From an uncultured Streptococcus sp. (GTDB lineage: Bacteria > Bacillota > Bacilli > Lactobacillales > Streptococcaceae): a stretch of DNA of 64,000 bases. A program made the position numbers and the translations under genes. Of this stretch, positions 1 through 64,000 are shown one piece after another; position 1 is the stretch's first letter; every line of letters starts with the position of its first letter. Where the stretch lies: positions 13,025 through 77,024 of the forward strand of contig CAUSCX010000002.1 of NCBI GenBank assembly GCA_963530385.1, given 5' to 3'. Under the pieces are notes generated by a model. That model was not told the origin of the DNA. It did not search any database and saw only the letters and a list, made by a program, of their open reading frames with translations.

Positions 1-932
1 ACTTGATCATTGACATGAACATTCATGGCCTCATGAGCGTATTCAGGCATGATACGATAACTCTTTTCACAAGTCAAACGGTTGTAAATAGCAAACTGAG
101 TGATTGGATAGCAAACATCGTCATCAAGCCCAGTAATCATTCGAACTTCCCCCTTAATGCGATGGGCAAGATTTTTTACATCGATATAGGCGAGCGTCTC
201 CATAATCTGCTCTTCTGTCTCATGGAATGGATCATGGAACTTAAAATAACGAAAGAGTTCATCATAGGCTTCGCTGGTATTCCCTATCTCTAGCACTCGT
301 CTAAAGTCTGATAAGAATGGATAAATAGCAACTGTACGTTTGATACGTGGATTCAGCCCCGCAGCCACTAGAGCTAGTGCCCCTCCTTGAGAAGCTCCAT
401 AGCTTGCTAATTGCCCCTCATCCACTTGTGGGAAACTAGCGACAATTTCAACCAATTGATAGATATCTAGATAGACATCTTTATAGAAGAGTTGCTCTTT
501 TCCTTCTACAGCTCCACGGATGATTTGGCCCTTAACTGTATTTCCGAGAGGTGAGCGCCAACCATCTTGTGAATAACCAGACTGCCCTCTGACATCCATA
601 GATACAACACCATAACCAGCTACTATAAAAGCTAGCATATCTGTCCAATCCCAGCAACGTCCCATATAGCCATGGAAGTGGAAAATGACAGGTACTTTCT
701 TTTCTGATTTTGGTAAGACTATACGCGCATAAACAAGGCCATCACGAGTACCCTTAAAGCTTAACTCATAACACTTCACATTGGGAATATGAAAATCACG
801 TTCCTCTAGTTGGTAGTCTGGCAAAACCGAAACCTTGTCAATCTCACCATCCCAAAAAGCATCAAAATCCTGTGGAACTTCATCTCTTCCTTTATATGTT
901 TTCATTTCTTCTACTAATGCTGGATTTCTCAT
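1..932 (-). CDS. acetyl xylan esterase / cephalosporin-C deacetylase family (CE7), 3' end outside window
   Basis: Manual translation from ATG at 932 (MRNPALVEEMKTYKGRDEVPQDFDAFWD...), GGAGG RBS, nucleophile motif YGASQGGA; not in ORF track because it runs off the edge. Confidence 0.85.
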   Translation of the reverse strand, partial: MRNPALVEEMKTYKGRDEVPQDFDAFWDGEIDKVSVLPDYQLEERDFHIPNVKCYELSFKGTRDGLVYARIVLPKSEKKVPVIFHFHGYMGRCWDWTDMLAFIVAGYGVVSMDVRGQSGYSQDGWRSPLGNTVKGQIIRGAVEGKEQLFYKDVYLDIYQLVEIVASFPQVDEGQLASYGASQGGALALVAAGLNPRIKRTVAIYPFLSDFRRVLEIGNTSEAYDELFRYFKFHDPFHETEEQIMETLAYIDVKNLAHRIKGEVRMITGLDDDVCYPITQFAIYNRLTCEKSYRIMPEYAHEAMNVHVNDQ

Positions 933-949
933 AAAACCCTCCTTTGTTT

Positions 950-963
950 TGTAACCGTTATCA
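950..963. promoter_or_regulatory. cre (CcpA) site upstream of esterase
   Basis: TGTAACCGTTATCA fits TGWAANCGNTNWCA. Confidence 0.6.
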
Positions 964-1149
964 TAACTCTAGCACACAAAGTAAGGCAATGCAAGGTAGA
1001 TTCTTAAATAGAAAGTGATTTTAATTTTGCAGCTTCAGCGAAGCTAGTCTGAAAGTAGTTTTATTCATTCCATTCTGTATAGATTCAATACACTTTCAAA
1101 GAAAATAGCTCCTTTGATCTCTCCTCCAAAAGTTATTGAAGACTAATCT

Positions 1150-1266
1150 TATACTCTTCAAAAATCAAATTCAAACTACGTCAGCTTTATCTGCAACCTC
1201 AAAGCCGTGCTTTGAGCAACCTGCGGCTAGCTTCCTAGTTTGCTCTTTGATTTTCATTGAGTATTA
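1150..1266 (-). repeat. BOX element
   Basis: Reverse complement reads TAATACTCAATGAAAATCAAAGAGCAAACTAGGAAGCTAGCCGCAGG...TGAAGAGTATA. Confidence 0.9.
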
Positions 1267-1376
1267 GCATGTTTTCGGGTATATCGTTGTCTATTTTTAA
1301 ACTAATGTTCTTTTACAAAAATAAAAAGTTTCATAATCTTAATAGAATTGTTCTATCAAGATTACAAAACTCTTTC

Positions 1377-2303
1377 TTATTTCAAATCTTTTTTATAGCG
1401 TTCCAACTCAGCTTGGTTTGCCCAAACATAGTGACCTGGACGAATTTCTACCATAGAAGGCTTATCAGTTTCATAGTCATGTTGATCTGGATCATAGACT
1501 TTCAATACTTTTTTACGTTCCAAGATTGGGTCCGGAATCGGAACAGCTGATAGAAGTGCCTGTGTATATGGATGAACTGGATTGTTAAACAATTCTTCAG
1601 TTTCAGCCACTTCAACAATAACACCCTTATAAATCACCGCGATACGATCAGAGATGAAACGAACCACTGACAAATCGTGGGCGATAAAGAGATAGGTCAA
1701 TCCTAATTCTTTTTGGAATTTCTTGAGCAAGTTCAAAACTTGGGCACGTACTGAAACGTCCAAGGCTGAAATTGGCTCATCCGCAATAACGAAGTCAGGT
1801 TGCATAACCAAGGCACGGGCAATCCCGATACGTTGACGTTGTCCACCTGAGAACTCATGTGGGTAACGTGTCAAGTGTTCAGCCAAAAGTCCCACTTCAC
1901 GAATGATATTTTGAACTTTTTCTTTTCTTTCTTCTTCATCTTTAAATAAATGGTAGTTATAAAGACCTTCAGAAATGATATAGTCAACTGTTGCACGTTC
2001 ATTCAAACTTGCAGCAGGGTCCTGGAAAATCATTTGGATACGACGAATTAATTCCGAAGCTTGTTCACGTGATTTTTTACCATTAATTTTTTTACCTTCA
2101 AAGATGATATCACCTTTGCTGGTATCATTAAGACCGATAATAGCACGACCAATTGTTGTCTTACCACTACCAGACTCTCCAACAAGTGAGAAAGTTTCTC
2201 CTTTGTTGATAAAGAAGTTCGCATTTTTAACAGCGACAAACTTTTTGCTTCCTTCACCGAAGGAAATTTCTAAGTCTTTAATTTCTACTAATTTTTCAGA
2301 CAT
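1377..2303 (-). CDS. amiF: oligopeptide ABC transporter ATPase
   Basis: Start MSEKLVEIK with [23 protein letters not shown]; last gene of ami operon. Confidence 0.95.
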
Positions 2304-2313
2304 TTCCTTCCTC

Positions 2314-3381
2314 CTAGTCCTCAAGATGTGTAAAGCCCATCTTTTCACGAATCTTGTCGTGTAAATCTGCAATCACCGATGGTTTTTCAACTTTTGGAGC
2401 TTGTTCATGAAGCAACCATGTCTTAGCCCAATGAGTATCAGATACTGCAAACTGAGGTGCTTTTTCCTCAAAGTCAATCTTCATAGCATAATCTGAACGA
2501 AGAGCAAAAGCATCTCCCTTCAATTCAGTATAAAGCGATGGAGGTGTTCCAGGGATTGAGTACAATTCACCTTTGTCATCCGCAAGTTGAGGCAAGCTCG
2601 ACAAGAGGCTCCATGTATATGGATGACGTGGGTCGTAGAAGATTTCTTCAACAGTACCATACTCGACGATTTCACCAGCATACATAACCGCAACTTTATC
2701 AGCGATACTTGCTACTACACCTAGGTCGTGGGTGATAAAGATTGTTGTAAAGTGGTATTCGTGTTGAAGTGACTTCAACAAATCAATAATCTGTGCCTGA
2801 ATGGTCACGTCAAGAGCTGTTGTCGGCTCATCACAGATAAGAATGTCTGGACGACAGGCTAGAGCAATCGCGATAACAATACGTTGACGCATTCCCCCAG
2901 AATATTGGAAAGGATACTCGTCAAAACGTTTCTCAGAATCTGGAATACCAACTTTATTCATATAGTCAATAGCCATCTCTTTAGCTTCTTGAGCAGTCTT
3001 GCCTTGGTGTTTAACAATAACTTCTGTGATTTGACTTCCGATTGTCTTGATTGGGTCTAGACTGGTCATCGGATCTTGGAAGATAGTTGCAATCTTCGCA
3101 CCACGAATACTTTCCCATTCTTTATGAGAAGATAAGGTTGTCAAATCTTGTCCACGGTAATTAATACTTCCTTGTGCAATGCGACCATTTTCTTCCAACA
3201 TTCCTGTGAATGTTTTTGTCAAAACTGATTTACCTGAGCCTGACTCCCCAACTAAGGCGAGGACCTCTCCCTCAATCAAATCGATGGAGACACCTCGAAT
3301 AGCTGTCAAAATCTTGTCACGAACATCAAATTCCACGACAATATCTTGAGCAGTCAAAATTACATTTTTTCCTTTTATCAT
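2314..3381 (-). CDS. amiE: oligopeptide ABC transporter ATPase
   Basis: [24 protein letters not shown]. Confidence 0.95.
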
Positions 3382-3389
3382 GTCTACTC

Positions 3390-4316
3390 CTATCTATGTG
3401 TACGTGGATCACTAGCATCCGCTAGGTTTTGACCTACTACGAAAAGGGACAAGGATACCAAGACCAAAGTTGTCAATGGAATCCAGAAGAGATATGCATT
3501 GGTTGTTACGTTCTGAGAATAATCTGAAATCAAACGTCCCAAACTTGGTACTGTGATTGGCAAGCCAAGTCCAAAGAATGATAGGAAAGCTTCATATGAG
3601 ATAAAGGCTGGAAGCATTTGCGACGTACTCGTAACAATAACAGATACCAATTGGGGCATAATGTTTTTCACAATAATCTTATAACTTGGTGTTCCCAAGG
3701 TACGTGAAGCAAGGTTGTACTCTAAATCACGGTAACGTAACATTTGGATACGAATTGAATGGGCAACACCAATCCAAGTGGTTACACTCATGGCAAAGAT
3801 CAAATTCCAGAAACCTGCACCGATAGAGTAAGTCAAAACAATAACGATCAAAAGTGATGGGATATTGTTGATAACGTTGTAGACTTCCATCATGATACGG
3901 TCAACTGATTTTGAGATCCCCCAAATTCCACCAATAACAACACCGATAAAAAGGTTGACAAAGGTCGCAATGACAGAAATCAAGATAGAGTTACGAGCTC
4001 CAAACCAGACACCATCAAAAAGAGATTTACCATTACTATCTGTACCAAACCAATGCTCAGCATTTGGTTTAATGTAACGAGCGCTAAAATCATTTACCTT
4101 ACTTACATCATTGAAGTCAAAATCAGAGAACATTGGGTAAATGAAACTCATCAAAACAATTGCAATCAAGATACCTAGCATGATTACTGTTGATTTCTTC
4201 TTCAAAAACTGTCTAAAGACAGAACCCCAGTATGAGTAGGCAGGAGCATCAATTGCTTCAGAGGCATAATCATCACGTTTTACAAACTGAAATTTTTCAT
4301 TACTAATTGTAGACAT
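3390..4316 (-). CDS. amiD: oligopeptide ABC transporter permease
   Basis: OppC-like, HWFGTD motif, TM helices. Confidence 0.95.
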
Positions 4317-5812
4317 TATTTGCCTCCTTTCTCTGTCAATTTAATACGTGGGTCAATAATGGTCATCCAAATATCTCCAATAAGGTTTGAGAAGATTGAA
4401 ACACAAGTGAAGATAAAGACGAGACCAACTACCATATTATTGTTTGAAGCCTTTACAGAGTCGATCAACATTTTACCCATACCTGGGAAGGCGAAGACTG
4501 TTTCAGTAAGAGTTGCTCCACCAATAACACCAATGATAGAACCTGGGATACCAGAAACGAGTGGTACCATAGCATTTTTAAAGATGTGTTTGTCAGAAAT
4601 TTCTTTCTCAGACAAACCTTTAGCACGAGCAAAACGAACGAAATCTTGTGATTGCAAGTCAATCATATAACGGCGAATCCAAATTGCCATAGTAGGTGCT
4701 CCTAGCAAGCCCAGAATCACTGCAGGAAGGACATAAGAACGCCAATCACCAGCACCCAAGATTGGGAATGAGTCTGGGAAGCCGATTGAAGAACCAATCA
4801 AACGAATAATATAGACTAGGGCAATCGTTGGAAGAGCCAACAAGAAAGTTAGAGTCCCTGTAGAGAAACTATCAATCCAAGTGTTTTTGAAACGAGCCAT
4901 TGCTGAACCAAGAGGAATCGCAATCGCGTATGAAATCGCAAGACCAATCAAACCAGTGATAGCAGAACTTGCAATCATAGATGGGTACTGATAGTTGCTC
5001 TCAGTAGCTGTATATGGATCATCTTTACCGTAGTTGGCTACTTCACGAGCATCAGCTTGACTCGGAGATTTATAAGTTCTTGAGTAAATATTAACTGATG
5101 ATGTTTTCTTACCAGTTGGGAATTGAACTTCAGAAGTCTTGGTTTGTCCTTGTCCTTGTGTAATAACTTGAAGAACAGGAGTATTGGCATAAGTTGGATA
5201 AGAATCTCCTAGGTTCAAGTTGACAAAGTTTTGGTGAACAAATGGGAACTGACTATTGAAGTACAAGAGGTATTTATGTTTAGTACCTGAACCCACAAGA
5301 GACCAACCGATAGCAGGGTCATTCTCAAAGCGCAAATAACGCTCTAAGTTTGGATTTTCTGGGTCTTGAATCTTGTTTGTATGGTCAATATCAAGCAAGT
5401 TTGCATAGAATTTGAACACACGCTCAAAAATAGGAATTTCACGTGTAGCGTAGAATTGTCCACTCTCTGTAAACTCACCTAGAGTCCAACCATTCCCAAG
5501 TTGTTGGATATATTTTTCATAGATTGCTTTATTTGTATCATTTGCATCTACTGTAACAGAAGAGTCAATGCTACTAGCTTTTTCCTGCAACTCTTTCGTA
5601 TCGTAATATTCGATATAACCCATACGCTCAAAGACAGTATTTTCATAGTTATCTCGTTTATCAGCCGTTGTCGCAATTTTATTGTAGTTAGTATCTTGTT
5701 TGAAGATCAACTTCCGTGGAACCATCGTATAGATGATTGTGTAAATCAAGGTCGTTACTAAGAAAATAGAAACCAACGACCGCAAGATACGCATAAAAAC
5801 ATATTTTTTCAT
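4316..5812 (-). CDS. amiC: oligopeptide ABC transporter permease
   Basis: 498 aa OppB-like, FARAKGL motif. Confidence 0.95.
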
Positions 5813-5877
5813 ATTATTTCCTTTAAAATCCCAAAAGAACCTTCTCCTTTAGGAGAGAAAGTTCTGATGAGCATTAT

Positions 5878-7857
5878 TTATTTCACATGACTCGCTAACT
5901 CTTTTTGAGCTTTTTCGTTTGATTCAGCTTTTTCTTTGAGCCATTTTTCACGAGCTTCTTTGTACTCTTTGGTTGTTACAGTGTTAGCTTGCAATTTAAG
6001 GTACTTGAAGTATACATCTGAACCTTTATCACCAGATTGAGTGTAAGAGGCTGAGAATGGTACTACACGAGAAATAACTGGTGCTGCTCCTGAAGATGAC
6101 ATAGCTGGAAGGAAGAGTGAGCTATCTGTCAACCAAGCTTGAGCTGCTGCATATTTCTCATAACGTTTGTTAAGGTCACTTGTTTCACTAGCTGCATCAT
6201 CAACTAATTTGTCGTAATCTTTCAAACCAACTTGAGCAACCGCTGGGTTTGATGGATTGTCATAGCCCATGTAGGTTTTAGTTGTTTCACTATTAGTTGA
6301 TTTCAAGATATCAAGGTAAGTCGATGGATCATCATAGTCTGGATTCCATCCAACAGCACCTGAAAGGTCCCAATCTTCTGCTGCAGCACTAGCAGCGTAG
6401 TACGTGATATTGTGTAATTCATCCGTAGTGATTTGTTGGATATCGATAACTACATTATCTGTACCCAAAGCGGTTTCAACAGATTGTTTGAATGATTGGA
6501 TACGAGCGATATAGTTTTTAGATGTTTGGTCAACTGGAATATCCAAGTGGATTGGGAATTTCACACCATCTGCTTCAAGGTCTTTTTTAGCTTTAGCTAG
6601 TTCTGCTTTAGCTTTATCAGCATTGTAAAGACCATCTTGGCCATCCGCAAAGTTTACATCTTTCCACTCATCACCATAAGAAACAACTTTCTCAGTGACC
6701 AAGTCACCAAATGTTTTTTCACCTGCTGAAACAAATTCTGGTTTTACGAAGAGGTTACGGACAGCAAGGGCTGCTCCATCCTTACCATTTAGCTGAGCTG
6801 AATAAGCAGTACGATCAAAAGCAAAGTTCAAAGCTTGACGGAAATCTTTATTAAGAAGGGCTTTCTTAGTAGATGTTTTTTCTTCGTCAGTTGTTTTTGA
6901 TGTGTACTTATAGCTTTGACGGTCAATATTAACACCCAAACCAGCAATACCAGCTCCTTGTGGAGTATAGTAAATATTGTCTTTATATGTTTCTGCTACC
7001 TTAGAATAGTTTGAGCTAGTAGGGAAGAGACGGGCATAACTGTATGCACCATTTGTAAAGTTACGCTCAAGTGACTCTTGGTCTGAACCATCATAGTAAG
7101 AAAGTGTTACAGTATCGATGTGAACATTGTCCTTATCCCAATACTGATCATTCTTTGCAAACTCAACAGAAGACTTAGCTGTCAATCCTTTAAGCAAGAA
7201 TGGACCATTGTAAAGTAATGATGTTGGGTCTGTCGCCTTACCAAAATCTTTACCTTTTGATTTCTCAAACTCTGCGTTCAAAGGCCAGAAGATTGCGTAA
7301 GACAATTTAGAGTTCCAGTATGGTTCTGGTTGGTTCAAAGTGTATTGAAGAGTGTAATCATCGACTGCTTTAACACCTACAGCAGAGAAGTCTGTATTAT
7401 TCCCTGATAAGTAGTCAGCCAATCCTTTAACAGAATTTTGTGCTAGGTAAAGAGCGGCTGATTTATTGTCGGCTGCGTGTTTCAAACCTGTAACAAAGTC
7501 ATTTGCAGTTACTTCTGCATATTCTTCACCATCAGATGTCAACCATTTTACACCTTTACGAATTTTATAAGTGTATGTCAAACCATCTTGAGATACTGAC
7601 CAGTCTTCAGCGACTGCAGGAGTAAGGTTTCCATACTTATCATTGGTAAAGAGTCCGTCGATACCGTTTGAAGTGACAACTTTTGTACTTTGTTTACCTG
7701 AGATGAGGTAATCCAATGTTTCTGGGTCAGCAGTATAAATATAGCCATAAGCTTTTGGTGCTTCAGCATTTGATGATTTTGAAGAACCGCAAGCTGCGAG
7801 AACACCTGTTGCAAGTAGGGTAACACCAGCTACCGCTAAAATCCGACTTTTTTTCAT
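5878..7857 (-). CDS. amiA: oligopeptide-binding lipoprotein
   Basis: Lipobox LAAC, SBP family 5, first gene of operon. Confidence 0.9.
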   Translation of the reverse strand: MKKSRILAVAGVTLLATGVLAACGSSKSSNAEAPKAYGYIYTADPETLDYLISGKQSTKVVTSNGIDGLFTNDKYGNLTPAVAEDWSVSQDGLTYTYKIRKGVKWLTSDGEEYAEVTANDFVTGLKHAADNKSAALYLAQNSVKGLADYLSGNNTDFSAVGVKAVDDYTLQYTLNQPEPYWNSKLSYAIFWPLNAEFEKSKGKDFGKATDPTSLLYNGPFLLKGLTAKSSVEFAKNDQYWDKDNVHIDTVTLSYYDGSDQESLERNFTNGAYSYARLFPTSSNYSKVAETYKDNIYYTPQGAGIAGLGVNIDRQSYKYTSKTTDEEKTSTKKALLNKDFRQALNFAFDRTAYSAQLNGKDGAALAVRNLFVKPEFVSAGEKTFGDLVTEKVVSYGDEWKDVNFADGQDGLYNADKAKAELAKAKKDLEADGVKFPIHLDIPVDQTSKNYIARIQSFKQSVETALGTDNVVIDIQQITTDELHNITYYAASAAAEDWDLSGAVGWNPDYDDPSTYLDILKSTNSETTKTYMGYDNPSNPAVAQVGLKDYDKLVDDAASETSDLNKRYEKYAAAQAWLTDSSLFLPAMSSSGAAPVISRVVPFSASYTQSGDKGSDVYFKYLKLQANTVTTKEYKEAREKWLKEKAESNEKAQKELASHVK

Positions 7858-7898
7858 GTTTAGTTAACTCCTCTATTAAAATTAATGAGATACTGTTG

Positions 7899-7944
7899 AT
7901 TATACCATAATCCCTTTCAAAAGTAAACGAATTTTCAGAATATT
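7899..7944 (-). promoter_or_regulatory. amiA promoter with adjacent CodY box
   Basis: TTTACT-17-TATAAT (extended TG); AATTTTCAGAATATT at 7930-7944 is 14/15 to CodY consensus. Confidence 0.7.
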
Positions 7945-7998
7945 TTGTCGCATACCATCTGATAAGCAGGAAAACTTACATTTTCAGAAAAGAAACTA

Positions 7999-8027
7999 TT
8001 GACGAGATTTAATTTAAAGGGTATAAT
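7999..8027 (+). promoter_or_regulatory. tRNA-Cys promoter
   Basis: TTGACG-17-TATAAT. Confidence 0.8.
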
Positions 8028-8039
8028 AATAAAAGTTAA

Positions 8040-8110
8040 GGCGGTATAGCCAAGTGGTAAGGCACGGCTCTGCAAAAGCTTGATCGTCGGTTCAAATCCG
8101 TCTACCGCCT
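8040..8110 (+). tRNA. tRNA-Cys(GCA), prophage integration target
   Basis: GGCGGTA/TACCGCC acceptor, GCA anticodon, GGTTCAAATCC T-arm, U discriminator. Confidence 0.95.
8095..8110 (+). repeat. left att core AATCCGTCTACCGCCT
   Basis: Exact copy at 47370-47385. Confidence 0.9.
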
Positions 8111-8143
8111 TATAATACCGATTTTATCGGAATTTATCCAGAC

Positions 8144-8170
8144 AAAAAGCCCGATTTCATGGGCTTTTTT
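8144..8170 (+). terminator. phage-supplied terminator after tRNA-Cys
   Basis: AAAAGCCC-loop-GGGCTTTT followed by T tract. Confidence 0.7.
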
Positions 8171-8210
8171 ATTTTTTTCTTCATATAAATAAGGATAACT
8201 TTAAAAAACT

Positions 8211-8231
8211 TTTGGGGCGAGTTTGGGGCGA
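8211..8231 (+). repeat. tandem TTTGGGGCG, putative integrase arm-type sites
   Basis: Two copies 11 bp apart; same pair at 47315-47335. Confidence 0.7.
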
Positions 8232-8260
8232 GAATATTTTGAAATAATTTATCAAAACGA

Positions 8261-8289
8261 TTGACTTTCTCGGTATACCGTGATATAAT
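8261..8289 (+). promoter_or_regulatory. sigma70 promoter with palindromic operator in spacer
   Basis: TTGACT-17-TATAAT with extended TG; CGGTATACCG palindrome 8271-8280. Confidence 0.8.
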
Positions 8290-8320
8290 GTAATCAAGAT
8301 AAGGAAAGGGGGTGAGAAAG

Positions 8321-8470
8321 TTGAACAAAGAAGATTGGCTTAGGTTACTTGAAAAGGCGATAGATAATATCCCTGAAACAGTGACTGCTATAGCAAGTCT
8401 GGTGACTGCAATAACAGTCGCAAGGCAAAACAAAAAGCGTAAACCCGAATCCCGCAAAAGAAAAAGGTAA
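8321..8470 (+). CDS. 49-aa small protein, hydrophobic core and basic tail
   Basis: TTG start after AGGGGGTGA RBS; MNKEDWLRLLEKAIDNIPETVTAIASLVTAITVARQNKKRKPESRKRKR. Confidence 0.7.
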   Translation: MNKEDWLRLLEKAIDNIPETVTAIASLVTAITVARQNKKRKPESRKRKR

Positions 8471-8534
8471 ACGCTAAGAGGTGGGGCGAAAGCCCCTCAC
8501 ACCTCTATTTTATCAAATGAAAAGAGGAAAAGCA

Positions 8535-8609
8535 ATGGTTAGTGCAATAGCTATTTTTATAATTGCAATCAATGTATATATCTATCTAAAAAATAAAAAG
8601 GACAAATAA
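8535..8609 (+). CDS. 24-aa single-TM peptide (30 aa if started at 8517)
   Basis: AGAGGA RBS; MVSAIAIFIIAINVYIYLKNKKDK. Confidence 0.55.
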   Translation: MVSAIAIFIIAINVYIYLKNKKDK

Positions 8610-8610
8610 T

Positions 8611-8790
8611 ATGAGAAAAGTTATTCAAGAATTATTAGACAGCCCGATGTCTACATCTGCTATTTCGCAAGGCGCTGGAGTTCCGTGGACTACTGTTTCT
8701 GACCTTAGAAAAGGAAAAACAAGCATGGACAAAATGGCGCTTCTAACGGCAGAAAAGCTCTATGAATTTGCTACAGCTGATAAGCAGTGA
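8611..8790 (+). CDS. 59-aa XRE-like HTH regulator
   Basis: MRKVIQELLDSPMSTSAISQGAGVPWTTVSDLRKGKTSMDKMALLTAEKLYEFATADKQ; AAGGA RBS; HTH pattern. Confidence 0.8.
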   Translation: MRKVIQELLDSPMSTSAISQGAGVPWTTVSDLRKGKTSMDKMALLTAEKLYEFATADKQ

Positions 8791-8812
8791 TTTCGGTCAC
8801 TGTTTTTATTTT
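8783..8812 (+). terminator. terminator of small-ORF operon
   Basis: GCAGTGA-TTTCGG-TCACTGT then T tract. Confidence 0.75.
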
Positions 8813-8990
8813 TAACAAAACATCGTTTTTGACAATAATCAAAAAATAAAAGGGATCTATTATTAACAAAATGGCATTTTTGACAATAATACCCTACCAA
8901 TCCCCTCTCTATTCTTCAAGAAAACGATTTTTTGAACAATAGGATTGTAACTTTGGTTTCTAATCGTTCAAAATGCGTGTTTTTGAACAA
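8812..8990. repeat. four imperfect palindromes with 51-52 bp period
   Basis: TTTTTGA(A)CAA cores with G at 8831, 8882, 8934, 8985. Confidence 0.65.
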
Positions 8991-8992
8991 AC

Positions 8993-9020
8993 AAAAAAAC
9001 CGCAAGCGTGAGCCTGCGGT
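8993..9020 (-). terminator. lysin terminator
   Basis: ACCGCAGGC-TCAC-GCTTGCGGT then T tract on minus strand. Confidence 0.8.
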
Positions 9021-9050
9021 CTAGCGTAATAATTTTTTATTCTTTCTGTT

Positions 9051-10007
9051 TTATTTTGTCGTGATGAGCCCTTCTGGCTCAACCACGAATTCAGGCTTGT
9101 CAGCAAGTGAACCGTCTGGTTTAAGGTAATACCAGCCTTTGCCATCTGCTGACTGGACAAATGCGTTAGATACCATATTTCCGTCCTTGCTATCTAGGTA
9201 GTACCAAGTGTCTTTGTATTTAACCCAGCCTGTCCTCATGGCGCCTTCTGCATCGAAATAGTACCACTTATCAGCAATTTTCTTCCAGCCAGTGGCCATG
9301 GCTCCTGAAGGGTCTAAATAGTACCATTTACTGTCTGAATGCTTCTTCCACTTATCCGAGAGCATATAACCAGAACCGTCAAAATAATACCAGGTGCCAT
9401 CGATTTTTTCAAATTGTTCTTTCGGATAAGAGCCATCTTCTCGAACATACCAGTAGCCTGTTGTATTTTGTTTCCAACCTGCTTCTACATCGAGACCGTT
9501 CTCAATATCATGCTTGAATTGTTCTCTACTAATTCCCCAGCTTGCTAGATAAGGATATGGGTCAACGTGGTCGCTATAATTATTAGGTTGATTGTTAGTG
9601 CAGTATTCGTGCGATTTAATACCTTCCAATGCGTCCGAATCTAACGTTTTAGGAAGACCTGCTTCGTCTGCTAGATTTCGTAGTAATTCAATGTACAGAC
9701 GGTAATCTTCCATAAACTCTTCTTTGGTAGAATGACTTTCAATCAGTTCGACTGCTGCATACGTTTCATAATTCCAGCCGCCTCCCACATCGTAGGCACC
9801 ATTATTTACTGGTCCTACCTGCATCACTCGTCCATTGCCGACAACATGTGAGAAGAAACCAGATTCGACAGGTCTGCGCATGTGGTAATCTGCTTCATTT
9901 TGAGCAGTTGAGTTTTTATTTCCAGTTGAATGAGCGTGAATTTGTCGATAAGGAGCGTAACCGATTTGAGGTAATCCCTCTCTATATCTGCTTGTATCTA
10001 TATCCAT
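9051..10007 (-). CDS. endolysin, LytA-like amidase with choline-binding repeats
   Basis: [23 protein letters not shown]-terminal GW-x-WYY repeats; ATG overlaps holin stop. Confidence 0.95.
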
Positions 10008-10342
10008 TATTCTTGTCCTTTCCACGCATCATTCATTTTCTTAACTGATGCTTCGATAAATGTATCAATGTCGCGATCAGTCATGCTGATGTTGTATTTG
10101 CTAAGCTCTGCACGGATTTTAGCGCGAGCCTGTTCCAATTTTTCTTCGCCCTTGTATCCAGTTTCAGATGATACCTGTTCAACTGCGTTGACTGCGTTCT
10201 TAGCAAGAATCTCAACAATCTTGACAGTCTGTTCACCACCTTTTTTGACGAGATATTCCTTGATTGCCTTAACCACAATCCCTGCCAAAATGACTAGGAT
10301 GCTGATCGCTCCGTTTAGTAAAATTTCGTTAATCTGTTGCAT
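10007..10342 (-). CDS. holin (LL-H-like)
   Basis: N-terminal TM, AVNAVEQ, IEASV; directly upstream of lysin. Confidence 0.85.
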
Positions 10343-10356
10343 GTTATTCTTCCTTT

Positions 10357-11007
10357 CTAGCGTCTAACTGCGCCTAAACTTTCGACGGTTTTCCCGTCCC
10401 AAACGCCTAATTCATACATGATACGTATAATATTTTTTTGAAATTTTGAATAAGGTCCATATTTAGCCGGATTCGGATCTTTTGGATTCAAAACAGCATT
10501 GGTCCAGTCATAATCATTTTTATTTTTCAAAGGATTTAAGACAACAACAGTATCGTTCCAATACGAAACATCTGCGCTCATTTGCCAATCTTCGATTGTT
10601 GAAATGCCTTTACTCGTTTTGACAATCATGTTTGGAAAACCAATATATCCCAGCTGCTTTGTAATATTATATGGCTGACCATATCCCAAAATAACATCAC
10701 TATTATTTCCGATGTCAATACCACAACCATTATCAAACCAAGCTATTTTTTTATTCGTTGAACGTTCCAGTGCATAAGACATCGGCGCTCGTCTAGGTGC
10801 TGGCTTTACGAGAGCTAATTGCTCCTGCAGCAATTTATTCTGTTTTTCCAACTCTTGAACACTGCGCTTCAAAAAATCATATTCTGAATTTCCAGTGATG
10901 CAATCCTTTGAATTGAATTCACTTTTTGTTAATTGCTGCTCTTTGATAGTTTTGACATCGCTGCCGACCGCTCTTGCAAATTCCTCAAAATTGCTCATAG
11001 CAATCAC
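10357..11007 (-). CDS. phage hypothetical protein
   Basis: 216 aa ORF in late operon. Confidence 0.75.
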   Translation of the reverse strand: MIAMSNFEEFARAVGSDVKTIKEQQLTKSEFNSKDCITGNSEYDFLKRSVQELEKQNKLLQEQLALVKPAPRRAPMSYALERSTNKKIAWFDNGCGIDIGNNSDVILGYGQPYNITKQLGYIGFPNMIVKTSKGISTIEDWQMSADVSYWNDTVVVLNPLKNKNDYDWTNAVLNPKDPNPAKYGPYSKFQKNIIRIMYELGVWDGKTVESLGAVRR

Positions 11008-11324
11008 GCTTTCGCTTGATTATACGTTGCTACAAGGTCAAGATTTGCAATAGCATCAATGCGATTTCCGAGATCAGCAATCTTCTGAACCACTGCTCCA
11101 CCAGTATCGCCACTCAGATTAGCGATATGGTCAGCGATTTCTTTAAGGGTATCAAACTGCTCAGATACACCTTCACCCAAAATATCGTTCTTGACCGCGG
11201 TCTTAGCTTGTTCAATTAGTTGATTGACTGTGGCATTATCGACCTTGCCATTTAGCAATTGCTTCAACTCCTTAATGTCAACACCGACTGCTTGAGCAAA
11301 TGCCGTTAATTTAGTTGTGTCCAT
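11004..11324 (-). CDS. phage hypothetical protein (tail-fibre-like FDTLKEIAD motif)
   Basis: 106 aa ORF, GAAAGG RBS. Confidence 0.75.
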   Translation of the reverse strand: MDTTKLTAFAQAVGVDIKELKQLLNGKVDNATVNQLIEQAKTAVKNDILGEGVSEQFDTLKEIADHIANLSGDTGGAVVQKIADLGNRIDAIANLDLVATYNQAKA

Positions 11325-11327
11325 TCT

Positions 11328-11804
11328 CTATACCTTTCCTAAATTGTAATAAAAGAGTAGGTCAGGAAATTCCATGCCTACTTCACTGTTGCCTGTGGTC
11401 CTACCTGCAAGTTGCTTCTTAATTTCTTCTGCGATATCTAGCTCTTTAAGATCGTGGACTTCTTCTGTTACCAAGTTCTTATCCGATTTTGTCACTCGAA
11501 TTTGAGTTGAATCATCGCTGGGAAAGGTAAATCCACCTACTGAAATCTCAATTCGGTAAAGTCCGACAGGCAGAATCTTGTCCAAATTAAAAGCCACTGT
11601 TCCGTTCTTGACAATGGCTTTCTTCTTGACTTGCTCTTGGTCCTTTGTTAGCGTGATGGATGCCTCTTGACCTTCAAGTTGAGAGATAGGCATGTGGTTT
11701 TCATCTAACAAAGAGAAGGCGAATGTGGAAGCCACATCGCCTTGCTTAACCAAAAAGCCACCATCCACCTGTTCAAGATTGGTTGAATTATGAACATTGG
11801 CCAT
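11328..11804 (-). CDS. phage protein, BppU-like N-terminus
   Basis: KQGD...FPSD beta-rich pattern; AGGAGG RBS. Confidence 0.65.
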   Translation of the reverse strand: MANVHNSTNLEQVDGGFLVKQGDVASTFAFSLLDENHMPISQLEGQEASITLTKDQEQVKKKAIVKNGTVAFNLDKILPVGLYRIEISVGGFTFPSDDSTQIRVTKSDKNLVTEEVHDLKELDIAEEIKKQLAGRTTGNSEVGMEFPDLLFYYNLGKV

Positions 11805-11825
11805 TTTCATCCTCCTTTTCAATCA

Positions 11826-12242
11826 TTAATCTGTTGCATTTATATTTTCCTCCAAAATTTCTAATGCTAGAAATTTTTCATACAACACCTTGATGGCTCC
11901 ATTCCCACCGAGTTCGACATAGCTTTCATAAAGACGAGACAATTCCTCAATCTCATGCTGATTGGTATTGCCTCGTCTAATTGCTTTTTTTAGGTTTTCT
12001 TGCAATCGAAAACGCTGTAGCCTTTGAAGTCCTTTTTCAATGATGCTCAATCCTTTGCTATTATCTTTGCCGATAGCCTCAACATTAGAGACTGTCTTTT
12101 CAATAGCACTAATCTTATCAGATAAGAGATTGATTTGCTTGTCAGTCTCTTTTGTATTCTGCGTGCTTTTAAAGGAGAAATAGCTAGGAATAATAACGAT
12201 TAGAATCGGACTCAATTTATCCAAAAATGCTAGTAATTCCAA
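11826..12242 (-). CDS. putative holin-like membrane protein
   Basis: N-terminal TM, coiled coil, YVELGGNG motif. Confidence 0.65.
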   Translation of the reverse strand: MELLAFLDKLSPILIVIIPSYFSFKSTQNTKETDKQINLLSDKISAIEKTVSNVEAIGKDNSKGLSIIEKGLQRLQRFRLQENLKKAIRRGNTNQHEIEELSRLYESYVELGGNGAIKVLYEKFLALEILEENINATD

Positions 12243-12258
12243 TCAGACCACTTCCAAT

Positions 12259-12882
12259 CTACTGTGCAGGAACTCGAGTGGTATCAAGATCACTTCCATT
12301 CTTCTGCCCATCCCACTTCCAAATTGCAAGAAGGCCATTTTGTGATGGTCCACTTTCAAGTTGCTTGATAGATTCGCCTTTGTAAGTGAAAGCCTGATTT
12401 GTCTGAATCAAGACGCGCTTGCCCTCGCCATTCAATTCAGCGTGTTCAGGATCTTCAATCACAAACATATCCCCTGGTTGATAGACCTTGCCTTCCTCAG
12501 CAAATGGGAAGAGTTCGACAAGCTCCTTGTAGGTTGTTCCGTAGGCGATTTTCTCGCCCATGATGGAATCTTGCGCCATGACACGCACTACTTTATCGAT
12601 TTTATTTGCAAGCGCAGAAAGTCTGTCCTGCTCGCTCTTGTTGTGCGCAATCTGCTGCTCAGCTTGTTCCAACTGTGCTTGCGCCTTGACAATTGCTGCT
12701 CCTGGATCAAGCTCAGCACGAATGATACTTTTAACTGCTTCAATCAATTCTTCATCTGACTTAGCCGTCTGATCTCCCGGCAATTCGCGAGCAAAGATGG
12801 TATAAGGCGATTCACGATGAATCACGACTTCTGTTGTATCGAATTTCAAGTATTTGCTTCTTACTGTGTATTCTGTTGCCAT
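12259..12882 (-). CDS. phage tail-associated hypothetical protein
   Basis: 207 aa ORF, GGAGG RBS, follows tail fibre. Confidence 0.75.
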   Translation of the reverse strand: MATEYTVRSKYLKFDTTEVVIHRESPYTIFARELPGDQTAKSDEELIEAVKSIIRAELDPGAAIVKAQAQLEQAEQQIAHNKSEQDRLSALANKIDKVVRVMAQDSIMGEKIAYGTTYKELVELFPFAEEGKVYQPGDMFVIEDPEHAELNGEGKRVLIQTNQAFTYKGESIKQLESGPSQNGLLAIWKWDGQKNGSDLDTTRVPAQ

Positions 12883-12885
12883 TTT

Positions 12886-13047
12886 TTATTCCTCCACTGT
12901 TCCTTCTTGTTGTTGGTTATTCAATTCTTCAAGTTGTTTTTCTAGTTCTTCACGTTTTTGTACTTCTTCCAGATACGCTGCCTGGAAGGTTGATTTCTCA
13001 ATAGTCAATCGTGCTACATCTTGTGCGATAATTTCTAATGCGTTCAT
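12886..13047 (-). CDS. 53-aa coiled-coil phage protein
   Basis: Manual translation MNALEIIAQDVARLTIEK...; overlaps tail-fibre stop, GAAAGGA RBS. Confidence 0.7.
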   Translation of the reverse strand: MNALEIIAQDVARLTIEKSTFQAAYLEEVQKREELEKQLEELNNQQQEGTVEE

Positions 13048-16000
13048 GCTAATTTCCTTTCTAGTGTCTCAATTCTCTGAGACAATTCCTGAATCGCTTT
13101 AAGAGCGATACTAGTCAATCTGAGATTATCCAGATTCAGCGTGTCACCGTTCTCGTAAACAAGAGTAGGATCCACTGTTTGAACCTCTTGGGCAATCAGA
13201 CCAATCCTTGTATGTGCTTTTTGTGGTCTGTCCTCTTGTTTCTTCCAATCGTATTCCTTGAACTGGAATTGCTGGATATAATCAAGAGCCTTGTGCTTGC
13301 AGTCAACGATATTTTCTTTCAGACGTCTATCTGAGAAATGCTGATCAACAACCGACCACAGACTATACGCCGTACCATTATAGCTATAGTAGATGTCATT
13401 ACCTGATCCGCCAAAGCTCAAAGATACATTGTCTGAATCCCAAAAGCCAATAGTACCTGTTGTTTTACCGTTAACACTTCCTTGCCCTGTCTTGAGCCAA
13501 CCGATTCCCTTCGCATTGATGTATCCATTGACAGTTATAAGAAAGTCATCGCTATCCAACCATGTCCCGCTGGTAGTCAAATCTGAATCTTTATATACAT
13601 AAAGTCCATATGGTACGTTTGTTCCACGGCCGTAAGAACCTATAAATTGTACTCCCAAACCATCTTTTGAATCGACCGTTCGAGGTACATTGATTTGCAG
13701 ACCACCATCAACAGCATCAAATGATCCGTATGTCCCTAACTGTATTTTGGTACGACCGGTTAAGGTCGCACCCGAAATACTTGAACCTGTAATTGTTCCT
13801 CCTAAAATCCTATCGCCACTTAAAAATCCTGCTTTTACCTGACTTGCATTAATCGAAATACTCTGAACACGGTTAATAAAGGCTTGTTTAGCAAATAGTT
13901 GGTTTAAATAAGCTTCATTTGCGACAAGCTTATTGAAGAAAGCCTGGTCAACCTTCAATTTTTCAGCTGTGACCGCTTCAGCATCCAAAACTACAGTAGT
14001 CACCGAACCAGCTTCAAAATTGGCCGTCTTCAGCTTATCAACCATAGCTGACTTGATAACTGCATTATCAATCAAGGTCTCGCCAGTGATGTGAGTCAGT
14101 TTACCGTCAAATCGGTTATACCCATTAGCGCCAAGGTTGATTCCAGAAATCAAATCACCTTCGTTGTTGATGTTCTGAACGGCCCACGAGCCAGCAATCT
14201 GTCTTTGAACTGTTTTTAGACCTTCATTCTTAGATACCTCAATCTGAAACAACTGATTGGTCAGAGCCATGCGAGCGACATTGTTAGCAATGCCATTATC
14301 TGTATTGCCCAGAATTCGCTCGTATAGCCGACTTGTTTCTTGAACTCGCTGAAAGTCCGTCTGATTAGCTTTGTTAGCAATCTGAGATGTAATATTTGCA
14401 AATTGCCCATCGACCGTCTGCTTGTATTGAGCGATTTTCGTAGCTATATCATTGTTCGTCTGCGTACTTATCGCACTAAATCGACGTTCAATTTCTCTCA
14501 CATCTTCCTGATAAGCCGATTTACCAACAAAATCACGATTGACCAGCTCACGTACAGTCGTTGCTTGTCGGGCGCTCTCGTCTCGTGCATAGCGCTGTAA
14601 GCTCTCTTGTCGCTGACCATCTTTATTGACATATGCCTGAACAGTTGATAATTCTGTTCGCAATTTCCCAGCTTCAGCCGTTACCAAAGTCTTATCTGCC
14701 TTGTCTTTGGTTGCGTTCAGGATTTCCTGACGAATCGAGCCAGCCCTCACCTCAAATTCGGCCAGACTCAACATCTGATTTAGCTTGTTCTGCGTGTTTG
14801 TTTCAAGACTCTTCACGGACTGCCTGATATTTTCAGCAGTCACGTTGAGTGAGCTTATATCCGCTTTGGTTCTAAGACCTTCAGTCAGGCGGCTTACACC
14901 AGCATCTAGTGCATCAGCGCGCTGTCTAAAGTTAGATTCAACTGCTGAGATCTGACCTTCTATATCTTCAGGAGCTTCTGAATAAGAAGTATCTACATCG
15001 CTTATTTCGAACTTCGGCATCCAAATCCAAACGGTTCCTTCTTGGTTGAAATTGAACAGCCATTCATTTGTTGTGAGTTTAGACTCATTCGTCCAACTTT
15101 TGGGAATATGGACAACATATCGTTTAATTTCTGTCGACAATATCACGTTTCCAGTTTTATAATTGATATTCCCTAATCGAGATCTTAGCATTATTCCATT
15201 TTTATTTGCCTTAGCATAAAATGTAATTATTACATCTTGATTAGTCGTACTTCCGGGAATTACTTTCCCGAATTGCCCCAGAGCCGGATAAGTAATCTTA
15301 GGATTACCTCCGTCCCGACCAGATGGATTCTGACCAACGATTTTTAAGGCATTATGACCTAAATACTTATCAGTGCTATCAATAGTGGCCTCGTAAGTAC
15401 TTGTAGTCCAAATCCCTGTTTTTGAAATATCCTGCTTGAAAAGCGAATTCAAGAATAGATTTCGGCCAGATGCCTGCACACTCGCTATCTTACTAGCCAG
15501 CTGCTCGGCTGTCTGCGTGAGTTCTGACTTGCTTGCCTTGCCATTAGCTAAGTTGGTCAGTTCTGACAGTCTGCGAGTCGTCGTCTCCTCATACGTCGCT
15601 TGCGCTGACTTCACACCAGCCAGTTCTTTTTTGGTCTGGATAAGCGCTTCAACTTGCTTGGCAATCTCAGCTTCAGCCTGTGCCTGCTTCGGTCGAACAT
15701 CGTTCGCGACAGTTCGCTTCAGAACATCCAAGTCACCCGATAGAGCAGTCTGAGCGCTCGTAGCCTGCCTCTTAAACTCTTCAAGCTTGGTAATCGAATC
15801 CAAGCCAATCCGCTTCGCTTCCTGAGCGAGTAAGCTACTTGCGCCAGCGTTTTGTAAGGCTTCTATAGCCCTGCGTTTGGCTTCCTGTAGAGGGCCATTG
15901 TTAAAACTGTCGAAATGCTGATTGATAGCGTCAGAGAGTTCTCTCTTGGCCTCTTCAGTTTTAGCTTTGGCTAGTTCGACCTGATCACTAAAATCATTCT

Positions 16001-17114
16001 GAATTTTCTCGATTTTTTTATCAAAGTTCTTATCCGCTTCTTCAAGTTGACTTTGGATTTGAGCTTCAATTTCATTGAATTGTTCAATTTTTTTGGTAAT
16101 TGTACCTGCATACGAATACTGAGCATCATTTCCAGCCTTACTGTCTGCGCTAATACGACCACGAAGGCCTCCCTTAAACGTGAATGATTGGCTCAATACT
16201 GGCGATTTGAAGGTTTCACCCGTATTCGTCTTAATAGTCACCCATTGGCCGACATCTAGCAAGAGATGACCTTGGTAGTTCAAATTAAACGGATAATAAC
16301 GAATATCTTTGATGTTGTGATAAAGGTTGTCTAAGGCAGATTGAGATATTAATAGATTTTCAATCTCAAGTGAGCGACCAGTTCTCAAACCAACCGTCAG
16401 TATCTCTTTGTTTTTTTTACAAGATATCCCAGCTATCTGATACTCAATCTCGCTCTTGGTCAATCCGTGCATGAAGTAACTATCTGCTGTAATCGTGATG
16501 CCTGAATCAGTCAATCCCTTGATTTCGAGTTTACCCTCTCGATTAAAAAAACATGACATCCCGAGCATTTGAGTAGCTAGACCCAAAACATCTCTGAATG
16601 TCATTTTCTTTTCTTTCGGTATGCTTTCGATTCGGTAATTCATGGACGTAATATCCATGTATTCGTTAGCTAGAGTGATACCTGTTTTTAGACAAATCTC
16701 TTTGATAACATGTCGAATTTCAGCTGGATAGGTTAAATCAGTGACGTGCTCACGGTTTAACTTGAACATCCCATCCATGAGATCAAGTTTAGTCGTGTTA
16801 CGATTGCGATCAATCTCAATATCATTGATAAAGTATTCACCCATCTTAACCCATTCGTAGGTTCCGTCAACCAAAAGTCCGATTTCAGGATAAATCTTAT
16901 CTAATTTATTGAAAGTAGTAATGACGCTAGTAAAGACGATTTTAGCGCTACCTGCGCAAGTTCCACCAGGTTTATAAGTATCACCCTTGATATACCCATA
17001 ATCAAAACTTGCTTCTTTAATGTCGCTCGACTGATACTTCCCTACTCTGATAGCGAGAGTTCGATTCTTGGAAAACATAGCTTGATTAAATTTTTGTTTT
17101 CTGAGTGCATCCAT
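13044..17114 (-). CDS. tail fibre / antireceptor (PblB-like) with C-terminal S74 chaperone
   Basis: 1356 aa, long coiled coils, SDRRLKENI autocleavage motif. Confidence 0.9.
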   Translation of the reverse strand: MDALRKQKFNQAMFSKNRTLAIRVGKYQSSDIKEASFDYGYIKGDTYKPGGTCAGSAKIVFTSVITTFNKLDKIYPEIGLLVDGTYEWVKMGEYFINDIEIDRNRNTTKLDLMDGMFKLNREHVTDLTYPAEIRHVIKEICLKTGITLANEYMDITSMNYRIESIPKEKKMTFRDVLGLATQMLGMSCFFNREGKLEIKGLTDSGITITADSYFMHGLTKSEIEYQIAGISCKKNKEILTVGLRTGRSLEIENLLISQSALDNLYHNIKDIRYYPFNLNYQGHLLLDVGQWVTIKTNTGETFKSPVLSQSFTFKGGLRGRISADSKAGNDAQYSYAGTITKKIEQFNEIEAQIQSQLEEADKNFDKKIEKIQNDFSDQVELAKAKTEEAKRELSDAINQHFDSFNNGPLQEAKRRAIEALQNAGASSLLAQEAKRIGLDSITKLEEFKRQATSAQTALSGDLDVLKRTVANDVRPKQAQAEAEIAKQVEALIQTKKELAGVKSAQATYEETTTRRLSELTNLANGKASKSELTQTAEQLASKIASVQASGRNLFLNSLFKQDISKTGIWTTSTYEATIDSTDKYLGHNALKIVGQNPSGRDGGNPKITYPALGQFGKVIPGSTTNQDVIITFYAKANKNGIMLRSRLGNINYKTGNVILSTEIKRYVVHIPKSWTNESKLTTNEWLFNFNQEGTVWIWMPKFEISDVDTSYSEAPEDIEGQISAVESNFRQRADALDAGVSRLTEGLRTKADISSLNVTAENIRQSVKSLETNTQNKLNQMLSLAEFEVRAGSIRQEILNATKDKADKTLVTAEAGKLRTELSTVQAYVNKDGQRQESLQRYARDESARQATTVRELVNRDFVGKSAYQEDVREIERRFSAISTQTNNDIATKIAQYKQTVDGQFANITSQIANKANQTDFQRVQETSRLYERILGNTDNGIANNVARMALTNQLFQIEVSKNEGLKTVQRQIAGSWAVQNINNEGDLISGINLGANGYNRFDGKLTHITGETLIDNAVIKSAMVDKLKTANFEAGSVTTVVLDAEAVTAEKLKVDQAFFNKLVANEAYLNQLFAKQAFINRVQSISINASQVKAGFLSGDRILGGTITGSSISGATLTGRTKIQLGTYGSFDAVDGGLQINVPRTVDSKDGLGVQFIGSYGRGTNVPYGLYVYKDSDLTTSGTWLDSDDFLITVNGYINAKGIGWLKTGQGSVNGKTTGTIGFWDSDNVSLSFGGSGNDIYYSYNGTAYSLWSVVDQHFSDRRLKENIVDCKHKALDYIQQFQFKEYDWKKQEDRPQKAHTRIGLIAQEVQTVDPTLVYENGDTLNLDNLRLTSIALKAIQELSQRIETLERKLA

Positions 17115-17118
17115 TTTT

Positions 17119-17469
17119 CTACCTCTCTACCAAGTTAAATTTAGCGCCAGACCAAGGCTTGAGTTTCTCAGTAAATGAGTAGCTTGGAGCTGTCCTGTCA
17201 CCAACATAGAAAGTCTTTGTGACTTGCCCAGCCATAGGATCAGGATAAGACACCTCAAAAAATTCAGATGATACGGCATTTAAAAGCTGACTCATTTCAT
17301 CTTGAGTCAGCATACCCCATTCACAATCTAACTTGCGCTTAGTCGTGATACGGTCACGCACCATGTCACCATTGGCATTACGCCCTGTCTCTCCATCTAT
17401 ATCTTGGATACCGACTTGAAAAGATTTGGGAGGCTTCACAGCCACCCCATTGATTATCAATTGTGCCAT
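17119..17469 (-). CDS. distal tail protein
   Basis: Between tape measure and tail fibre; GRNANGDMVRD motif. Confidence 0.7.
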   Translation of the reverse strand: MAQLIINGVAVKPPKSFQVGIQDIDGETGRNANGDMVRDRITTKRKLDCEWGMLTQDEMSQLLNAVSSEFFEVSYPDPMAGQVTKTFYVGDRTAPSYSFTEKLKPWSGAKFNLVER

Positions 17470-17477
17470 TTAACCTC

Positions 17478-20400
17478 CTAAATCTTGAGCAAGGTTTGAC
17501 CTGCTCGTTCGTGTTCCTTGTTGATTTCTTGTATAGCTACCCGTCCGAACTCATGACCAGCGATTTGGATAACAATGTCGCCAGCTGGCAATGAGTAGCC
17601 CGTAGGCGCATTGTCAGTAGGCATTCTTTCAGCCAATTTCTGAGCCAAAATGGAAATCCAACCTGTATTTCGTTCAAGAGGCATTACCGCTTCTTGACCA
17701 GCTTCTCCGACCCCGATGATGCTAGGCGAATTGAATACCCCACCTCGTGCATACCAGTCCACAGAGAACGATGGAATGCTTGGAGGCATCAAGCTAAAGC
17801 TACCAGATATATTAAAATGAGGGAGCTTGATTTCTGGTAAACTCCAATCAAAATTAAAGAACCCTTTTAATGCATCGATACCACTTTTAACAATGCTTTT
17901 AGCGTTTTCCATTGCGTCATTAAATAGATTCCTGAACCATTCAGGAATCTCTTTTAAGGCGCTCTGTATGTCATTCCAACGTTCGCTGAACCATGAGCCG
18001 ATTGATTGAAAAGGATTTTGCGTGTTCTCTTTTGCGCTTTCAAACTTTTCTCCGAACCACGAATCAGCTTCTTGCACACCGTTTTTGATATCATTCCATC
18101 TATCACCGAACCATGAGCCAACTTTTTCAAAAGCTGAGTTCACTTTATCTCTACCAGATTGGAACTTGTCGCCAAGCCAAGTATTTGCATCTGAAAGGGC
18201 ATTAGTAACATCAGTCCATTTTTCTCCAAACCATGAGCCTAAGTTGCCAAATATATTTCCAATAGCGTCCCAGCCCTCTTGGAATTTTTCTCCAAGCCAT
18301 GAACCAATCTCTGCTAACGCATTCGTCACATCTGCCCATCTCTCGCCGAACCATGAACCTAGATTACTGAAGATATTAACGATAGCATCCCATGCGCCTT
18401 GGAACTTTTCTCCAAACCAAGACCCGACACCAGAAAAGATATCTACAATTGCGTCCCACGCTTGCTGGAACTTCTCGCCAAACCATTGACCTATCGGCTC
18501 AAAGATTTCTTGAAGTTTCGCCCATAAACCGCTGAAAAATTCGCCAATCGCTTGACAAATCACACTGATAAAATCACATAGTCCTTGCCATGCTGTTTTA
18601 GCAAACTCAACAACAGTGTCCCAGTTTTGGTAGAGCAAGACACCGATAGCAATTAAGGCTGCGATCGCTGCAATAACCAAGGTTATCGGACTGGTCAAGA
18701 TTGCAATAGCTCCATTGAGTGCCCATGTTGCAGCTGCTGCAACTCCTGCTGCAATCGATTGAGCGATTTCTGCCGCTGCTGCAAGCCCCATTTGTGCTGC
18801 ATGAACACCCCACGCTAATGCAGATTTACCAAGTTCTAAAGCAGTTTTTCCTAACTCTACAATCAATTTACCTGAATTGACCACAAAGTCTTTTGCATAC
18901 AACGCATTCAAATAGATGGTTTCACCGAAGCTAACCAATTTATCAAATGTCAAAGCTTTCAAAACTAGTCCAAGATTTTTAATTCCGCTAACAATAAATG
19001 AAACCTTGCCACTTAATAATTCGAATGCTCTTGCAAGTCCTCCAGCTTGTTCAGCCCAAGACAAAAACTTGATTCCTTGCCACACGGTTGCAAGCGTACC
19101 AATCACATTAGCGATTGTGGAGATAATCTCTTTATTTTCTTTACACCAATCTGAAAAAGCAGTAAAACCATCGGCTACTAGCTTGATTGTATCAGCTAGT
19201 AACTTCAATGCCTCTAGTATGATACCACCTAGTAAATCAGCAACGGTTTCAATACTTATACCGAATGTATTAGACAAGAACTCTGCAAAAGGCTTCCAAC
19301 TTCCTTCCCAAAGAATTTGGATGATATCAATCAGTCCGTTAAAAGCATTAGCGATAGAGTCAATTGCAGGGGCTACATGTTCATCGTAGACACTACTCAA
19401 TCCATCGCCAAACTTATCAACAACACTCTCGATAGTTTCAAATATTGGAGCCACAATGTCCAAAAGACTTTGAAGCATCGATGAAATTTTAGGAGCGCTT
19501 GTCACAACGACTTTTTCAAATCCTTTAAACAAACTTCCTGCTAATTTGCTAACGACTTCAACAATGGTAGATGTCAAACTCAACAGAGTTGATACAATAG
19601 CACTACCGATACGAACCGCACCAGTTGAAGTAATGACATCGTAGAAAGCACTAGAAAAGGCCTGAGCGATGTTTCCTACAGCCTCTGCAATGTTACCAAC
19701 ATTATCAAACAAAGCAACTAGCGCCCTGATAATGCGTTCTTTCTGCCTTTCAAGGCCGTTTGCAATACTTTCGGTAAGGAGTACACCAATACCAACTCCA
19801 ATAGTCGCTAACGAACCAGCAATTTGCCCCAAAGCATAAGCGATTTTTTCGGTCATGCGGTTAAAGGCGTTTACAACTCTTGGGTCAGTAGCGATTTCTT
19901 CAAGAGTTTTCTTGATTCGTTCTAAAGCAGCTTTGATACGCTCTAAACCTTCTGGTCTAAAGGCTGCATCAAAACCTTTTTTAAAGAGGTCAAACAACCC
20001 CTTTAACTTATCTCCAAGACCATCGAAAATGCTCTTGAATTGGTTGCCCATGTCGGTCAACTCGACTTCTGGCAAGATGTCTTTGAAAGGTCCGCCGCCT
20101 CCCTTTCCTTTACCACCTTTGCCTTTGCCTCCGCCACCGCCTCCACCGCCAGAACCGCCTGCATCGTCGTCTTTTGGTTTTTGCAAGATGTTAATCTCAT
20201 CAAATCCCATCAGACCAAGCAATTCTTTAGCGGCCTTCTTAGCGTTTTTGGCTGAGTCTCCAAGATTATCAGCAAGTCCTCCTGCTGAATCTCCAGCGTC
20301 GTCTACTGCGTCAGCAAGGTCTCCTGCTCCTCCTGCAGCATCCTTCATGGCGTTCCCCATGTCTCCAACTGCTCCACCAACACCATCTTTCACTGTTGCT

Positions 20401-21293
20401 TTCTTGTTGAACATCAAAGCGATAAACTCAGCGAGTTTAGCAGTTACGTTCTTCAAGACCATAGCAAAAGAGTTCAAGACAGGCATAATTTCATTGATAA
20501 TCGGTAACATAGCATTACCCAGATTCAATGCACTATCTTTCATCAGCGACTTAAACAGGCTGATACTACCGTTGACTGAGTTGGATAAAGTATCTCCATA
20601 CTTGGCAGTGGCCTGTTCCAAAATTGCCATAAGGCGGATTTGTTGCTGGGTTTGATAGTCCAACTGTTGCCAGCTTTGTCCGTTTGCGAACTTCTTAAAG
20701 GCTTCAGTAGACTCAATCATAGCAACTCCAACGTTAATTCCTAGATCCTCAATTGCTTCGGTGTTCCCTAGCAAACCTGAGCGAATCCGCTCCATAACGT
20801 CTGTAATCGTGCGCCCTGAACCTTCAGCAACAACTGCTGATGTCTGCAACATCTTAGCAGTATATGCGCTTAGCTTGTTGGTATCTTTGATAAATCCAGA
20901 AAATAGGTTTGAGTAGACTGCACCGTAGTTAGTAGCCTCACCCACACCCATGTTCATAGCGTTGGCGTTATCGTTAACCCATTTTAAGAAAGATTGCGAA
21001 CTCTCGCCCATTTGGCGCTTAATTTGGTTCATAGACGCTGACACTTCAAGAGCCGTCTGCGCTGAATACATCCCAACATCAAGCAATTTCTTACCAAGGA
21101 TTGCAAAACCAGCGAACTTAGCTAGCTTGCTAAACGCACTACCGATAGAATTCGACTGTTCACGAACTTTGGCAGTGGCATTTTTTACTTGGTCAGATGT
21201 TCCTTTGACCTGATTTTCAACTTCTTTCATCTTCTTCCTGAAAGGCGCTATCTCAGCGTCAATCATGACTTTCAATTCATCAAGAGTTGCCAT
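17478..21293 (-). CDS. tape measure protein (PblA-like)
   Basis: 1271 aa, helical, Trp/Phe-periodic repeats (GSWFGEK), YARGG near C-terminus. Confidence 0.92.
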   Translation of the reverse strand: MATLDELKVMIDAEIAPFRKKMKEVENQVKGTSDQVKNATAKVREQSNSIGSAFSKLAKFAGFAILGKKLLDVGMYSAQTALEVSASMNQIKRQMGESSQSFLKWVNDNANAMNMGVGEATNYGAVYSNLFSGFIKDTNKLSAYTAKMLQTSAVVAEGSGRTITDVMERIRSGLLGNTEAIEDLGINVGVAMIESTEAFKKFANGQSWQQLDYQTQQQIRLMAILEQATAKYGDTLSNSVNGSISLFKSLMKDSALNLGNAMLPIINEIMPVLNSFAMVLKNVTAKLAEFIALMFNKKATVKDGVGGAVGDMGNAMKDAAGGAGDLADAVDDAGDSAGGLADNLGDSAKNAKKAAKELLGLMGFDEINILQKPKDDDAGGSGGGGGGGGKGKGGKGKGGGGPFKDILPEVELTDMGNQFKSIFDGLGDKLKGLFDLFKKGFDAAFRPEGLERIKAALERIKKTLEEIATDPRVVNAFNRMTEKIAYALGQIAGSLATIGVGIGVLLTESIANGLERQKERIIRALVALFDNVGNIAEAVGNIAQAFSSAFYDVITSTGAVRIGSAIVSTLLSLTSTIVEVVSKLAGSLFKGFEKVVVTSAPKISSMLQSLLDIVAPIFETIESVVDKFGDGLSSVYDEHVAPAIDSIANAFNGLIDIIQILWEGSWKPFAEFLSNTFGISIETVADLLGGIILEALKLLADTIKLVADGFTAFSDWCKENKEIISTIANVIGTLATVWQGIKFLSWAEQAGGLARAFELLSGKVSFIVSGIKNLGLVLKALTFDKLVSFGETIYLNALYAKDFVVNSGKLIVELGKTALELGKSALAWGVHAAQMGLAAAAEIAQSIAAGVAAAATWALNGAIAILTSPITLVIAAIAALIAIGVLLYQNWDTVVEFAKTAWQGLCDFISVICQAIGEFFSGLWAKLQEIFEPIGQWFGEKFQQAWDAIVDIFSGVGSWFGEKFQGAWDAIVNIFSNLGSWFGERWADVTNALAEIGSWLGEKFQEGWDAIGNIFGNLGSWFGEKWTDVTNALSDANTWLGDKFQSGRDKVNSAFEKVGSWFGDRWNDIKNGVQEADSWFGEKFESAKENTQNPFQSIGSWFSERWNDIQSALKEIPEWFRNLFNDAMENAKSIVKSGIDALKGFFNFDWSLPEIKLPHFNISGSFSLMPPSIPSFSVDWYARGGVFNSPSIIGVGEAGQEAVMPLERNTGWISILAQKLAERMPTDNAPTGYSLPAGDIVIQIAGHEFGRVAIQEINKEHERAGQTLLKI

Positions 21294-21630
21294 TCACTTC
21301 CTCCTTCCTTTTTCGATTATGTCTTTCTGCAAATTCACGCATCCGTTCTCTATGCAACAAAAGCGCTTGTCTCTGTCGTTCCTGTTCTACCGCTTGTTGT
21401 TCTTCTACAAACAACTCAGGCGCATACTCCCAGAACTCTAAAACCTTAGCATCCTTGGATAACAATAAGGAAACGTGATTGGATATCATTTGCGAAAGTC
21501 TATAAGAGTCAATAATCTTCTCTTTACGCTCTTGGATCTTGACACGGTTGTAACTTTCAATCATTTCTCGGATTTCAAGCACCGTCAAATCCCAAAAATC
21601 GAGAGGTTTACCTCCAATGTCCAAAAACAT
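21280..21630 (-). CDS. tail assembly chaperone, frameshifted C-terminal part
   Basis: In -1 frame from slippery site at 21729-21735. Confidence 0.8.
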   Translation of the reverse strand: MFLDIGGKPLDFWDLTVLEIREMIESYNRVKIQERKEKIIDSYRLSQMISNHVSLLLSKDAKVLEFWEYAPELFVEEQQAVEQERQRQALLLHRERMREFAERHNRKRKEEVNGNS

Positions 21631-21668
21631 CGGGTAAAGCCTCTCAACAAGCTGCGTTACCGTTAAAA

Positions 21669-22049
21669 TTACTCGACTACTGTCATTTTCTTCTTGGAAG
21701 TTTTCTTGCCCTTGCTTCCTCGTGGAGTAAAACCCGATACTTCAAAAAGTGGCATTAAAACCTCTGTCATGAAGGTCGTTTGGTCTCCACCGTTGTCCAC
21801 GTATTCATCGTACAGATCATAGACATCCTCAAGAGAATACCCATTCTCATATTTCTGCAAAGCTCCGTGAACTAGTAACAACATAACTTTCAAAGGTGGT
21901 AAAGTAAATTCTTCACCAGCCTCAGGCATGAAGATTTTCAGTAAGTTCATACCGATTTTTTCTTCAACTTTTGCTGCTTGATGAGATGAAAGTCGTAGTT
22001 TCAACTCTTTCTCATCGTTAATCTTCCAAATTGAGTAAGGTAACGCCAT
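21669..22049 (-). CDS. tail assembly chaperone
   Basis: Between major tail and tape measure genes. Confidence 0.8.
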   Translation of the reverse strand: MALPYSIWKINDEKELKLRLSSHQAAKVEEKIGMNLLKIFMPEAGEEFTLPPLKVMLLLVHGALQKYENGYSLEDVYDLYDEYVDNGGDQTTFMTEVLMPLFEVSGFTPRGSKGKKTSKKKMTVVE

Positions 22050-22053
22050 TTAA

Positions 22054-22467
22054 TTAACCTCCAATGCCATCGATGAATGTAAGATCGGATTGCAAAGCAA
22101 TCTTCAAAGTGAATTCGATAACAGCATTGACGCCGCCACCTCCAAGCTTAACAGATACTTGACCTTCGAAATTGACCTTAGTACCGTCTGGATAAGCTTG
22201 TTCAAAATATAATTTCTTCTTGCTATCTGCTGCTTTACGCAAAACACGATAAGGAGCATTCGCACTATCATTTTTGTAAGAAAATTTGTATTCTAATTCC
22301 CCTGCATCACCAATACCAAATTCATACTTCTTCACCGTATCTTCCAGGGTAGTATTCTCTACTTTTTCAGGCTCAATACCAAATTCAGGGACTTCTTTCA
22401 ATCCCGCAAGTTTGGTATAAGTTCCTTTTGATTCGCCATAAGAAAGCGTAATTCCGTTTGCTAACAT
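22054..22467 (-). CDS. major tail (tube) protein
   Basis: 137 aa, ENTTLED motif, synteny. Confidence 0.85.
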   Translation of the reverse strand: MLANGITLSYGESKGTYTKLAGLKEVPEFGIEPEKVENTTLEDTVKKYEFGIGDAGELEYKFSYKNDSANAPYRVLRKAADSKKKLYFEQAYPDGTKVNFEGQVSVKLGGGGVNAVIEFTLKIALQSDLTFIDGIGG

Positions 22468-22469
22468 GT

Positions 22470-22838
22470 TTAATTCTCCATTCTAAATTGAAAAACAAGC
22501 TCTGAATCTAAGTCAACGACACCTTCAAAACGCATAACCTTGTGTCTCAAATGAGACGGGTCTGGTACGTCTTGACAGTCCGTTCTTCGTAAACCTAAAG
22601 ATTCAAAAATCTGATTGATTTTAACAGCCAACTCACTAGTACTGGTATCATCAAAGATATCCACTTTATAGCGGATAGAGGATTTTTGTTCCTTGTCATC
22701 AAACCAATCTCCAGGCTTGTTCTGTTCTTCCAAAAAAATAACGACTGGGAAAGTCTCCCAATCGCTAGGGTAAGTATCAGTCACATTATCTGCGACCTTT
22801 TGCAATTCTTTATAAATAACAGGCTTGATATTGATCAT
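22470..22838 (-). CDS. tail terminator / head-tail joining protein
   Basis: Synteny and size. Confidence 0.65.
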   Translation of the reverse strand: MINIKPVIYKELQKVADNVTDTYPSDWETFPVVIFLEEQNKPGDWFDDKEQKSSIRYKVDIFDDTSTSELAVKINQIFESLGLRRTDCQDVPDPSHLRHKVMRFEGVVDLDSELVFQFRMEN

Positions 22839-23347
22839 TTTATTTGTTCTCTTATCTTTCTACGTACATAATTCGAAATACTCTTAGACACACGTTCCTG
22901 ATTATCTCTCAAAGCTGGATAGAGATAAGGCTGGGCAGGTTGACCATACATCTTATAGAACTCACCTAGCTTTTGGAAGTGGTAAGGTCCTACGTCAATT
23001 TGATCTTCATGCACGTACCAAGGACTAGACCGATAAGACACACTAACTTCTGGAGAGATACCAGAATGGCTAGTTTGCCCTTTCGGTCCTGTTCCAAACT
23101 CAACGTAAGGAGCATAATTTAGATTAGTGTATACCTCACCTATGACCTTATCTCCGTCCATTTTTACTCTGGTTTTGATGCTATTTCTAAGTTCTCCATT
23201 GTTGCCTGGTGCTAGTCTCTTCGCATCAGCTTGAACAATGTTTTTAGCTGCATGATGAACAGCTTTCGAAACAATATCTCGTTGTGAAACATCTGACAAC
23301 TTCCTGAACTTAGCTATTAGCCTATCTGCCCCTAGTAGCTCTGACAC
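22835..23347 (-). CDS. HK97 gp10-like tail component
   Basis: YAPYVEFGTG, QPYLYPA motifs. Confidence 0.85.
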   Translation of the reverse strand: MSELLGADRLIAKFRKLSDVSQRDIVSKAVHHAAKNIVQADAKRLAPGNNGELRNSIKTRVKMDGDKVIGEVYTNLNYAPYVEFGTGPKGQTSHSGISPEVSVSYRSSPWYVHEDQIDVGPYHFQKLGEFYKMYGQPAQPYLYPALRDNQERVSKSISNYVRRKIREQIK

Positions 23348-23660
23348 GTTCTAACTCCAATACTTGATGCTGGCTATATACCTTCTTTGAGATAACCCGA
23401 TGTGTGACCTCCGTCTTGCTATCAATACAGACACCGTCTTTCACGTTGATATCTGCATCCTTGGTCGCATTTGCGTTCAAGATATCGTTGACACGCTCGC
23501 CATACAGCTCAGATTGTAGCTTGCTACTAGCTGGCCACAATTCAAGGCGGACTGTCTCAGTTTTCTTGACATATCCTTCTTTTACTACACCTTCCTCAGT
23601 AACAGTCTTTTCAAACCGTCGCATCGGATAAGGTTTCAGTCTATTCTTTTTCAAAAACAT
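23322..23660 (-). CDS. head-tail adaptor
   Basis: Synteny. Confidence 0.65.
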   Translation of the reverse strand: MFLKKNRLKPYPMRRFEKTVTEEGVVKEGYVKKTETVRLELWPASSKLQSELYGERVNDILNANATKDADINVKDGVCIDSKTEVTHRVISKKVYSQHQVLELERVRATRGR

Positions 23661-23952
23661 GACCTGCCACCCTCGCTAACCGATGCATCCGAATACGCTG
23701 TAAAAGGCCCATAGACAGTCCGTTCTCGCCATAGGTGACAGATATACCACCTTCGCTTCTAGATTGCTCTCCTTCGCTTCCTGAACGATTGTATAGCTCG
23801 ATTACGAGTTCAGGTAGTAACCTATCAAGCGCCGGCGTTAGCTTGTCTCGGTTCGTCTCAGATAAAATGATATTTTCAGCTCTTAAAAGCAGAGGTAATA
23901 GGACTGCGCTATCGTTCTCGCCTGTTAATTGTTTTAATTTCTCAAGTCCCAT
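23641..23952 (-). CDS. head-tail connector protein
   Basis: YNRSGSEG...SEGGIS motif. Confidence 0.8.
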   Translation of the reverse strand: MGLEKLKQLTGENDSAVLLPLLLRAENIILSETNRDKLTPALDRLLPELVIELYNRSGSEGEQSRSEGGISVTYGENGLSMGLLQRIRMHRLARVAGHVFEKE

Positions 23953-23960
23953 AAGACCTC

Positions 23961-24164
23961 CTAATCATAAGGAGTCGTCTCGTCTCCTTGTATTTCGGTT
24001 TCGTCAATGATTTCAACTACATCTGCGATATCAACCGAGAACCCTTTCTCGAGATTATGCGACAGTTCGTCAAACCGTTCTTCTGTCATCTCAAAGACCT
24101 CGTTCTCTTGTCGAACTACATTAGCTTGCCAATCATTGAACACTTGCTTGACTCTGACTTTCAT
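23961..24164 (-). CDS. phage hypothetical protein
   Basis: 67 aa ORF after capsid gene. Confidence 0.65.
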   Translation of the reverse strand: MKVRVKQVFNDWQANVVRQENEVFEMTEERFDELSHNLEKGFSVDIADVVEIIDETEIQGDETTPYD

Positions 24165-24174
24165 AGGTCAGACC

Positions 24175-25029
24175 TTATTTCTTGATTTCAGCAAGTACGA
24201 CCTTAGAATCGTCTGAAACGGCCACTGTATAGAACTCGTCAATCGAGATTTCAGTAGAGCGTTTCAATGACTTACGATCTACTTCAACGTTTGGATCACG
24301 TTTAAGGTAAATAGTCAATGCTGCAGTGTCTTTCTCAGTTTCGTCATCATGAGTAAGTTTGATGATTGGACAAGTGAAGAATGCGCTTGTTGAATCAAGT
24401 GTAACTTTCTTAGTAGCAACGATACGTGTGTTGGCAATCATACCGATTTCACCAGTCATTACAACATTATTTGGATATTTATCTGCTGAGATGAAGTTAG
24501 GATCTTTACGCAAAGTTGTTACTTGTTTTGGATTTACAAACATTACTTTTTCAGTGTTAACTTCTTCTTCAAACAAATCAATAGCATCTACGATTACATC
24601 ATAGCTGATTGTTTTAGTTTTAGAGTCATACTTACGAGTATTTGTTTTCAAAAGTGCATCCATTGCATCGTTATCGATTTTAGATGCGATTGAAAGTGCA
24701 AGTTGGTTTTCAGCGTTACCAACTGGATCACCATAACCAGAAAGAACAGCTTCATCTGTCAATTCAACAGCTTTCATAGCCTTCTTGATTGTGGCAGTCT
24801 TAGTAGATGTGCCAAGGACTACAACACCAGCTTCAACGCCTTCGTTCACGTCTTCAGCATCACCGATATAAGTGTAAGATGGTACTGTGATTGTGTTTCC
24901 TGGCACGCCTTCAAGCGTACGGTCGATCGCTGCAAATGGAATTACTTGCAATTTCTTTGGTAGTTTAGCTGCAATCATATCTCCCATTACCTCAGGGTTT
25001 ACGAGATTTGCAATTTTAGTTTGTGTCAT
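24175..25029 (-). CDS. major capsid protein
   Basis: 284 aa, PGNTITVPSY..IGDAED motif; strong RBS. Confidence 0.9.
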   Translation of the reverse strand: MTQTKIANLVNPEVMGDMIAAKLPKKLQVIPFAAIDRTLEGVPGNTITVPSYTYIGDAEDVNEGVEAGVVVLGTSTKTATIKKAMKAVELTDEAVLSGYGDPVGNAENQLALSIASKIDNDAMDALLKTNTRKYDSKTKTISYDVIVDAIDLFEEEVNTEKVMFVNPKQVTTLRKDPNFISADKYPNNVVMTGEIGMIANTRIVATKKVTLDSTSAFFTCPIIKLTHDDETEKDTAALTIYLKRDPNVEVDRKSLKRSTEISIDEFYTVAVSDDSKVVLAEIKK

Positions 25030-25051
25030 GTTTTAAATTCCCCTTTTTAAA

Positions 25052-25636
25052 TTAATTCAAAAACGAGTTATACAATTCAGGGTTTGACTGTTTCAATGCA
25101 GCCTTCTCTGAATGACTCATTTGGAAAAATTGAGCTCTTGACAGCCCTGTTGATTGTTGTGGCGCAGTCTTGATAGGTGCGCTACCCTTCATGCGTTCGG
25201 ATACACCTTTCTGAACTGCATCCTCCCATGTTTTCTGAATGCTTGCGACTGATTCAGTCACGGCTTCAGCGTTTGACAAATCAACCACGGTTACTAATTC
25301 AACTGGTAAGCCACGTTCGCTTAGCATTGCCTTAGCTTCTGCGGTCAATTCCTTACGAGCAATCGCCTGTTCACGATTAGCTAGTTCTTGCTCACGCTGA
25401 TCCAACTGATATTTCTGTTTTTCGTCAGCGTTCATCTTGGCAAGTTTTTTAGCTTCGTCTTCTTTGGCTTCTTGCTCTGCTTCCCATTTAGAGCGCTCGG
25501 CAGATAGCATCTTGCCGATTTCAGCACGAGTGAAAGTTCGTTCGTGCTTTTCTTCTTGCACTGTATCAACATTTCCTTGAGTGTCGACAGTCTCAGTTGA
25601 TTCAGTAGATACAGTTGCATTGATTTCTTCTGACAT
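25052..25636 (-). CDS. capsid scaffolding protein (DUF4355-like)
   Basis: TFTRAE, coiled coil, upstream of capsid gene. Confidence 0.85.
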   Translation of the reverse strand: MSEEINATVSTESTETVDTQGNVDTVQEEKHERTFTRAEIGKMLSAERSKWEAEQEAKEDEAKKLAKMNADEKQKYQLDQREQELANREQAIARKELTAEAKAMLSERGLPVELVTVVDLSNAEAVTESVASIQKTWEDAVQKGVSERMKGSAPIKTAPQQSTGLSRAQFFQMSHSEKAALKQSNPELYNSFLN

Positions 25637-25817
25637 AATTGTCCTCCAGCGATTACGTCGCCACTCGATAATCTCGCTTTACGTCCGGCGACGGAACAAT
25701 ACAGCTTTTAATGTCATCGGTACAGTTTGGACAATATAAAAACCGTACGGGATTCCATACGGTTAAGTAACAATATTAAGCAGCAGTCTATTCCTGCCAG
25801 TCAAGATGTCGGATCAC

Positions 25818-25934
25818 CTACTTTCTGTTTTTAATCTCTTTGTTTAAGTTTTTCATAAACAAAAAGATAAAAGATACCAGCAATAAGAATACCAACCACC
25901 CGAAAGCGATTGCTATCCATTCCCAAATGAACAT
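25818..25934 (-). CDS. 38-aa membrane peptide
   Basis: AGAAAGGAG RBS; MFIWEWIAIAFGWLVFLLLVSFIFLFMKNLNKEIKNRK. Confidence 0.7.
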   Translation of the reverse strand: MFIWEWIAIAFGWLVFLLLVSFIFLFMKNLNKEIKNRK

Positions 25935-25958
25935 GTTTTACTCCTTTCTTAGTTATAA

Positions 25959-26207
25959 TCAATCAACTTCATACGATAATGAAGAAATGTCGGTTAATAT
26001 TTTAGGTAGTAACTCAATCGCAGTGAATGTATTCGTTCCACGAATATTTAACTCTAATTTCACTGTCGCTGATTCAATTCCACCTGATCCTAAAAATTCT
26101 ACGTTAGTTATCCCAATTTTTGCTGTATCCATCTTCAATCCTTCCCGAGCACGAAAAAAGCACTTAGATTTCTCTAGGTGCTTTGGTACGTTATACTGCA
26201 TAATCAA
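25959..26207 (-). CDS. phage hypothetical protein (start uncertain)
   Basis: ORF on late strand; internal MDTAK start plausible. Confidence 0.5.
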   Translation of the reverse strand: MIMQYNVPKHLEKSKCFFRAREGLKMDTAKIGITNVEFLGSGGIESATVKLELNIRGTNTFTAIELLPKILTDISSLSYEVD

Positions 26208-26376
26208 AACCGATTTTTAATTTAATAGTGTCAAATAAATCTAAAATAGACTTAGGAGTGTTCTTCTTAAAAGATACACGAGGCATATCTTTGTCTGGAT
26301 AAACTTGGTCAACCCATTCATCGATTTGATTATAAAAAATTAACAACTCTTTACTTGGGACAGCCATTACTTCCAT
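26191..26376 (-). CDS. small protein downstream of MuF, candidate immunity
   Basis: GGAGG RBS, overlaps MuF stop. Confidence 0.65.
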   Translation of the reverse strand: MEVMAVPSKELLIFYNQIDEWVDQVYPDKDMPRVSFKKNTPKSILDLFDTIKLKIGFDYAV

Positions 26377-28073
26377 TTCAATACCTCCTTCACTTTTTTC
26401 AACAACACTTTATCAGTTACGTTGTCACCTATTACTCCGATTTCTGCTACAAACTCATTGATATTATTATGATACAAAAATGCATTATAAGCATTCAAAC
26501 TAATATCTTTCAGGTAGCTACGATCGATAGATTGCTGTTGTTTGACATATGTAATTAGCCCTGAATTTAATTCCATCATTGCTTGTTCAATACTATTATA
26601 ACGCTTTTTATTTGCTTTGTAAAACGCTTTTGCAGAATCCCAATGTTGTTTATGAGTCAACTCATGAACTATTGCATCTTTAATGTCTTTTGCAGCAAAG
26701 AACCCATCTGACAAAATATCTTTAAATTCTTTTTCTGAATGAAAAGTGTCGCTCACAAATAAAATATCTTGTTTATAGTCATATCCTGCTAAACCAGGTA
26801 ATCTTGATTTTTTTAAGAAAACAACTGTCGGTTTTGAATAGTCAGGCAATTCATGGAAAACTCCTTGGACATTTGCTACAGCATCTCTAATTTTCTTAGT
26901 ACGATCCTGAGTCCAAAAATCAAACTCTGTTCCGATAAATTCCTTTGCATTCACTCGAATATCATCCCCGACAACGAAAGAACGCTGTTTTGCCATTAAA
27001 TCAATTGAACTCATATCCTGATTATACACCTTTTCCCCGTCTTTAGCAACGTACCTAGAATACCAGTCTTTATAACTCATATCAGCAGGTATGTACTCGA
27101 CTTTGCCTGTTTCGGGATTTCTAGCCCTGCGTTCCAGCTTGCTGTAGTCTATATCTTCATCATGCGCGATAGTCGTAGACCTACACCATGGATGTAAAGG
27201 TGGATAGTTCACACCAGGAACAGCCTTGTCCGTATCGTAGACCTTGTTATCGTGTTCTTGACAAATATGTGACGTGCGCCTGTCCAATACTGCTATGAAG
27301 CGATACTTTGTAATCTCAGCATCTTCGTAGCTGAGCAGTTCCATCTGGTTATGAAAAAAGGCTGATTCTGTTCGAACCAAACGCCTAGCTTTATTTTGAC
27401 CAACCTCAAAACGTTCAGCGATTGCTCGAGATGTATCTCTTACGCTTCGACCAGTCATTAGACTCACTAGGAGCTCGTCTTTCACGCTTGAAGCGAGCGC
27501 CCCAGTATTTGACCATATTCTGTCCGAATAAGCCTCTCCTGTCCACTTTAGATCTTGTAGACGCTTGATTTCAGTTTCAGGGAGATTAGAGAAACTATAA
27601 GCTAGTCCTGTCTGCTGTTGCAAGTCAAAGGTAGCCTTGTAGTAGCTATCCTTCATCAGGTCGCTGTAAAAGACATCTGAGCTTGATTTCTCAGAATGAT
27701 AGATAGATTCACGTATACGGTCTAAATCGTCGCTCAAACGCTCTAAACGCTTCATGCGATAAGCATAAGCTGGACTATCTAAATCAGCGAGCAATCGTTG
27801 GATATTCGGGTTATTCGGTCTAGCTTCGAGAGCCTTACGAAGTTTATTCAGGTCCTTTTGGTCCTTCATGCTCTTCAAGACATGACGAGCATCACGCTCA
27901 CTCAAGCCATAATCACGTTGAAATTTGTCAAAGACCTTATTGATTTTCTTGTCTAGATAGGCTTTAGATTGCTTATAAATCTCGTCAAACTTGTCTGCTT
28001 GCTTCTCAGCCTTATCCATCTGCTCATAGATGAGATTAGCTTTCCTCTTGGTCCAGTAGTCCTTGTTCTTCAT
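26367..28073 (-). CDS. minor head protein MuF/gp7 with C-terminal HExxH extension
   Basis: PPLHPWCRS MuF motif; about 220 aa tail containing IVHELTH. Confidence 0.9.
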   Translation of the reverse strand: MKNKDYWTKRKANLIYEQMDKAEKQADKFDEIYKQSKAYLDKKINKVFDKFQRDYGLSERDARHVLKSMKDQKDLNKLRKALEARPNNPNIQRLLADLDSPAYAYRMKRLERLSDDLDRIRESIYHSEKSSSDVFYSDLMKDSYYKATFDLQQQTGLAYSFSNLPETEIKRLQDLKWTGEAYSDRIWSNTGALASSVKDELLVSLMTGRSVRDTSRAIAERFEVGQNKARRLVRTESAFFHNQMELLSYEDAEITKYRFIAVLDRRTSHICQEHDNKVYDTDKAVPGVNYPPLHPWCRSTTIAHDEDIDYSKLERRARNPETGKVEYIPADMSYKDWYSRYVAKDGEKVYNQDMSSIDLMAKQRSFVVGDDIRVNAKEFIGTEFDFWTQDRTKKIRDAVANVQGVFHELPDYSKPTVVFLKKSRLPGLAGYDYKQDILFVSDTFHSEKEFKDILSDGFFAAKDIKDAIVHELTHKQHWDSAKAFYKANKKRYNSIEQAMMELNSGLITYVKQQQSIDRSYLKDISLNAYNAFLYHNNINEFVAEIGVIGDNVTDKVLLKKVKEVLKWK

Positions 28074-29454
28074 CTGCTACCTCATCGTCTGGCTTCGTGT
28101 TAGCCTGGTTAAAGAATGACACATGTTCCATGTTCTTCTCTTTCTCTTTCTCTTCCTCGAGTTCTTCCAACTCTGCGTCAGGATCTTCAACGAATGGTAA
28201 GAGAGAAATAAGCTGACGAAGCGAGACCTTGCCTTCAAGATTATTGATAATCTGTGACAATTCAAGTAAGTTCTTAGGTAATCCACGGCTGAACTGTGGC
28301 ACGATTGAGTGCGCCTCAAGAGCGATTTGTTGCATACCCAAGTAGTGCGCGAAGATACTGATACGTTGACGGATACCACGCTTGTAATTCGCTTCTTTTG
28401 TCTTAGTAATCATCTCAAGACCTAGCAGCTTGAATTCCATAGCTACACCCGAGCTATTCCCTGCAAAGTTTTCATCTGTCAGATTTGGCACATGGCTAAA
28501 TGTGTAGATGTCTTCCTTCAAGGCTTTGCGCAAGATTTCAGTAGCGTTCTCGTCCAGGGCATTCTTTAAGAAATCGGCCTTAGCATCTGTCGGTAATTCC
28601 AAAAGACCTTCTTCAGCAAGGATACTCATTGCCTCTCTGGCATCTTCCAGGTTGTCAGCTAACTGAGCACCGTACAATACGAGAATAGACTCGACTGCTT
28701 GTTCTTTGTCATTTACACGATTGCCCATCAGTGAGTTGTAAGCATCAATCAAGCTAATCTGTTGCTCGTAATCACCAATAGCGAAGTGATTGTTTCGGTA
28801 TTCAATGATTGGAACCTGGCCAAGATTGTGAGGTTCTACTTGCTCGTTTTGTGTTGTCCCTGTGCTTGAATCACGCAGCACAATGTGGTAATGCAGATTT
28901 TGAGTAAAGACCTCTGCTTGATACTTAGTAGCATCTTTCGTGTCATCTTTAATTTCGTAGTAGTAGACTGCAAACAAAGCCTTGCGTTCAATACTGTCAT
29001 CGTATACAAGAAATACATTCTCAGGATCTACGCTAGTAGAATCGAGTTCAGTCAGTCCTTCTTTTGCATAGATGTACTCGTAAGCACGTCCGTAGATAGA
29101 CATGTTCAAAGCGTTCTGCGCATCTACCTGGTCTATTTCAGCACCGTCAAAAGCTGCAAGCAAGGGTCCAAGGTCACCTTCTGCAGTGTTGTTGTATTTA
29201 ATAGCATTGCCCATAAAGTAACCTGTGGCCGTGTCTGCAATGTCCTTAGCGTGATTGGCTACTGTTTTAAAGTTTGGAGCGTTCTTGTTTCGTCTCTCAT
29301 GTTGTAAAATAGCATGTTCACCCATGTAGTAGCTTTTAAGTTTCTCCAAGCGCTGGCGTTCTTGTGCGTGCTTCTGGATCAGCTTGTAAATCAATTCCTT
29401 ATTCAAAGCTGTTTCATCGTATCCATCTCGTGGATAGGTTAAAATCTGATACAT
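28036..29454 (-). CDS. portal protein (SPP1 gp6-like)
   Basis: 472 aa, FAGNSSGVAM motif, after terminase. Confidence 0.9.
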   Translation of the reverse strand: MYQILTYPRDGYDETALNKELIYKLIQKHAQERQRLEKLKSYYMGEHAILQHERRNKNAPNFKTVANHAKDIADTATGYFMGNAIKYNNTAEGDLGPLLAAFDGAEIDQVDAQNALNMSIYGRAYEYIYAKEGLTELDSTSVDPENVFLVYDDSIERKALFAVYYYEIKDDTKDATKYQAEVFTQNLHYHIVLRDSSTGTTQNEQVEPHNLGQVPIIEYRNNHFAIGDYEQQISLIDAYNSLMGNRVNDKEQAVESILVLYGAQLADNLEDAREAMSILAEEGLLELPTDAKADFLKNALDENATEILRKALKEDIYTFSHVPNLTDENFAGNSSGVAMEFKLLGLEMITKTKEANYKRGIRQRISIFAHYLGMQQIALEAHSIVPQFSRGLPKNLLELSQIINNLEGKVSLRQLISLLPFVEDPDAELEELEEEKEKEKNMEHVSFFNQANTKPDDEVADEEQGLLDQEES

Positions 29455-29465
29455 TTAATTCCTCT

Positions 29466-30764
29466 CTATAAACCAAAGTCTGAACGTCTACGTACAGTAG
29501 CTTTGACACCTTCGATACATTGAAGGCTATATCGTAGTGCGTCCATCAAGTGGTTGTTCTTATCTTCCGGCTTGTTTAACCAATTGCCTTCTTTATCACG
29601 TTGATAACAATAACTATAAAATTCATCCATGATATGTTCACAGCTTGGATGCACATAAATAGCGTATCCTTGTAGTTTGGACACGCCTGCCATGATACTA
29701 TCCTTTCCTTTCCTACTCTCTTTGATTCGAGATATGCCATGTTCTGACCTAAGTTCTTCAATCAGCCGTGACTCTGCACTATCTGCGATGATTGTCGAGC
29801 GATGATAACCTTTATCCTTTATCATCTTAGCGACCTCTTTAGTTATCAGGCCGACTCTATACGCTTCATCGAAGATGTGTATCTCTTTTGTTGTATCGTT
29901 TATTAAAGAGCAACACAAAGCAGTTGGATCGTGAGTAAAACCAAAGTCAAGTCCTATGCACAACTTGTTATCAGGATTTTGAAGAAGCTCATCTTTGTCA
30001 AAGTCTTTAATACTCACATTGTTGTAAATCAGGCCTTCAGCCACGCCCCACTCACCATCACAGACGATTCTAGCCCGTCTAGGGTTCGTTTGGTACAAAT
30101 CCTCATATCGTTTGATATCGACTTCGTCCAGCCACTCGTTGCATCGATAGGTGGTCGTGAGCGATAGCGTATCAGCACGTCTCGTCTCTTCGTCAAAGAA
30201 GACGCGCTTGAGCCAATGCCTCTCGTTCCACGGGTTAAACGTGACCGTAATTTGTTTAAAGAAATCAGGTACATCTAAGCTACCACGGATAGACTCAACT
30301 ACTGTACTGAACTTGTCTTCAGTCTCAATTTGATACGCCTCTTCGAACCATGCCCAGCATAAGATGCCTACATCAACCGTGATAGATGTGATTTTAAGTT
30401 CATCATCCAAACCACGGAAGAGAATCTTCTGCCCTGTTTCTTTAACAGTTATTTCAGGCAAAGACTCGTTGAATTTAAACTTCTGAGCGACTTTCAGTTG
30501 GTTAGCTGCCCACTTGAAATCCGTGTAGGTGGATTGCTTATTTGTGTTCGAGTATCTGCGTACTACAAGTAAGTTCGCCCAGGGATATTTCAAAATACGT
30601 GTGATGAAGTTAAGAGCCGTAGTCTTTGACTTCTTCGAACCACGAGATCCTTTTACTACTCGATAGAGATTTCTCGAGCGCCAGAACTGGCCGTATCCAC
30701 TACCCACTATCTTAGGCAAGTCAACAACAATATCGTTCTGTTTAATCTGGTATGTCTGACTCAT
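29466..30764 (-). CDS. terminase large subunit (PBSX family)
   Basis: GSRGSKKS, WFEEA, GLDFGF, NHLMDALRY. Confidence 0.95.
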   Translation of the reverse strand: MSQTYQIKQNDIVVDLPKIVGSGYGQFWRSRNLYRVVKGSRGSKKSKTTALNFITRILKYPWANLLVVRRYSNTNKQSTYTDFKWAANQLKVAQKFKFNESLPEITVKETGQKILFRGLDDELKITSITVDVGILCWAWFEEAYQIETEDKFSTVVESIRGSLDVPDFFKQITVTFNPWNERHWLKRVFFDEETRRADTLSLTTTYRCNEWLDEVDIKRYEDLYQTNPRRARIVCDGEWGVAEGLIYNNVSIKDFDKDELLQNPDNKLCIGLDFGFTHDPTALCCSLINDTTKEIHIFDEAYRVGLITKEVAKMIKDKGYHRSTIIADSAESRLIEELRSEHGISRIKESRKGKDSIMAGVSKLQGYAIYVHPSCEHIMDEFYSYCYQRDKEGNWLNKPEDKNNHLMDALRYSLQCIEGVKATVRRRSDFGL

Positions 30765-31173
30765 TCGCAAACACCACCGTTCCAGAAACATCAGCCTCTA
30801 CCTTGTCTGTCCAAAGCCTATGACGTTTTCCTAATAGTTCAGCTGCCTTGATTCTATCCTTCGCTCCGACATCGATATCTGTAATCGTCTGGCCTAATTC
30901 TCCAATACTAATCAAGGTTTGTTCTTGCGTTTCTCCTCGCATGACTGAAGTTAGGTAAGTGAGCACCTCTTCCTGCGTTGCAATCTTCTCAGACGCAAAC
31001 TGAGCCAGTCTTTCGTCGATATAAGATTTGATTGTAGTATTTTGTAGTAACTTAGATGCGTTTGTATTAGCATATTTAGAGCTATACCCTGCCTTAATAG
31101 CTGCATCTGTCGCATTTCCGCTGATGATGTACTCGTCAGCGAATCTCTGTTGTTTTAAAGTTAATTTAGCGAT
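30742..31173 (-). CDS. terminase small subunit, probable ATC start
   Basis: Frame open to ATC at 31173 (KLTLKQQRFADEY...NAT..AIKAGYS); DRIKAAELLGK. Confidence 0.85.
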   Translation of the reverse strand: MAKLTLKQQRFADEYIISGNATDAAIKAGYSSKYANTNASKLLQNTTIKSYIDERLAQFASEKIATQEEVLTYLTSVMRGETQEQTLISIGELGQTITDIDVGAKDRIKAAELLGKRHRLWTDKVEADVSGTVVFANESDIPD

Positions 31174-31197
31174 TTTCCATCACCTCCATTTTTACAA

Positions 31198-31223
31198 AAT
31201 AAAAAGCCACTCTTTGAGTGACT
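31198..31223 (-). terminator. terminator-like hairpin upstream of terS
   Basis: AGTCACTC-AAA-GAGTGGCT then T tract. Confidence 0.6.
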
Positions 31224-31227
31224 GTAT

Positions 31228-31353
31228 GCGGTAAGTGGGTGCCTCCCCCACCAGAGCCTTATATAGCGCTACTTTATCTCTGTCCTACAGGTTAATCAGC
31301 CTAAATCTAATTACCGCCCTGTACCCCTATTGTGATAGCTACTCACAGAGATA
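31228..31353 (-). ncRNA. candidate pseudoknotted structured RNA
   Basis: Four complementary segment pairs in non-coding DNA (see findings). Confidence 0.45.
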
Positions 31354-31356
31354 CAA

Positions 31357-31429
31357 CGGGAACAACTGGAATTGAACCAATGGCCTCCTAGGCTTCAACT
31401 AGGCGCTCTACCAACTGAGCTATATTCCC
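31357..31429 (-). tRNA. phage tRNA-Phe(GAA)
   Basis: GGGAATA/TGTTCCC acceptor, GCTC/GAGC D-stem, CCTAG-TTGAAGC-CTAGG, ATTGG-TTCAATT-CCAGT. Confidence 0.85.
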
Positions 31430-31513
31430 TCAAAATGCAAGGCGACTACTACCTTGCTTGTTAATTAGAAAGAACATTTATTTTTTATTTTTTGTAGTCA
31501 TTTAACAAGTTAA

Positions 31514-31588
31514 GGGCGGCGTTCGGAGTCGAACCGAAAAAAGAAGTTTATAAATTAAAGGAGACAAAACCACTGACCCGTCACCACC
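31514..31588 (-). ncRNA. tRNA-shaped RNA lacking D and anticodon stems
   Basis: GGTGGTG/CGCCGCC acceptor-like stem, TTCGG-TTCGACT-CCGAA T-arm, 75 nt. Confidence 0.55.
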
Positions 31589-31647
31589 ACGAAGGGCATA
31601 AGGCCCTTAAAATTACAGGAGTCATCAATCCATTTGCTGACAATATC

Positions 31648-31689
31648 ATAATAACACTTTAAAACTATCATTTACTATCATTACTATCA
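31648..31689 (-). promoter_or_regulatory. putative late promoter with activator-binding repeats
   Basis: TG-T-TATTAT extended -10; three TGATAGT direct repeats in place of -35. Confidence 0.6.
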
Positions 31690-32093
31690 AACATTTTAGC
31701 AAGCTTAACTAAAGACTTATCTCTTGCTCGTTGGATAGTAGTGGGGCTACAATTTAATCTTCTTTCCACTTGATTCCAAGAAAGACCATCAATATATAGT
31801 AATCGCATCACGATATTTTCAATCGGCTCTTCTAACTCTTCAATTGCTCTGACAAGTTCCTCTTGTTCCTTGTACTCCTTCTCGATCTCTTGATAGAGTT
31901 CAGCTATGCGATCAATAGCCTTGATGTTCATTTCTTCAGTGCGATTATCATTGCTCTGAGATTTCGGCATACTGTCAAAAGTCTGGCCTTTCATAATACC
32001 AGATCTTAGATTGATAATTTCACAATGTAGAGATTGTATTTTAACATTCTTAAATTTTAGTTTCTTGAGTTCTTTCTCAATAGATCTCTGCAC
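31668..32093 (-). CDS. late transcriptional activator (ArpU/RinA-like)
   Basis: C-terminal LYIDGLSW..V HTH; last early gene before packaging module; GTG start. Confidence 0.8.
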   Translation of the reverse strand: MQRSIEKELKKLKFKNVKIQSLHCEIINLRSGIMKGQTFDSMPKSQSNDNRTEEMNIKAIDRIAELYQEIEKEYKEQEELVRAIEELEEPIENIVMRLLYIDGLSWNQVERRLNCSPTTIQRARDKSLVKLAKMFDSNDSK

Positions 32094-32097
32094 CCTA

Positions 32098-32331
32098 TCA
32101 CCCCTTTCCAATAAACACATTCATCGGCAGATTGAAATAAGTCGCTACGTCTTCAACGTTATACATATCAGGTACAGCCTTTAAATTCTCCCAATTTGAG
32201 ATTGTTGCAGTTGAATAGCCTAGCTTGTTTCCTAATTCTTTCAAAGTAAGCTTATTATCTTTTCGTTTTTGCCTTAACATAAACGCGAATAACTCACATT
32301 GTCTTTTTGTTAGTGGTTTTTCATAATCCAT
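32098..32331 (-). CDS. XRE-family HTH protein
   Basis: LTLKELGNKLGYSTATISNWEN. Confidence 0.85.
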   Translation of the reverse strand: MDYEKPLTKRQCELFAFMLRQKRKDNKLTLKELGNKLGYSTATISNWENLKAVPDMYNVEDVATYFNLPMNVFIGKG

Positions 32332-32557
32332 GTTCCATCTCCTCAATCAACCAATCAAGGTTCTTGCGAGCCTTTTTCAAATCTTCAAGACCGTTCTTCT
32401 TCTGGTGTCGTAGTAAATACTTCAAGCTATTTCCTAAGTAGAAGCCCTTTAACTGTTCTGGTGTCATGAAATTTCTTAAAGCATCGATAGATTCCATGCC
32501 ATAGCGTCCTTGATAATGGCTTGGTTTGTTTACGTTGTCAATTATTTCTGGGTTCAT
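32321..32557 (-). CDS. DUF3310-family protein
   Basis: VNKPSHY, GNSLKY..R..KKNGLEDLKKA. Confidence 0.85.
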   Translation of the reverse strand: MNPEIIDNVNKPSHYQGRYGMESIDALRNFMTPEQLKGFYLGNSLKYLLRHQKKNGLEDLKKARKNLDWLIEEMEHGL

Positions 32558-32943
32558 TCCTTATCATCCAAAAGTTCAGGGTTTTCGTAGATATTCCCCA
32601 CGACCTCACAATCAGTATGTCGTAGCCACAATTCACATCCGTGTTGTTTGGATTCAAGACGATAGGCTCCGCCATAATGCCTTACAACCTCATAATAAGT
32701 CGGTTCAGAATAGACATCCTTAGACATTTTGACTATGTCCCCCTCAAAGATTTCCTTACCGTTCTTGTCAACCAATCCTGTTGATTGCATGAGATATTCA
32801 TCATCAATCGACCATCCTTTTAAATTGTTGCAGGTAAGCTTTTTGCTATCGTTCGCATAGACATTACCATTCCAGATAATCAATTCATCATTAGTAAACA
32901 TCTTTTGTTCATGTTTATCCCACGCTCTAAATTTTAGTTTCAT
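32554..32943 (-). CDS. YopX-family protein
   Basis: KFRAWD, QSTGL.DKNGKEIFEGDI, GNIYENPELL. Confidence 0.9.
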   Translation of the reverse strand: MKLKFRAWDKHEQKMFTNDELIIWNGNVYANDSKKLTCNNLKGWSIDDEYLMQSTGLVDKNGKEIFEGDIVKMSKDVYSEPTYYEVVRHYGGAYRLESKQHGCELWLRHTDCEVVGNIYENPELLDDKE

Positions 32944-32951
32944 GATAACTC

Positions 32952-33353
32952 CTACAATTCTTCTAAATCAAAATACTCTGTCAGTTCGTTCTTCAATTCT
33001 TCGATAGTACTGCATCGTCCAATTAAATCAGATACATCTAGCATCGTGTCCTCTTTATTCAGCGTGTTCTCTGCCACTGCATCAGCTACCCATTTGGGAT
33101 GTGTTCCAGCGTAAGAGAATTGATCTTGAGGTAATAGCTCAAGCAATGCTTTATATCGCTCCTCAAGAGCAATTAGAGCGCCAAATACATCGATGTAGTC
33201 GGTATCTGCTTTCTTGCTTTCAAAGACTTCTGGCTGATTTTGTTTCACGATTTCCGCATAAATAGCAGACCATTCTTTTTCTGAAAAACGTGATTTTTCA
33301 ACCAATGCTCCGTATTCGATTTCCTTACCATCGACTGTTACTTTATAATTCAT
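32952..33353 (-). CDS. phage hypothetical protein
   Basis: 133 aa acidic ORF, coupled to neighbour. Confidence 0.7.
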   Translation of the reverse strand: MNYKVTVDGKEIEYGALVEKSRFSEKEWSAIYAEIVKQNQPEVFESKKADTDYIDVFGALIALEERYKALLELLPQDQFSYAGTHPKWVADAVAENTLNKEDTMLDVSDLIGRCSTIEELKNELTEYFDLEEL

Positions 33354-33622
33354 ATTCTTACCTCATCTCCAACTTTCACTTTATCGTACACGTCCTTCGT
33401 AACTACAAAAATTCCGTAATCTCTGATAGTCACTGTGTATAGCTTCCCATGTCGTCCTTTCTCGACGACTTTACCGAATATCTTAGCGCCTGCGTTATCA
33501 GCATTATAGATAACCATCGGCTTCTTTTCTTCTAAATCTCGAATCCTGTCCATCTGCCAGATATTTAATCCAGCAGATAGCAGAATCCAGATAACTATGA
33601 ATCGTTTCATTTTCATCATCAC
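33350..33622 (-). CDS. DUF1372-like phage protein
   Basis: N-terminal TM, DNAG..GKV, KVGDEV. Confidence 0.75.
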   Translation of the reverse strand: MMMKMKRFIVIWILLSAGLNIWQMDRIRDLEEKKPMVIYNADNAGAKIFGKVVEKGRHGKLYTVTIRDYGIFVVTKDVYDKVKVGDEVRI

Positions 33623-33903
33623 AAAACACCACCATTTAATTTATTGAATTCTTCTTTAGTGAACCCTTGACTAATAGTTATTTCAAAGTTTCTAAAAGAA
33701 ATCTCACCAGATTGTAATTTACTTGCATTAATATTCCCAGATTTTACAACACTAGCATCTGGAATAAAAGTTTCGAAAACTCTCCCCATAGCGGAAAAAG
33801 TATTCCCTCCATCTGTACTGATTTTAATACCTATGGGGTAACTGTTAAACAGTTTACGATACTTCCTAATCAATCGTTTTCGTGTTTTATTTAGAGACAT
33901 CAC
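33619..33903 (-). CDS. phage hypothetical protein
   Basis: GGAGG RBS, 4-bp overlaps with neighbours. Confidence 0.65.
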   Translation of the reverse strand: MMSLNKTRKRLIRKYRKLFNSYPIGIKISTDGGNTFSAMGRVFETFIPDASVVKSGNINASKLQSGEISFRNFEITISQGFTKEEFNKLNGGVL

Positions 33904-34481
33904 TCAACCTCCTCATTTTTTATTGATTCATACGCTCTTTTATAAGCATCCAAATATAGAAATACTATTTCAGACACTTTTTTACCAGCGAATTCAAGAG
34001 TCTCATAGTATTCTGAATCTTGTTCACTCAGGAATTCTCGAACAGTATCAGTAATGTGTTTGAATCCATGCCGATCATCGAAATATTCAAATAGTTCATC
34101 AAAATAATATCGATCATTTTCGTCTAAGTCTTCATATCGCTTATTATCAAAGAAATACTCAAGAATAATTTTTTTAGCTTCATCTTCATCATAAACAAAA
34201 AGATGTCGACTAGATGCTTTGATTTTTTCAATAAAATATCCAGCGTTGTTTGTGAAATCCTTATAGAAATCTTCCCAACTACCCATATTATTAAAATTTA
34301 CTGCAACCAACTCACCGAAATCACCTGTGATGGCTAGAGATGAATTTTTCTTATCGAAAATATATCTTAGATTATACATTAGATTATATTCTGGACTATG
34401 ATAATCAATGATTGTAATATCATCTAATTCGATTTTTTTAGCAATGTGCTTGTTAAAATAGTGTGCAAATGATTCCATCAC
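33900..34481 (-). CDS. phage hypothetical protein
   Basis: 193 aa, LAITGDFGE motif, AT-rich. Confidence 0.7.
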   Translation of the reverse strand: MMESFAHYFNKHIAKKIELDDITIIDYHSPEYNLMYNLRYIFDKKNSSLAITGDFGELVAVNFNNMGSWEDFYKDFTNNAGYFIEKIKASSRHLFVYDEDEAKKIILEYFFDNKRYEDLDENDRYYFDELFEYFDDRHGFKHITDTVREFLSEQDSEYYETLEFAGKKVSEIVFLYLDAYKRAYESIKNEEVE

Positions 34482-34966
34482 TCAACCTCCTCCACTTCAA
34501 ATAGTGGACTATTAAACACTTCACCAAAACCATAATATTCTAGTTCCTTTCGTGTAAATTTTTCGTTATTTTTCCAATTGTTAAAAAAATGGAATCCAGT
34601 TTCTGTTTGATTTAGATAATCATCTGTATTTTTTAACTTGACTTTGTATTTTGGCTCTTTCTCGACCTCGTAGCCGTCAAGCCATGCGCGAGCGAGAATA
34701 TCCATATTCTTTTTTTGATAAAACCATTTTGATATTTCGGTATCTCTTGACTCATTTCTTACATCTTCGAAAATGTCTTCTAAATCCCAAAAGTTTAACT
34801 TTGCAAAACCAAGTAAAGCATCCACAAACTGCGGTACTACTGGTTTCTGCGGTTCGTCTAGTTGTCTGACTAGACCTAAAACTAGATTCTTGTCGATCCA
34901 AGGTCTAGTTCTTGTATTATGTGCTGGTAATGCTTCGATTTTTTCAATCAATTCCTGCTTATTCAT
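34478..34966 (-). CDS. DUF1642-like phage protein
   Basis: VVPQFV..., ARAWLDGYEVE. Confidence 0.8.
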   Translation of the reverse strand: MNKQELIEKIEALPAHNTRTRPWIDKNLVLGLVRQLDEPQKPVVPQFVDALLGFAKLNFWDLEDIFEDVRNESRDTEISKWFYQKKNMDILARAWLDGYEVEKEPKYKVKLKNTDDYLNQTETGFHFFNNWKNNEKFTRKELEYYGFGEVFNSPLFEVEEVE

Positions 34967-35147
34967 CTTCCAACTCCTTTATCTTCTTCCTCAACTCTTC
35001 ATTCCTCTTTCTCAACGAATCCCGTTCCAGCGCTCTAATCCGTCTCTTCCGTGAATCGCATGGTTTCGAATACTCGGCTATCTTCTCTTCGTTTTGCTTG
35101 ATTGTGCGTTTCAGTCCGTCGATTACTATCTTCTTGTCGTATTTCAA
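34959..35147 (-). CDS. phage hypothetical coiled-coil protein
   Basis: 62 aa, GAGGT RBS. Confidence 0.6.
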   Translation of the reverse strand: MKYDKKIVIDGLKRTIKQNEEKIAEYSKPCDSRKRRIRALERDSLRKRNEELRKKIKELEDE

Positions 35148-35344
35148 CTGAATACCTCATTCAATTCTTTAACACATTCATTATGATTGAATGGTTCGTC
35201 AGCCAATTTGTCAAATCCGTTCTTTTCTGATTTTCGTAAAAATATAGACATCCCACAAAATCGACATCTAATCGATTTAGAACTTTCTTTGGCATGTCTT
35301 TTATAGCATTCTCCACAAAATGGACATTGTACGTCAACTTTCAT
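35144..35344 (-). CDS. zinc-ribbon protein
   Basis: CPFC...CRFC; AGGAG RBS. Confidence 0.7.
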   Translation of the reverse strand: MKVDVQCPFCGECYKRHAKESSKSIRCRFCGMSIFLRKSEKNGFDKLADEPFNHNECVKELNEVFS

Positions 35345-35376
35345 TTTTAACTCCTAAATTGTTCAAAAAAATCAAA

Positions 35377-35654
35377 TGCAACCGTGCAACCGATAAAAAA
35401 CAAAATTTAAAAAATAAATTTCAAGAATCCTTATTTAATAGGCTTTCTCTATTATTACTATTTTTATTTATACTTTTTAAAAAATATAGGTTGCATCGGT
35501 TGCATTATATAAAAATAGTATAAAAAAGTCAGTATTATCAAGGGTTTAAGGGTGCAACCGTTCTTTCGATTTATCGGTTGCATATCGGTTGCATGCAACC
35601 GTTCTTCTTAAAAAGTGCAACCGATGCAACCGATAGAATTTTCAAATGCAACCG
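35377..35654. repeat. iteron cluster, putative phage replication origin
   Basis: 11 copies of TGCAACC(G) in both orientations with AT-rich spacers, after VapE gene. Confidence 0.8.
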
Positions 35655-35656
35655 AT

Positions 35657-36991
35657 CTATTTTTCTTTAATTCGCTTAAATCCTTTAGTATTTTTTCCAC
35701 CAATTCTGAACTGACCTTTCTCCCACCCAGGATGATTATCCATAATCATATTGATTTTAGTTGATAACTTTTTGTCATTTGAATTTCTCATGAAGAGGTT
35801 ATACATCATCTCACGAGTTGATACTTTTTCCAGTTTTTTAGTGCCAGCTTCAAACTCACTACTGTTATCAAAATACTTGCTTGTATACTGATGTTGTTGT
35901 TGAATTGACCAACTTGACCAGTTATCAGGAATAGGCATTTCCAAATATTCAAGCACTTGTAATTCCACTTCATCACGATACATAAATTTCTCACGATAGA
36001 TTTCTAATCGGTCTTCAGTTTCTTTATCAAACATCAAATCAGCACCAGCACGATAGATTGTGACAGCCTCGCCCCAAATTTGTTCGACTGTTTCAGGTTC
36101 AATTTCCATAGGGTGTTTTTTCTGATTGTCGATGTTTGCGAGTACAGGTAAGAAGCGACGTTCTCCAGTCTTATCTTTTAAGTATTCCTTCTGATTAGTT
36201 GTACGTGCTAGAACAAAGTTTTTAGCAAATTTTTCAGTACGTTTCATGTAAGGTTTACGAAAACGTAAGCTTGTTTTTGAGATAAAGGCTTTTGTTTCAG
36301 CGAAACTCATTCGGTTACTAGCAACCATTTCATCATCATTGACGATTAATGCTTTTAGCATGATGTCATAATTATCTTTGTTTGCAAAATCTGTGACCGA
36401 ATCGGTATACCAAGCACCACCCAGCTTTTGAAGGAGTGAGGTTTTCCCAACACCTTGACCACCGACTAAATCCAGCACGTAGTCAAATTTAACAAATGGA
36501 TCATACACTTTAGCGACTGCACCAACTAACCACATTTCAGCGATTTTGGAAATCAAAGGGTTATCATCAGCACCGAGATAGACTTGAAGCATACGGTCAA
36601 TTCGTTTACATCCATCCCAATTACTTGCTGCACGTTCCATATAGGCTATAACTGGATTGTATGACCTTTCTGAGAAGAAGGTTTCCATGCCATCCAGCAT
36701 CGCTTGGTTTGAGTAAGCAACACCTAATACACTTTCAAAATAGACTTTTACCACTGAATCAAAGTTAGAAGGCAATTCCCCTTTCTTAAAGAAGGTGTTT
36801 CCTATTTTGATATCCTTGAGGAGTTCATGTTCTTGAGAAAATTCATTGTGTTTTAAATAGATACTTAGTTGATCATCAGCCTTGAAAGAAAGCAAGACAT
36901 TGCTAGGGCTATTAGCTTTAATCATTCCCTTATCTGTTAGTATCATTGTATCTTGTGAATTTATACTTACTACATCACCAATCGTCCTCAC
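35657..36991 (-). CDS. VapE-family helicase/ATPase
   Basis: GGQGVGKT, NDDEM, DKTGERRF. Confidence 0.9.
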   Translation of the reverse strand: MRTIGDVVSINSQDTMILTDKGMIKANSPSNVLLSFKADDQLSIYLKHNEFSQEHELLKDIKIGNTFFKKGELPSNFDSVVKVYFESVLGVAYSNQAMLDGMETFFSERSYNPVIAYMERAASNWDGCKRIDRMLQVYLGADDNPLISKIAEMWLVGAVAKVYDPFVKFDYVLDLVGGQGVGKTSLLQKLGGAWYTDSVTDFANKDNYDIMLKALIVNDDEMVASNRMSFAETKAFISKTSLRFRKPYMKRTEKFAKNFVLARTTNQKEYLKDKTGERRFLPVLANIDNQKKHPMEIEPETVEQIWGEAVTIYRAGADLMFDKETEDRLEIYREKFMYRDEVELQVLEYLEMPIPDNWSSWSIQQQHQYTSKYFDNSSEFEAGTKKLEKVSTREMMYNLFMRNSNDKKLSTKINMIMDNHPGWEKGQFRIGGKNTKGFKRIKEK

Positions 36992-37809
36992 CTCCTATCT
37001 TTTTTAATCATACTTTCAACAGTACGCATCATTTCCTTTTCAGGCAAAGGATTTTGACTATTTGTATTTGCTAGTCTTGCTAATTGAATGACTACTTCAT
37101 CATCTACTGCTCGATATAATAGACCACCTACGAATTTTGCCAGTTTATCATTTCGTCCACCCTCATCACCAAAACCAAGGGCGATGGTTTCAAATAATTC
37201 AGTGGTTTGGGTTCTGTCTCGTGTGTAAGACCTTCTAGCTAAATTCCTTAAACCATCTTTACCATCAAATGTATGGCCATGTGTTTCTTTGTATTGTTTC
37301 TTGATCGCTCGAATTAGATCTCTGGAAGGTGTTACGATTGTTCCACCTTCCTTTGATTTTTCTAAATCCCACTCATACTGACCTTTATCTGTGGCAGATG
37401 GTGCAACTAACACATAGTTATTTTCGTGAGATTTGATATCAACACCTGGTAAGAAACCAATCATCTGTGTGATAGGTTCATCCTCTCTTTTGAAGTAAAA
37501 GAGGTGCTTCCCACCACTAGCAGTTTTAGCTTGTAGGGTAGGTTCAATTAAGTTTAAATACTTCCATTTTTTCAATGACTCAAAACCATTTGACTTGCCG
37601 TGCTTGTCAATGTCAATAACAAAGAAGTTTGTTGTTTTAAGAGCAATATTTGCATTTGGATAACCATCCCAAAAACTTTCAATTTCACTTTCGGTCATTG
37701 GAGGTTTGTCAGCAAATTCAATCAAAGGCATTTTGTTTTTAGGATTGATTGGAATGACTGAGAATCCTAAATTTTGATATTTTAGAGCGTACTCTTTCAT
37801 GCTAGCCAT
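36988..37809 (-). CDS. bifunctional primase/polymerase (Prim-Pol + PriCT)
   Basis: VIDIDKH, TASGGKHLF, YVLVAPS, GGRND. Confidence 0.9.
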   Translation of the reverse strand: MASMKEYALKYQNLGFSVIPINPKNKMPLIEFADKPPMTESEIESFWDGYPNANIALKTTNFFVIDIDKHGKSNGFESLKKWKYLNLIEPTLQAKTASGGKHLFYFKREDEPITQMIGFLPGVDIKSHENNYVLVAPSATDKGQYEWDLEKSKEGGTIVTPSRDLIRAIKKQYKETHGHTFDGKDGLRNLARRSYTRDRTQTTELFETIALGFGDEGGRNDKLAKFVGGLLYRAVDDEVVIQLARLANTNSQNPLPEKEMMRTVESMIKKDRR

Positions 37810-37828
37810 TCCGTGCTCCTCCTAATTT

Positions 37829-38338
37829 TTAAAATGGCAAATCATCTTCACTGATTTCCAAACCTGCAGCAGTTGGAAGCCCTTCTGCTTCATCAAGATC
37901 ATAACTACGGTATGTTTTACCTTTACTTTCTGTATCAATAATAATCAACTTGAAGTAAGAACCAACTGCTTTACGTTGGAGAGCTTCTTCGAGTGACTTC
38001 CCATCCTCAAAGTCAGATTTTAAAGGTGCATCGTCTGCAAATGCAAGGGCCTTTTGGAAGAATTTAATAGTACGCTGAACTGACCAAGAAATATCTTTGT
38101 TATTCCAAGTATCAAGCGTTCCAAACGTTGCATATTCAACTCGACCATCATAATCACCACCGCGAATTTCAAAACAGTATTGAAGGCTTTCCCAGCCTTT
38201 GTCTGAAATATTGAATTTGGCAGATTTTAAAATAGCTTGATATTCTCCAGCTGGAATTGGTGCAGGCCCATTTGCGCTGTCTTTACGTGGGTCAAAGCCT
38301 TCTTTTTTGATTGATTGTGCGATTTCTAATAAACTCAT
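37829..38338 (-). CDS. ssDNA-binding protein (DUF669-like)
   Basis: PIPAGEY, acidic DDLPF tail. Confidence 0.75.
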   Translation of the reverse strand: MSLLEIAQSIKKEGFDPRKDSANGPAPIPAGEYQAILKSAKFNISDKGWESLQYCFEIRGGDYDGRVEYATFGTLDTWNNKDISWSVQRTIKFFQKALAFADDAPLKSDFEDGKSLEEALQRKAVGSYFKLIIIDTESKGKTYRSYDLDEAEGLPTAAGLEISEDDLPF

Positions 38339-38357
38339 GTGTTTTCTCCTTTAATTC

Positions 38358-39158
38358 TTAAAATAGTTCATTTACTGAAGTAGTTTCTACTTCTTTTTTA
38401 GTTTCTTGTTTAGTTGTTGGCTTTTCTTCAACTGCAGGCTTATTCTTAGCTGGACTGAGTGCTCCACGGATAGTGGTCAAAATCTTCAAGATTTTCTTAT
38501 CATCGACTTGGTCAGCGTAGTAAGATTTACGCTTACGGTCAACTTCACGGTTATAGTTATTACCGATTTTTTCTGTATGAATCATCAGGTCAGAATTTCC
38601 GTTGATAAGGTTCACATACTTATCTTTCAAGCTTGGTTTGTCTTTAGTTGCATTCCCGTTATCGTCATATTCAGAGATTTGACGACTAATATAGATAACG
38701 TTCATTGGTAAGGCTTTAAGGTCAATAACCAATTCAGTGACTGCTTGATTGAAGAAATCATAACCCTTACCGTATGGAATTTCTGACAAGGATTTCAAAC
38801 GAGGTTTTCCAGCTGGTGTCAATTCATAACAAACTGCAATCTTAATCATTTCAATGACATCATCGATTACATCGACTATAACTGTTTCATAAGAATGTTT
38901 TTGTGTTTGAAGTGCCAGGAGGATTTCACCCAACTGTTTGATAACTGAATTGGTAATTCGTCCAGAGGTGTCTTTTTCATTCAATAGTTGAATACTTGGT
39001 ACGCTGTTAGCTTCTGCATTTCCGTCCGTATTTAGTACGATAGGTTTTGGAAATTCGTTTGCTAGATAAGACTTACCACTCATGGTTTCACCATAGATGA
39101 AATAGTTTCGAGGGGTGTCTTTTGGAATTTGTGGTTTGTTTTCTGGTAATTTAAACAA
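38358..39158 (-). CDS. Sak4-like AAA ATPase/recombinase
   Basis: IYGETMSGKS P-loop; between helicase and SSB. Confidence 0.75.
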   Translation of the reverse strand: MFKLPENKPQIPKDTPRNYFIYGETMSGKSYLANEFPKPIVLNTDGNAEANSVPSIQLLNEKDTSGRITNSVIKQLGEILLALQTQKHSYETVIVDVIDDVIEMIKIAVCYELTPAGKPRLKSLSEIPYGKGYDFFNQAVTELVIDLKALPMNVIYISRQISEYDDNGNATKDKPSLKDKYVNLINGNSDLMIHTEKIGNNYNREVDRKRKSYYADQVDDKKILKILTTIRGALSPAKNKPAVEEKPTTKQETKKEVETTSVNELF

Positions 39159-39161
39159 GAT

Positions 39162-40349
39162 TTATACTCCTTTATAATAAAATTCAATTACATTTACATC
39201 GTGCTGCTGACGACTTCCTGTTATGCGCCATAGCAACTGTCGGTAATCATCGTATTCTCCAGAACCTTCTTCAACTGGATCTAGTACGACAATAGTTTGG
39301 TATTTGTGTTGTAGGCCATCGACACCTACGCCTAAGACTTGACTGGTAGCCACGACCACTTGATTATCAAGACCGTCTTGAATATCCCCTGTCCAGATAC
39401 CGATGTTTGGATGTCTCCCACGAATAACATTCACAATCTGTTTAGACTTGCTGACAATCAGCATATCGTGTGGTGCTCGTTCAATTAGTCCATCGAGCTC
39501 TAACAATAATGGTGTGTCTTGATTGACTGCTCTTAGTTTAGGAAAATCAACATCTACACCAGTTTGGTTGAGATAGCGCTCGAATGTGTTTCTCCCAAAA
39601 GATTGCTTAGCCATGACTGTTTTACCATTTACTGTGACTAGGTTTAACTTCCTAAACTCAGCAAGTTTTTCTGGATTTCCAGGTGCGACTCTCTTTTGAT
39701 AGAATTTAATCTCAAAACCGTTATTCTCAACTGCATTTTCAATTTCTTCGATTTCTTCCCACCTAAAGAAGTTTGGTAGGTTTGAGACATAACTTTCATA
39801 ATCTCTAAAATCTTCCCACTTTTCTTTCGAATAACTGAATGGATCATAGACCATCTTTCCGTGAGACTTTTGCCAGTCAAATTTATTATTAGGTTTCGCC
39901 CATCCAAAGATGATTTTTTCAAGTGGGTAGAAGTTTTGACCTTTTTTTCTGATTGGTGTAGCTGAAAGACCTATCGTATATTTACGCTTTATTTTGCGAT
40001 ATAAGGCTACTTGCTTGTCGCTCGACATATTCTGCCACTCATCTACTATCAGCACGTCACAGGCTAATTTATGCCCCTTTTTGACTTGATTTTGAAGATA
40101 TCTATCTGTCTGAATGATAATCTCAACATCTTTATCAAAATTCATAAACTTGACTGCATCTATCCAACCATTAAGAATTGCTAGTCGGTTGTTTGTGATG
40201 ATGATTTTCTTTGCTTTCTTATGCTTTGCAATAGCAAGCGCACAGATAGTTTTACCGCGCCCCCCAAGAGCTTCAAGAAAAATTCCATTTGATAAGTGGT
40301 CACTTCTTTTAACTGCTTCAACTTGCCATTTTCTAAGAGTTATTGTGAT
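39162..40349 (-). CDS. SF2 helicase, probable ATC start
   Basis: Frame extends 68 codons upstream of track ORF to include LRKWQ and GRGKT; VDEWQ, LSATP. Confidence 0.85.
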   Translation of the reverse strand: MTITLRKWQVEAVKRSDHLSNGIFLEALGGRGKTICALAIAKHKKAKKIIITNNRLAILNGWIDAVKFMNFDKDVEIIIQTDRYLQNQVKKGHKLACDVLIVDEWQNMSSDKQVALYRKIKRKYTIGLSATPIRKKGQNFYPLEKIIFGWAKPNNKFDWQKSHGKMVYDPFSYSKEKWEDFRDYESYVSNLPNFFRWEEIEEIENAVENNGFEIKFYQKRVAPGNPEKLAEFRKLNLVTVNGKTVMAKQSFGRNTFERYLNQTGVDVDFPKLRAVNQDTPLLLELDGLIERAPHDMLIVSKSKQIVNVIRGRHPNIGIWTGDIQDGLDNQVVVATSQVLGVGVDGLQHKYQTIVVLDPVEEGSGEYDDYRQLLWRITGSRQQHDVNVIEFYYKGV

Positions 40350-40803
40350 ACTCGCTCACCACCTTTCCAATATCTTGGATAACTTCTTCAACATCACTTC
40401 TCATGGCCCAGAATAGTCCGAGTCTTGCTGCTGCTCGTATATCCTGGTGGTGACTCTTTTCAAACTTCCATAGACCTAAGATTTTTAAAAGGTCGTCTGG
40501 AATATCTGACTTATAGCCACCGTTATATTGAAGAATGGCATCTGGATAGCATAACTGGATATAAGCAATAGTTTCTAACACGCTATTGTCTTTTGACCTG
40601 TCATTATCTCTAGTTCTAAATTCTTCGACAACAGCTACATCAAAATCAAGTATTGTTCCAATGTCATGAAACCACTTAGCAAATCCCTTCATGCCGTATT
40701 CCGCTACCCAGCTATCAACCAACCTCGCATTGTCGAGTAGGACAATCCCTGTTGTCGAGGTTTCAATTTTGTTAGATGACGGATCAATCGCTAGAATTTT
40801 CAT
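40333..40803 (-). CDS. RuvC-like Holliday junction resolvase
   Basis: ILAIDPS..TG, VVEE RNase H-fold pattern. Confidence 0.7.
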   Translation of the reverse strand: MKILAIDPSSNKIETSTTGIVLLDNARLVDSWVAEYGMKGFAKWFHDIGTILDFDVAVVEEFRTRDNDRSKDNSVLETIAYIQLCYPDAILQYNGGYKSDIPDDLLKILGLWKFEKSHHQDIRAAARLGLFWAMRSDVEEVIQDIGKVVSEYHNNS

Positions 40804-40809
40804 ATCTTC

Positions 40810-41283
40810 TTACCTAATACTCAAATTCTTCCTTTCTACTAAACTTGCACCGATAATTTCAAGACCATTCTTCAAGTCCTCTTTCAAACGTTTCTTGTCA
40901 GGTTTCCAAGTTGCTACCTTGTATGCCTCTGGCAAGACTGTTTCGTCTACTTCAACCGCTTGAGACTTACGGAATGAAACTTTAAATAGTGGTGTGTCTA
41001 CACGTTCATAGCCAGTAAGAGCCATACTGGTAGAGAGTGTTTCTTTCAAGTGATCTTTCTTCTTTTCATCAGCTTTGTTCAATTCAGTCAAGCGCTTGAT
41101 TTCATTTTTTCGTGCTTCGACATCTGATTCAATATTCTTGATAACTTTGATATAGTTTTCTACTTTGTTTTCGTAGTCGCTATTCCAGTCGATACTATCA
41201 AGCGTATCTAGTTTAGTTTCTTCATCCAATTCCAAATTGTAGATGTCAAGGAATTGGCCTGTTAATTCGTAAAGTGTTGGCAT
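40810..41283 (-). CDS. siphovirus Gp157-family protein
   Basis: LYELT start, PDKK..KEDLK.G..I.GA end. Confidence 0.9.
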   Translation of the reverse strand: MPTLYELTGQFLDIYNLELDEETKLDTLDSIDWNSDYENKVENYIKVIKNIESDVEARKNEIKRLTELNKADEKKKDHLKETLSTSMALTGYERVDTPLFKVSFRKSQAVEVDETVLPEAYKVATWKPDKKRLKEDLKNGLEIIGASLVERKNLSIR

Positions 41284-41624
41284 TATTTCGTCACCTCTTT
41301 CATTAATTTATTTGCTTCCTTAATTAGCAATCGCATAACGTTGCTATCTGTTTCTTTCTCTGCTGCACGAGTCAGCATTTCAACCCACTCACGTCTGGTG
41401 TCATTCTTCCAATCAACCAACTCTGTGAGTGCTTTGGTGTGATTAAAGTAAGGCGAATAGTCAAACGACTTATCTTCCAATCGGATACATTTTCCTGCCT
41501 TGATGTCTTTGGCTAAATTAGCCCTCACATTGCTATTTGTTGTACCGACAACCTCAGCTACTTCATCATATGAGGCAGTAGGGTGGTCTCTATAATATTC
41601 CCTAATTCGTTCCGCTTGAGTCAT
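41283..41624 (-). CDS. HTH DNA-binding protein
   Basis: SYDEVAEVVGTTNSNVR. Confidence 0.7.
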   Translation of the reverse strand: MTQAERIREYYRDHPTASYDEVAEVVGTTNSNVRANLAKDIKAGKCIRLEDKSFDYSPYFNHTKALTELVDWKNDTRREWVEMLTRAAEKETDSNVMRLLIKEANKLMKEVTK

Positions 41625-41765
41625 TTAGTCATACTCCCTTCCTTTAAATTCATTTTTCAAATCCACACTCCCACACTTCGGACATTCAATGATTGGGTAA
41701 CTATCAACATATTCGAATGTGTTCCCACAATCTCTACATCCACACTTCCAGATATATCGATTCAT
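41625..41765 (-). CDS. 46-aa zinc-ribbon protein
   Basis: CRDCG...CPKCGS; AGGGGTGA RBS. Confidence 0.7.
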   Translation of the reverse strand: MNRYIWKCGCRDCGNTFEYVDSYPIIECPKCGSVDLKNEFKGREYD

Positions 41766-41769
41766 ACAA

Positions 41770-42060
41770 TCACCCCTTCGGATATGGTAGGGCAAGCAAT
41801 TCCTCACGTAGACCAACGGGGGGTTGTGTGTCGTAAGTAAATTTACGGTCACAGTTACGAATGTTCATGCGTGCGATGTTATTGAATTGATTTCTGCCTT
41901 GATGGTAAACTTCAATAATTGCTCGGTCTTGTTCTTCAAGTTGCTTCTTACTTTCTTTTGCTTGTTCTTCTTTGATAGCGATCAAAAACATTGCTACAAA
42001 TAAGCAAATAAAGACGGTTGCAATTCCTAAAAGTTGACTTGTTAGTGTCGGTTCTGTCAT
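41770..42060 (-). CDS. phage membrane-anchored hypothetical protein
   Basis: N-terminal TM, AGGAG RBS. Confidence 0.7.
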   Translation of the reverse strand: MTEPTLTSQLLGIATVFICLFVAMFLIAIKEEQAKESKKQLEEQDRAIIEVYHQGRNQFNNIARMNIRNCDRKFTYDTQPPVGLREELLALPYPKG

Positions 42061-42061
42061 G

Positions 42062-42235
42062 TTAAACTCCTAATAGTTTTTCCAAATCAGCGATGCGCTG
42101 ATAAAGTATTTGGTTTTCCTCTCGTGCTTCAATCAATTCTCGGTTCAAGTCTAATGCAACCAATCGCCAGTCGGCATTGACTTCAATTGTTGTTGTTTTT
42201 AAAAACAATTTTGTAAGTTTATCTAATAACTTCAT
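42062..42235 (-). CDS. phage hypothetical protein
   Basis: MKLLDKL start with AGGAG RBS. Confidence 0.65.
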   Translation of the reverse strand: MKLLDKLTKLFLKTTTIEVNADWRLVALDLNRELIEAREENQILYQRIADLEKLLGV

Positions 42236-42245
42236 GTCATTTCTC

Positions 42246-42530
42246 CTAAATTGCCGTTTTCTGCCAGTTTTCGTGATACCAGTCAATGACGGCATCTCTT
42301 GGATATTTTTCACGTTTTCCTTCAATCCGTGGAAAGTCTGCGTGTCGGTTGAAGCGCTCGTCAAACGTTGACGTGTCTTTCGTTCCGAGCAACATCTCGG
42401 AGCATTGCGACTTGTTCAGTTCCATTGGATAACGCTTCTTTTCATCTGTGATGATAGTCATGACCTTTAGTGTCCTATCCATTAAACCAGCTTCAAACTG
42501 GTCTAATAGTTGCATCATTAAATCGTTCAT
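42246..42530 (-). CDS. excisionase-like DNA-binding protein
   Basis: FPRIEG..KYPR..V.DW winged-helix pattern. Confidence 0.6.
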   Translation of the reverse strand: MNDLMMQLLDQFEAGLMDRTLKVMTIITDEKKRYPMELNKSQCSEMLLGTKDTSTFDERFNRHADFPRIEGKREKYPRDAVIDWYHENWQKTAI

Positions 42531-42588
42531 GTTATAATTTCCTTGAATAATTTTGTCATGCGCCTGATTTCCATCAGGTGCTTTTTTG

Positions 42589-42774
42589 TTATCTAAATTC
42601 ATCCAAGCTGACTTCCAGTGCGTCAGCAATTCTGCACATATTCGTCCACGACATTTCTTTTAATCTCCCAGCCTTTAGGTTTGAAAAATTAGATGGGTGG
42701 ACATTTGATTCTTTGGCTAATCTGTACATTGACCAACCTTTTGACTTTAATTGTTGTTCAATCTTACTCCACAT
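42589..42774 (-). CDS. XRE-family HTH protein
   Basis: SMYRLAKESNV...IADALEVSLDEF. Confidence 0.8.
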   Translation of the reverse strand: MWSKIEQQLKSKGWSMYRLAKESNVHPSNFSNLKAGRLKEMSWTNMCRIADALEVSLDEFR

Positions 42775-42831
42775 CCAAAACACAATATGTTGTGTTTCTC
42801 GAACACACAACATCCTTTCTTACACTATATG

Positions 42832-42861
42832 TTGACAAATAAAAATATTTGAATTATAATA
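42832..42861 (+). promoter_or_regulatory. promoter of DUF2188-like gene
   Basis: TTGACA-18-TATAAT. Confidence 0.7.
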
Positions 42862-42921
42862 TATTTTGACTAGGACCTCTCACCGTTTTAGTCAAAATTC
42901 CAATAGAAAGGAGATTTAATC

Positions 42922-43146
42922 ATGGGTAAAAATCAGCATGTTGTCCCTGCCAAAAATGGTGGTTGGAACGTGAAAGGTGCTGGCAATTCAAGAGCAACTG
43001 TTCATACTACTACAAAGAGTGAAGCTACAAATATTGCTAGACAGATTTCACGAAATCAAAGTTCCGAACTAATCATTCATGGCAAAGATGGGAAAATTCA
43101 AAGCCGTGACAGCCACGGTAAAGACCCATTCCCTCCTAAAGGCTAG
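42922..43146 (+). CDS. DUF2188-like protein
   Basis: HVVP...GGW.VK, IHGKDGKI..RDSHG.DP. Confidence 0.85.
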   Translation: MGKNQHVVPAKNGGWNVKGAGNSRATVHTTTKSEATNIARQISRNQSSELIIHGKDGKIQSRDSHGKDPFPPKG

Positions 43147-43325
43147 TCATAATTTGGTCTTAGCCTTACAACATATCCTGTAGCAGAACTTACATCATCT
43201 AGTGTGACTTCTGCTATTTTTTTTGTTCCATCCTCTGTTTCAACAATTAGTCGTGTATAGAAGCGACTATCTAAAATATTCATCAGATTTGGTTTGAAAC
43301 TATACGGATAACGTTTTGGTCTCAT
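43143..43325 (-). CDS. phage hypothetical protein
   Basis: MRPKRYPYS, GAAAGGAG RBS. Confidence 0.7.
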   Translation of the reverse strand: MRPKRYPYSFKPNLMNILDSRFYTRLIVETEDGTKKIAEVTLDDVSSATGYVVRLRPNYD

Positions 43326-43391
43326 TTTCCTACTCCTTTCTATTTCTAATCTCCATTTCTGCTATAATATAGTCAGAAAGGAGGATAACTT

Positions 43392-43595
43392 ATGACTAAG
43401 TTTGATTTGGCACCTTATCTAAATGCAGTTACAAACGAAGAGGACACTCTTCTAATCTGCAAAACTGAGCAAGGTGCATACATTGGCGATTTTAGCCCTT
43501 CATGCGATAGAGAAGATTTTGTGCTAACTTACGAAGACGTTTCTGTCTCTTTATCTTACGCACAGGTTCTTTCTGCAACTCTTTTAAGGGTTTAA
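43392..43595 (+). CDS. hypothetical protein on lysogenic strand
   Basis: AGAAAGGAGG RBS and TGCTATAAT extended -10. Confidence 0.65.
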   Translation: MTKFDLAPYLNAVTNEEDTLLICKTEQGAYIGDFSPSCDREDFVLTYEDVSVSLSYAQVLSATLLRV

Positions 43596-43836
43596 TCGCC
43601 GGCTTCAAATAGTCATTCATCCAAATGCTAAACAAAAATTGACACTGTCCAACCGTCCTTTTTGTTCTAGTGCTTGGGTGGATTTTTATTTGTCGGTAAT
43701 CTTCCCAAGCCAATTTATGTCCATATCCTTTCAGAATCTTTGTAAACAATTCAAAAGGTACTTCAAATGTAATCTTGTCTAGCCCAGTAGATTCTACATA
43801 ATCTTCTGGTAACTCAAACAGTTCTCTGTCTGTCAT
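43492..43836 (-). CDS. phage hypothetical protein
   Basis: GAAAGGAG RBS; first gene after cro. Confidence 0.65.
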   Translation of the reverse strand: MTDRELFELPEDYVESTGLDKITFEVPFELFTKILKGYGHKLAWEDYRQIKIHPSTRTKRTVGQCQFLFSIWMNDYLKPAIKPLKELQKEPVRKIKRQKRLRKLAQNLLYRMKG

Positions 43837-43886
43837 TTCCTACTCCTTTCCTATATGATTTAAAATCATATATTGTTGAAAATTTT

Positions 43887-44090
43887 TTATGTGACTTGCT
43901 TATTTATTCCAAGAATATCATCAGTAGACACATTAAAAAATAAAGCTAGACTAATAAGATACTCGCCTGAAATCTTAGTCTGGTCTTTTTCCCAGTTGCT
44001 AATAGATGTTTGAGTAACGCCTAATTTTTTTGCTAGTTCACGCTGTGACATCTTATTGTGTCTGGCTCTTAATTCTGCGATAGAGACCAT
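43887..44090 (-). CDS. Cro-like repressor
   Basis: MSQRELAKKLGVTQTSISNWE; divergent from cI. Confidence 0.9.
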   Translation of the reverse strand: MVSIAELRARHNKMSQRELAKKLGVTQTSISNWEKDQTKISGEYLISLALFFNVSTDDILGINKQVT

Positions 44091-44122
44091 ATGTGAATCA
44101 CTCCTTTCTTGATGATGATTAT

Positions 44123-44260
44123 ATTTTATATGATTTTAAATCTTGTGTCAAGTGTTTTATATGATTTATTTTCTCTTTTTTTAAAAAAAACGTTATTTTT
44201 GTATTTTATTTAAAACTTTTTTCTTATATACTTGATTTATAATCATGGTTCTGATATAAT
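44123..44260. promoter_or_regulatory. genetic switch: divergent promoters and operators
   Basis: Minus TTGACA-17-TAAAAT (44151-44123); plus TTGATT-17-TATAAT (44232-44260); TGATTTwwAATC operators near 44128 and 44230, plus one at 43853-43871. Confidence 0.75.
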
Positions 44261-44293
44261 TTACTTATCAAAAAACAAAAAAGGAGACATCCT

Positions 44294-45049
44294 ATGGAAC
44301 AATTGGGAGACCGAATAAGAAAATTGAGAGAAAGTCGTAATATGACACAGACTGAACTTTCAGAAATTCTTGGTATGAAAACCTATACTACTGTTTCGAA
44401 ATGGGAGAAAAACGAGAATTTTCCTAAAGGTAAAGACCTAAAGAAATTAGCAGAAATTTTCAACGTCACTTCTGACTATCTTTTAGGGCTATCAGACACT
44501 AAACTTGGAAAAATTACTACACAGAACGAACACCCTGAAATCCTAACCATCTACAACCAGCTTGAAGAACCAAAACAAGAAAAAGTCCTTGACTATGCTA
44601 CTGTTTTATTAAATGAACAAAACAACATGAAGACATTAACTGTCTTAGAAAAGTACAAAAACGACGAAGACTATATCACTGACTACGTCGAGGGCTTGGT
44701 TGCAGCAGGACACGGAACTTTCCAAGAAGATAACCTACACATGGAAGTTAGACTCAGAGCTGAAGATGTGCCAGAAAGCTATGACACCATCGCTAAAGTG
44801 GCAGGCGATAGCATGGAACCGCTTATAAAAGATAACGACTTACTATTTATTAAGGTTACTAGTCAAGTGGATATCAACTCAATCGGCATCTTTCAAATAA
44901 ATAGTAAGAACTTCGTCAAGAAACTGAAAAGAGATTATGACGGTTCTTGGTATCTTCAAAGTTTAAATAACGCTTATGAAGAAATTTATTTGACTGAAGA
45001 TGACGATATCAGAACTATAGGGGAAGTCGTGGATTTGTATAGGGGATAA
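44294..45049 (+). CDS. CI-like repressor (XRE + S24 peptidase)
   Basis: N-terminal HTH, VAAG cleavage site, GDSMEP, VKKL. Confidence 0.95.
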   Translation: MEQLGDRIRKLRESRNMTQTELSEILGMKTYTTVSKWEKNENFPKGKDLKKLAEIFNVTSDYLLGLSDTKLGKITTQNEHPEILTIYNQLEEPKQEKVLDYATVLLNEQNNMKTLTVLEKYKNDEDYITDYVEGLVAAGHGTFQEDNLHMEVRLRAEDVPESYDTIAKVAGDSMEPLIKDNDLLFIKVTSQVDINSIGIFQINSKNFVKKLKRDYDGSWYLQSLNNAYEEIYLTEDDDIRTIGEVVDLYRG

Positions 45050-45063
45050 GATTAGGAGGGGGA

Positions 45064-45504
45064 ATGAAAGAGGAAGAATATCTAAAAAATAGACTGAAAG
45101 GCCAGATAAACTGGTATGACAGCAAAAGTCAATGGCATCAAAAGTGGTATAAATGTCTAAAGTATGTCGAACTACTTCTCGGTTTTATGATTCCGATTTT
45201 ATCAGCTTGGGAGCCTCCGCATTTTTCGATTATATCAGCTATCTGTGCAAGTGGAATGCTTCTATGCGAAAGCGCTATTTCCTTATCAAAGCACCGTGAT
45301 AATTGGATTGACTATCGTAGAACGGCAGAATCATTAAAACATGAAAAATATATGTTTTTAACAGGAACTGGTGTCTATAAAAATGAAAACGATAGCTTCG
45401 CTTTGCTTGTTGAACGTTGCGAAACTATCATTTCAAGCGAAAATATAAATTGGGCAAATTTACAAACAGATACCGTACAAAGAAAGGAACTATATGACAG
45501 ATAA
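45064..45504 (+). CDS. SLATT/DUF4231 two-TM protein
   Basis: QINWY, two hydrophobic helices, W..YR..AE.LK.E. Confidence 0.85.
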   Translation: MKEEEYLKNRLKGQINWYDSKSQWHQKWYKCLKYVELLLGFMIPILSAWEPPHFSIISAICASGMLLCESAISLSKHRDNWIDYRRTAESLKHEKYMFLTGTGVYKNENDSFALLVERCETIISSENINWANLQTDTVQRKELYDR

Positions 45505-45892
45505 AATTTTTGTGAGTTATAGAGCAGATGATGAAGGCACTTTGCATAAAAACTTGCTAGTGGCTTGGTCAAGAAATGATCGTTTTTTCCCAGAAATTAA
45601 ATTTCATGATACCTCTATCGGAACTTCCATCAATTCGGTCAATGCAAACTATATCAAATCAGTAATAAAAGACCGAATAAAAGAATCAGATATCGTGCTA
45701 TGTCTTGTTGGCAAAAATACTGGAAACTCAGATTGGGTCAATTGGGAAATTGAAACAGCTTATCAACTAAATAAAAAAATCGTAGCCGTCAAAATTGAAC
45801 GATACTACGATACACCTAGTGCATTATTTGGAAAAGGTGCGAGTTGGGCCTTAGATTTTTCAAAAAACTCAATTTTAAGAGCTCTATCCTAA
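45494..45892 (+). CDS. TIR-domain protein, ThsB/DUF1863-like
   Basis: [24 protein letters not shown] with putative catalytic Glu. Confidence 0.88.
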
Positions 45893-46069
45893 AATCTCAT
45901 ATGTTTTTTCAAAAATATCTGGCTTAACTGGATATTTCTCTCCGTTGACACCAGTAATAATCCAATCTCCAGCAGAAGCTTTCATGACACCTTCTAAAGT
46001 TTCGATATATTGAACAGTTGATGTTTTTTCTGCTTCTACAACAACTGGGACCTTTCTAACTTTAACCAT
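45884..46069 (-). CDS. small PGDYG-like phage protein
   Basis: [44 protein letters not shown]; own promoter. Confidence 0.8.
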
Positions 46070-46099
46070 CTTAGTCACCTACCTGCTATTTTTAGAATT

Positions 46100-46129
46100 A
46101 TTATAGCACAGTTCCAAACGAAAAAGCAA
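46100..46129 (-). promoter_or_regulatory. promoter of PGDYG-like gene
   Basis: TTGCTT-18-TATAAT with extended TG. Confidence 0.6.
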
Positions 46130-46246
46130 AAAATCCCCACACTCGCCATCGCCAAACGTTGAGTGTGAGGAACTTCAGTATAAGAAGCAACCATTCAAAA
46201 GGTCGTTTTCTTATACCCATTTTATCAAAAAAGTGAGGTAAAAACA

Positions 46247-47314
46247 ATGGCATACTTTAGAAAAAGGGCGAACGGTTGGGAATATCGCATATCTTACAAG
46301 GATACAGACGGCAAATATAAGCAGAAATCAAAAAGCGGGTTCAAGACCAAGAAACTGGCTCAAGTTGCGGCAAGGGAGATAGAGGAGGGCTTATCCGAAA
46401 ATATCCTGACAGACAAAGATGTCACGCTTTATAATTTTGTAAAGACCTGGTCAGACGTTTACAAGCGTCCACATGTCAAGGATAAGACCTGGGATACATA
46501 CACCAAAAATCTGAAGCATATCAAAACGTATTTTGGAGACTTGAAAGTAAAGGATATAACACCCCTTTATTATCAAAAACGGCTCAATGAGTTTGGCGAG
46601 AAATATGCACAGGAAACCCTTGAGAAATTCCATTATCAAATCAAAGGTGCTTTAAAAGTCGCAGTCCGTGAGCAAGTGATCAGCTATAACTTTGCTGAAG
46701 ATGCAAAAGTGAAATCACAAATCGAAACCAGGTCAGAGGATAATGACTTTTTGGAAGAGGGTGAGTATAAGGCTCTAATTTCGTCCACACGCTCGAATAT
46801 CCAGTATGTGTCCTATTTTACCCTCTATCTCCTTTCAGTGACTGGTATGCGCTTTTCTGAGGCTCTAGGGCTTACTTGGGATGATATCGACTTCAAAAAT
46901 GGAATCATAGGCATAAACAGGTCCTTTGATTATTCAAAAACGCAAGATTTTGCTGATCTAAAAAATGAAACATCGAAAAGGAAAGTGCCAATCGATAAAA
47001 CCACGATTGAAACGCTGAAAACTTACAAGAAAAAATATTGGCAAGCAAACATAAAGAACCGTGTCTGCTTTGGTGTGTCCAATTCAGCTTGTAATAAGCT
47101 GATAAAAAGGTTAGTTGGTCGACCAGTAAGAAATCATAGTTTACGGCATACTTACGCATCGTACTTGATTTTAAAGGGCATTGACATTGTAACCATATCA
47201 AAGCTACTAGGACATGAGAGTCCAGATATAACCCTAAAGGTCTACTCGCACCAGATGGAAGCCTTGGCAGACAAAAACTTTGAGCAAATCAAAGAAATCT
47301 TCCTAATTGCATAA
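46247..47314 (+). CDS. int: tyrosine integrase
   Basis: TGMRFSE, HSLRHTYAS, LGH...T..VY; next to att. Confidence 0.95.
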   Translation: MAYFRKRANGWEYRISYKDTDGKYKQKSKSGFKTKKLAQVAAREIEEGLSENILTDKDVTLYNFVKTWSDVYKRPHVKDKTWDTYTKNLKHIKTYFGDLKVKDITPLYYQKRLNEFGEKYAQETLEKFHYQIKGALKVAVREQVISYNFAEDAKVKSQIETRSEDNDFLEEGEYKALISSTRSNIQYVSYFTLYLLSVTGMRFSEALGLTWDDIDFKNGIIGINRSFDYSKTQDFADLKNETSKRKVPIDKTTIETLKTYKKKYWQANIKNRVCFGVSNSACNKLIKRLVGRPVRNHSLRHTYASYLILKGIDIVTISKLLGHESPDITLKVYSHQMEALADKNFEQIKEIFLIA

Positions 47315-47335
47315 TTTGGGGCGGATTTGGGGCGA
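47315..47335 (+). repeat. tandem TTTGGGGCG, putative arm-type sites
   Basis: Matches 8211-8231. Confidence 0.7.
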
Positions 47336-47369
47336 AATCCTCACAGAGCCTATTAAATCAATAGTATTT

Positions 47370-47385
47370 AATCCGTCTACCGCCT
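47370..47385 (+). repeat. right att core
   Basis: Duplicate of tRNA-Cys 3' end. Confidence 0.9.
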
Positions 47386-47397
47386 CTATATTATCGA

Positions 47398-47425
47398 AGA
47401 CTCCCACAGGAGTCTTTTCTTTTTT
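47398..47425 (+). terminator. displaced native tRNA-Cys terminator
   Basis: AGACTCC-CACA-GGAGTCT then T-rich tract. Confidence 0.75.
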
Positions 47426-47471
47426 ACTACTAGAAAAGCTTTATCAGTTCTACTCTGATAAAGCTTTTGTT

Positions 47472-48803
47472 TTATTCTGTTTCTTCTTCTGATTCGAGTT
47501 CTTGGATTTGAACCTTAAGCTTGGTTACACGTCCATTTTTGACCTTATCATTGGTTAGGGTGATATGCTTATTGCTACTTTCTAACTCATAGCTAAGTTT
47601 TTCTGATGTTGGAATAGTTCCCACGCCAGTCAAATAGTATCCAGCGATAGTATCTACATCATCACTTTCAAGTTCAACATCAAAGTAGTCATTGAAGTCA
47701 TTTAAATTCATTGTCCCTTGGACGATATAGGTATCTTCACCAATTGTATGAACGTAGACTTCAGCTCTGTCAGTTTCATCATCAATCTCACCAACAATCT
47801 CTTCGAGCAAGTCTTCAAGAGTGACCAAACCAGCCATTCCCCCATACTCATCTAGTAGGATAGCCATCTGTCTTTGAGTATTTCTCAACTCTTTTAATAA
47901 ATCATCCACAAAAATGGTCTCAGGTACAAAGAGTGGATCTTGTAAGATTCGCTTCCAGACAATATTGTCAAAACCACTGGCAAAGGCTTCTTTAAGAAGA
48001 CTCTTAGTATGAATCAATCCAATAACATTGTCCTTATCTCCATCATAAACAGGAATCCGAGAAAAGTTCTGTTTTAAGATACTTTCGATAATTGTCTGAG
48101 TGTCATCTTGAATATCTACCATGAAGGCATCTGTTCGAGGAACCATAACTTCACGCGCCATGAGCTCGTCTAGCGAGAAAATCCCTTGTAACATTTCAAT
48201 TTCATCAGCATCCAAGGTTTCTTCACTCTTAGACAACATGTACTCAATCTCATCACGAGTCATTTTTTCATCTGCATCATCAAATGTCATCGGTGTCAAT
48301 TGACTCAAGAGATTAGTTGATGCTGAGAGCATCCAAACGAAGGGACTCACAATCTTACCAAGTCCAATAATAAACGGTACTGTTCGGATGGCCAAGGCAT
48401 CCTTAAGATTTAGAGCAATTCGCTTAGGATAAAGCTCCCCAAAAACAATAGAAATATAGGTCAAGAAAGCTAATGACAAGAAGCTAGATACCGCATAGGC
48501 AGTCTCGCTATTTCCCATCCAAGAGGCGATCAACTCTCCAAGTGAATCTGCTAGTTTAGCCCCTGACAAAATCGTAATTAAGGTGATACCAACTTGAATG
48601 GTTGATAAAAAGTGATTGGGGTTTTCAAGTACCTTTAGTAAACGGATATAGCGTTTATCTCCCTCCTCAGCTTTTTGCTCAACACGTGAACGACTAAGTG
48701 AAACCATGGCCATTTCTGTTGCTGAGAAAAAGGCATTTAAAAAGGTCAAAACAACTAACAAAACAAATTGCAGTAACAAATCCTGACTGCTCGGGTCTTC
48801 CAT
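47472..48803 (-). CDS. hemolysin-family CNNM/CBS/CorC transporter
   Basis: FSATEMA, GELYPK, DEYGG, LEDLLEEIVGEI. Confidence 0.9.
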   Translation of the reverse strand: MEDPSSQDLLLQFVLLVVLTFLNAFFSATEMAMVSLSRSRVEQKAEEGDKRYIRLLKVLENPNHFLSTIQVGITLITILSGAKLADSLGELIASWMGNSETAYAVSSFLSLAFLTYISIVFGELYPKRIALNLKDALAIRTVPFIIGLGKIVSPFVWMLSASTNLLSQLTPMTFDDADEKMTRDEIEYMLSKSEETLDADEIEMLQGIFSLDELMAREVMVPRTDAFMVDIQDDTQTIIESILKQNFSRIPVYDGDKDNVIGLIHTKSLLKEAFASGFDNIVWKRILQDPLFVPETIFVDDLLKELRNTQRQMAILLDEYGGMAGLVTLEDLLEEIVGEIDDETDRAEVYVHTIGEDTYIVQGTMNLNDFNDYFDVELESDDVDTIAGYYLTGVGTIPTSEKLSYELESSNKHITLTNDKVKNGRVTKLKVQIQELESEEETE

Positions 48804-48970
48804 TTTCCTTCTCCTAAAAAGTATAATTCAAATTATTATACCATATTTTCCAATTTCTACACATTAATTTTCAATTTCTATGATAAAGGGGCGCAGAACA
48901 GAGAGCTGAACCCTAAGTCTTGATGCTTTAGTTCCAGCCCCTTGTGAATCTTCAAAAAAGCTCTTTATAC

Positions 48971-49058
48971 TAGAGCAAACTAGGAAGGTAGCCAAAGGCT
49001 GTACTCGAGTACGGCAAGGCGAAGCTGACGTGGTTTGAAGAGATTTTTGAAGAGTATT
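48971..49058 (+). repeat. truncated BOX element
   Basis: AGAGCAAACTAGGAAG...GCTGACGTGGTTTGAAGAGATTTTTGAAGAGTA. Confidence 0.8.
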
Positions 49059-49150
49059 AAAATCAGAAGTGCAAAAAAACAACCACTCGTGTCTACAGTT
49101 CATGACTAATAAAAAACGAGGTTGGGATTTCCTCTCAACCTCTTGATCAA

Positions 49151-49981
49151 TTAGTTAGTTTTTGTGACTGTGACTTCACCTGTTCGGTAATCTAACTGAA
49201 TTCCCTTTTGGACATTTGGAATAACGACATTAAACTCCAACTCCCCATCAGAGGACTTGGCTTCAATCTGCGATGCGGAAGGTACCAAGTCTTCCTCAGT
49301 CGCATAGAGCAACGTCACACGGTAACGCACTCGTTTATTCTGATCTAAGGCTTTTCGAACCAAACTCTCATAGTAGTTTTGACCTGTCGAATCTTCTGCA
49401 CGTGCTTGGTTGGCCCAGGCTGTCTGTACGGCAATATTTTTAGGATTGCTGGTAGAAGCATCGAAGCCGTCTAAGCCACCTATCAAGGCATAGCCTAACA
49501 AGTGTCCTCTATCTACCGCATGGTTGTAGCTTCCCTTTAGATTCTTAACTTGATGCCAACCCGCAGGCGTCCAAGATGTTGAACCATTGCCAGTTTCTTC
49601 ACGGTCCTTGTACTGTCTGGTCGCTTTTGACATGATTGCATTCGCTACTGTGGGAACTGTCTCTCCTCCTACAGTCTTTGTTTTATTATCCGCATAGGGT
49701 TTACTTGAAACCTTGGCGTCTAGATTGGTTTTATTGTTATTGACGATAAAGGCTCCTGCGCTATTCCACTCTAGAGTACCCTTAATTTGTTTTTTAACTG
49801 AATCGGTCAATACACTTTCAGCCAGTTCTTGACTTGGAGTATCAGACGACTGTGATTTTTGTTTTACTTGTGTTTGTGGTGCAGTGTTGGAAGACTGCAT
49901 TTGTTTAATATAGTAGCTTCCTGCTGACAAGAGCAAAAAGAGCAAGAGGCCAATTAGGGCCTGCCTTGTTTTTTTATTCAT
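49151..49981 (-). CDS. endA: DNA-entry nuclease
   Basis: N-terminal anchor, DRGHLLG, QNYYE. Confidence 0.95.
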
Positions 49982-49992
49982 ATTTTCTCCTT

Positions 49993-50144
49993 GTACTCTT
50001 CGAAAATCTCTTCAAACCACGTCAGCTTCACCTTGCCGTATATGTGTTACTGACTTCGTCAGTTCTATCCACAACCTCAAAATGGTGTTTTGAGCAACCT
50101 GCGGCTCTCTTCCTAGTTTGCTCTTTGATTTTCATTGAGTATTA
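49993..50144 (-). repeat. BOX element (A-B-C type)
   Basis: boxA, boxB (ACTGACGAAGTCAGT) and boxC segments. Confidence 0.9.
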
Positions 50145-50178
50145 CATTCACTTCCTAGAAAAAGACTGGTCTCCCAGC

Positions 50179-50367
50179 CTATTTTCCTGTAAATTTTGCG
50201 ATGAGTTCTTGCCATTTTGCTGGCGCTAAAATAGCCCAAGGGTCTTGTCCTTTTCCTAGAATACCATAGCCAATCATCAAACCAATGGCTAGAGCTAAAG
50301 CTCCCAATAGTAATACTACAACTACTAGGATCAAGCGACGCAACACATATTTGGATCGTTTATTCAT
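50179..50367 (-). CDS. epuA: small membrane protein EpuA
   Basis: GLMIGYG motif; between murA and endA. Confidence 0.8.
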
Positions 50368-51646
50368 CTTCATCAGCTTCCACACTTACCCGTTCAATCT
50401 TAGCTCCTAACTGGGCCAATTTTTCATGGAAACGGTAGTAACCTCTATCTAAATGGACAAGCTTTCCTACAACTGTTTCGCCTTCAGCTACCAAGCCTGT
50501 CAAAATCAAGGCTGCACTGGCACGTAAGTCTGTCGATAGAACTTCTGCACCTTGGAGAGGCTGTCCTCCGACGATACGGGCTGTATCACGTATGATTTCA
50601 GAGTGCAAGCCCATACGACGCATTTCCTCTAAATGTTGAAAACGATTCTCAAATACAGTCTCTACCATAGTTGACTCACCTTGAGCAACGGTCATTAGAG
50701 CAGTGAACTGCGCTTGCATATCTGTCGGAAATCCTGGATGTGGAAGTGTCTTAACGTGAACAGCCTTTAGCTTATCCCTCTGAGAACGTACACGAATCCC
50801 TTCATCCTCATCGATAACTTCAACACCCATTTCTATCAATTTAGCTATCAAGGGACGATTGTGTTCCCAGATGGCATCCAGAATCAAGACATCTCCACCG
50901 GTCATGGCAGCTGCCACCATGAAAGTCCCTGCTTCGATACGGTCTTGCACAACATTGTGGGTTGCACCGTGTAGTTGTTCAACACCAGTAATCGTCACAG
51001 TTTCTGTTCCTGCACCTTTGACCTTGGCACCCATTTTATTTAGAAGAACAGCTAGGTCGACAATCTCAGGTTCACGCGCAGCATTTTCAATGACAGTCAC
51101 ACCGTTTGCAAGAGTTGCCGCCATCATCAAGTTTTGAGTAGCACCTACACTTGGAAAGTCCATGTAAATATGTGCTCCGTGCAAGCGCTCTGCCTTAGCT
51201 TCGATATAGCCTGCCGTTTGGGTGATCTCAGCCCCCATAGCTTCGAGTCCCTTTAGGTGAAGGTCTATCGGGCGACTACCGATCGTACAGCCACCTGGCA
51301 TCGAAACCTTTGCGTGTCCTACACGAGCCAAGATTGGCCCCAATACTACAATAGAAGCACGCATCTTGCTGACATACTTGTAGGGAGCTTCTTCTGTGAT
51401 ATCTCCAGTCGCATCAACTTCAACAATATGTGCTTCTTGATCAAAGTTTACTTTCGCATTTAATCCACGAACCACCTGATTCATGGTAAAAACATCCGAT
51501 AAAATAGGAACATTTTTTAAGACTGTTTTTCCTTCACTTGCTAAAATAGTTGCTGCAAGCAGTGGCAAAACTGCATTTTTTGCGCCCTCGATGGTAACAC
51601 TTCCAACCAAACGATTATCGCCACCTTGAACTACAATTTTTTCCAT
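50360..51646 (-). CDS. murA: UDP-N-acetylglucosamine 1-carboxyvinyltransferase
   Basis: [24 protein letters not shown]. Confidence 0.97.
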
Positions 51647-51671
51647 AAAATATTTTCCTTTATTTACAATT

Positions 51672-51902
51672 TTAGAATAGTGTTCTAACTGCTTCTTGCC
51701 AAAGTTGGTAGAGATTTAGGAAAAAGGAACTAATCAGATATCCTAAACCGATACTACATAACACTACTAAGAGACGAACCTTTCTCGCATTATCCCTAGT
51801 CACCTTCAAAATTTGATCCCATCTGACCAAATCTTTTAAGAGCTGAAAGACTAGATAGACAAAAAACATATGACTACTAAGGGTAAAAAACAATTGAATC
51901 AT
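51672..51902 (-). CDS. DUF1146-like membrane protein
   Basis: Two TM; usual position upstream of murA. Confidence 0.75.
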
Positions 51903-51958
51903 TTGCCTATTATACCATCTTCTTTTTTTCTACGCTAGTTTAGGAATTCGCCTACTGT

Positions 51959-52996
51959 TTAGGGATTGTTTTTTAAATAGTCAATCGCATCTTGAAGCGT
52001 TTTGACTGGAACGATTTTCATGTCTGTTTTAATCATTTGAGCTGCTTCTAGAGCTGTGTCATAGTTACTCTTGGCATTTGGATTTGCCTTTTTAGCTTCT
52101 TCAGTTACTGGATTGTTAGGAGCAAAGAATACAGTAGCTCCCTTTTTAGCTGCAGCGACAACCTTTTTATCAATTCCACCAATATCACCAACATTCCCAT
52201 CTCTGTCGATACTTCCTGTACCAGCAATGATGCGTCCATTTCGAAGAGTGAGATCTGCAATTTGCGTATAGATAGATAGACTAAACATCATCCCAGCACT
52301 AGGACCACCAATGCCTGCAGTTGAAAACTTGATTGGCACATCACTAGTTACTTCTGTGCGGTCAATCAAACCGATTCCGATACCATTTTTCCCATTTTCT
52401 AGAGTAATGATCTTTCCTTCGGCAGTCTTGACTTTTCCATCCTCCTCATAGGTAACCTTAACCTGATCACCTAGAGTTTGAGAATTAACGTAGTCAACCA
52501 TCTCCTTGGAGCTCTCAAAAGTCTTGTCATTCACAGCGGTTACGGTGTCAGCAATATTAAGAACTCCCTTGAAAGTCGAGTTATCTGTCACAGTCAAAAC
52601 ATAAACACCCAGATATTTGAGCTCAATTTCCTTACCCGCCGTCTTCAGACCTTGATATTTGGCCATATTTTGCGAAGTTTCCATGTAAAACTGGTTGATT
52701 CGCATAAATTCTGTATCTGACGACCCCCCCGTCATCTCTTTGGCACTATGTATATCCGTGAAAGGTGTTAGCCAGGCATAAAACAAGTCAACCATTCTGG
52801 CGTGCTTAACTCCAACCGTCACAAATTGGTAGGAACCTTCCTCTTGGTCAGGTTGGTTATTAACTTGTAAAACCTTTCGAATATCTTCAGAAGTTCCTGG
52901 CACCTCGATATAATAAGGCAGGGGCACCGTAAAAGCTATAAAAGTGATAATGAGCCCAATAATGAGATATAGGGGCCATCTAGTTTTTTTCTTCAT
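51959..52996 (-). CDS. sepM: PDZ/Lon-like S16 protease
   Basis: GGPSAG, IGGIDKK, PDZ region. Confidence 0.85.
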
Positions 52997-53468
52997 TGTT
53001 TAACTCCTCTAGGACAGCATTTGGTACATACTCACTGATATCTTGACCAAATTTTAATAGTTCTCTCACAGCTGAAGAGCTGATGTGAACATGCTCTGGC
53101 CGACTGTGGAGATAGATTGTCTCCATTTCTCCCGCTAGTTTATGGTTGTAAAAATCAAAACTAGCTTCATACTGAAGATCCGTAGCATTGCGTAAACCAC
53201 GCACTAAGATCTCTGCACCTAATCTTCTAGCAACATCAACGACTAATTCATCGTGAGAAGCTATGACTTTGACATTGTTGAGATGTGCTACTGCTTTTGC
53301 AACAGTTTTCTTTCGGCTCTCTATCTGTAAAAATCCCGTTTTGTGTGGATTATAAAAAATTCCCACATACAATTGATCAAAGAGCTTACTTGCACGCTCA
53401 ATGAGACCCAAATGTCCATTGGTCATCGGATCAAAGGAACCTGTAAATAGCCCAATCTTATCTGACAT
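52980..53468 (-). CDS. coaD: phosphopantetheine adenylyltransferase
   Basis: [18 protein letters not shown]. Confidence 0.95.
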
Positions 53469-53997
53469 AAACCGTCACCTTACTAATCCCATATATTTTT
53501 TCCTTCCAGATACCCAAACAAGCAATTTCTTCTGGAAGTTCTACTGATTTATCGGTCTCACATACCACCATGACATCCTCTGAAAAAAGATTTCTCTCTG
53601 CCATTTTTTCAATATCGGACACGATTTGTTCTTTTGCATAGGGAGGGTCCAAAAAAACAAGATCAAAGACACCATCGACCTGCTCCAATGCACGGCTGGA
53701 CTCTATTTTCAACAATTGAAACTTTGAGGTTTCCTTAGTCATTCGGATATTTTCTGCGACTATATTCTGGGCTCGACGATCCTTCTCAACCAGAACGGCA
53801 CTGGACATTCCTCTTGAGACAGCCTCGATGGATAAACCACCGCTACCAGCATAGAGATCTAGCACACGCCCGCCTTCAAAGTAAGGGCCAATCATATTGA
53901 AAATAGCGCCCCTAACCTTGTCTGATGTTGGCCTTGTCGTTTTACCGTCCAGCGTCTTTAAAGGACGCCCACCGTAGATTCCTGATACGATTTTCAT
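53458..53997 (-). CDS. rsmD: 16S rRNA m2G966 methyltransferase
   Basis: [16 protein letters not shown]. Confidence 0.93.
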
Positions 53998-54057
53998 ACC
54001 GTATATTATACCAAATTCTTATCAAAAAAAGAAAATCGAACCTCTCGGCTCGATTGA

Positions 54058-55050
54058 TTAAAGAATATTTTCGTAAGTATCTCTCACTTCTTGCGGCCAA
54101 ACACTGGTTTGGACTTCACCGATGTGCTTCTTACGAAGCAGGAACATAGCCATACGAGATTGGCCAATTCCTCCACCGATTGTCAATGGGAAAAGTCCAT
54201 TTAGGAGAGCCTTATGCCATTCTAAAGTTAAACGGTCTTCGTCTCCTGTGATAGCTACTTGGCGACGGAGAGTGTCTTCATCGACACGAATGCCCATTGA
54301 AGACAATTCAAAGGCTGCACCCAAATTATCATTCCAAACAAGGATGTCCCCATTCAAGCCATGATAGCCATTTTCAGACTCAGTTGTCCAGTCATCATAG
54401 TCTGGTGCACGTCCGTCATGAGGTTTCCCATCTGACAATTCTCCACCGATACCAATCAAGAAGACCGCACCGAACTCCTTACAGATGGCATTTTCACGTT
54501 CTTTAGGTGTCAAGTCTGGATAGCGTTCCACCAACTCTTCAGTATGGATAAAGGTAATTTGCTTAGGCAAAATTGACTCAATATCGTAGCGTGCTTCTAC
54601 TGCTAACTCTGTCAAACGAATAGCCTTATAAATCTTTTCTACCGTTTCTTTAAGATAGGCAAGATTGCGCTGTCCGTTTGGAATAACTTTTTCCCAGTCC
54701 CACTGATCTACATAGACTGAGTGAGTCGCATCTAGTGAATCTTCATCTGGACGAAGAGCCTTCATGTGAACAAAGAGTCCTTCCCCCTCACCAAAACCAA
54801 AACGGGCCAAGGTATGGCGTTTCCACTTAGCAAGGGAATGCACCACCTCATAGGTTTCATCTGGGATTTGCAAAACCTTAACAGAAACTGGATGTTCAAT
54901 CCCTGAAAGGTTGTCCTGCATCCCATCCCCAACCTTACTCAAGATTGGTCCCTGCACTTCTATAACTTCTAATTTATCTTTCAAATACTGAGTAAAGGTA
55001 TTTTTTACAAAGGAAATTTCTTCCTGTTGATGGATAAAACTTTTCTTCAT
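54058..55050 (-). CDS. asnA: aspartate-ammonia ligase
   Basis: Start [31 protein letters not shown]. Confidence 0.95.
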
Positions 55051-55147
55051 ACATCTCTCCTTTCGAATAATAAGATGATTATACCCTTTTACCAGTAAAA
55101 ATAAAAGTAAAAGTTTAAAAAAAGAGCCCATTTGAGCTCTAAAAGTG

Positions 55148-55831
55148 TTAATCGTCACTTCCAAAGATACGCAAGAAGCTAAGGAAGAGGTTGATAAAGT
55201 CAAGGTAGAGGCTAAGTGCCAAAGAAATTGCCCAACCTGTAGCGACTTGACCATTTGATTCTTCATAAACATAGCGAATCTTTTGGTTATCCCAAGCAAT
55301 CAAACCTGCAAAAACAAGAACCATGGCAATACTGATAATGTAATCGAATAGACCACTGTTTAAGAATACATTAACAATCATAGCCAAGATGAGACCTACC
55401 AAGGCTCCAATCAAAGCACGTCCCATACCACTCAAGTCCTTTTTAATCACAACTCCGATAATAGCCATGACAAAGAAAAGGGCAGCACTAGAAATGAAAG
55501 CCGTTAGAACCGTTCCTGGTAGATAAAGCGATACGATGAAACTCAGTGAAAAACCGTTCACTACTGAATAGATGAGAAACATCGGAAGAGCTGCTGGGCT
55601 ATTTTTATAAGCCATATTACTGGCTGCAATGACAAGAGCAACTTCAACTACTCCTGTTACGATTAGCCATATGCGAGCGTTAAGCATCAACTGAACAAGA
55701 AGGTCTTGGAAGGTTGTTAACATTAAGGCTGAAACAAGTGCAGATAAGGCGATCCCAATCCCTACAAAAGCATAGACTTTTGCATAAAATTGATTCAAGC
55801 CTGAACGTTCTTGAATAATTGTTTGATTCAT
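55148..55831 (-). CDS. Bax inhibitor-1/YccA family membrane protein
   Basis: Multi-[11 protein letters not shown]. Confidence 0.9.
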
Positions 55832-55884
55832 ATCTTTTTCTCCTTATGAAATCTTTTTACTGATTATAACAAAAATAAACTATT

Positions 55885-56625
55885 TTAACTCAAATAAAAC
55901 ATGAGTATACCTGCAGCAATGGCGACATTGAGGCTTTCTGCCTGCCCTTTCATGCTGATGTGGACCAATTGATCTGCCTGGTCTGTCATGAATGGACTAA
56001 TGCCTTGACCTTCATTTCCCATGACCAAGGCGAAATCTTCTGGCTGAGCAAACTCACGATAATCTTTAGAATTTTGAGACAAGGTAGTTGCCAAAATTGG
56101 TAAATTACCCTTTTTAGCCTCTTCAACGAATGTTTCAACAGACATGCGATAAATCGGCAAATGGAAATGACTGCCTTGCATGGAGCGAAGCGTTTTGAGA
56201 CTATAAACATCTGCTGATTTGCTGGAAACAATGACTCCAGAAAAACCTGCCGCATCTGCCGTCCGAATCATGGTCCCCACATTTCCAGGATCCTGCACAT
56301 CTTCTAAGAAAAGGTATTTCCCCTGACTCAAATCTGGCAACTGGTCCTCTTCCTTTTGAACAATAGCAACGATACCCTGAGGAGTTTGCGAATCTGCTAA
56401 ATCAAGCAGAATTTCTTCGGTTACAAAAACAGTTTGAGGATAGTCTACCAGTTTATCTCCATACTCTGCAAGAGCAAATATTTTCTCAATCTTTGCACCA
56501 GCTTGAACAGTTTCTTCAAACAAGTGCCAACCCTCAATCAGGTAAGAGGTTTTCCGATATTTTTTTTGATGTAATTTTTTGGCATTTTTCACCACAGAAT
56601 TGGCTTTAGAGGTTATAATAGTCAT
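55885..56625 (-). CDS. TrmH/SpoU family RNA methyltransferase
   Basis: DPGNVGT..RTA, GNEGQG, ESLNVA. Confidence 0.92.
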   Translation of the reverse strand: MTIITSKANSVVKNAKKLHQKKYRKTSYLIEGWHLFEETVQAGAKIEKIFALAEYGDKLVDYPQTVFVTEEILLDLADSQTPQGIVAIVQKEEDQLPDLSQGKYLFLEDVQDPGNVGTMIRTADAAGFSGVIVSSKSADVYSLKTLRSMQGSHFHLPIYRMSVETFVEEAKKGNLPILATTLSQNSKDYREFAQPEDFALVMGNEGQGISPFMTDQADQLVHISMKGQAESLNVAIAAGILMFYLS

Positions 56626-56658
56626 AGAAATATTATAACACAATCAAGGAGGTTTGGT

Positions 56659-56937
56659 ATGCAAAAGGTTAAAATGATCGCCCAAGGTCGCGTCCAAGGA
56701 GTGGGCTTCCGCTGGGGTGTCTATAGCCTCGCTCTAGAACTAGGTGGCATTACGGGCCGTGTCTGGAATAACGATGACGGAACCGTTGAGATTCTGGCCC
56801 AGGCAGAGTCTTCTGCCATTATGGCTAAGTTTATCCAAGAGATCCGAAAAGGCCCTACCCCTTTCTCTAAAGTAACCTATCTAGATGTGCAAATGAGCAA
56901 CTTTCCATCTTATTCAGACTTCAAAGTCGCAAATTAG
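56659..56937 (+). CDS. acyP: acylphosphatase
   Basis: GRVQGVGFR, N.DGTVE. Confidence 0.93.
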   Translation: MQKVKMIAQGRVQGVGFRWGVYSLALELGGITGRVWNNDDGTVEILAQAESSAIMAKFIQEIRKGPTPFSKVTYLDVQMSNFPSYSDFKVAN

Positions 56938-57014
56938 GTCTCTAGAACTATTGTATATTTTCCAAAAAAACAGTAGAATAGAAAGGTATAATTTTTAAAG
57001 AAGGAATAATTACT

Positions 57015-57941
57015 GTGAAATCAATTAAACGAATCGCTCTCTCAGTCATGGGAGTGGCTATGCTATTAGTCTTGACAGGTTGTGTCCAGGTTGATAAAGC
57101 AACAGGTAAGCCAATTGGTCCCGTTTGGGATTTCTTGGGTGCTCCGATGGGAGAAGCTATCAAATACTTCGCTAATGACCAAGGCCTCGGTTTCGGTGTT
57201 GGAATCATCATTGTAACCATTATCGTCCGCTTGATTATCCTCCCACTTGGTATCTACCAATCATGGAAAGCAACGCTTCACTCTGAGAAGATGAATGCTC
57301 TCAAGCATGTTCTTGAACCACATCAGACTCGTCTGAAAGAAGCAACGACTCAAGAAGAAAAATTAGAAGCTCAACAAGCTCTCTTTGCTGCTCAAAAAGA
57401 GCACGGCATCAGCATGTTTGGCGGCGTGGGATGTTTCCCTATTCTCATTCAAATGCCTTTCTTCTCTGCTATCTACTTTGCTGCCCAACATACTGAAGGA
57501 GTTGCCCAAGCAAGCTACCTAGGAATTCCTCTAGGCTCACCTAGTATGATTTTGGTTGCCTTTGCTGGTATCCTTTACTATCTTCAATCACTCCTTTCTT
57601 TACATGGAGTTGAGGATGAAACTCAAAGAGAACAAATCAAGAAGATGCTCTATATGAGCCCTCTCATGATTGTCGTGTTCTCTGTCTTCTCACCAGCCAG
57701 CGTTACACTTTACTGGGTTGTCGGTGGTTTCATGATGATTCTTCAACAATTTATCATCAACTACATCGTTCGTCCAAAACTTCGTAAAAAAGTACGTGAA
57801 GAATATGCCAAGAATCCACCAAAAGCAAGTAAAACTTCAGCTACTCGTAAAGATGTCACACCTGAACCAGTCTCAGCTATCGCAACTTCTAACAAGAAGA
57901 AAAACAAAAAACGCAATTCTGGCAAACAACATTCTAGATAA
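57015..57941 (+). CDS. yidC: membrane protein insertase
   Basis: LTGC lipobox, PILIQMP, LYW, basic tail. Confidence 0.93.
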   Translation: MKSIKRIALSVMGVAMLLVLTGCVQVDKATGKPIGPVWDFLGAPMGEAIKYFANDQGLGFGVGIIIVTIIVRLIILPLGIYQSWKATLHSEKMNALKHVLEPHQTRLKEATTQEEKLEAQQALFAAQKEHGISMFGGVGCFPILIQMPFFSAIYFAAQHTEGVAQASYLGIPLGSPSMILVAFAGILYYLQSLLSLHGVEDETQREQIKKMLYMSPLMIVVFSVFSPASVTLYWVVGGFMMILQQFIINYIVRPKLRKKVREEYAKNPPKASKTSATRKDVTPEPVSAIATSNKKKNKKRNSGKQHSR

Positions 57942-57965
57942 AGCTACGTGTATTATCCAATAATT

Positions 57966-58022
57966 AAAAAACGAATGAATGACAAATAGTTTTCATGAAC
58001 TAGGTATCATTCATTCGTTTTT
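57966..58022. terminator. bidirectional terminator yidC/kinase
   Basis: AAAAACGAATGAATGA...TCATTCATTCGTTTTT. Confidence 0.7.
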
Positions 58023-58081
58023 ATTATCTACTTTCACATCTTAATTTATTTAAATCCTATAACAACAAATTAGTAAGTAAA

Positions 58082-59173
58082 TCACTTTGATTTAATACAA
58101 TTGAGAGTCATTAAAACTTCTGCTCCCTCGTCTCTATTCCTCAGTTCGACTTGGCCTTTATGCAGTTTTGCAACTCTACATACAAAACTAAGTCCAATAC
58201 CATAATGTTGCTCTTTAAACGATCTAGCTTTATCCATACGATAAAAGAGCTTCCCAAAATTAGTTAAAACTTCCTCTGGAAATTCAGAGCCATTATTCCA
58301 TATACCTATTTTCAATTCCTTCCCCTCTTGCTCTACTCTAATTTTAATTTTAGGATTCTGTTTATCAGCGTACTCCAAAGCATTTGTTAAAATATTTTGT
58401 ATTGCACGAATCAGAAGAGATGGATTTATATAATAGCTTTCAGTTCCTTCCACATTTTGTTCAAAAGAAAACTTCATCTGATTTTTTATCAAAAAAGAGA
58501 CTTCTTTCTCTAATTCATTGATAAAATCTGAAGAAGAATACTCCGCCCAACCTGTCTCATCATCATAGTAAGTTTTAGAATAATGAATCAACTGATTAAA
58601 ATAATCAAGTAAGCGTTGACTAGCACGAACGATATCTGCTAAACATTCTTTAGACTGCTCATCTTTAGTAGAAGTGTACAAAAATTCCGCATTCCCTTTG
58701 ATGATAGTTAGAGGTGTCTTTAAATCATGAGAAGCTGCTGAAACCTGAAACATCAAGTCTTCTTTCTGTTGCTTCTCATCATCTAATAGCTGTCGAATAC
58801 GATCTTGCATCACAATAATTCGATTTCCTGTCTCACGAAATTCCTTAACTGTTAATCTTTCTGTACATTCGCTTTCTAGCCACATACTATTTTCATAAAT
58901 CAAATTCATTTCATAACTTAGTTTTTTCAACAATTTACCAATGTGATAACTTATTAGAATAATCAATAAAACACAAATATATATCCATGATGACACATTG
59001 AAAAAAATTGATTGAACATCATTATTTTTAAGAGGTTTTCCATCCTCCATTATTTGTATAGATACAGAAGTTAAGGGAATAAGATAGGCCATTAATAAGC
59101 CAAGACTAAACTGCCAAATAATTCTCCAGCAGGTCTCTCGAATTAATTGTCTAAAACTTTTGATTCTACCCAT
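58082..59173 (-). CDS. sensor histidine kinase
   Basis: SHDLKTPLT, NILTNA, GIGL; two TM with short loop. Confidence 0.93.
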   Translation of the reverse strand: MGRIKSFRQLIRETCWRIIWQFSLGLLMAYLIPLTSVSIQIMEDGKPLKNNDVQSIFFNVSSWIYICVLLIILISYHIGKLLKKLSYEMNLIYENSMWLESECTERLTVKEFRETGNRIIVMQDRIRQLLDDEKQQKEDLMFQVSAASHDLKTPLTIIKGNAEFLYTSTKDEQSKECLADIVRASQRLLDYFNQLIHYSKTYYDDETGWAEYSSSDFINELEKEVSFLIKNQMKFSFEQNVEGTESYYINPSLLIRAIQNILTNALEYADKQNPKIKIRVEQEGKELKIGIWNNGSEFPEEVLTNFGKLFYRMDKARSFKEQHYGIGLSFVCRVAKLHKGQVELRNRDEGAEVLMTLNCIKSK

Positions 59174-59829
59174 TGGTATCCTCCACCGTACAAGGTTTTA
59201 ATTGGATTTAATTGATAAGGTTTCAGCTTTTGACGAATTTTATAAATGTACTCTGAAACCGAACGTAAAAGAGCTTCTGAATTTTGTGGATATAAATAAT
59301 TATAGATTTCCTCTATAGAATATATTTTACTTGGGTTACTTGCTAAAAGATTCACTATATCAAATTCCCTCCTTGTCAAGGCAATCTTATCTTCGTTTAC
59401 AAATAGTTCCTTACTATCCGTATATAGTATAAGCTTCCCAATCTTTATTTGATGAACATTTCCTTTAGTCCGTTCTTCACGACGTAAGTGCATTTTAACA
59501 CGTGCTAAAAGTTCTGGCATACTAAAAGGCTTCATAATATAATCATCAGCTCCTGCATTGATTCCAGCTACCAAATCTTCATCCATATCCTTAGCAGTTA
59601 TAAAACAGATAGGAACCGTTATCTGCTCGCGGATTATCTGACAGATTTCTAAACCATTAACAGGCATCATAATATCTAATAAAATTAAGTCAAATCCTGT
59701 AAAATCACAAAGATCAACCTCTTCTATGTTATTTCGTATAACTACTTCATAATTTTCATATTCTAGTACCTTTTTTATTAGGCGAAGAATAGCAAGATCA
59801 TCATCTACCACTAAAATTTTATAAGCCAT
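59143..59829 (-). CDS. OmpR-family response regulator
   Basis: VVDDD, LLDIMMP, KPF, winged helix. Confidence 0.95.
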   Translation of the reverse strand: MAYKILVVDDDLAILRLIKKVLEYENYEVVIRNNIEEVDLCDFTGFDLILLDIMMPVNGLEICQIIREQITVPICFITAKDMDEDLVAGINAGADDYIMKPFSMPELLARVKMHLRREERTKGNVHQIKIGKLILYTDSKELFVNEDKIALTRREFDIVNLLASNPSKIYSIEEIYNYLYPQNSEALLRSVSEYIYKIRQKLKPYQLNPIKTLYGGGYQWVESKVLDN

Positions 59830-59891
59830 AACTCACGCTCCTAAATTACATTATATCATTAACTGAGAAAAAGACAGGATATCCCCTGTCT

Positions 59892-60632
59892 TTAGCGTAT
59901 ATTTCTTTCTCTAAGTATTAGTGTAGCAACTACAAAAACAATTAATAACCATACTATTTGTATCCCTAATCCTTGCCAAACTGGATAATAAAGTGATAAA
60001 GGATGGATATAGTAACAGTTCATACTAGCTAGTAAGGGCAAATTTCTAAAAAAAGAACTGAATTGTAGTAACATTTGTCCCAACCCCAATAAAAGGGATA
60101 AACTGATTCCCAAAATTAAGATAAAAGACTGGGAAATAAATACAAAAATACCACTTAAAAGAGAGAAGGTTAAAATAGAAATACATGCTGGAAATAGGAT
60201 TGTTAGAACATTTTTAATATTGCTCAAAAGATTGATATTGTAGTATCCTTGGGCAATTAGTATACATACTGATATTACAGCTAGCAATAATACAATTTCC
60301 ACACATAACACAATAGCTAGTTTACATATTATAAATTTTAAACGATTTGGACATGTAAGAAAACTTGTACGAAGGCTAGAACCTGTAAATTCTTGACCTA
60401 TAAATAGTACAGCTAGACTAATAAAACCTGCCTGTCCTAAATAGAGACTTTGCAGTAGCTGTTCCAAAACAAACTGTAGGGTCAACTGGTCTGGCTTACT
60501 ATTTAAAAAAATAACCATCGCTGGAACACACAGTAATAGGGCACCTATAATCAACCAGTGCCAAGGATTCATCATAAACTTGAGATACTCACTTTTAAGT
60601 TGCTCTTTCAACTTATTCACCTCCTCCAACAT
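59892..60632 (-). CDS. ABC-2 permease (LanG-like)
   Basis: Multi-TM, SEYLK, GQEF; start uncertain. Confidence 0.8.
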   Translation of the reverse strand: MLEEVNKLKEQLKSEYLKFMMNPWHWLIIGALLLCVPAMVIFLNSKPDQLTLQFVLEQLLQSLYLGQAGFISLAVLFIGQEFTGSSLRTSFLTCPNRLKFIICKLAIVLCVEIVLLLAVISVCILIAQGYYNINLLSNIKNVLTILFPACISILTFSLLSGIFVFISQSFILILGISLSLLLGLGQMLLQFSSFFRNLPLLASMNCYYIHPLSLYYPVWQGLGIQIVWLLIVFVVATLILRERNIR

Positions 60633-61398
60633 CTGACTGAAGCAAGCGATAAATTGCTAAAGTCAAGAATGTCAAATTCCAAAAAAGTAAAAGCAAAATA
60701 TTTTGGAAACTATTCTGTTCTAACATTTGAGGAGATGTAGCAATCAGTCCATAGCTCAATGAAACTGGAAGAAATTTTGCAATTGATATATGGTCGGCTA
60801 AGAATGTTCCTAAATTGTAGACTTGAGGAAGCAAAAACAATAGGGGAACAAGGGCTTTTTTAAATGTTAAAGCCAGAATATAGGCTAAAAGTCCCAACAA
60901 TGTCCAAGCTATACTGTCCAAAAACATATAGAACCAAACTGTCCCATTTAGTGAAAAAAGCAATAAACCATCTTGTCCTAAAACATAATGTGTCATGTTA
61001 ATCGTCAGAAATATTGATAGGAAGGAAATGACAAAAGAAAATATCAGCCAAACTAATGTTTTTGAAACTAGGAAAGTACTTCGACTCGTATTAGAGAGGA
61101 GGCTTGTGCGAATAGCAGAGCCTTTATACTCTTCAGCTCCGTAGATTGAGCCTAAGATAATCATAAAAAAAACGCCAACTAAAGTAACATCAAAACCTAA
61201 AAATTCAATAGGGGGAATAGCTTCTACTAACTCTGGGGTTGTCTCTGGGGTAGCATGGATACCAACTGAAACAATTTGAGATGCACCAATATTTGCTAAA
61301 AACGTTTGAAATACTAGTAGCAAGAATAGTACAACATGAGTAGCTCTCTTATAAAGTAATTTCAATATTTCAGAATGAAGAGAGTAAATAAGTGCCAT
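60613..61398 (-). CDS. ABC-2 permease (LanE-like)
   Basis: Multi-TM, SEILK, AEEY. Confidence 0.8.
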   Translation of the reverse strand: MALIYSLHSEILKLLYKRATHVVLFLLLVFQTFLANIGASQIVSVGIHATPETTPELVEAIPPIEFLGFDVTLVGVFFMIILGSIYGAEEYKGSAIRTSLLSNTSRSTFLVSKTLVWLIFSFVISFLSIFLTINMTHYVLGQDGLLLFSLNGTVWFYMFLDSIAWTLLGLLAYILALTFKKALVPLLFLLPQVYNLGTFLADHISIAKFLPVSLSYGLIATSPQMLEQNSFQNILLLLFWNLTFLTLAIYRLLQSDVGGGE

Positions 61399-61399
61399 G

Positions 61400-62110
61400 T
61401 CACTTTCCTCCCTCTGTTAATCTAAAGAAGACTTCCTCCAGTGAAGAAAGATTTTTCATCACTTCTTGTAAAGTCCCTTTTATAAGAACTTTGCCTTTAT
61501 TGATGATGACCACATCATCTGTTACTGCTTCCACTTCCGATAATATATGAGATGATAGCAAGACGGTCTTCCCTTCTTGAGCTTGTTTTTTTATAAACTC
61601 TCTAAACCACCGAATTCCTCTTGGATCCAACCCATTTGTCAGTTCATCCAATATCAGATACTGAGGATCCCCTAATAGAGCTGTTGCAATTCCCAAGCGT
61701 TGTCCTTCTCCTAATGATAATTTTCCTATTTTAGATTTTTTCTTATGGCTAATATCCACCATATCCAAGACTTGCTCAATTCGCTGGCTGGATATTCCAT
61801 TACTAGCAGCAACAATTTTCAAATGTTGATAAACAGTCCGATCATCAGGAGCTCCGACACTGTCAAATGAAGCTCCTACAGTCTTTAGAGGAAATTTTAA
61901 TTCCTTATAAGTTTGATCTCCAATTTTGGTAAGACCAGATGTTGCTTTATCTAATCCTAATAAGATACGTAAGGTTGAACTTTTACCAGCTCCATTTGAA
62001 CCCAGGAAAGCAGTCACTCTACCTGCTTTTGCTTCAAAAGAAATATCTTTTAAAATTTGAGTTTGACCATATGACTTACATAGATTTTTAATGGTAATAC
62101 TTTGTTCCAT
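61400..62110 (-). CDS. ABC ATPase (LanF/BcrA-like)
   Basis: GSNGAGKS, LSLGEGQR, SSH. Confidence 0.9.
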   Translation of the reverse strand: MEQSITIKNLCKSYGQTQILKDISFEAKAGRVTAFLGSNGAGKSSTLRILLGLDKATSGLTKIGDQTYKELKFPLKTVGASFDSVGAPDDRTVYQHLKIVAASNGISSQRIEQVLDMVDISHKKKSKIGKLSLGEGQRLGIATALLGDPQYLILDELTNGLDPRGIRWFREFIKKQAQEGKTVLLSSHILSEVEAVTDDVVIINKGKVLIKGTLQEVMKNLSSLEEVFFRLTEGGK

Positions 62111-62222
62111 AGATGTCTCCTGTTCAATTTATTGTTTTATCGTTTTAAACAAGTATATATTAACCAATAATTTTCGGATTTTTTTCAGAATTTTAAATCT
62201 TTATAAAATCTGTATTATCATA

Positions 62223-62339
62223 TAATACTCAATGAAGATCAAAGAGCAAACTAGGAAGCGAGCCACAGGTTGCTCAAAATACTATTTTGAGGTTGCAGAT
62301 GGAAGCTGACGTGGTTTGAAGAGATTTTTGAAGAGTATA
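62223..62339 (+). repeat. BOX element
   Basis: TAATACTCAATGAAGATCAAAGAGCAAACTAGG...GAAGAGTATA. Confidence 0.9.
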
Positions 62340-62423
62340 AATCATAAAAATTTTGTTCATTGTAGTCTTATCTGTATGTATTTGTGTAAACTTAAAAGCC
62401 CGATGTTTCCATCAGGCTTCTTT

Positions 62424-63218
62424 TTATCCATGTACACGTTTCATGTAGTCTTGATAACTTTCTGTATCCATCAATTCTTTAGCGTTCTTGACTCGTTCTT
62501 TCGTCGGCGGTTTAACACCTTCGAGAGAATATGGAATTCCGAGTTCACGCCACTTGAACTCACCCATAGTATGGTAAGGCAAAATCTCAAACTTATCAAC
62601 GTTTTTCAGAGTTTTCACGAACTTACCAAGTTCAATCAAATCCTCATCTCGGTCAGTCAATCCAGGTACAAGAACGTGACGAATCCAGACAGGTTTTCCA
62701 ATATCTGAAAGATACTGAGCACAAGCTAGAATGGTTTTGTTACTTTGACTAGTTACAACTCTATGTTGAGCATCATTAATTTCTTTAATATCAAGAAGAA
62801 CCAAATCAGTAACAGCCATTAGTTTATCAAATTTTTCGAGGTAGCGAGGCTTGTTACGGAATGGAAGGGCACAAGTATCCAAGGTACAGTGGATACCTTT
62901 TTCCTTTGCCTTAGTAAAGAGGGCAATCAAGAAGTCAATCTGCAAGAGGGCTTCTCCTCCGCTGACTGTAATACCTCCCTTGTCTCCCCAGAAACCACGA
63001 TAACGAAGCGCTTCTTCTAGAACATCATCTACTGTTCGTACACGAGACTTATTGGTTTCCATTGCCCAAGTATCTGGATTATGGCAATATTGGCAACGCA
63101 TCTGACAGCCCTGCAAAAAGACAATAAAACGAATCCCAGGACCATCTACCGCCCCAAAACTCTCTGTCGAATGCACCATTCCTGTCACTTGTCCGTAGTC
63201 AATTGTTTCTTCTGACAT
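62424..63218 (-). CDS. pflA: pyruvate formate-lyase activating enzyme
   Basis: VDGPG, CQMRCQYCHN radical SAM motif, SGGE. Confidence 0.95.
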   Translation of the reverse strand: MSEETIDYGQVTGMVHSTESFGAVDGPGIRFIVFLQGCQMRCQYCHNPDTWAMETNKSRVRTVDDVLEEALRYRGFWGDKGGITVSGGEALLQIDFLIALFTKAKEKGIHCTLDTCALPFRNKPRYLEKFDKLMAVTDLVLLDIKEINDAQHRVVTSQSNKTILACAQYLSDIGKPVWIRHVLVPGLTDRDEDLIELGKFVKTLKNVDKFEILPYHTMGEFKWRELGIPYSLEGVKPPTKERVKNAKELMDTESYQDYMKRVHG

Positions 63219-63350
63219 AGCGTCACCTTCCTTGAAACCGTTTTATAATTTTATTATATCACGCTTGAAAGGAAAAACAATAGATTTTGTCTATTTTTTA
63301 GAAAACAATCTGTTTTTCACTTTCAACTTTCATGATTTTCAAAAATTCTT

Positions 63351-64000
63351 CTATTCTTTGTTAAAATTAAACCCATACAAGGTCGCAAAATAATCTTCTG
63401 GGCGCTCTGCTCGACGAATTTCCTTGGCTTTTCCTTCTTCGGTAAAGAGAATTTCTGCCGAACGAAGCTTGGCATTGTACTGGTAACCCATAGAAAAACC
63501 ATGGGCGCCTGTGTCATGAATCACTAATAAATCACCAATTTCTGTATGTGGAAGTTCGCGATTGATGGCAAATTTATCATTATTTTCACAGAGTGAACCA
63601 ACCACGTCTACCACTTCAGTCCGACCAGCTGGATGCATCATATTAGTGATGTGATGATATGCCCCATACATAGCTGGTCTCATCAGATTGACGGCTGACG
63701 CATCTACTCCGAGATAAGTGCGATAGGTTTTCTTCTTATGGGTAACTCTTGTAACCAATAAACCATGAGGAGCTAGCATAAAACGTCCTAATTCTGTGAA
63801 AATCTTGACCTGACCAAGACCTGCTGGTGTCAAAACTTCTTCATAAACTTGACGAACTCCCTCACCAATCACAGCGATATCATTTGGTTCCTGATCTGGG
63901 CGATAGTTGACCCCAATGCCACCAGATAAGTTGATAAATTCAAGTGAGATTCCTAATTTTTCTTTAATTTCAACAGCTAACTCAAAAAGCTGACGTGCTA
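63351..64000 (-). CDS. lysA: diaminopimelate decarboxylase, 5' end outside window
   Basis: INLSGGIG, ELGR, RPAMYG, GSLCE, DTGAHG. Confidence 0.9.
   Translation of the reverse strand, partial: ARQLFELAVEIKEKLGISLEFINLSGGIGVNYRPDQEPNDIAVIGEGVRQVYEEVLTPAGLGQVKIFTELGRFMLAPHGLLVTRVTHKKKTYRTYLGVDASAVNLMRPAMYGAYHHITNMMHPAGRTEVVDVVGSLCENNDKFAINRELPHTEIGDLLVIHDTGAHGFSMGYQYNAKLRSAEILFTEEGKAKEIRRAERPEDYFATLYGFNFNKE

Follow-up and report, generated by a model that had tools for sequence, protein, structure and literature searches.

The window, a 64-kb stretch of DNA, comes from a mitis-group-like Streptococcus and contains a 39-kb prophage whose closest phage records in a similarity search were those of S. 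oralis, S. mitis and S. pneumoniae. A gene for a choline-binding amidase (the lysin) on the minus strand ends at 9051, and the integrase gene lies at the opposite end of the prophage. In the gap that separates the left junction from the lysin gene there is a cassette of three small open reading frames. The features of the junction and the cassette are as follows.

8039-8111, plus strand: host tRNA-Cys gene, integration target of the prophage, found by a tRNA search
8095-8110, inside tRNA-Cys, and repeated at 47370-47385: 16-bp att core
8261-8289, plus strand: sigma-A type promoter, TTGACT-17-TATAAT with extended -10 (TG), conserved in relatives
8268-8283, within the promoter spacer: imperfect 16-bp palindrome, predicted operator of the HTH protein
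8321-8470, plus strand: ORF1, 49 aa, TTG start (phrog_3399; PH10 ORF54)
8431-8500, minus strand: predicted antisense sRNA of about 70 nt, both ends predicted from its promoter and terminator
8477-8506, plus strand: intergenic GC-rich hairpin with a GAAA loop and a weak U tract, able to form on both strands
8507-8535, minus strand: predicted antisense promoter, -35 TTGCTT (8535-8530), 17 nt, TG, -10 TAAAAT (8512-8507), covering the RBS and start of ORF2
8535-8609, plus strand: ORF2, 24 aa (PH10 ORF53)
8611-8790, plus strand: HTH gene, 59 aa, stand-alone four-helix protein (phrog_1529; PH10 ORF52)
8782-8814, plus strand: operon-ending intrinsic terminator, stem 8782-8805 followed by a U tract

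The hexamers of the sense promoter (TTGACT at 8261-8266 and TATAAT at 8284-8289, 17 nt apart) agree with the consensus at 11 of 12 positions, and the palindrome, self-complementary at 14 of its 16 positions, occupies 16 of the 17 spacer bases. ORF1 has an amphipathic N-terminus, a moderately hydrophobic 17-mer (mean KD 1.56) and lysine or arginine at 10 of its last 15 residues. ORF2 consists of one helix, hydrophobic at a mean KD of 2.38, and ends in a short basic tail; an alternative 30-aa form, from the ATG at 8517, has no RBS. ORF1, ORF2 and the HTH gene each have an RBS, and the HTH start codon lies 1 nt past the ORF2 stop.

The promoter, the 16-bp palindrome, the ORFs of 49, 24 and 59 aa, their RBSs and the terminator had all been picked out by a sequence-only reading of this DNA, and each was found where it had been placed. 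The same reading had called the operon hidden, which it is not: all three ORFs are in GenBank for phage PH10 as hypothetical proteins. It had also put the operon at attL; the junction (the 16-bp core inside tRNA-Cys) is real, and it is the lysin-side one, for which attR is the usual name in streptococcal papers. Finally, its statement that the operon runs opposite to the lytic genes is true here and not in general, since a second cassette in the same genome is co-directional with the 329-aa gene that precedes it, which is probably a lysin gene.

Other elements of the prophage were recorded alongside. Two 33-nt direct repeats (8807-8839 and 8858-8890), 85% alike, partly palindromic and missing in some relatives, sit between the cassette terminator and the lysin terminator. 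The prophage has a tRNA-Phe-like gene of its own at 31357-31429 (minus strand). At 45064-45892 on the plus strand, with the CI repressor gene to one side and the integrase gene to the other, are a SLATT two-helix membrane protein and a ThsB-like TIR protein, a candidate prophage-borne anti-phage pair. In an Rfam search over 7800-9200, the tRNA alone passed the gathering score.

Selection on the three ORFs was assessed in 218 type-A loci, close relatives of the cassette that represent 120 distinct sequences. The pN/pS ratio was 0.15 for ORF1 (61 alleles; 0.13 over codons 2-36), 0.16 for ORF2 (34 alleles) and 0.18 for the HTH gene (85 alleles). Purifying selection at 0.15-0.18 on all three therefore marks them as real coding genes. 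In 401 sampled genomes of the genus, the ORF1 profile was positive in 34 and the HTH profile in 54. In the ESM Atlas, ORF1 recovered its own cluster alone, the next matches being at 0.87 and without a name, and a plasmid search gave no match.

Three elements absent from the earlier account were recognized at the same locus: the intergenic hairpin at 8477-8506, the antisense promoter, and an antisense terminator at 8431-8476. The antisense promoter agrees with the consensus at 8 of 12 positions and does not appear in the list of a consensus scan. The predicted RNA of about 70 nt would span the final 40 nt of ORF1 together with 30 nt of the hairpin, and would consist of a 5' hairpin followed by a terminator stem closing around the ORF1 stop codon, with a U tract that is the copy of the ORF1 lysine codons. 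Of 238 type-A loci, 228 could be parsed. They give 47 variants, all close relatives, which without exception have the TG extension, and in 44 the -35 element starts with TTG. Five streptococcal peptide types, different in sequence, keep the antisense -10 and the terminator stem with differing base pairs. In a covariation count of this stem over two sequence groups, 92.9% of cells were paired, with 4 double changes, against 38-63% in slid controls.

The antisense promoter, the terminator and the HTH gene are kept in all 107 distinct type-A sequences with an intact ORF1. Among 13 sequences with a broken ORF1, the antisense promoter is lost in 6 and the HTH gene in 3; these alleles are related remnants gathered through the HTH or ORF1, so that the order of the losses is unfixed and complete loss of the HTH is invisible. 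As a pattern of sequence loss, this fits a harmful ORF1. Some decayed cassettes (L182-L186, L236 and L286) apparently persist without the rest of the phage; they lie near a gene whose length, 443 aa, equals that of the host gene next to the other att end of the window. Of seven RNA runs, the two taken as raw reads had no reads on the cassette, and contigs, used for the rest, show its presence, not strand or level. We also considered the prophage sRNAs of S. pyogenes SF370 as support and set them aside, as none in the available text of PMC4829319 was placed on a module.

The third protein had been suggested to resemble the N-terminal HTH domain of AcrIIA14/AcrIIA15, pending an alignment. The alignment (E 8e-8, with 22 of 54 identities counted from it) and the fold agree on this point: the model of the HTH protein (pLDDT 91) superimposes on AcrIIA15 with TM 0.93-0.96 and on Aca11 with TM 0.93, at an rmsd of 0.7-0.9 Å, whereas by sequence Aca11 is matched at E 0.53 only. 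The protein and the AcrIIA15 N-terminal domain are truly related, and its model has the AcrIIA15-NTD/Aca11 fold, sharing the four-helix arrangement of the AcrIIA13-15 N-terminal domains and Aca11 (PDB 8jfr and 9lx2; available text of PMC7104187 and PMC10901769). Most, not all, of the dimer residues named in the accessible part of PMC10901769 are identical in it (R2, I5, L8, L9, L32, L44, E48 and L50). Also like IR2 of acrIIA15, as described there, an inverted repeat lies between the -35 and -10 of the gene's own promoter. The residues that read bases in AcrIIA15 according to the same text (S25, Q26 and K31) are in contrast P25, W26 and D31 in the HTH protein, and with all three changed an operator different from that of AcrIIA15 is expected.

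The palindrome is the sole zero-mismatch match in the window, and a loose search of the whole genome for its core gave 4 matches, of which one, that of the cassette, lies in this promoter. We compared operators with recognition helices in a table that counts redundant loci and takes the four commonest spacers per group (36 of the 214 loci in the largest group have no promoter call). HTH proteins with the recognition helix of the window protein go with a CGG-N4-CCG spacer core, whichever peptides accompany them: type A, type B (1 locus), type C, type D or none at all (7 loci). A second HTH class, with the helix DTTISRW, goes with a different palindrome, beside type-B peptides or none. In S. pyogenes and S. 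dysgalactiae phages, the peptide pair is again present, with a third palindrome and no window-type HTH. The operator thus tracks the recognition helix and not the peptides, so autorepression is likely: the HTH protein is a predicted repressor of its own promoter, acting through the spacer palindrome. Autoregulation, proposed earlier from the palindrome, is supported to that extent by covariation. An action of the HTH in trans on other operons was tried and rejected, as there is no second operator in the window and the convergent promoters of two relatives (L004 and L020) have none.

The second cassette of this genome, in another prophage (contig C11, about 34040-34600; L280:2140-2700), has unrelated type-B peptides, the second HTH class and a palindrome of its own, which makes it a ready-made specificity control. 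In many relatives (L187-L192, L278 and L413-L441) the HTH is fused to about 185 more residues, with a C-terminus resembling the UvrD/PcrA-like Tudor domain, an RNA-polymerase-binding fold, and a middle domain folded at low confidence. The idea that these fusions are hidden AcrIIA15 homologues was dropped, as the AcrIIA15 match is confined to the N-terminal domain with none beyond it. Some relatives (L004:195-1708 and L178) have a convergent three-gene operon past the HTH, encoding an AP2-domain protein and proteins of 183 and 114 aa. The 114-aa protein has an AcrIIA3-like look; library searches gave no match to confirm this.

A scan of viral contigs for a hairpin followed by ATTATA returned at least 120 loci. 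Among the matches listed, 117 were usable and were dereplicated to 40, of which 25 have a small RBS-led ORF ending just upstream of the hairpin and were classed as modules, leaving 15 non-module controls. All counts in this paragraph refer to these listed matches. ORF1 is hydrophobic in 21 of the 25 modules, as is ORF2, with a clear RBS before 4 of 21 ORF2s. The antisense -35, TG extension and terminator were left out of the search pattern and are hence unselected. A TTG at a spacing of exactly 17 nt to the antisense -10 was seen in 10 of 25 modules and 2 of 15 controls (the remaining offsets between 8 and 31 give 0-4), the TG extension is present in 16 of 25 modules, against a background of 1.3, and 1 of 15 controls, and a terminator was called in 15 of 25 modules, 1 of 15 controls and 1-6 of 25 in 20 shuffles; 10 of the 25 modules have no terminator call. 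The sense-promoter spacer is palindromic in 19 of 24 modules (shuffles: mean 1.8, maximum 6). A small protein encoded downstream was chosen by eye in 23 of the 25 modules, and 13 of these proteins match a Pfam HTH, RHH or AbrB-type family (E<0.001). The shared design is a palindromic promoter, a small basic/hydrophobic ORF, a hairpin, an antisense promoter, a hydrophobic ORF and a small DNA-binding protein. From promoter and RBS style, we infer that the module contigs are Firmicutes phages.

A second scan pattern gave 33 loci, mainly of the type-B streptococcal module. In one subfamily (L297, L305 and L326) the promoter, hairpin and antisense promoter are kept, peptide 1 is non-hydrophobic, and a soluble ORF2 is followed by an RHH-type gene. 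A group B streptococcal prophage (L408:270-770) has an unannotated type-C peptide pair and then a small annotated ORF, divergent from paratox.

The predicted antisense RNA moves the reading of the locus from an acr-like operon to a type I toxin-antitoxin-like module. ORF1 encodes a small hydrophobic protein with a charged C-terminus, as expected of a type I toxin, and at the DNA level a convergent cis antisense gene (promoter 8535-8507 and terminator) lies over the toxin candidate's 3' end. We consider that the cassette is probably a type I toxin-antitoxin module on the yonT/SR6 plan, to which an Aca-like autorepressor, itself exchangeable, is added, its toxicity and its RNA both being predictions. 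A toxin was among several roles floated for the peptides by the sequence-only reading, and of these it is the one we favour, on balance and with some reserve.

Such a module would have two locks, the antisense RNA silencing a likely membrane-toxic ORF1 and the HTH repressing the shared promoter. The near-consensus promoter, whose elements are in the sequence, would give a single ORF1-ORF2-HTH message, and an HTH dimer on the spacer palindrome would limit it, as fold and covariation suggest. From the minus-strand promoter over the ORF2 start, the predicted RNA would pair with ORF1 over its final 40 nt and with 30 nt of the hairpin. By analogy with yonT/SR6 only, RNase III may then cut the duplex, so that the ORF1 part is lost and a fragment with ORF2 and HTH is left. 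Once the antisense RNA was exhausted, ORF1 would be released and the cell harmed, so that the prophage would be kept or rival phages aborted. ORF2 may be a second, weaker membrane peptide, as YoyJ is. Some points sit awkwardly with a toxin: a promoter that is both strong and self-repressed is active when the phage enters a naive cell, a poor fit for a lethal product; ORF1 of the cassette is only moderately hydrophobic; and ORF1 is non-hydrophobic in 4 of the 25 modules among the matches listed.

A self-repressed strong promoter suits a pulse at phage entry as well as it suits addiction, so an exclusion or anti-defence role has to be weighed. The cassette would then give a brief burst of two membrane peptides in a naive cell before the HTH and the antisense RNA shut it off, and the peptides, perhaps paired, would alter the membrane, resulting in phage exclusion, a block of DNA uptake or a blunted membrane-linked defence. 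The palindromic spacers in 19 of 24 modules and DNA-binding genes downstream in 13 of 23, among the matches listed, recall the acr-aca design in the available text of PMC9410906; ORF1 and ORF2 types stay paired at the streptococcal loci read while the HTH is swapped; and the group B streptococcal relative adjoins paratox. Against this, acr-aca operons, as the accessible literature describes them, have no antisense RNA, the sole tested locus with equal geometry encodes a potent toxin (available part of PMC5848175), and the loss pattern agrees with a harmful ORF1. We regard the entry pulse as rather unlikely, and as the strongest of the alternatives. A leader-peptide arrangement is improbable; in it the hairpin would be switched by ORF1 translation and by the antisense RNA, and would thereby set either termination or the translation of ORF2 and HTH, these two being the functional products. 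The 3' arm of the hairpin can pair with its own 5' arm or with the ORF2 Shine-Dalgarno, and few family ORF2s (4 of 21, matches listed) have a clear RBS; but the predicted shift in Shine-Dalgarno accessibility is small (0.32 to 0.17), for which reason such a switch was rejected, and selection along the length of ORF1 (codons 2-36) goes beyond a leader's need.

Least probable, in our view, is that the peptides are Acr proteins with the HTH as their Aca, although the homology to the AcrIIA15 N-terminal domain, the Aca11 fold, an operator placed as IR2 of acrIIA15 (accessible text of PMC10901769) and a slot beside the lysin gene, common for accessory genes, all speak for it. The peptides are hydrophobic and basic, and searches of Pfam, PHROGs, NCBIfam and PADLOC, libraries that contain few Acr models, and structure matches gave no Acr or anti-defence family for ORF1 or ORF2. 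The same peptide pairs occur without the window HTH and with RHH or AbrB-type regulators, the longer fusions in relatives match AcrIIA15 through its N-terminal domain only, and a search of the host assembly, only 83% complete, showed no CRISPR array. Unlike AcrIIA13-15, the HTH has no fused Acr domain, and the operon has no known acr gene, which a strict definition of Aca would place there. The anti-CRISPR or anti-defence proposal of the sequence-only reading is not supported: no family names the peptides so, and a stand-alone HTH precedes the terminator. According to the available part of PMC9410906, just 15% of Aca-like genes have a known or predicted acr gene as neighbour, and the present locus adds a warning that an Aca-like HTH beside small ORFs is no proof of an anti-CRISPR locus.

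The preferred type I toxin-antitoxin reading brings Aca-type autorepression together with type I antisense control, two layers of regulation that are mostly treated separately. The design is present in prophages of oral, pneumococcal and pyogenic streptococci as well as in many further phage contigs; its peptide sequences are unrelated, and homology searches therefore miss what a short architectural rule finds. The three hypothetical PH10 ORFs and the type I design were known; the probable variant that bears an autorepressor, which is widespread, seems to be new. For both the cassette and the wider architecture we found no description in the literature, largely openly available papers, and the cassette is not described in the available text of PMC7104187, PMC2887945, PMC6563280, PMC11357604, PMC4829319, PMC6755750 and PMC6431027. 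Tentatively, and as a possibility that we would not stake much on, these loci may form a large class of phage modules, divergent in sequence and so far in no catalogue, that is recognizable by its architecture only, with an exchangeable HTH, RHH or AbrB autorepressor and yonT-yoyJ/SR6 as an outlier member, giving an entry-timed pulse of two cooperating membrane peptides for exclusion or anti-defence and not simple addiction.

Among known systems the cassette was compared with small prophage toxins of type I. Hydrophobic toxins with a basic C-terminus are described for prophages of C. difficile and B. subtilis (accessible text of PMC6563280), and a 'holtox' gene adjoins paratox in group B streptococcal prophages (accessible text of PMC11357604). 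The cassette peptides resemble these C. difficile/TxpA toxins as small hydrophobic prophage peptides with lysine-rich C-termini; the latter, as portrayed in the available parts of both papers, are single, without a second peptide or an autorepressor. Pfam type I toxin families matched none of 57 module peptides at E<=0.02; Hol_Tox/TxpA (PF16935) gave 0 of 57, and ORF2 scores 13 bits (E 0.1) where the curated threshold is 23.3.

The closest design is yonT-yoyJ/SR6. As given in the available text of PMC5848175, YonT is a 58-aa toxin of the B. subtilis prophage SPbeta with homologues known from few Bacillus species only, YoyJ is a second, weaker toxin, and SR6, an antisense RNA of about 100 nt with an extended -10 promoter, promotes RNase III-dependent decay of yonT mRNA. 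Both are prophage loci with a basic-tailed hydrophobic ORF1, an intergenic hairpin and a polycistronic message (available parts of PMC5848175 and PMC2887945), a convergent extended -10 promoter (ATTATA at SPbeta) just past the hairpin and a second hydrophobic ORF, and as with SR6 the antisense terminator is encoded in the basic tail of ORF1. In the family, ORF2 starts mostly 16-27 nt past the antisense -10 among the matches listed; at SPbeta yoyJ (L407:4742-4936) this geometry suggests a later ATG as the YoyJ start, giving 64 aa, which could explain the absent translation product of the annotated 83-aa form reported in the accessible part of PMC5848175.

The differences are as clear. The hydrophobic stretch is weaker in ORF1 (mean KD 1.56) than in YonT (2.32), and ORF2 has 24 aa and one helix where YoyJ has two. 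The third gene encodes an HTH, to which YonU is unrelated, with its operator in the promoter. There is no detectable sequence homology to yonT-yoyJ (hhalign probability 2.9% to YonT), and the NCBIfam YonT model NF047537, which gives YonT itself 110 bits, matched neither ORF1 nor ORF2 at E<=0.01 and 0 of 8 cassette peptides. The cassette is therefore yonT/SR6-like in its predicted working and not a member of the YonT family. Its predicted RNA of 70 nt, unlike the 100-nt SR6, ends short of the ORF2 RBS; the same architectural length rule that yields 70 nt here yields 101 nt at SPbeta, reproducing the length measured for SR6 in the available text of PMC5848175 (about 100 nt).

Follow-up and report, generated by a model that had tools for sequence, protein, structure and literature searches.

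We found that a prophage of an uncultured Streptococcus sp. carries, on the strand opposite to a SLATT-plus-TIR gene pair, a 61-aa PGDYG-like gene whose product is probably, by analogy with known prophage systems, the cognate inhibitor of a type VII Thoeris-like defence. The pair itself is already known; the novelty lies in the third gene. Coordinates below refer to the whole stretch of 64,000 nt that was analysed (the window), in which the relevant features are:

44294-45049 (+): cI repressor, with the Pfam domains HTH_3 and Peptidase_S24
45054-45059 (+): AGGAGG, ribosome-binding site of the SLATT gene, 4 bases past the cI stop
45064-45504 (+): SLATT_1/DUF4231 effector, two-TM, ThsH-like, 146 aa (profile matches)
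45494-45892 (+): ThsB-type TIR, 132 aa, with Glu85 at the catalytic position (profile and structure alignment)
45884-46069 (-): PGDYG-like (phrog_419) small beta-barrel, 61 aa, proposed cognate inhibitor (profile, model and linkage)
46076-46084 (-): AGGTAGGTG, resembling a ribosome-binding site, ahead of the small gene's ATG at 46069
46100-46110 (-): TGTGCTATAAT, extended -10 promoter of the small gene (perfect motif match)
46134-46171 (no strand assigned): terminator-like hairpin just upstream of the small-gene promoter (from its fold; putative function)
46247-47314 (+): tyrosine integrase (domain match)
47370-47385 (+), with a copy at 8095-8110: 16-bp direct repeat, likely the att core (repeat comparison)

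The SLATT and TIR ORFs overlap by 11 bp, and the TIR and small ORFs converge with a 9-bp overlap. The three ORFs, these overlaps, the AGGAGG just past the cI stop and the glutamate within the WVNWEI motif of the TIR had all been read from the letters in the original prediction, and each was confirmed. The small ORF may start at GTG 46078 (64 aa) or at ATG 46069 (61 aa); the ATG agrees with the starts of homologues and is preceded by AGGTAGGTG. The cassette sits at one end of the prophage, flanked by the S24-type cI gene and the tyrosine integrase gene, and the 16-bp repeat likely bounds an apparently complete element of ~39 kb that encodes lysis, tail, head, replication and lysogeny functions. 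GC content is 0.34-0.35 in the three cassette genes versus a prophage mean of 0.39, the nearest relatives are streptococcal, and the genome as a whole yielded a single match each to ThsB_TIR and to the small gene.

Two neighbouring features of the window are recorded here. A DUF2188 gene at 42922-43146 (+) is oriented against the early lytic genes; the type VII preprint counts DUF2188 among the candidate effectors of Thoeris, from a single island (10.64898/2025.12.03.692087). At 43392-43595 (+) and 43492-43836 (-) a second small gene overlaps a lytic-direction gene in antisense, and both genes belong to phage families of unknown function.

The 146-aa protein matched DUF4231 (82 bits) and SLATT_1 (51 bits) in Pfam and the NCBIfam SLATT_1 model NF033634 at 127 bits, against a cut-off of 41. 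Its hydrophobicity shows two modest stretches, with Kyte-Doolittle 19-mer peaks of 1.5 (residue 31) and 1.8 (residues 54-56), and it was matched by no PADLOC 2023 model. The 132-aa protein matched ThsB_TIR (PF08937, 66 bits) and PADLOC ThsB1 (E = 2e-13); its WVNWEI glutamate is E85, which aligns with that of ThsB structures, and a glutamate is retained there in all 67 distinct linked TIRs (110-160 aa, >100 bits). The same gene (45494-45892) also matches the PADLOC candidate PDC-M50B (E = 5e-13). Effectors of Thoeris types I, II and IV (SIR2-SLOG, Macro-TM and caspase) were absent beside the TIR gene, both of whose neighbours were otherwise identified; likewise, the lack of a SIR2-SLOG or Macro ThsA noted in the original prediction was upheld among the scanned cassette neighbours, where none was annotated.

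Type VII Thoeris has been described as a TIR and a SLATT effector, ThsH, in one operon. That work validated type VII in the form of operons made up of a TIR and an effector; three of its TIRs produced canonical cADPR upon infection, addition of cADPR halted growth, and defence was not blocked by Tad1 or MoTad2 (10.64898/2025.12.03.692087). A later preprint employs a type VII system as a cADPR reporter (10.64898/2026.04.20.719644). Architectural features of the type are found here, namely a ThsB-type TIR, an adjacent co-oriented SLATT effector and a glutamate at the catalytic position, and the pair would by its architecture be type VII Thoeris-like, the SLATT protein being likened to ThsH by domain and layout. 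The published set includes a Bacillus system and cADPR-dependent toxicity; unlike the present cassette, type VII is described, in the available parts of the source, as TIR plus effector with no antisense third gene or inhibitor. The original proposal that a TIR signal gates a SLATT membrane effector thus appears right by analogy, but it had already been described as type VII Thoeris. SLATT-plus-TIR pairs of firmicute phages were noted in 2022, close relatives of the present cassette among them (PMC9503650). The Javan281 and SN10 neighbourhoods in that paper belong to the same cassette family, and limitation of superinfection was proposed for them; the accessible description names HTH and zincin neighbours but not the convergent gene.

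We found that the small gene is tightly linked to the pair in phages. In phage records with this TIR it is adjacent and on the opposite strand in 23/23, many of these being duplicates. Among viral SLATT loci it was present in 9/9 of a first set and in 78 of the 80 examined out of 167 confirmed loci; the latter proportion needs to be interpreted cautiously, as neighbours of the small gene supplied the SLATTs for the A2 profile and there is redundancy among the 80 loci. Of the two loci without the gene, L159 is at the end of a contig and L122 has a truncated TIR. In the 78 linked loci the small gene lies after the TIR (42), between SLATT and TIR (35) or at a locus without a scored TIR (1); it is never in sense (0 of 78), and it is antisense in all of the >130 linked loci. 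Approached from the small gene, 41 of 80 loci adjoin SLATT plus TIR; the other 39 are without SLATT, and many of these copies stand in sense among holin, lysin, head and terminase genes. Four more loci show the same arrangement (L306, a repeat of L148, and L307-L309), two of them of high GC, and four streptococcal records reached via the small gene combine a SLATT with an unrelated TIR of ~197 aa. Contigs from RNA runs that carry other alleles at a staphylococcal site skip 1038-1101 bases, taking in all three L166 genes together; the three genes are exchanged as one unit. Linkage of the PGDYG-like gene to the SLATT-TIR pair, on which the original prediction had staked its refutation, is therefore strongly confirmed (23/23, 9/9 and 78/80).

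The three-gene cassette also occurs in streptococcal phage satellites (Javan277 and Javan365; L005 and L006). In Javan199 (L001, 2070-2893) SLATT and TIR are present and largely unannotated in GenBank, and the cassette may have been overlooked because of this lack of annotation.

A metagenome set was fetched with one SLATT, and 80 of 128 loci were kept, of which 51 have an adjacent TIR by profile. The small gene is present in 15 of these 51 and absent from 36; 19 of the 36 gene-free loci have at least 1.1 kb downstream. Where the order is TIR then SLATT, the gene is absent in 30/30. Several gene-free loci have RM, AbiTii, NACHT or TGT/QueC neighbours, and many lie in defence islands, while several metagenome loci with the small gene have integrases. 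From the 36 loci without it, we infer that the small gene would be dispensable for defence. Fourteen long loci with weak SLATT matches and no TIR have no small gene. Presence of the gene tracks SLATT clades, with 9 changes versus 40 in shuffles (quick tree of 121 rows, 90% dereplicated), and only L148 and L272, which have the gene, fall in a mostly gene-free branch (support 87). Because presence follows SLATT clades, a contrast of phage versus island is confounded with lineage. Seven genome regions were also examined: three from Bacillota (L299, L301 and L303) have the gene and no phage marker among the scanned neighbours, two (L300 and L304) are prophage-like, and two (L302 and L305) are without the gene. 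L219 and L272 are also without a clear phage marker.

Some of these neighbourhoods merit a separate record. At L234, L249 and L287 the SLATT/TIR genes stand beside TGT, Ogg-HhH or QueC genes, and Cap9-11-type Thoeris operons resemble these neighbourhoods (10.64898/2025.12.03.692087). At L299 (7508-8325) a chromosomal SLATT faces a PGDYG-like gene in tandem form, and the 16 kb examined contain no TIR. A complete three-gene cassette lies directly beside a type I-C CRISPR cas3 at L303 (3949-7936), where no phage marker was seen.

The small gene is protein-coding and under purifying selection: in 11 Streptococcus/Staphylococcus-type comparisons pN was 0.09-0.18 versus pS 0.38-0.77, with synonymous change near saturation. 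In most of 26 comparisons it is better conserved than either SLATT or TIR. A swap of the TIR is seen between L096 and the window, where SLATT is 93%, TIR 13% and the small protein 74% identical, and between L002 and the window the small protein is 77% and SLATT 40% identical. More generally, partner TIRs come from unrelated clades (13-28% identity) and the small protein stays at 52-88%. Since the TIR is exchanged among unrelated clades as SLATT and small protein persist, the target of the small protein should be something constant, either the signal or SLATT. Decaying cassettes are few. L024 keeps the small gene with only a remnant of the TIR, L015 has an intact small gene beside broken SLATT and TIR genes, and L231 retains the small gene next to a truncated TIR; its near-twins L122 and L206 share the truncation and lack the gene. 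These three lineages are anecdotal; they would fit an antidote that outlasts SLATT and TIR and is lost after TIR truncation.

The small protein scored 22 bits against PGDYG (PF14083), under the cut-off of 27, in a Pfam model that spans about two units, and it matched phrog_419 with E = 1e-24. AlphaFold2 confidently modelled (pLDDT 94.5) a small beta-barrel followed by a C-terminal helix, which resembles many uncharacterised viral PGDYG proteins (BFVD, TM 0.9); in the ESM Atlas the matching clusters were all either unnamed or PGDYG. Neither the protein nor its profile gave a credible match in PDB sequence searches, and Foldseek with the model gave no match at E <= 0.001. In VIA the best Z was 3.4 with the monomer and 4.1 with a natural tandem; these are weak matches to SH3/Tudor-like arrangements only. 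No sponge is among the Foldseek or VIA matches listed, an absence that is compatible with a shared fold. The 61-aa protein has a pI of 5.3 and is thus not basic. Sponges as a class form homo-oligomers whose pockets, located between subunits, carry positive charge.

Pfam gave no match of this protein to Tad2 (PF11195), Acb4 (PF13876) or Sequestin (PF21825), and PGDYG alone up to E = 0.1. A Tad1-, Tad2- or Acb4-like identity was not supported by the Pfam, sequence and fold tests run. Acb4 was dropped as a candidate, being PF13876 and of different topology. Lockin was likewise rejected: according to its authors it is without domain annotation and absent from INPHARED (10.1101/2025.07.12.664507), and the small-gene family matches 858 phage records. 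TadIV-1 is T4 Vs.3 (PMC13243611). Like Tad1, Tad2, Acb2, Acb4, Sequestin, Lockin and TadIV-1, the small protein is a short phage protein of a large family (22,452 clusters at E <= 0.001, at 50% identity), and the family is fused to Tad2 and Sequestin; it differs in Pfam family and in having no PDB sequence or fold match, and no sponge for canonical cADPR is reported in the available sponge literature. Among the best 120 longer homologues there are 8 Tad2 fusions, 2 Sequestin fusions and 14 DUF551 fusions, as well as fusions to zinc ribbons and Lar, and the domain is often duplicated (a natural tandem models at pTM 0.68). Sequestin was itself found by fusion to Tad2 and Acb4 (10.1101/2025.07.12.664507). 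The argument for a sponge from the Tad2 and Sequestin fusions is weakened here, because the domain fuses promiscuously.

The claim that the small gene has its own promoter was supported by the sequence, in which TGTGCTATAAT is a perfect extended -10. When the 90 bases upstream were shuffled 5000 times, a perfect match appeared in 0.6% of the shuffles and a relaxed one in 5.3%. A generic scan listed no promoter for the gene, because that scan needs a -35. Relaxed extended -10 motifs lie upstream of 47/95 linked versus 1/36 free-standing small genes and, by gene order, within 90 bases of 32/43 copies placed after the TIR versus 13/49 placed between SLATT and TIR. No plus-strand terminator-like site was found in 44000-46400, and none separates cI from the small gene; we infer that in the lysogen the cassette is carried by the cI transcript. 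In two of four runs RNA-library contigs extend over the cassette, strand not given, and the one raw-read RNA run did not cover it. Positions 46120-46250 fold at z -4.2; the hairpin at 46134-46171 is called terminator-like because a T run comes next on the minus strand, and it weakly matched Rfam Spy779816 (31 bits versus a gathering threshold of 67, all Rfam matches being sub-threshold). Palindromic ATGATTT(A/T)AAATCAT-like repeats around cro/cI, at 43852-43872, 44127-44142 and 44233-44246, are likely repressor operators. The sequence upstream of the small gene showed no such repeat resembling a cI operator.

This arrangement resembles that of Tha/Ith in the S. aureus phage 80alpha, where a defence gene under the cI promoter is accompanied by a small antisense inhibitor gene near the integrase. 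The ith gene has its own constitutive promoter, its transcripts and those of tha are reciprocal, the inhibitor is needed for induction, Ith-1 acts mainly as protein, and the antisense gene prevents the prophage from being killed by its own defence (PMC11087260). Tai/Ati is a second case of such a non-contiguous operon (PMC11364771). The present cassette occupies the same cI-integrase interval, and its small antisense gene likewise has a promoter to itself; by contrast, Tha is a HEPN RNase that uses no second messenger, and the paper on Tha/Ith does not mention TIR, Thoeris or DUF4231 (PMC11087260).

By this analogy, in the lysogen the cI transcript would extend over SLATT, TIR and the small gene, keeping the promoter of the last in check. 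An invading phage would activate the TIR to make an NAD-derived signal, which is most likely canonical cADPR, as known for type VII and extended here to this locus. The signal would cause SLATT to oligomerise, the membrane to fail and the infection to abort, as proposed for ThsH (10.64898/2025.12.03.692087). Upon induction cI transcription would stop, releasing the constitutive extended -10 promoter, and the 61-aa protein would neutralise the system and, as with Tha/Ith, spare the prophage its own defence. The signal is favoured as target because of the free-standing copies in lytic regions and the sponge fusions; that the small protein binds cADPR, as the TIR swaps and the Tad2 and Sequestin fusions suggest, is a tentative reading to which we give a little less than even weight.

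The next likeliest target after the signal is SLATT itself, bound directly in the manner of Ith. We consider this unlikely, although SLATT is a constant partner and L299 joins it to a tandem small gene with no TIR. SH3/Tudor-like barrels often bind peptides, and the weak VIA matches (Z up to 3.4 and 4.1) would suit such a role, as would the mainly protein-level action of Ith-1 (PMC11087260). Direct binding sits poorly, however, with the 77% identity of the L002 small protein where its SLATT is only 40% identical, with the 39/80 close homologues that lack a SLATT, many of them among lysis and head genes, and with the sponge fusions. Another possible target, to be bound and blocked, is the TIR enzyme. 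Phage inhibitors Tad3-Tad8 do bind TIRs or effectors (PMC13243611), and loss of the small gene in L122/L206 came after TIR truncation, but partner TIRs are only 13-28% identical while the small protein is 52-88% identical, and we regard this as very improbable. A constitutive buffer, setting a threshold against a leaky TIR in any host and unrelated to induction, would account for the gene-bearing cassettes that lie beyond any evident prophage (L299, L301 and L303) and for a strong promoter that fits the consensus and shows no cI operator. Such a buffer would have no need of antisense placement, yet the gene is antisense in >130 linked loci; island systems do without it, and the chromosomal cases may be prophage relics, so we hold this to be rather improbable.

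The original prediction had left the small protein either as a means of self-protection or as a missing ligand-binding subunit; the former is favoured, and the latter is weak because two-gene type VII is validated, 36/51 loci lack the gene and it never shares the strand of the pair. Near-universal linkage in phages, where no intact SLATT plus TIR was seen without the gene, is what one would expect of a required sensing or ligand-binding subunit. Such a subunit is nevertheless as improbable as TIR blocking, given the validated TIR-plus-effector operons (10.64898/2025.12.03.692087), the 36 gene-free metagenome operons, the separate strand and promoter, and retention of the gene after SLATT and TIR decayed (L015 and L024). 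Least probable of all is that the gene is a hitch-hiker, or that only its antisense promoter matters. In favour of this, the family is very large and common in phages (22,452 clusters and 858 records), but two gene orders with constant orientation, exchange as one unit and purifying selection on the protein argue against it. A cognate inhibitor thus remains our preferred reading of the gene.

A broader proposal, which we advance provisionally and with somewhat more doubt than belief, is that the PGDYG-like domain is an unrecognised phage nucleotide-sponge family, the first for canonical cADPR, whose lytic copies would defeat host Thoeris of type VII and of type VIII, in which a different effector responds to that same signal, and whose temperate copy would be wired antisense as an off-switch coupled to the life cycle. 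The small protein is a candidate for an open slot, that of an inhibitor or sponge of canonical cADPR signalling, given the reported failure of Tad1 and MoTad2 against type VII. If so, one of the commonest unannotated phage domains would gain a function, the non-contiguous-operon answer to autoimmunity would extend from single-protein defences to second-messenger immunity, a signalling immune system would be shipped with its own signal quencher, and a 61-aa cADPR binder would be at hand as a reagent. cADPR also signals in animals.

The literature searched contained no paper on PGDYG, and neither PF14083 nor phrog_419 occurs in the 12 papers searched for them. A search of titles and abstracts, with subscription journals and bioRxiv supplements outside its scope, gave no paper on the three-gene cassette. 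The accessible parts of the Acb4, TadIV-1 and RyDEP papers, of a 2026 sponge review that lists seven sponge families and of a sponge-diversity study do not name the small-gene family, and the sponge and Thoeris literature, to the extent available, contains no sponge or inhibitor of canonical cADPR. The conserved antisense gene might already stand in the supplements of the type VII preprint or in candidate lists from sponge screens. Four proteins of 1450-3740 aa (P0241, P0243, P0252 and P0285) contain 4-31 PGDYG-like repeats together with annexin-like and/or zeta-type kinase domains.
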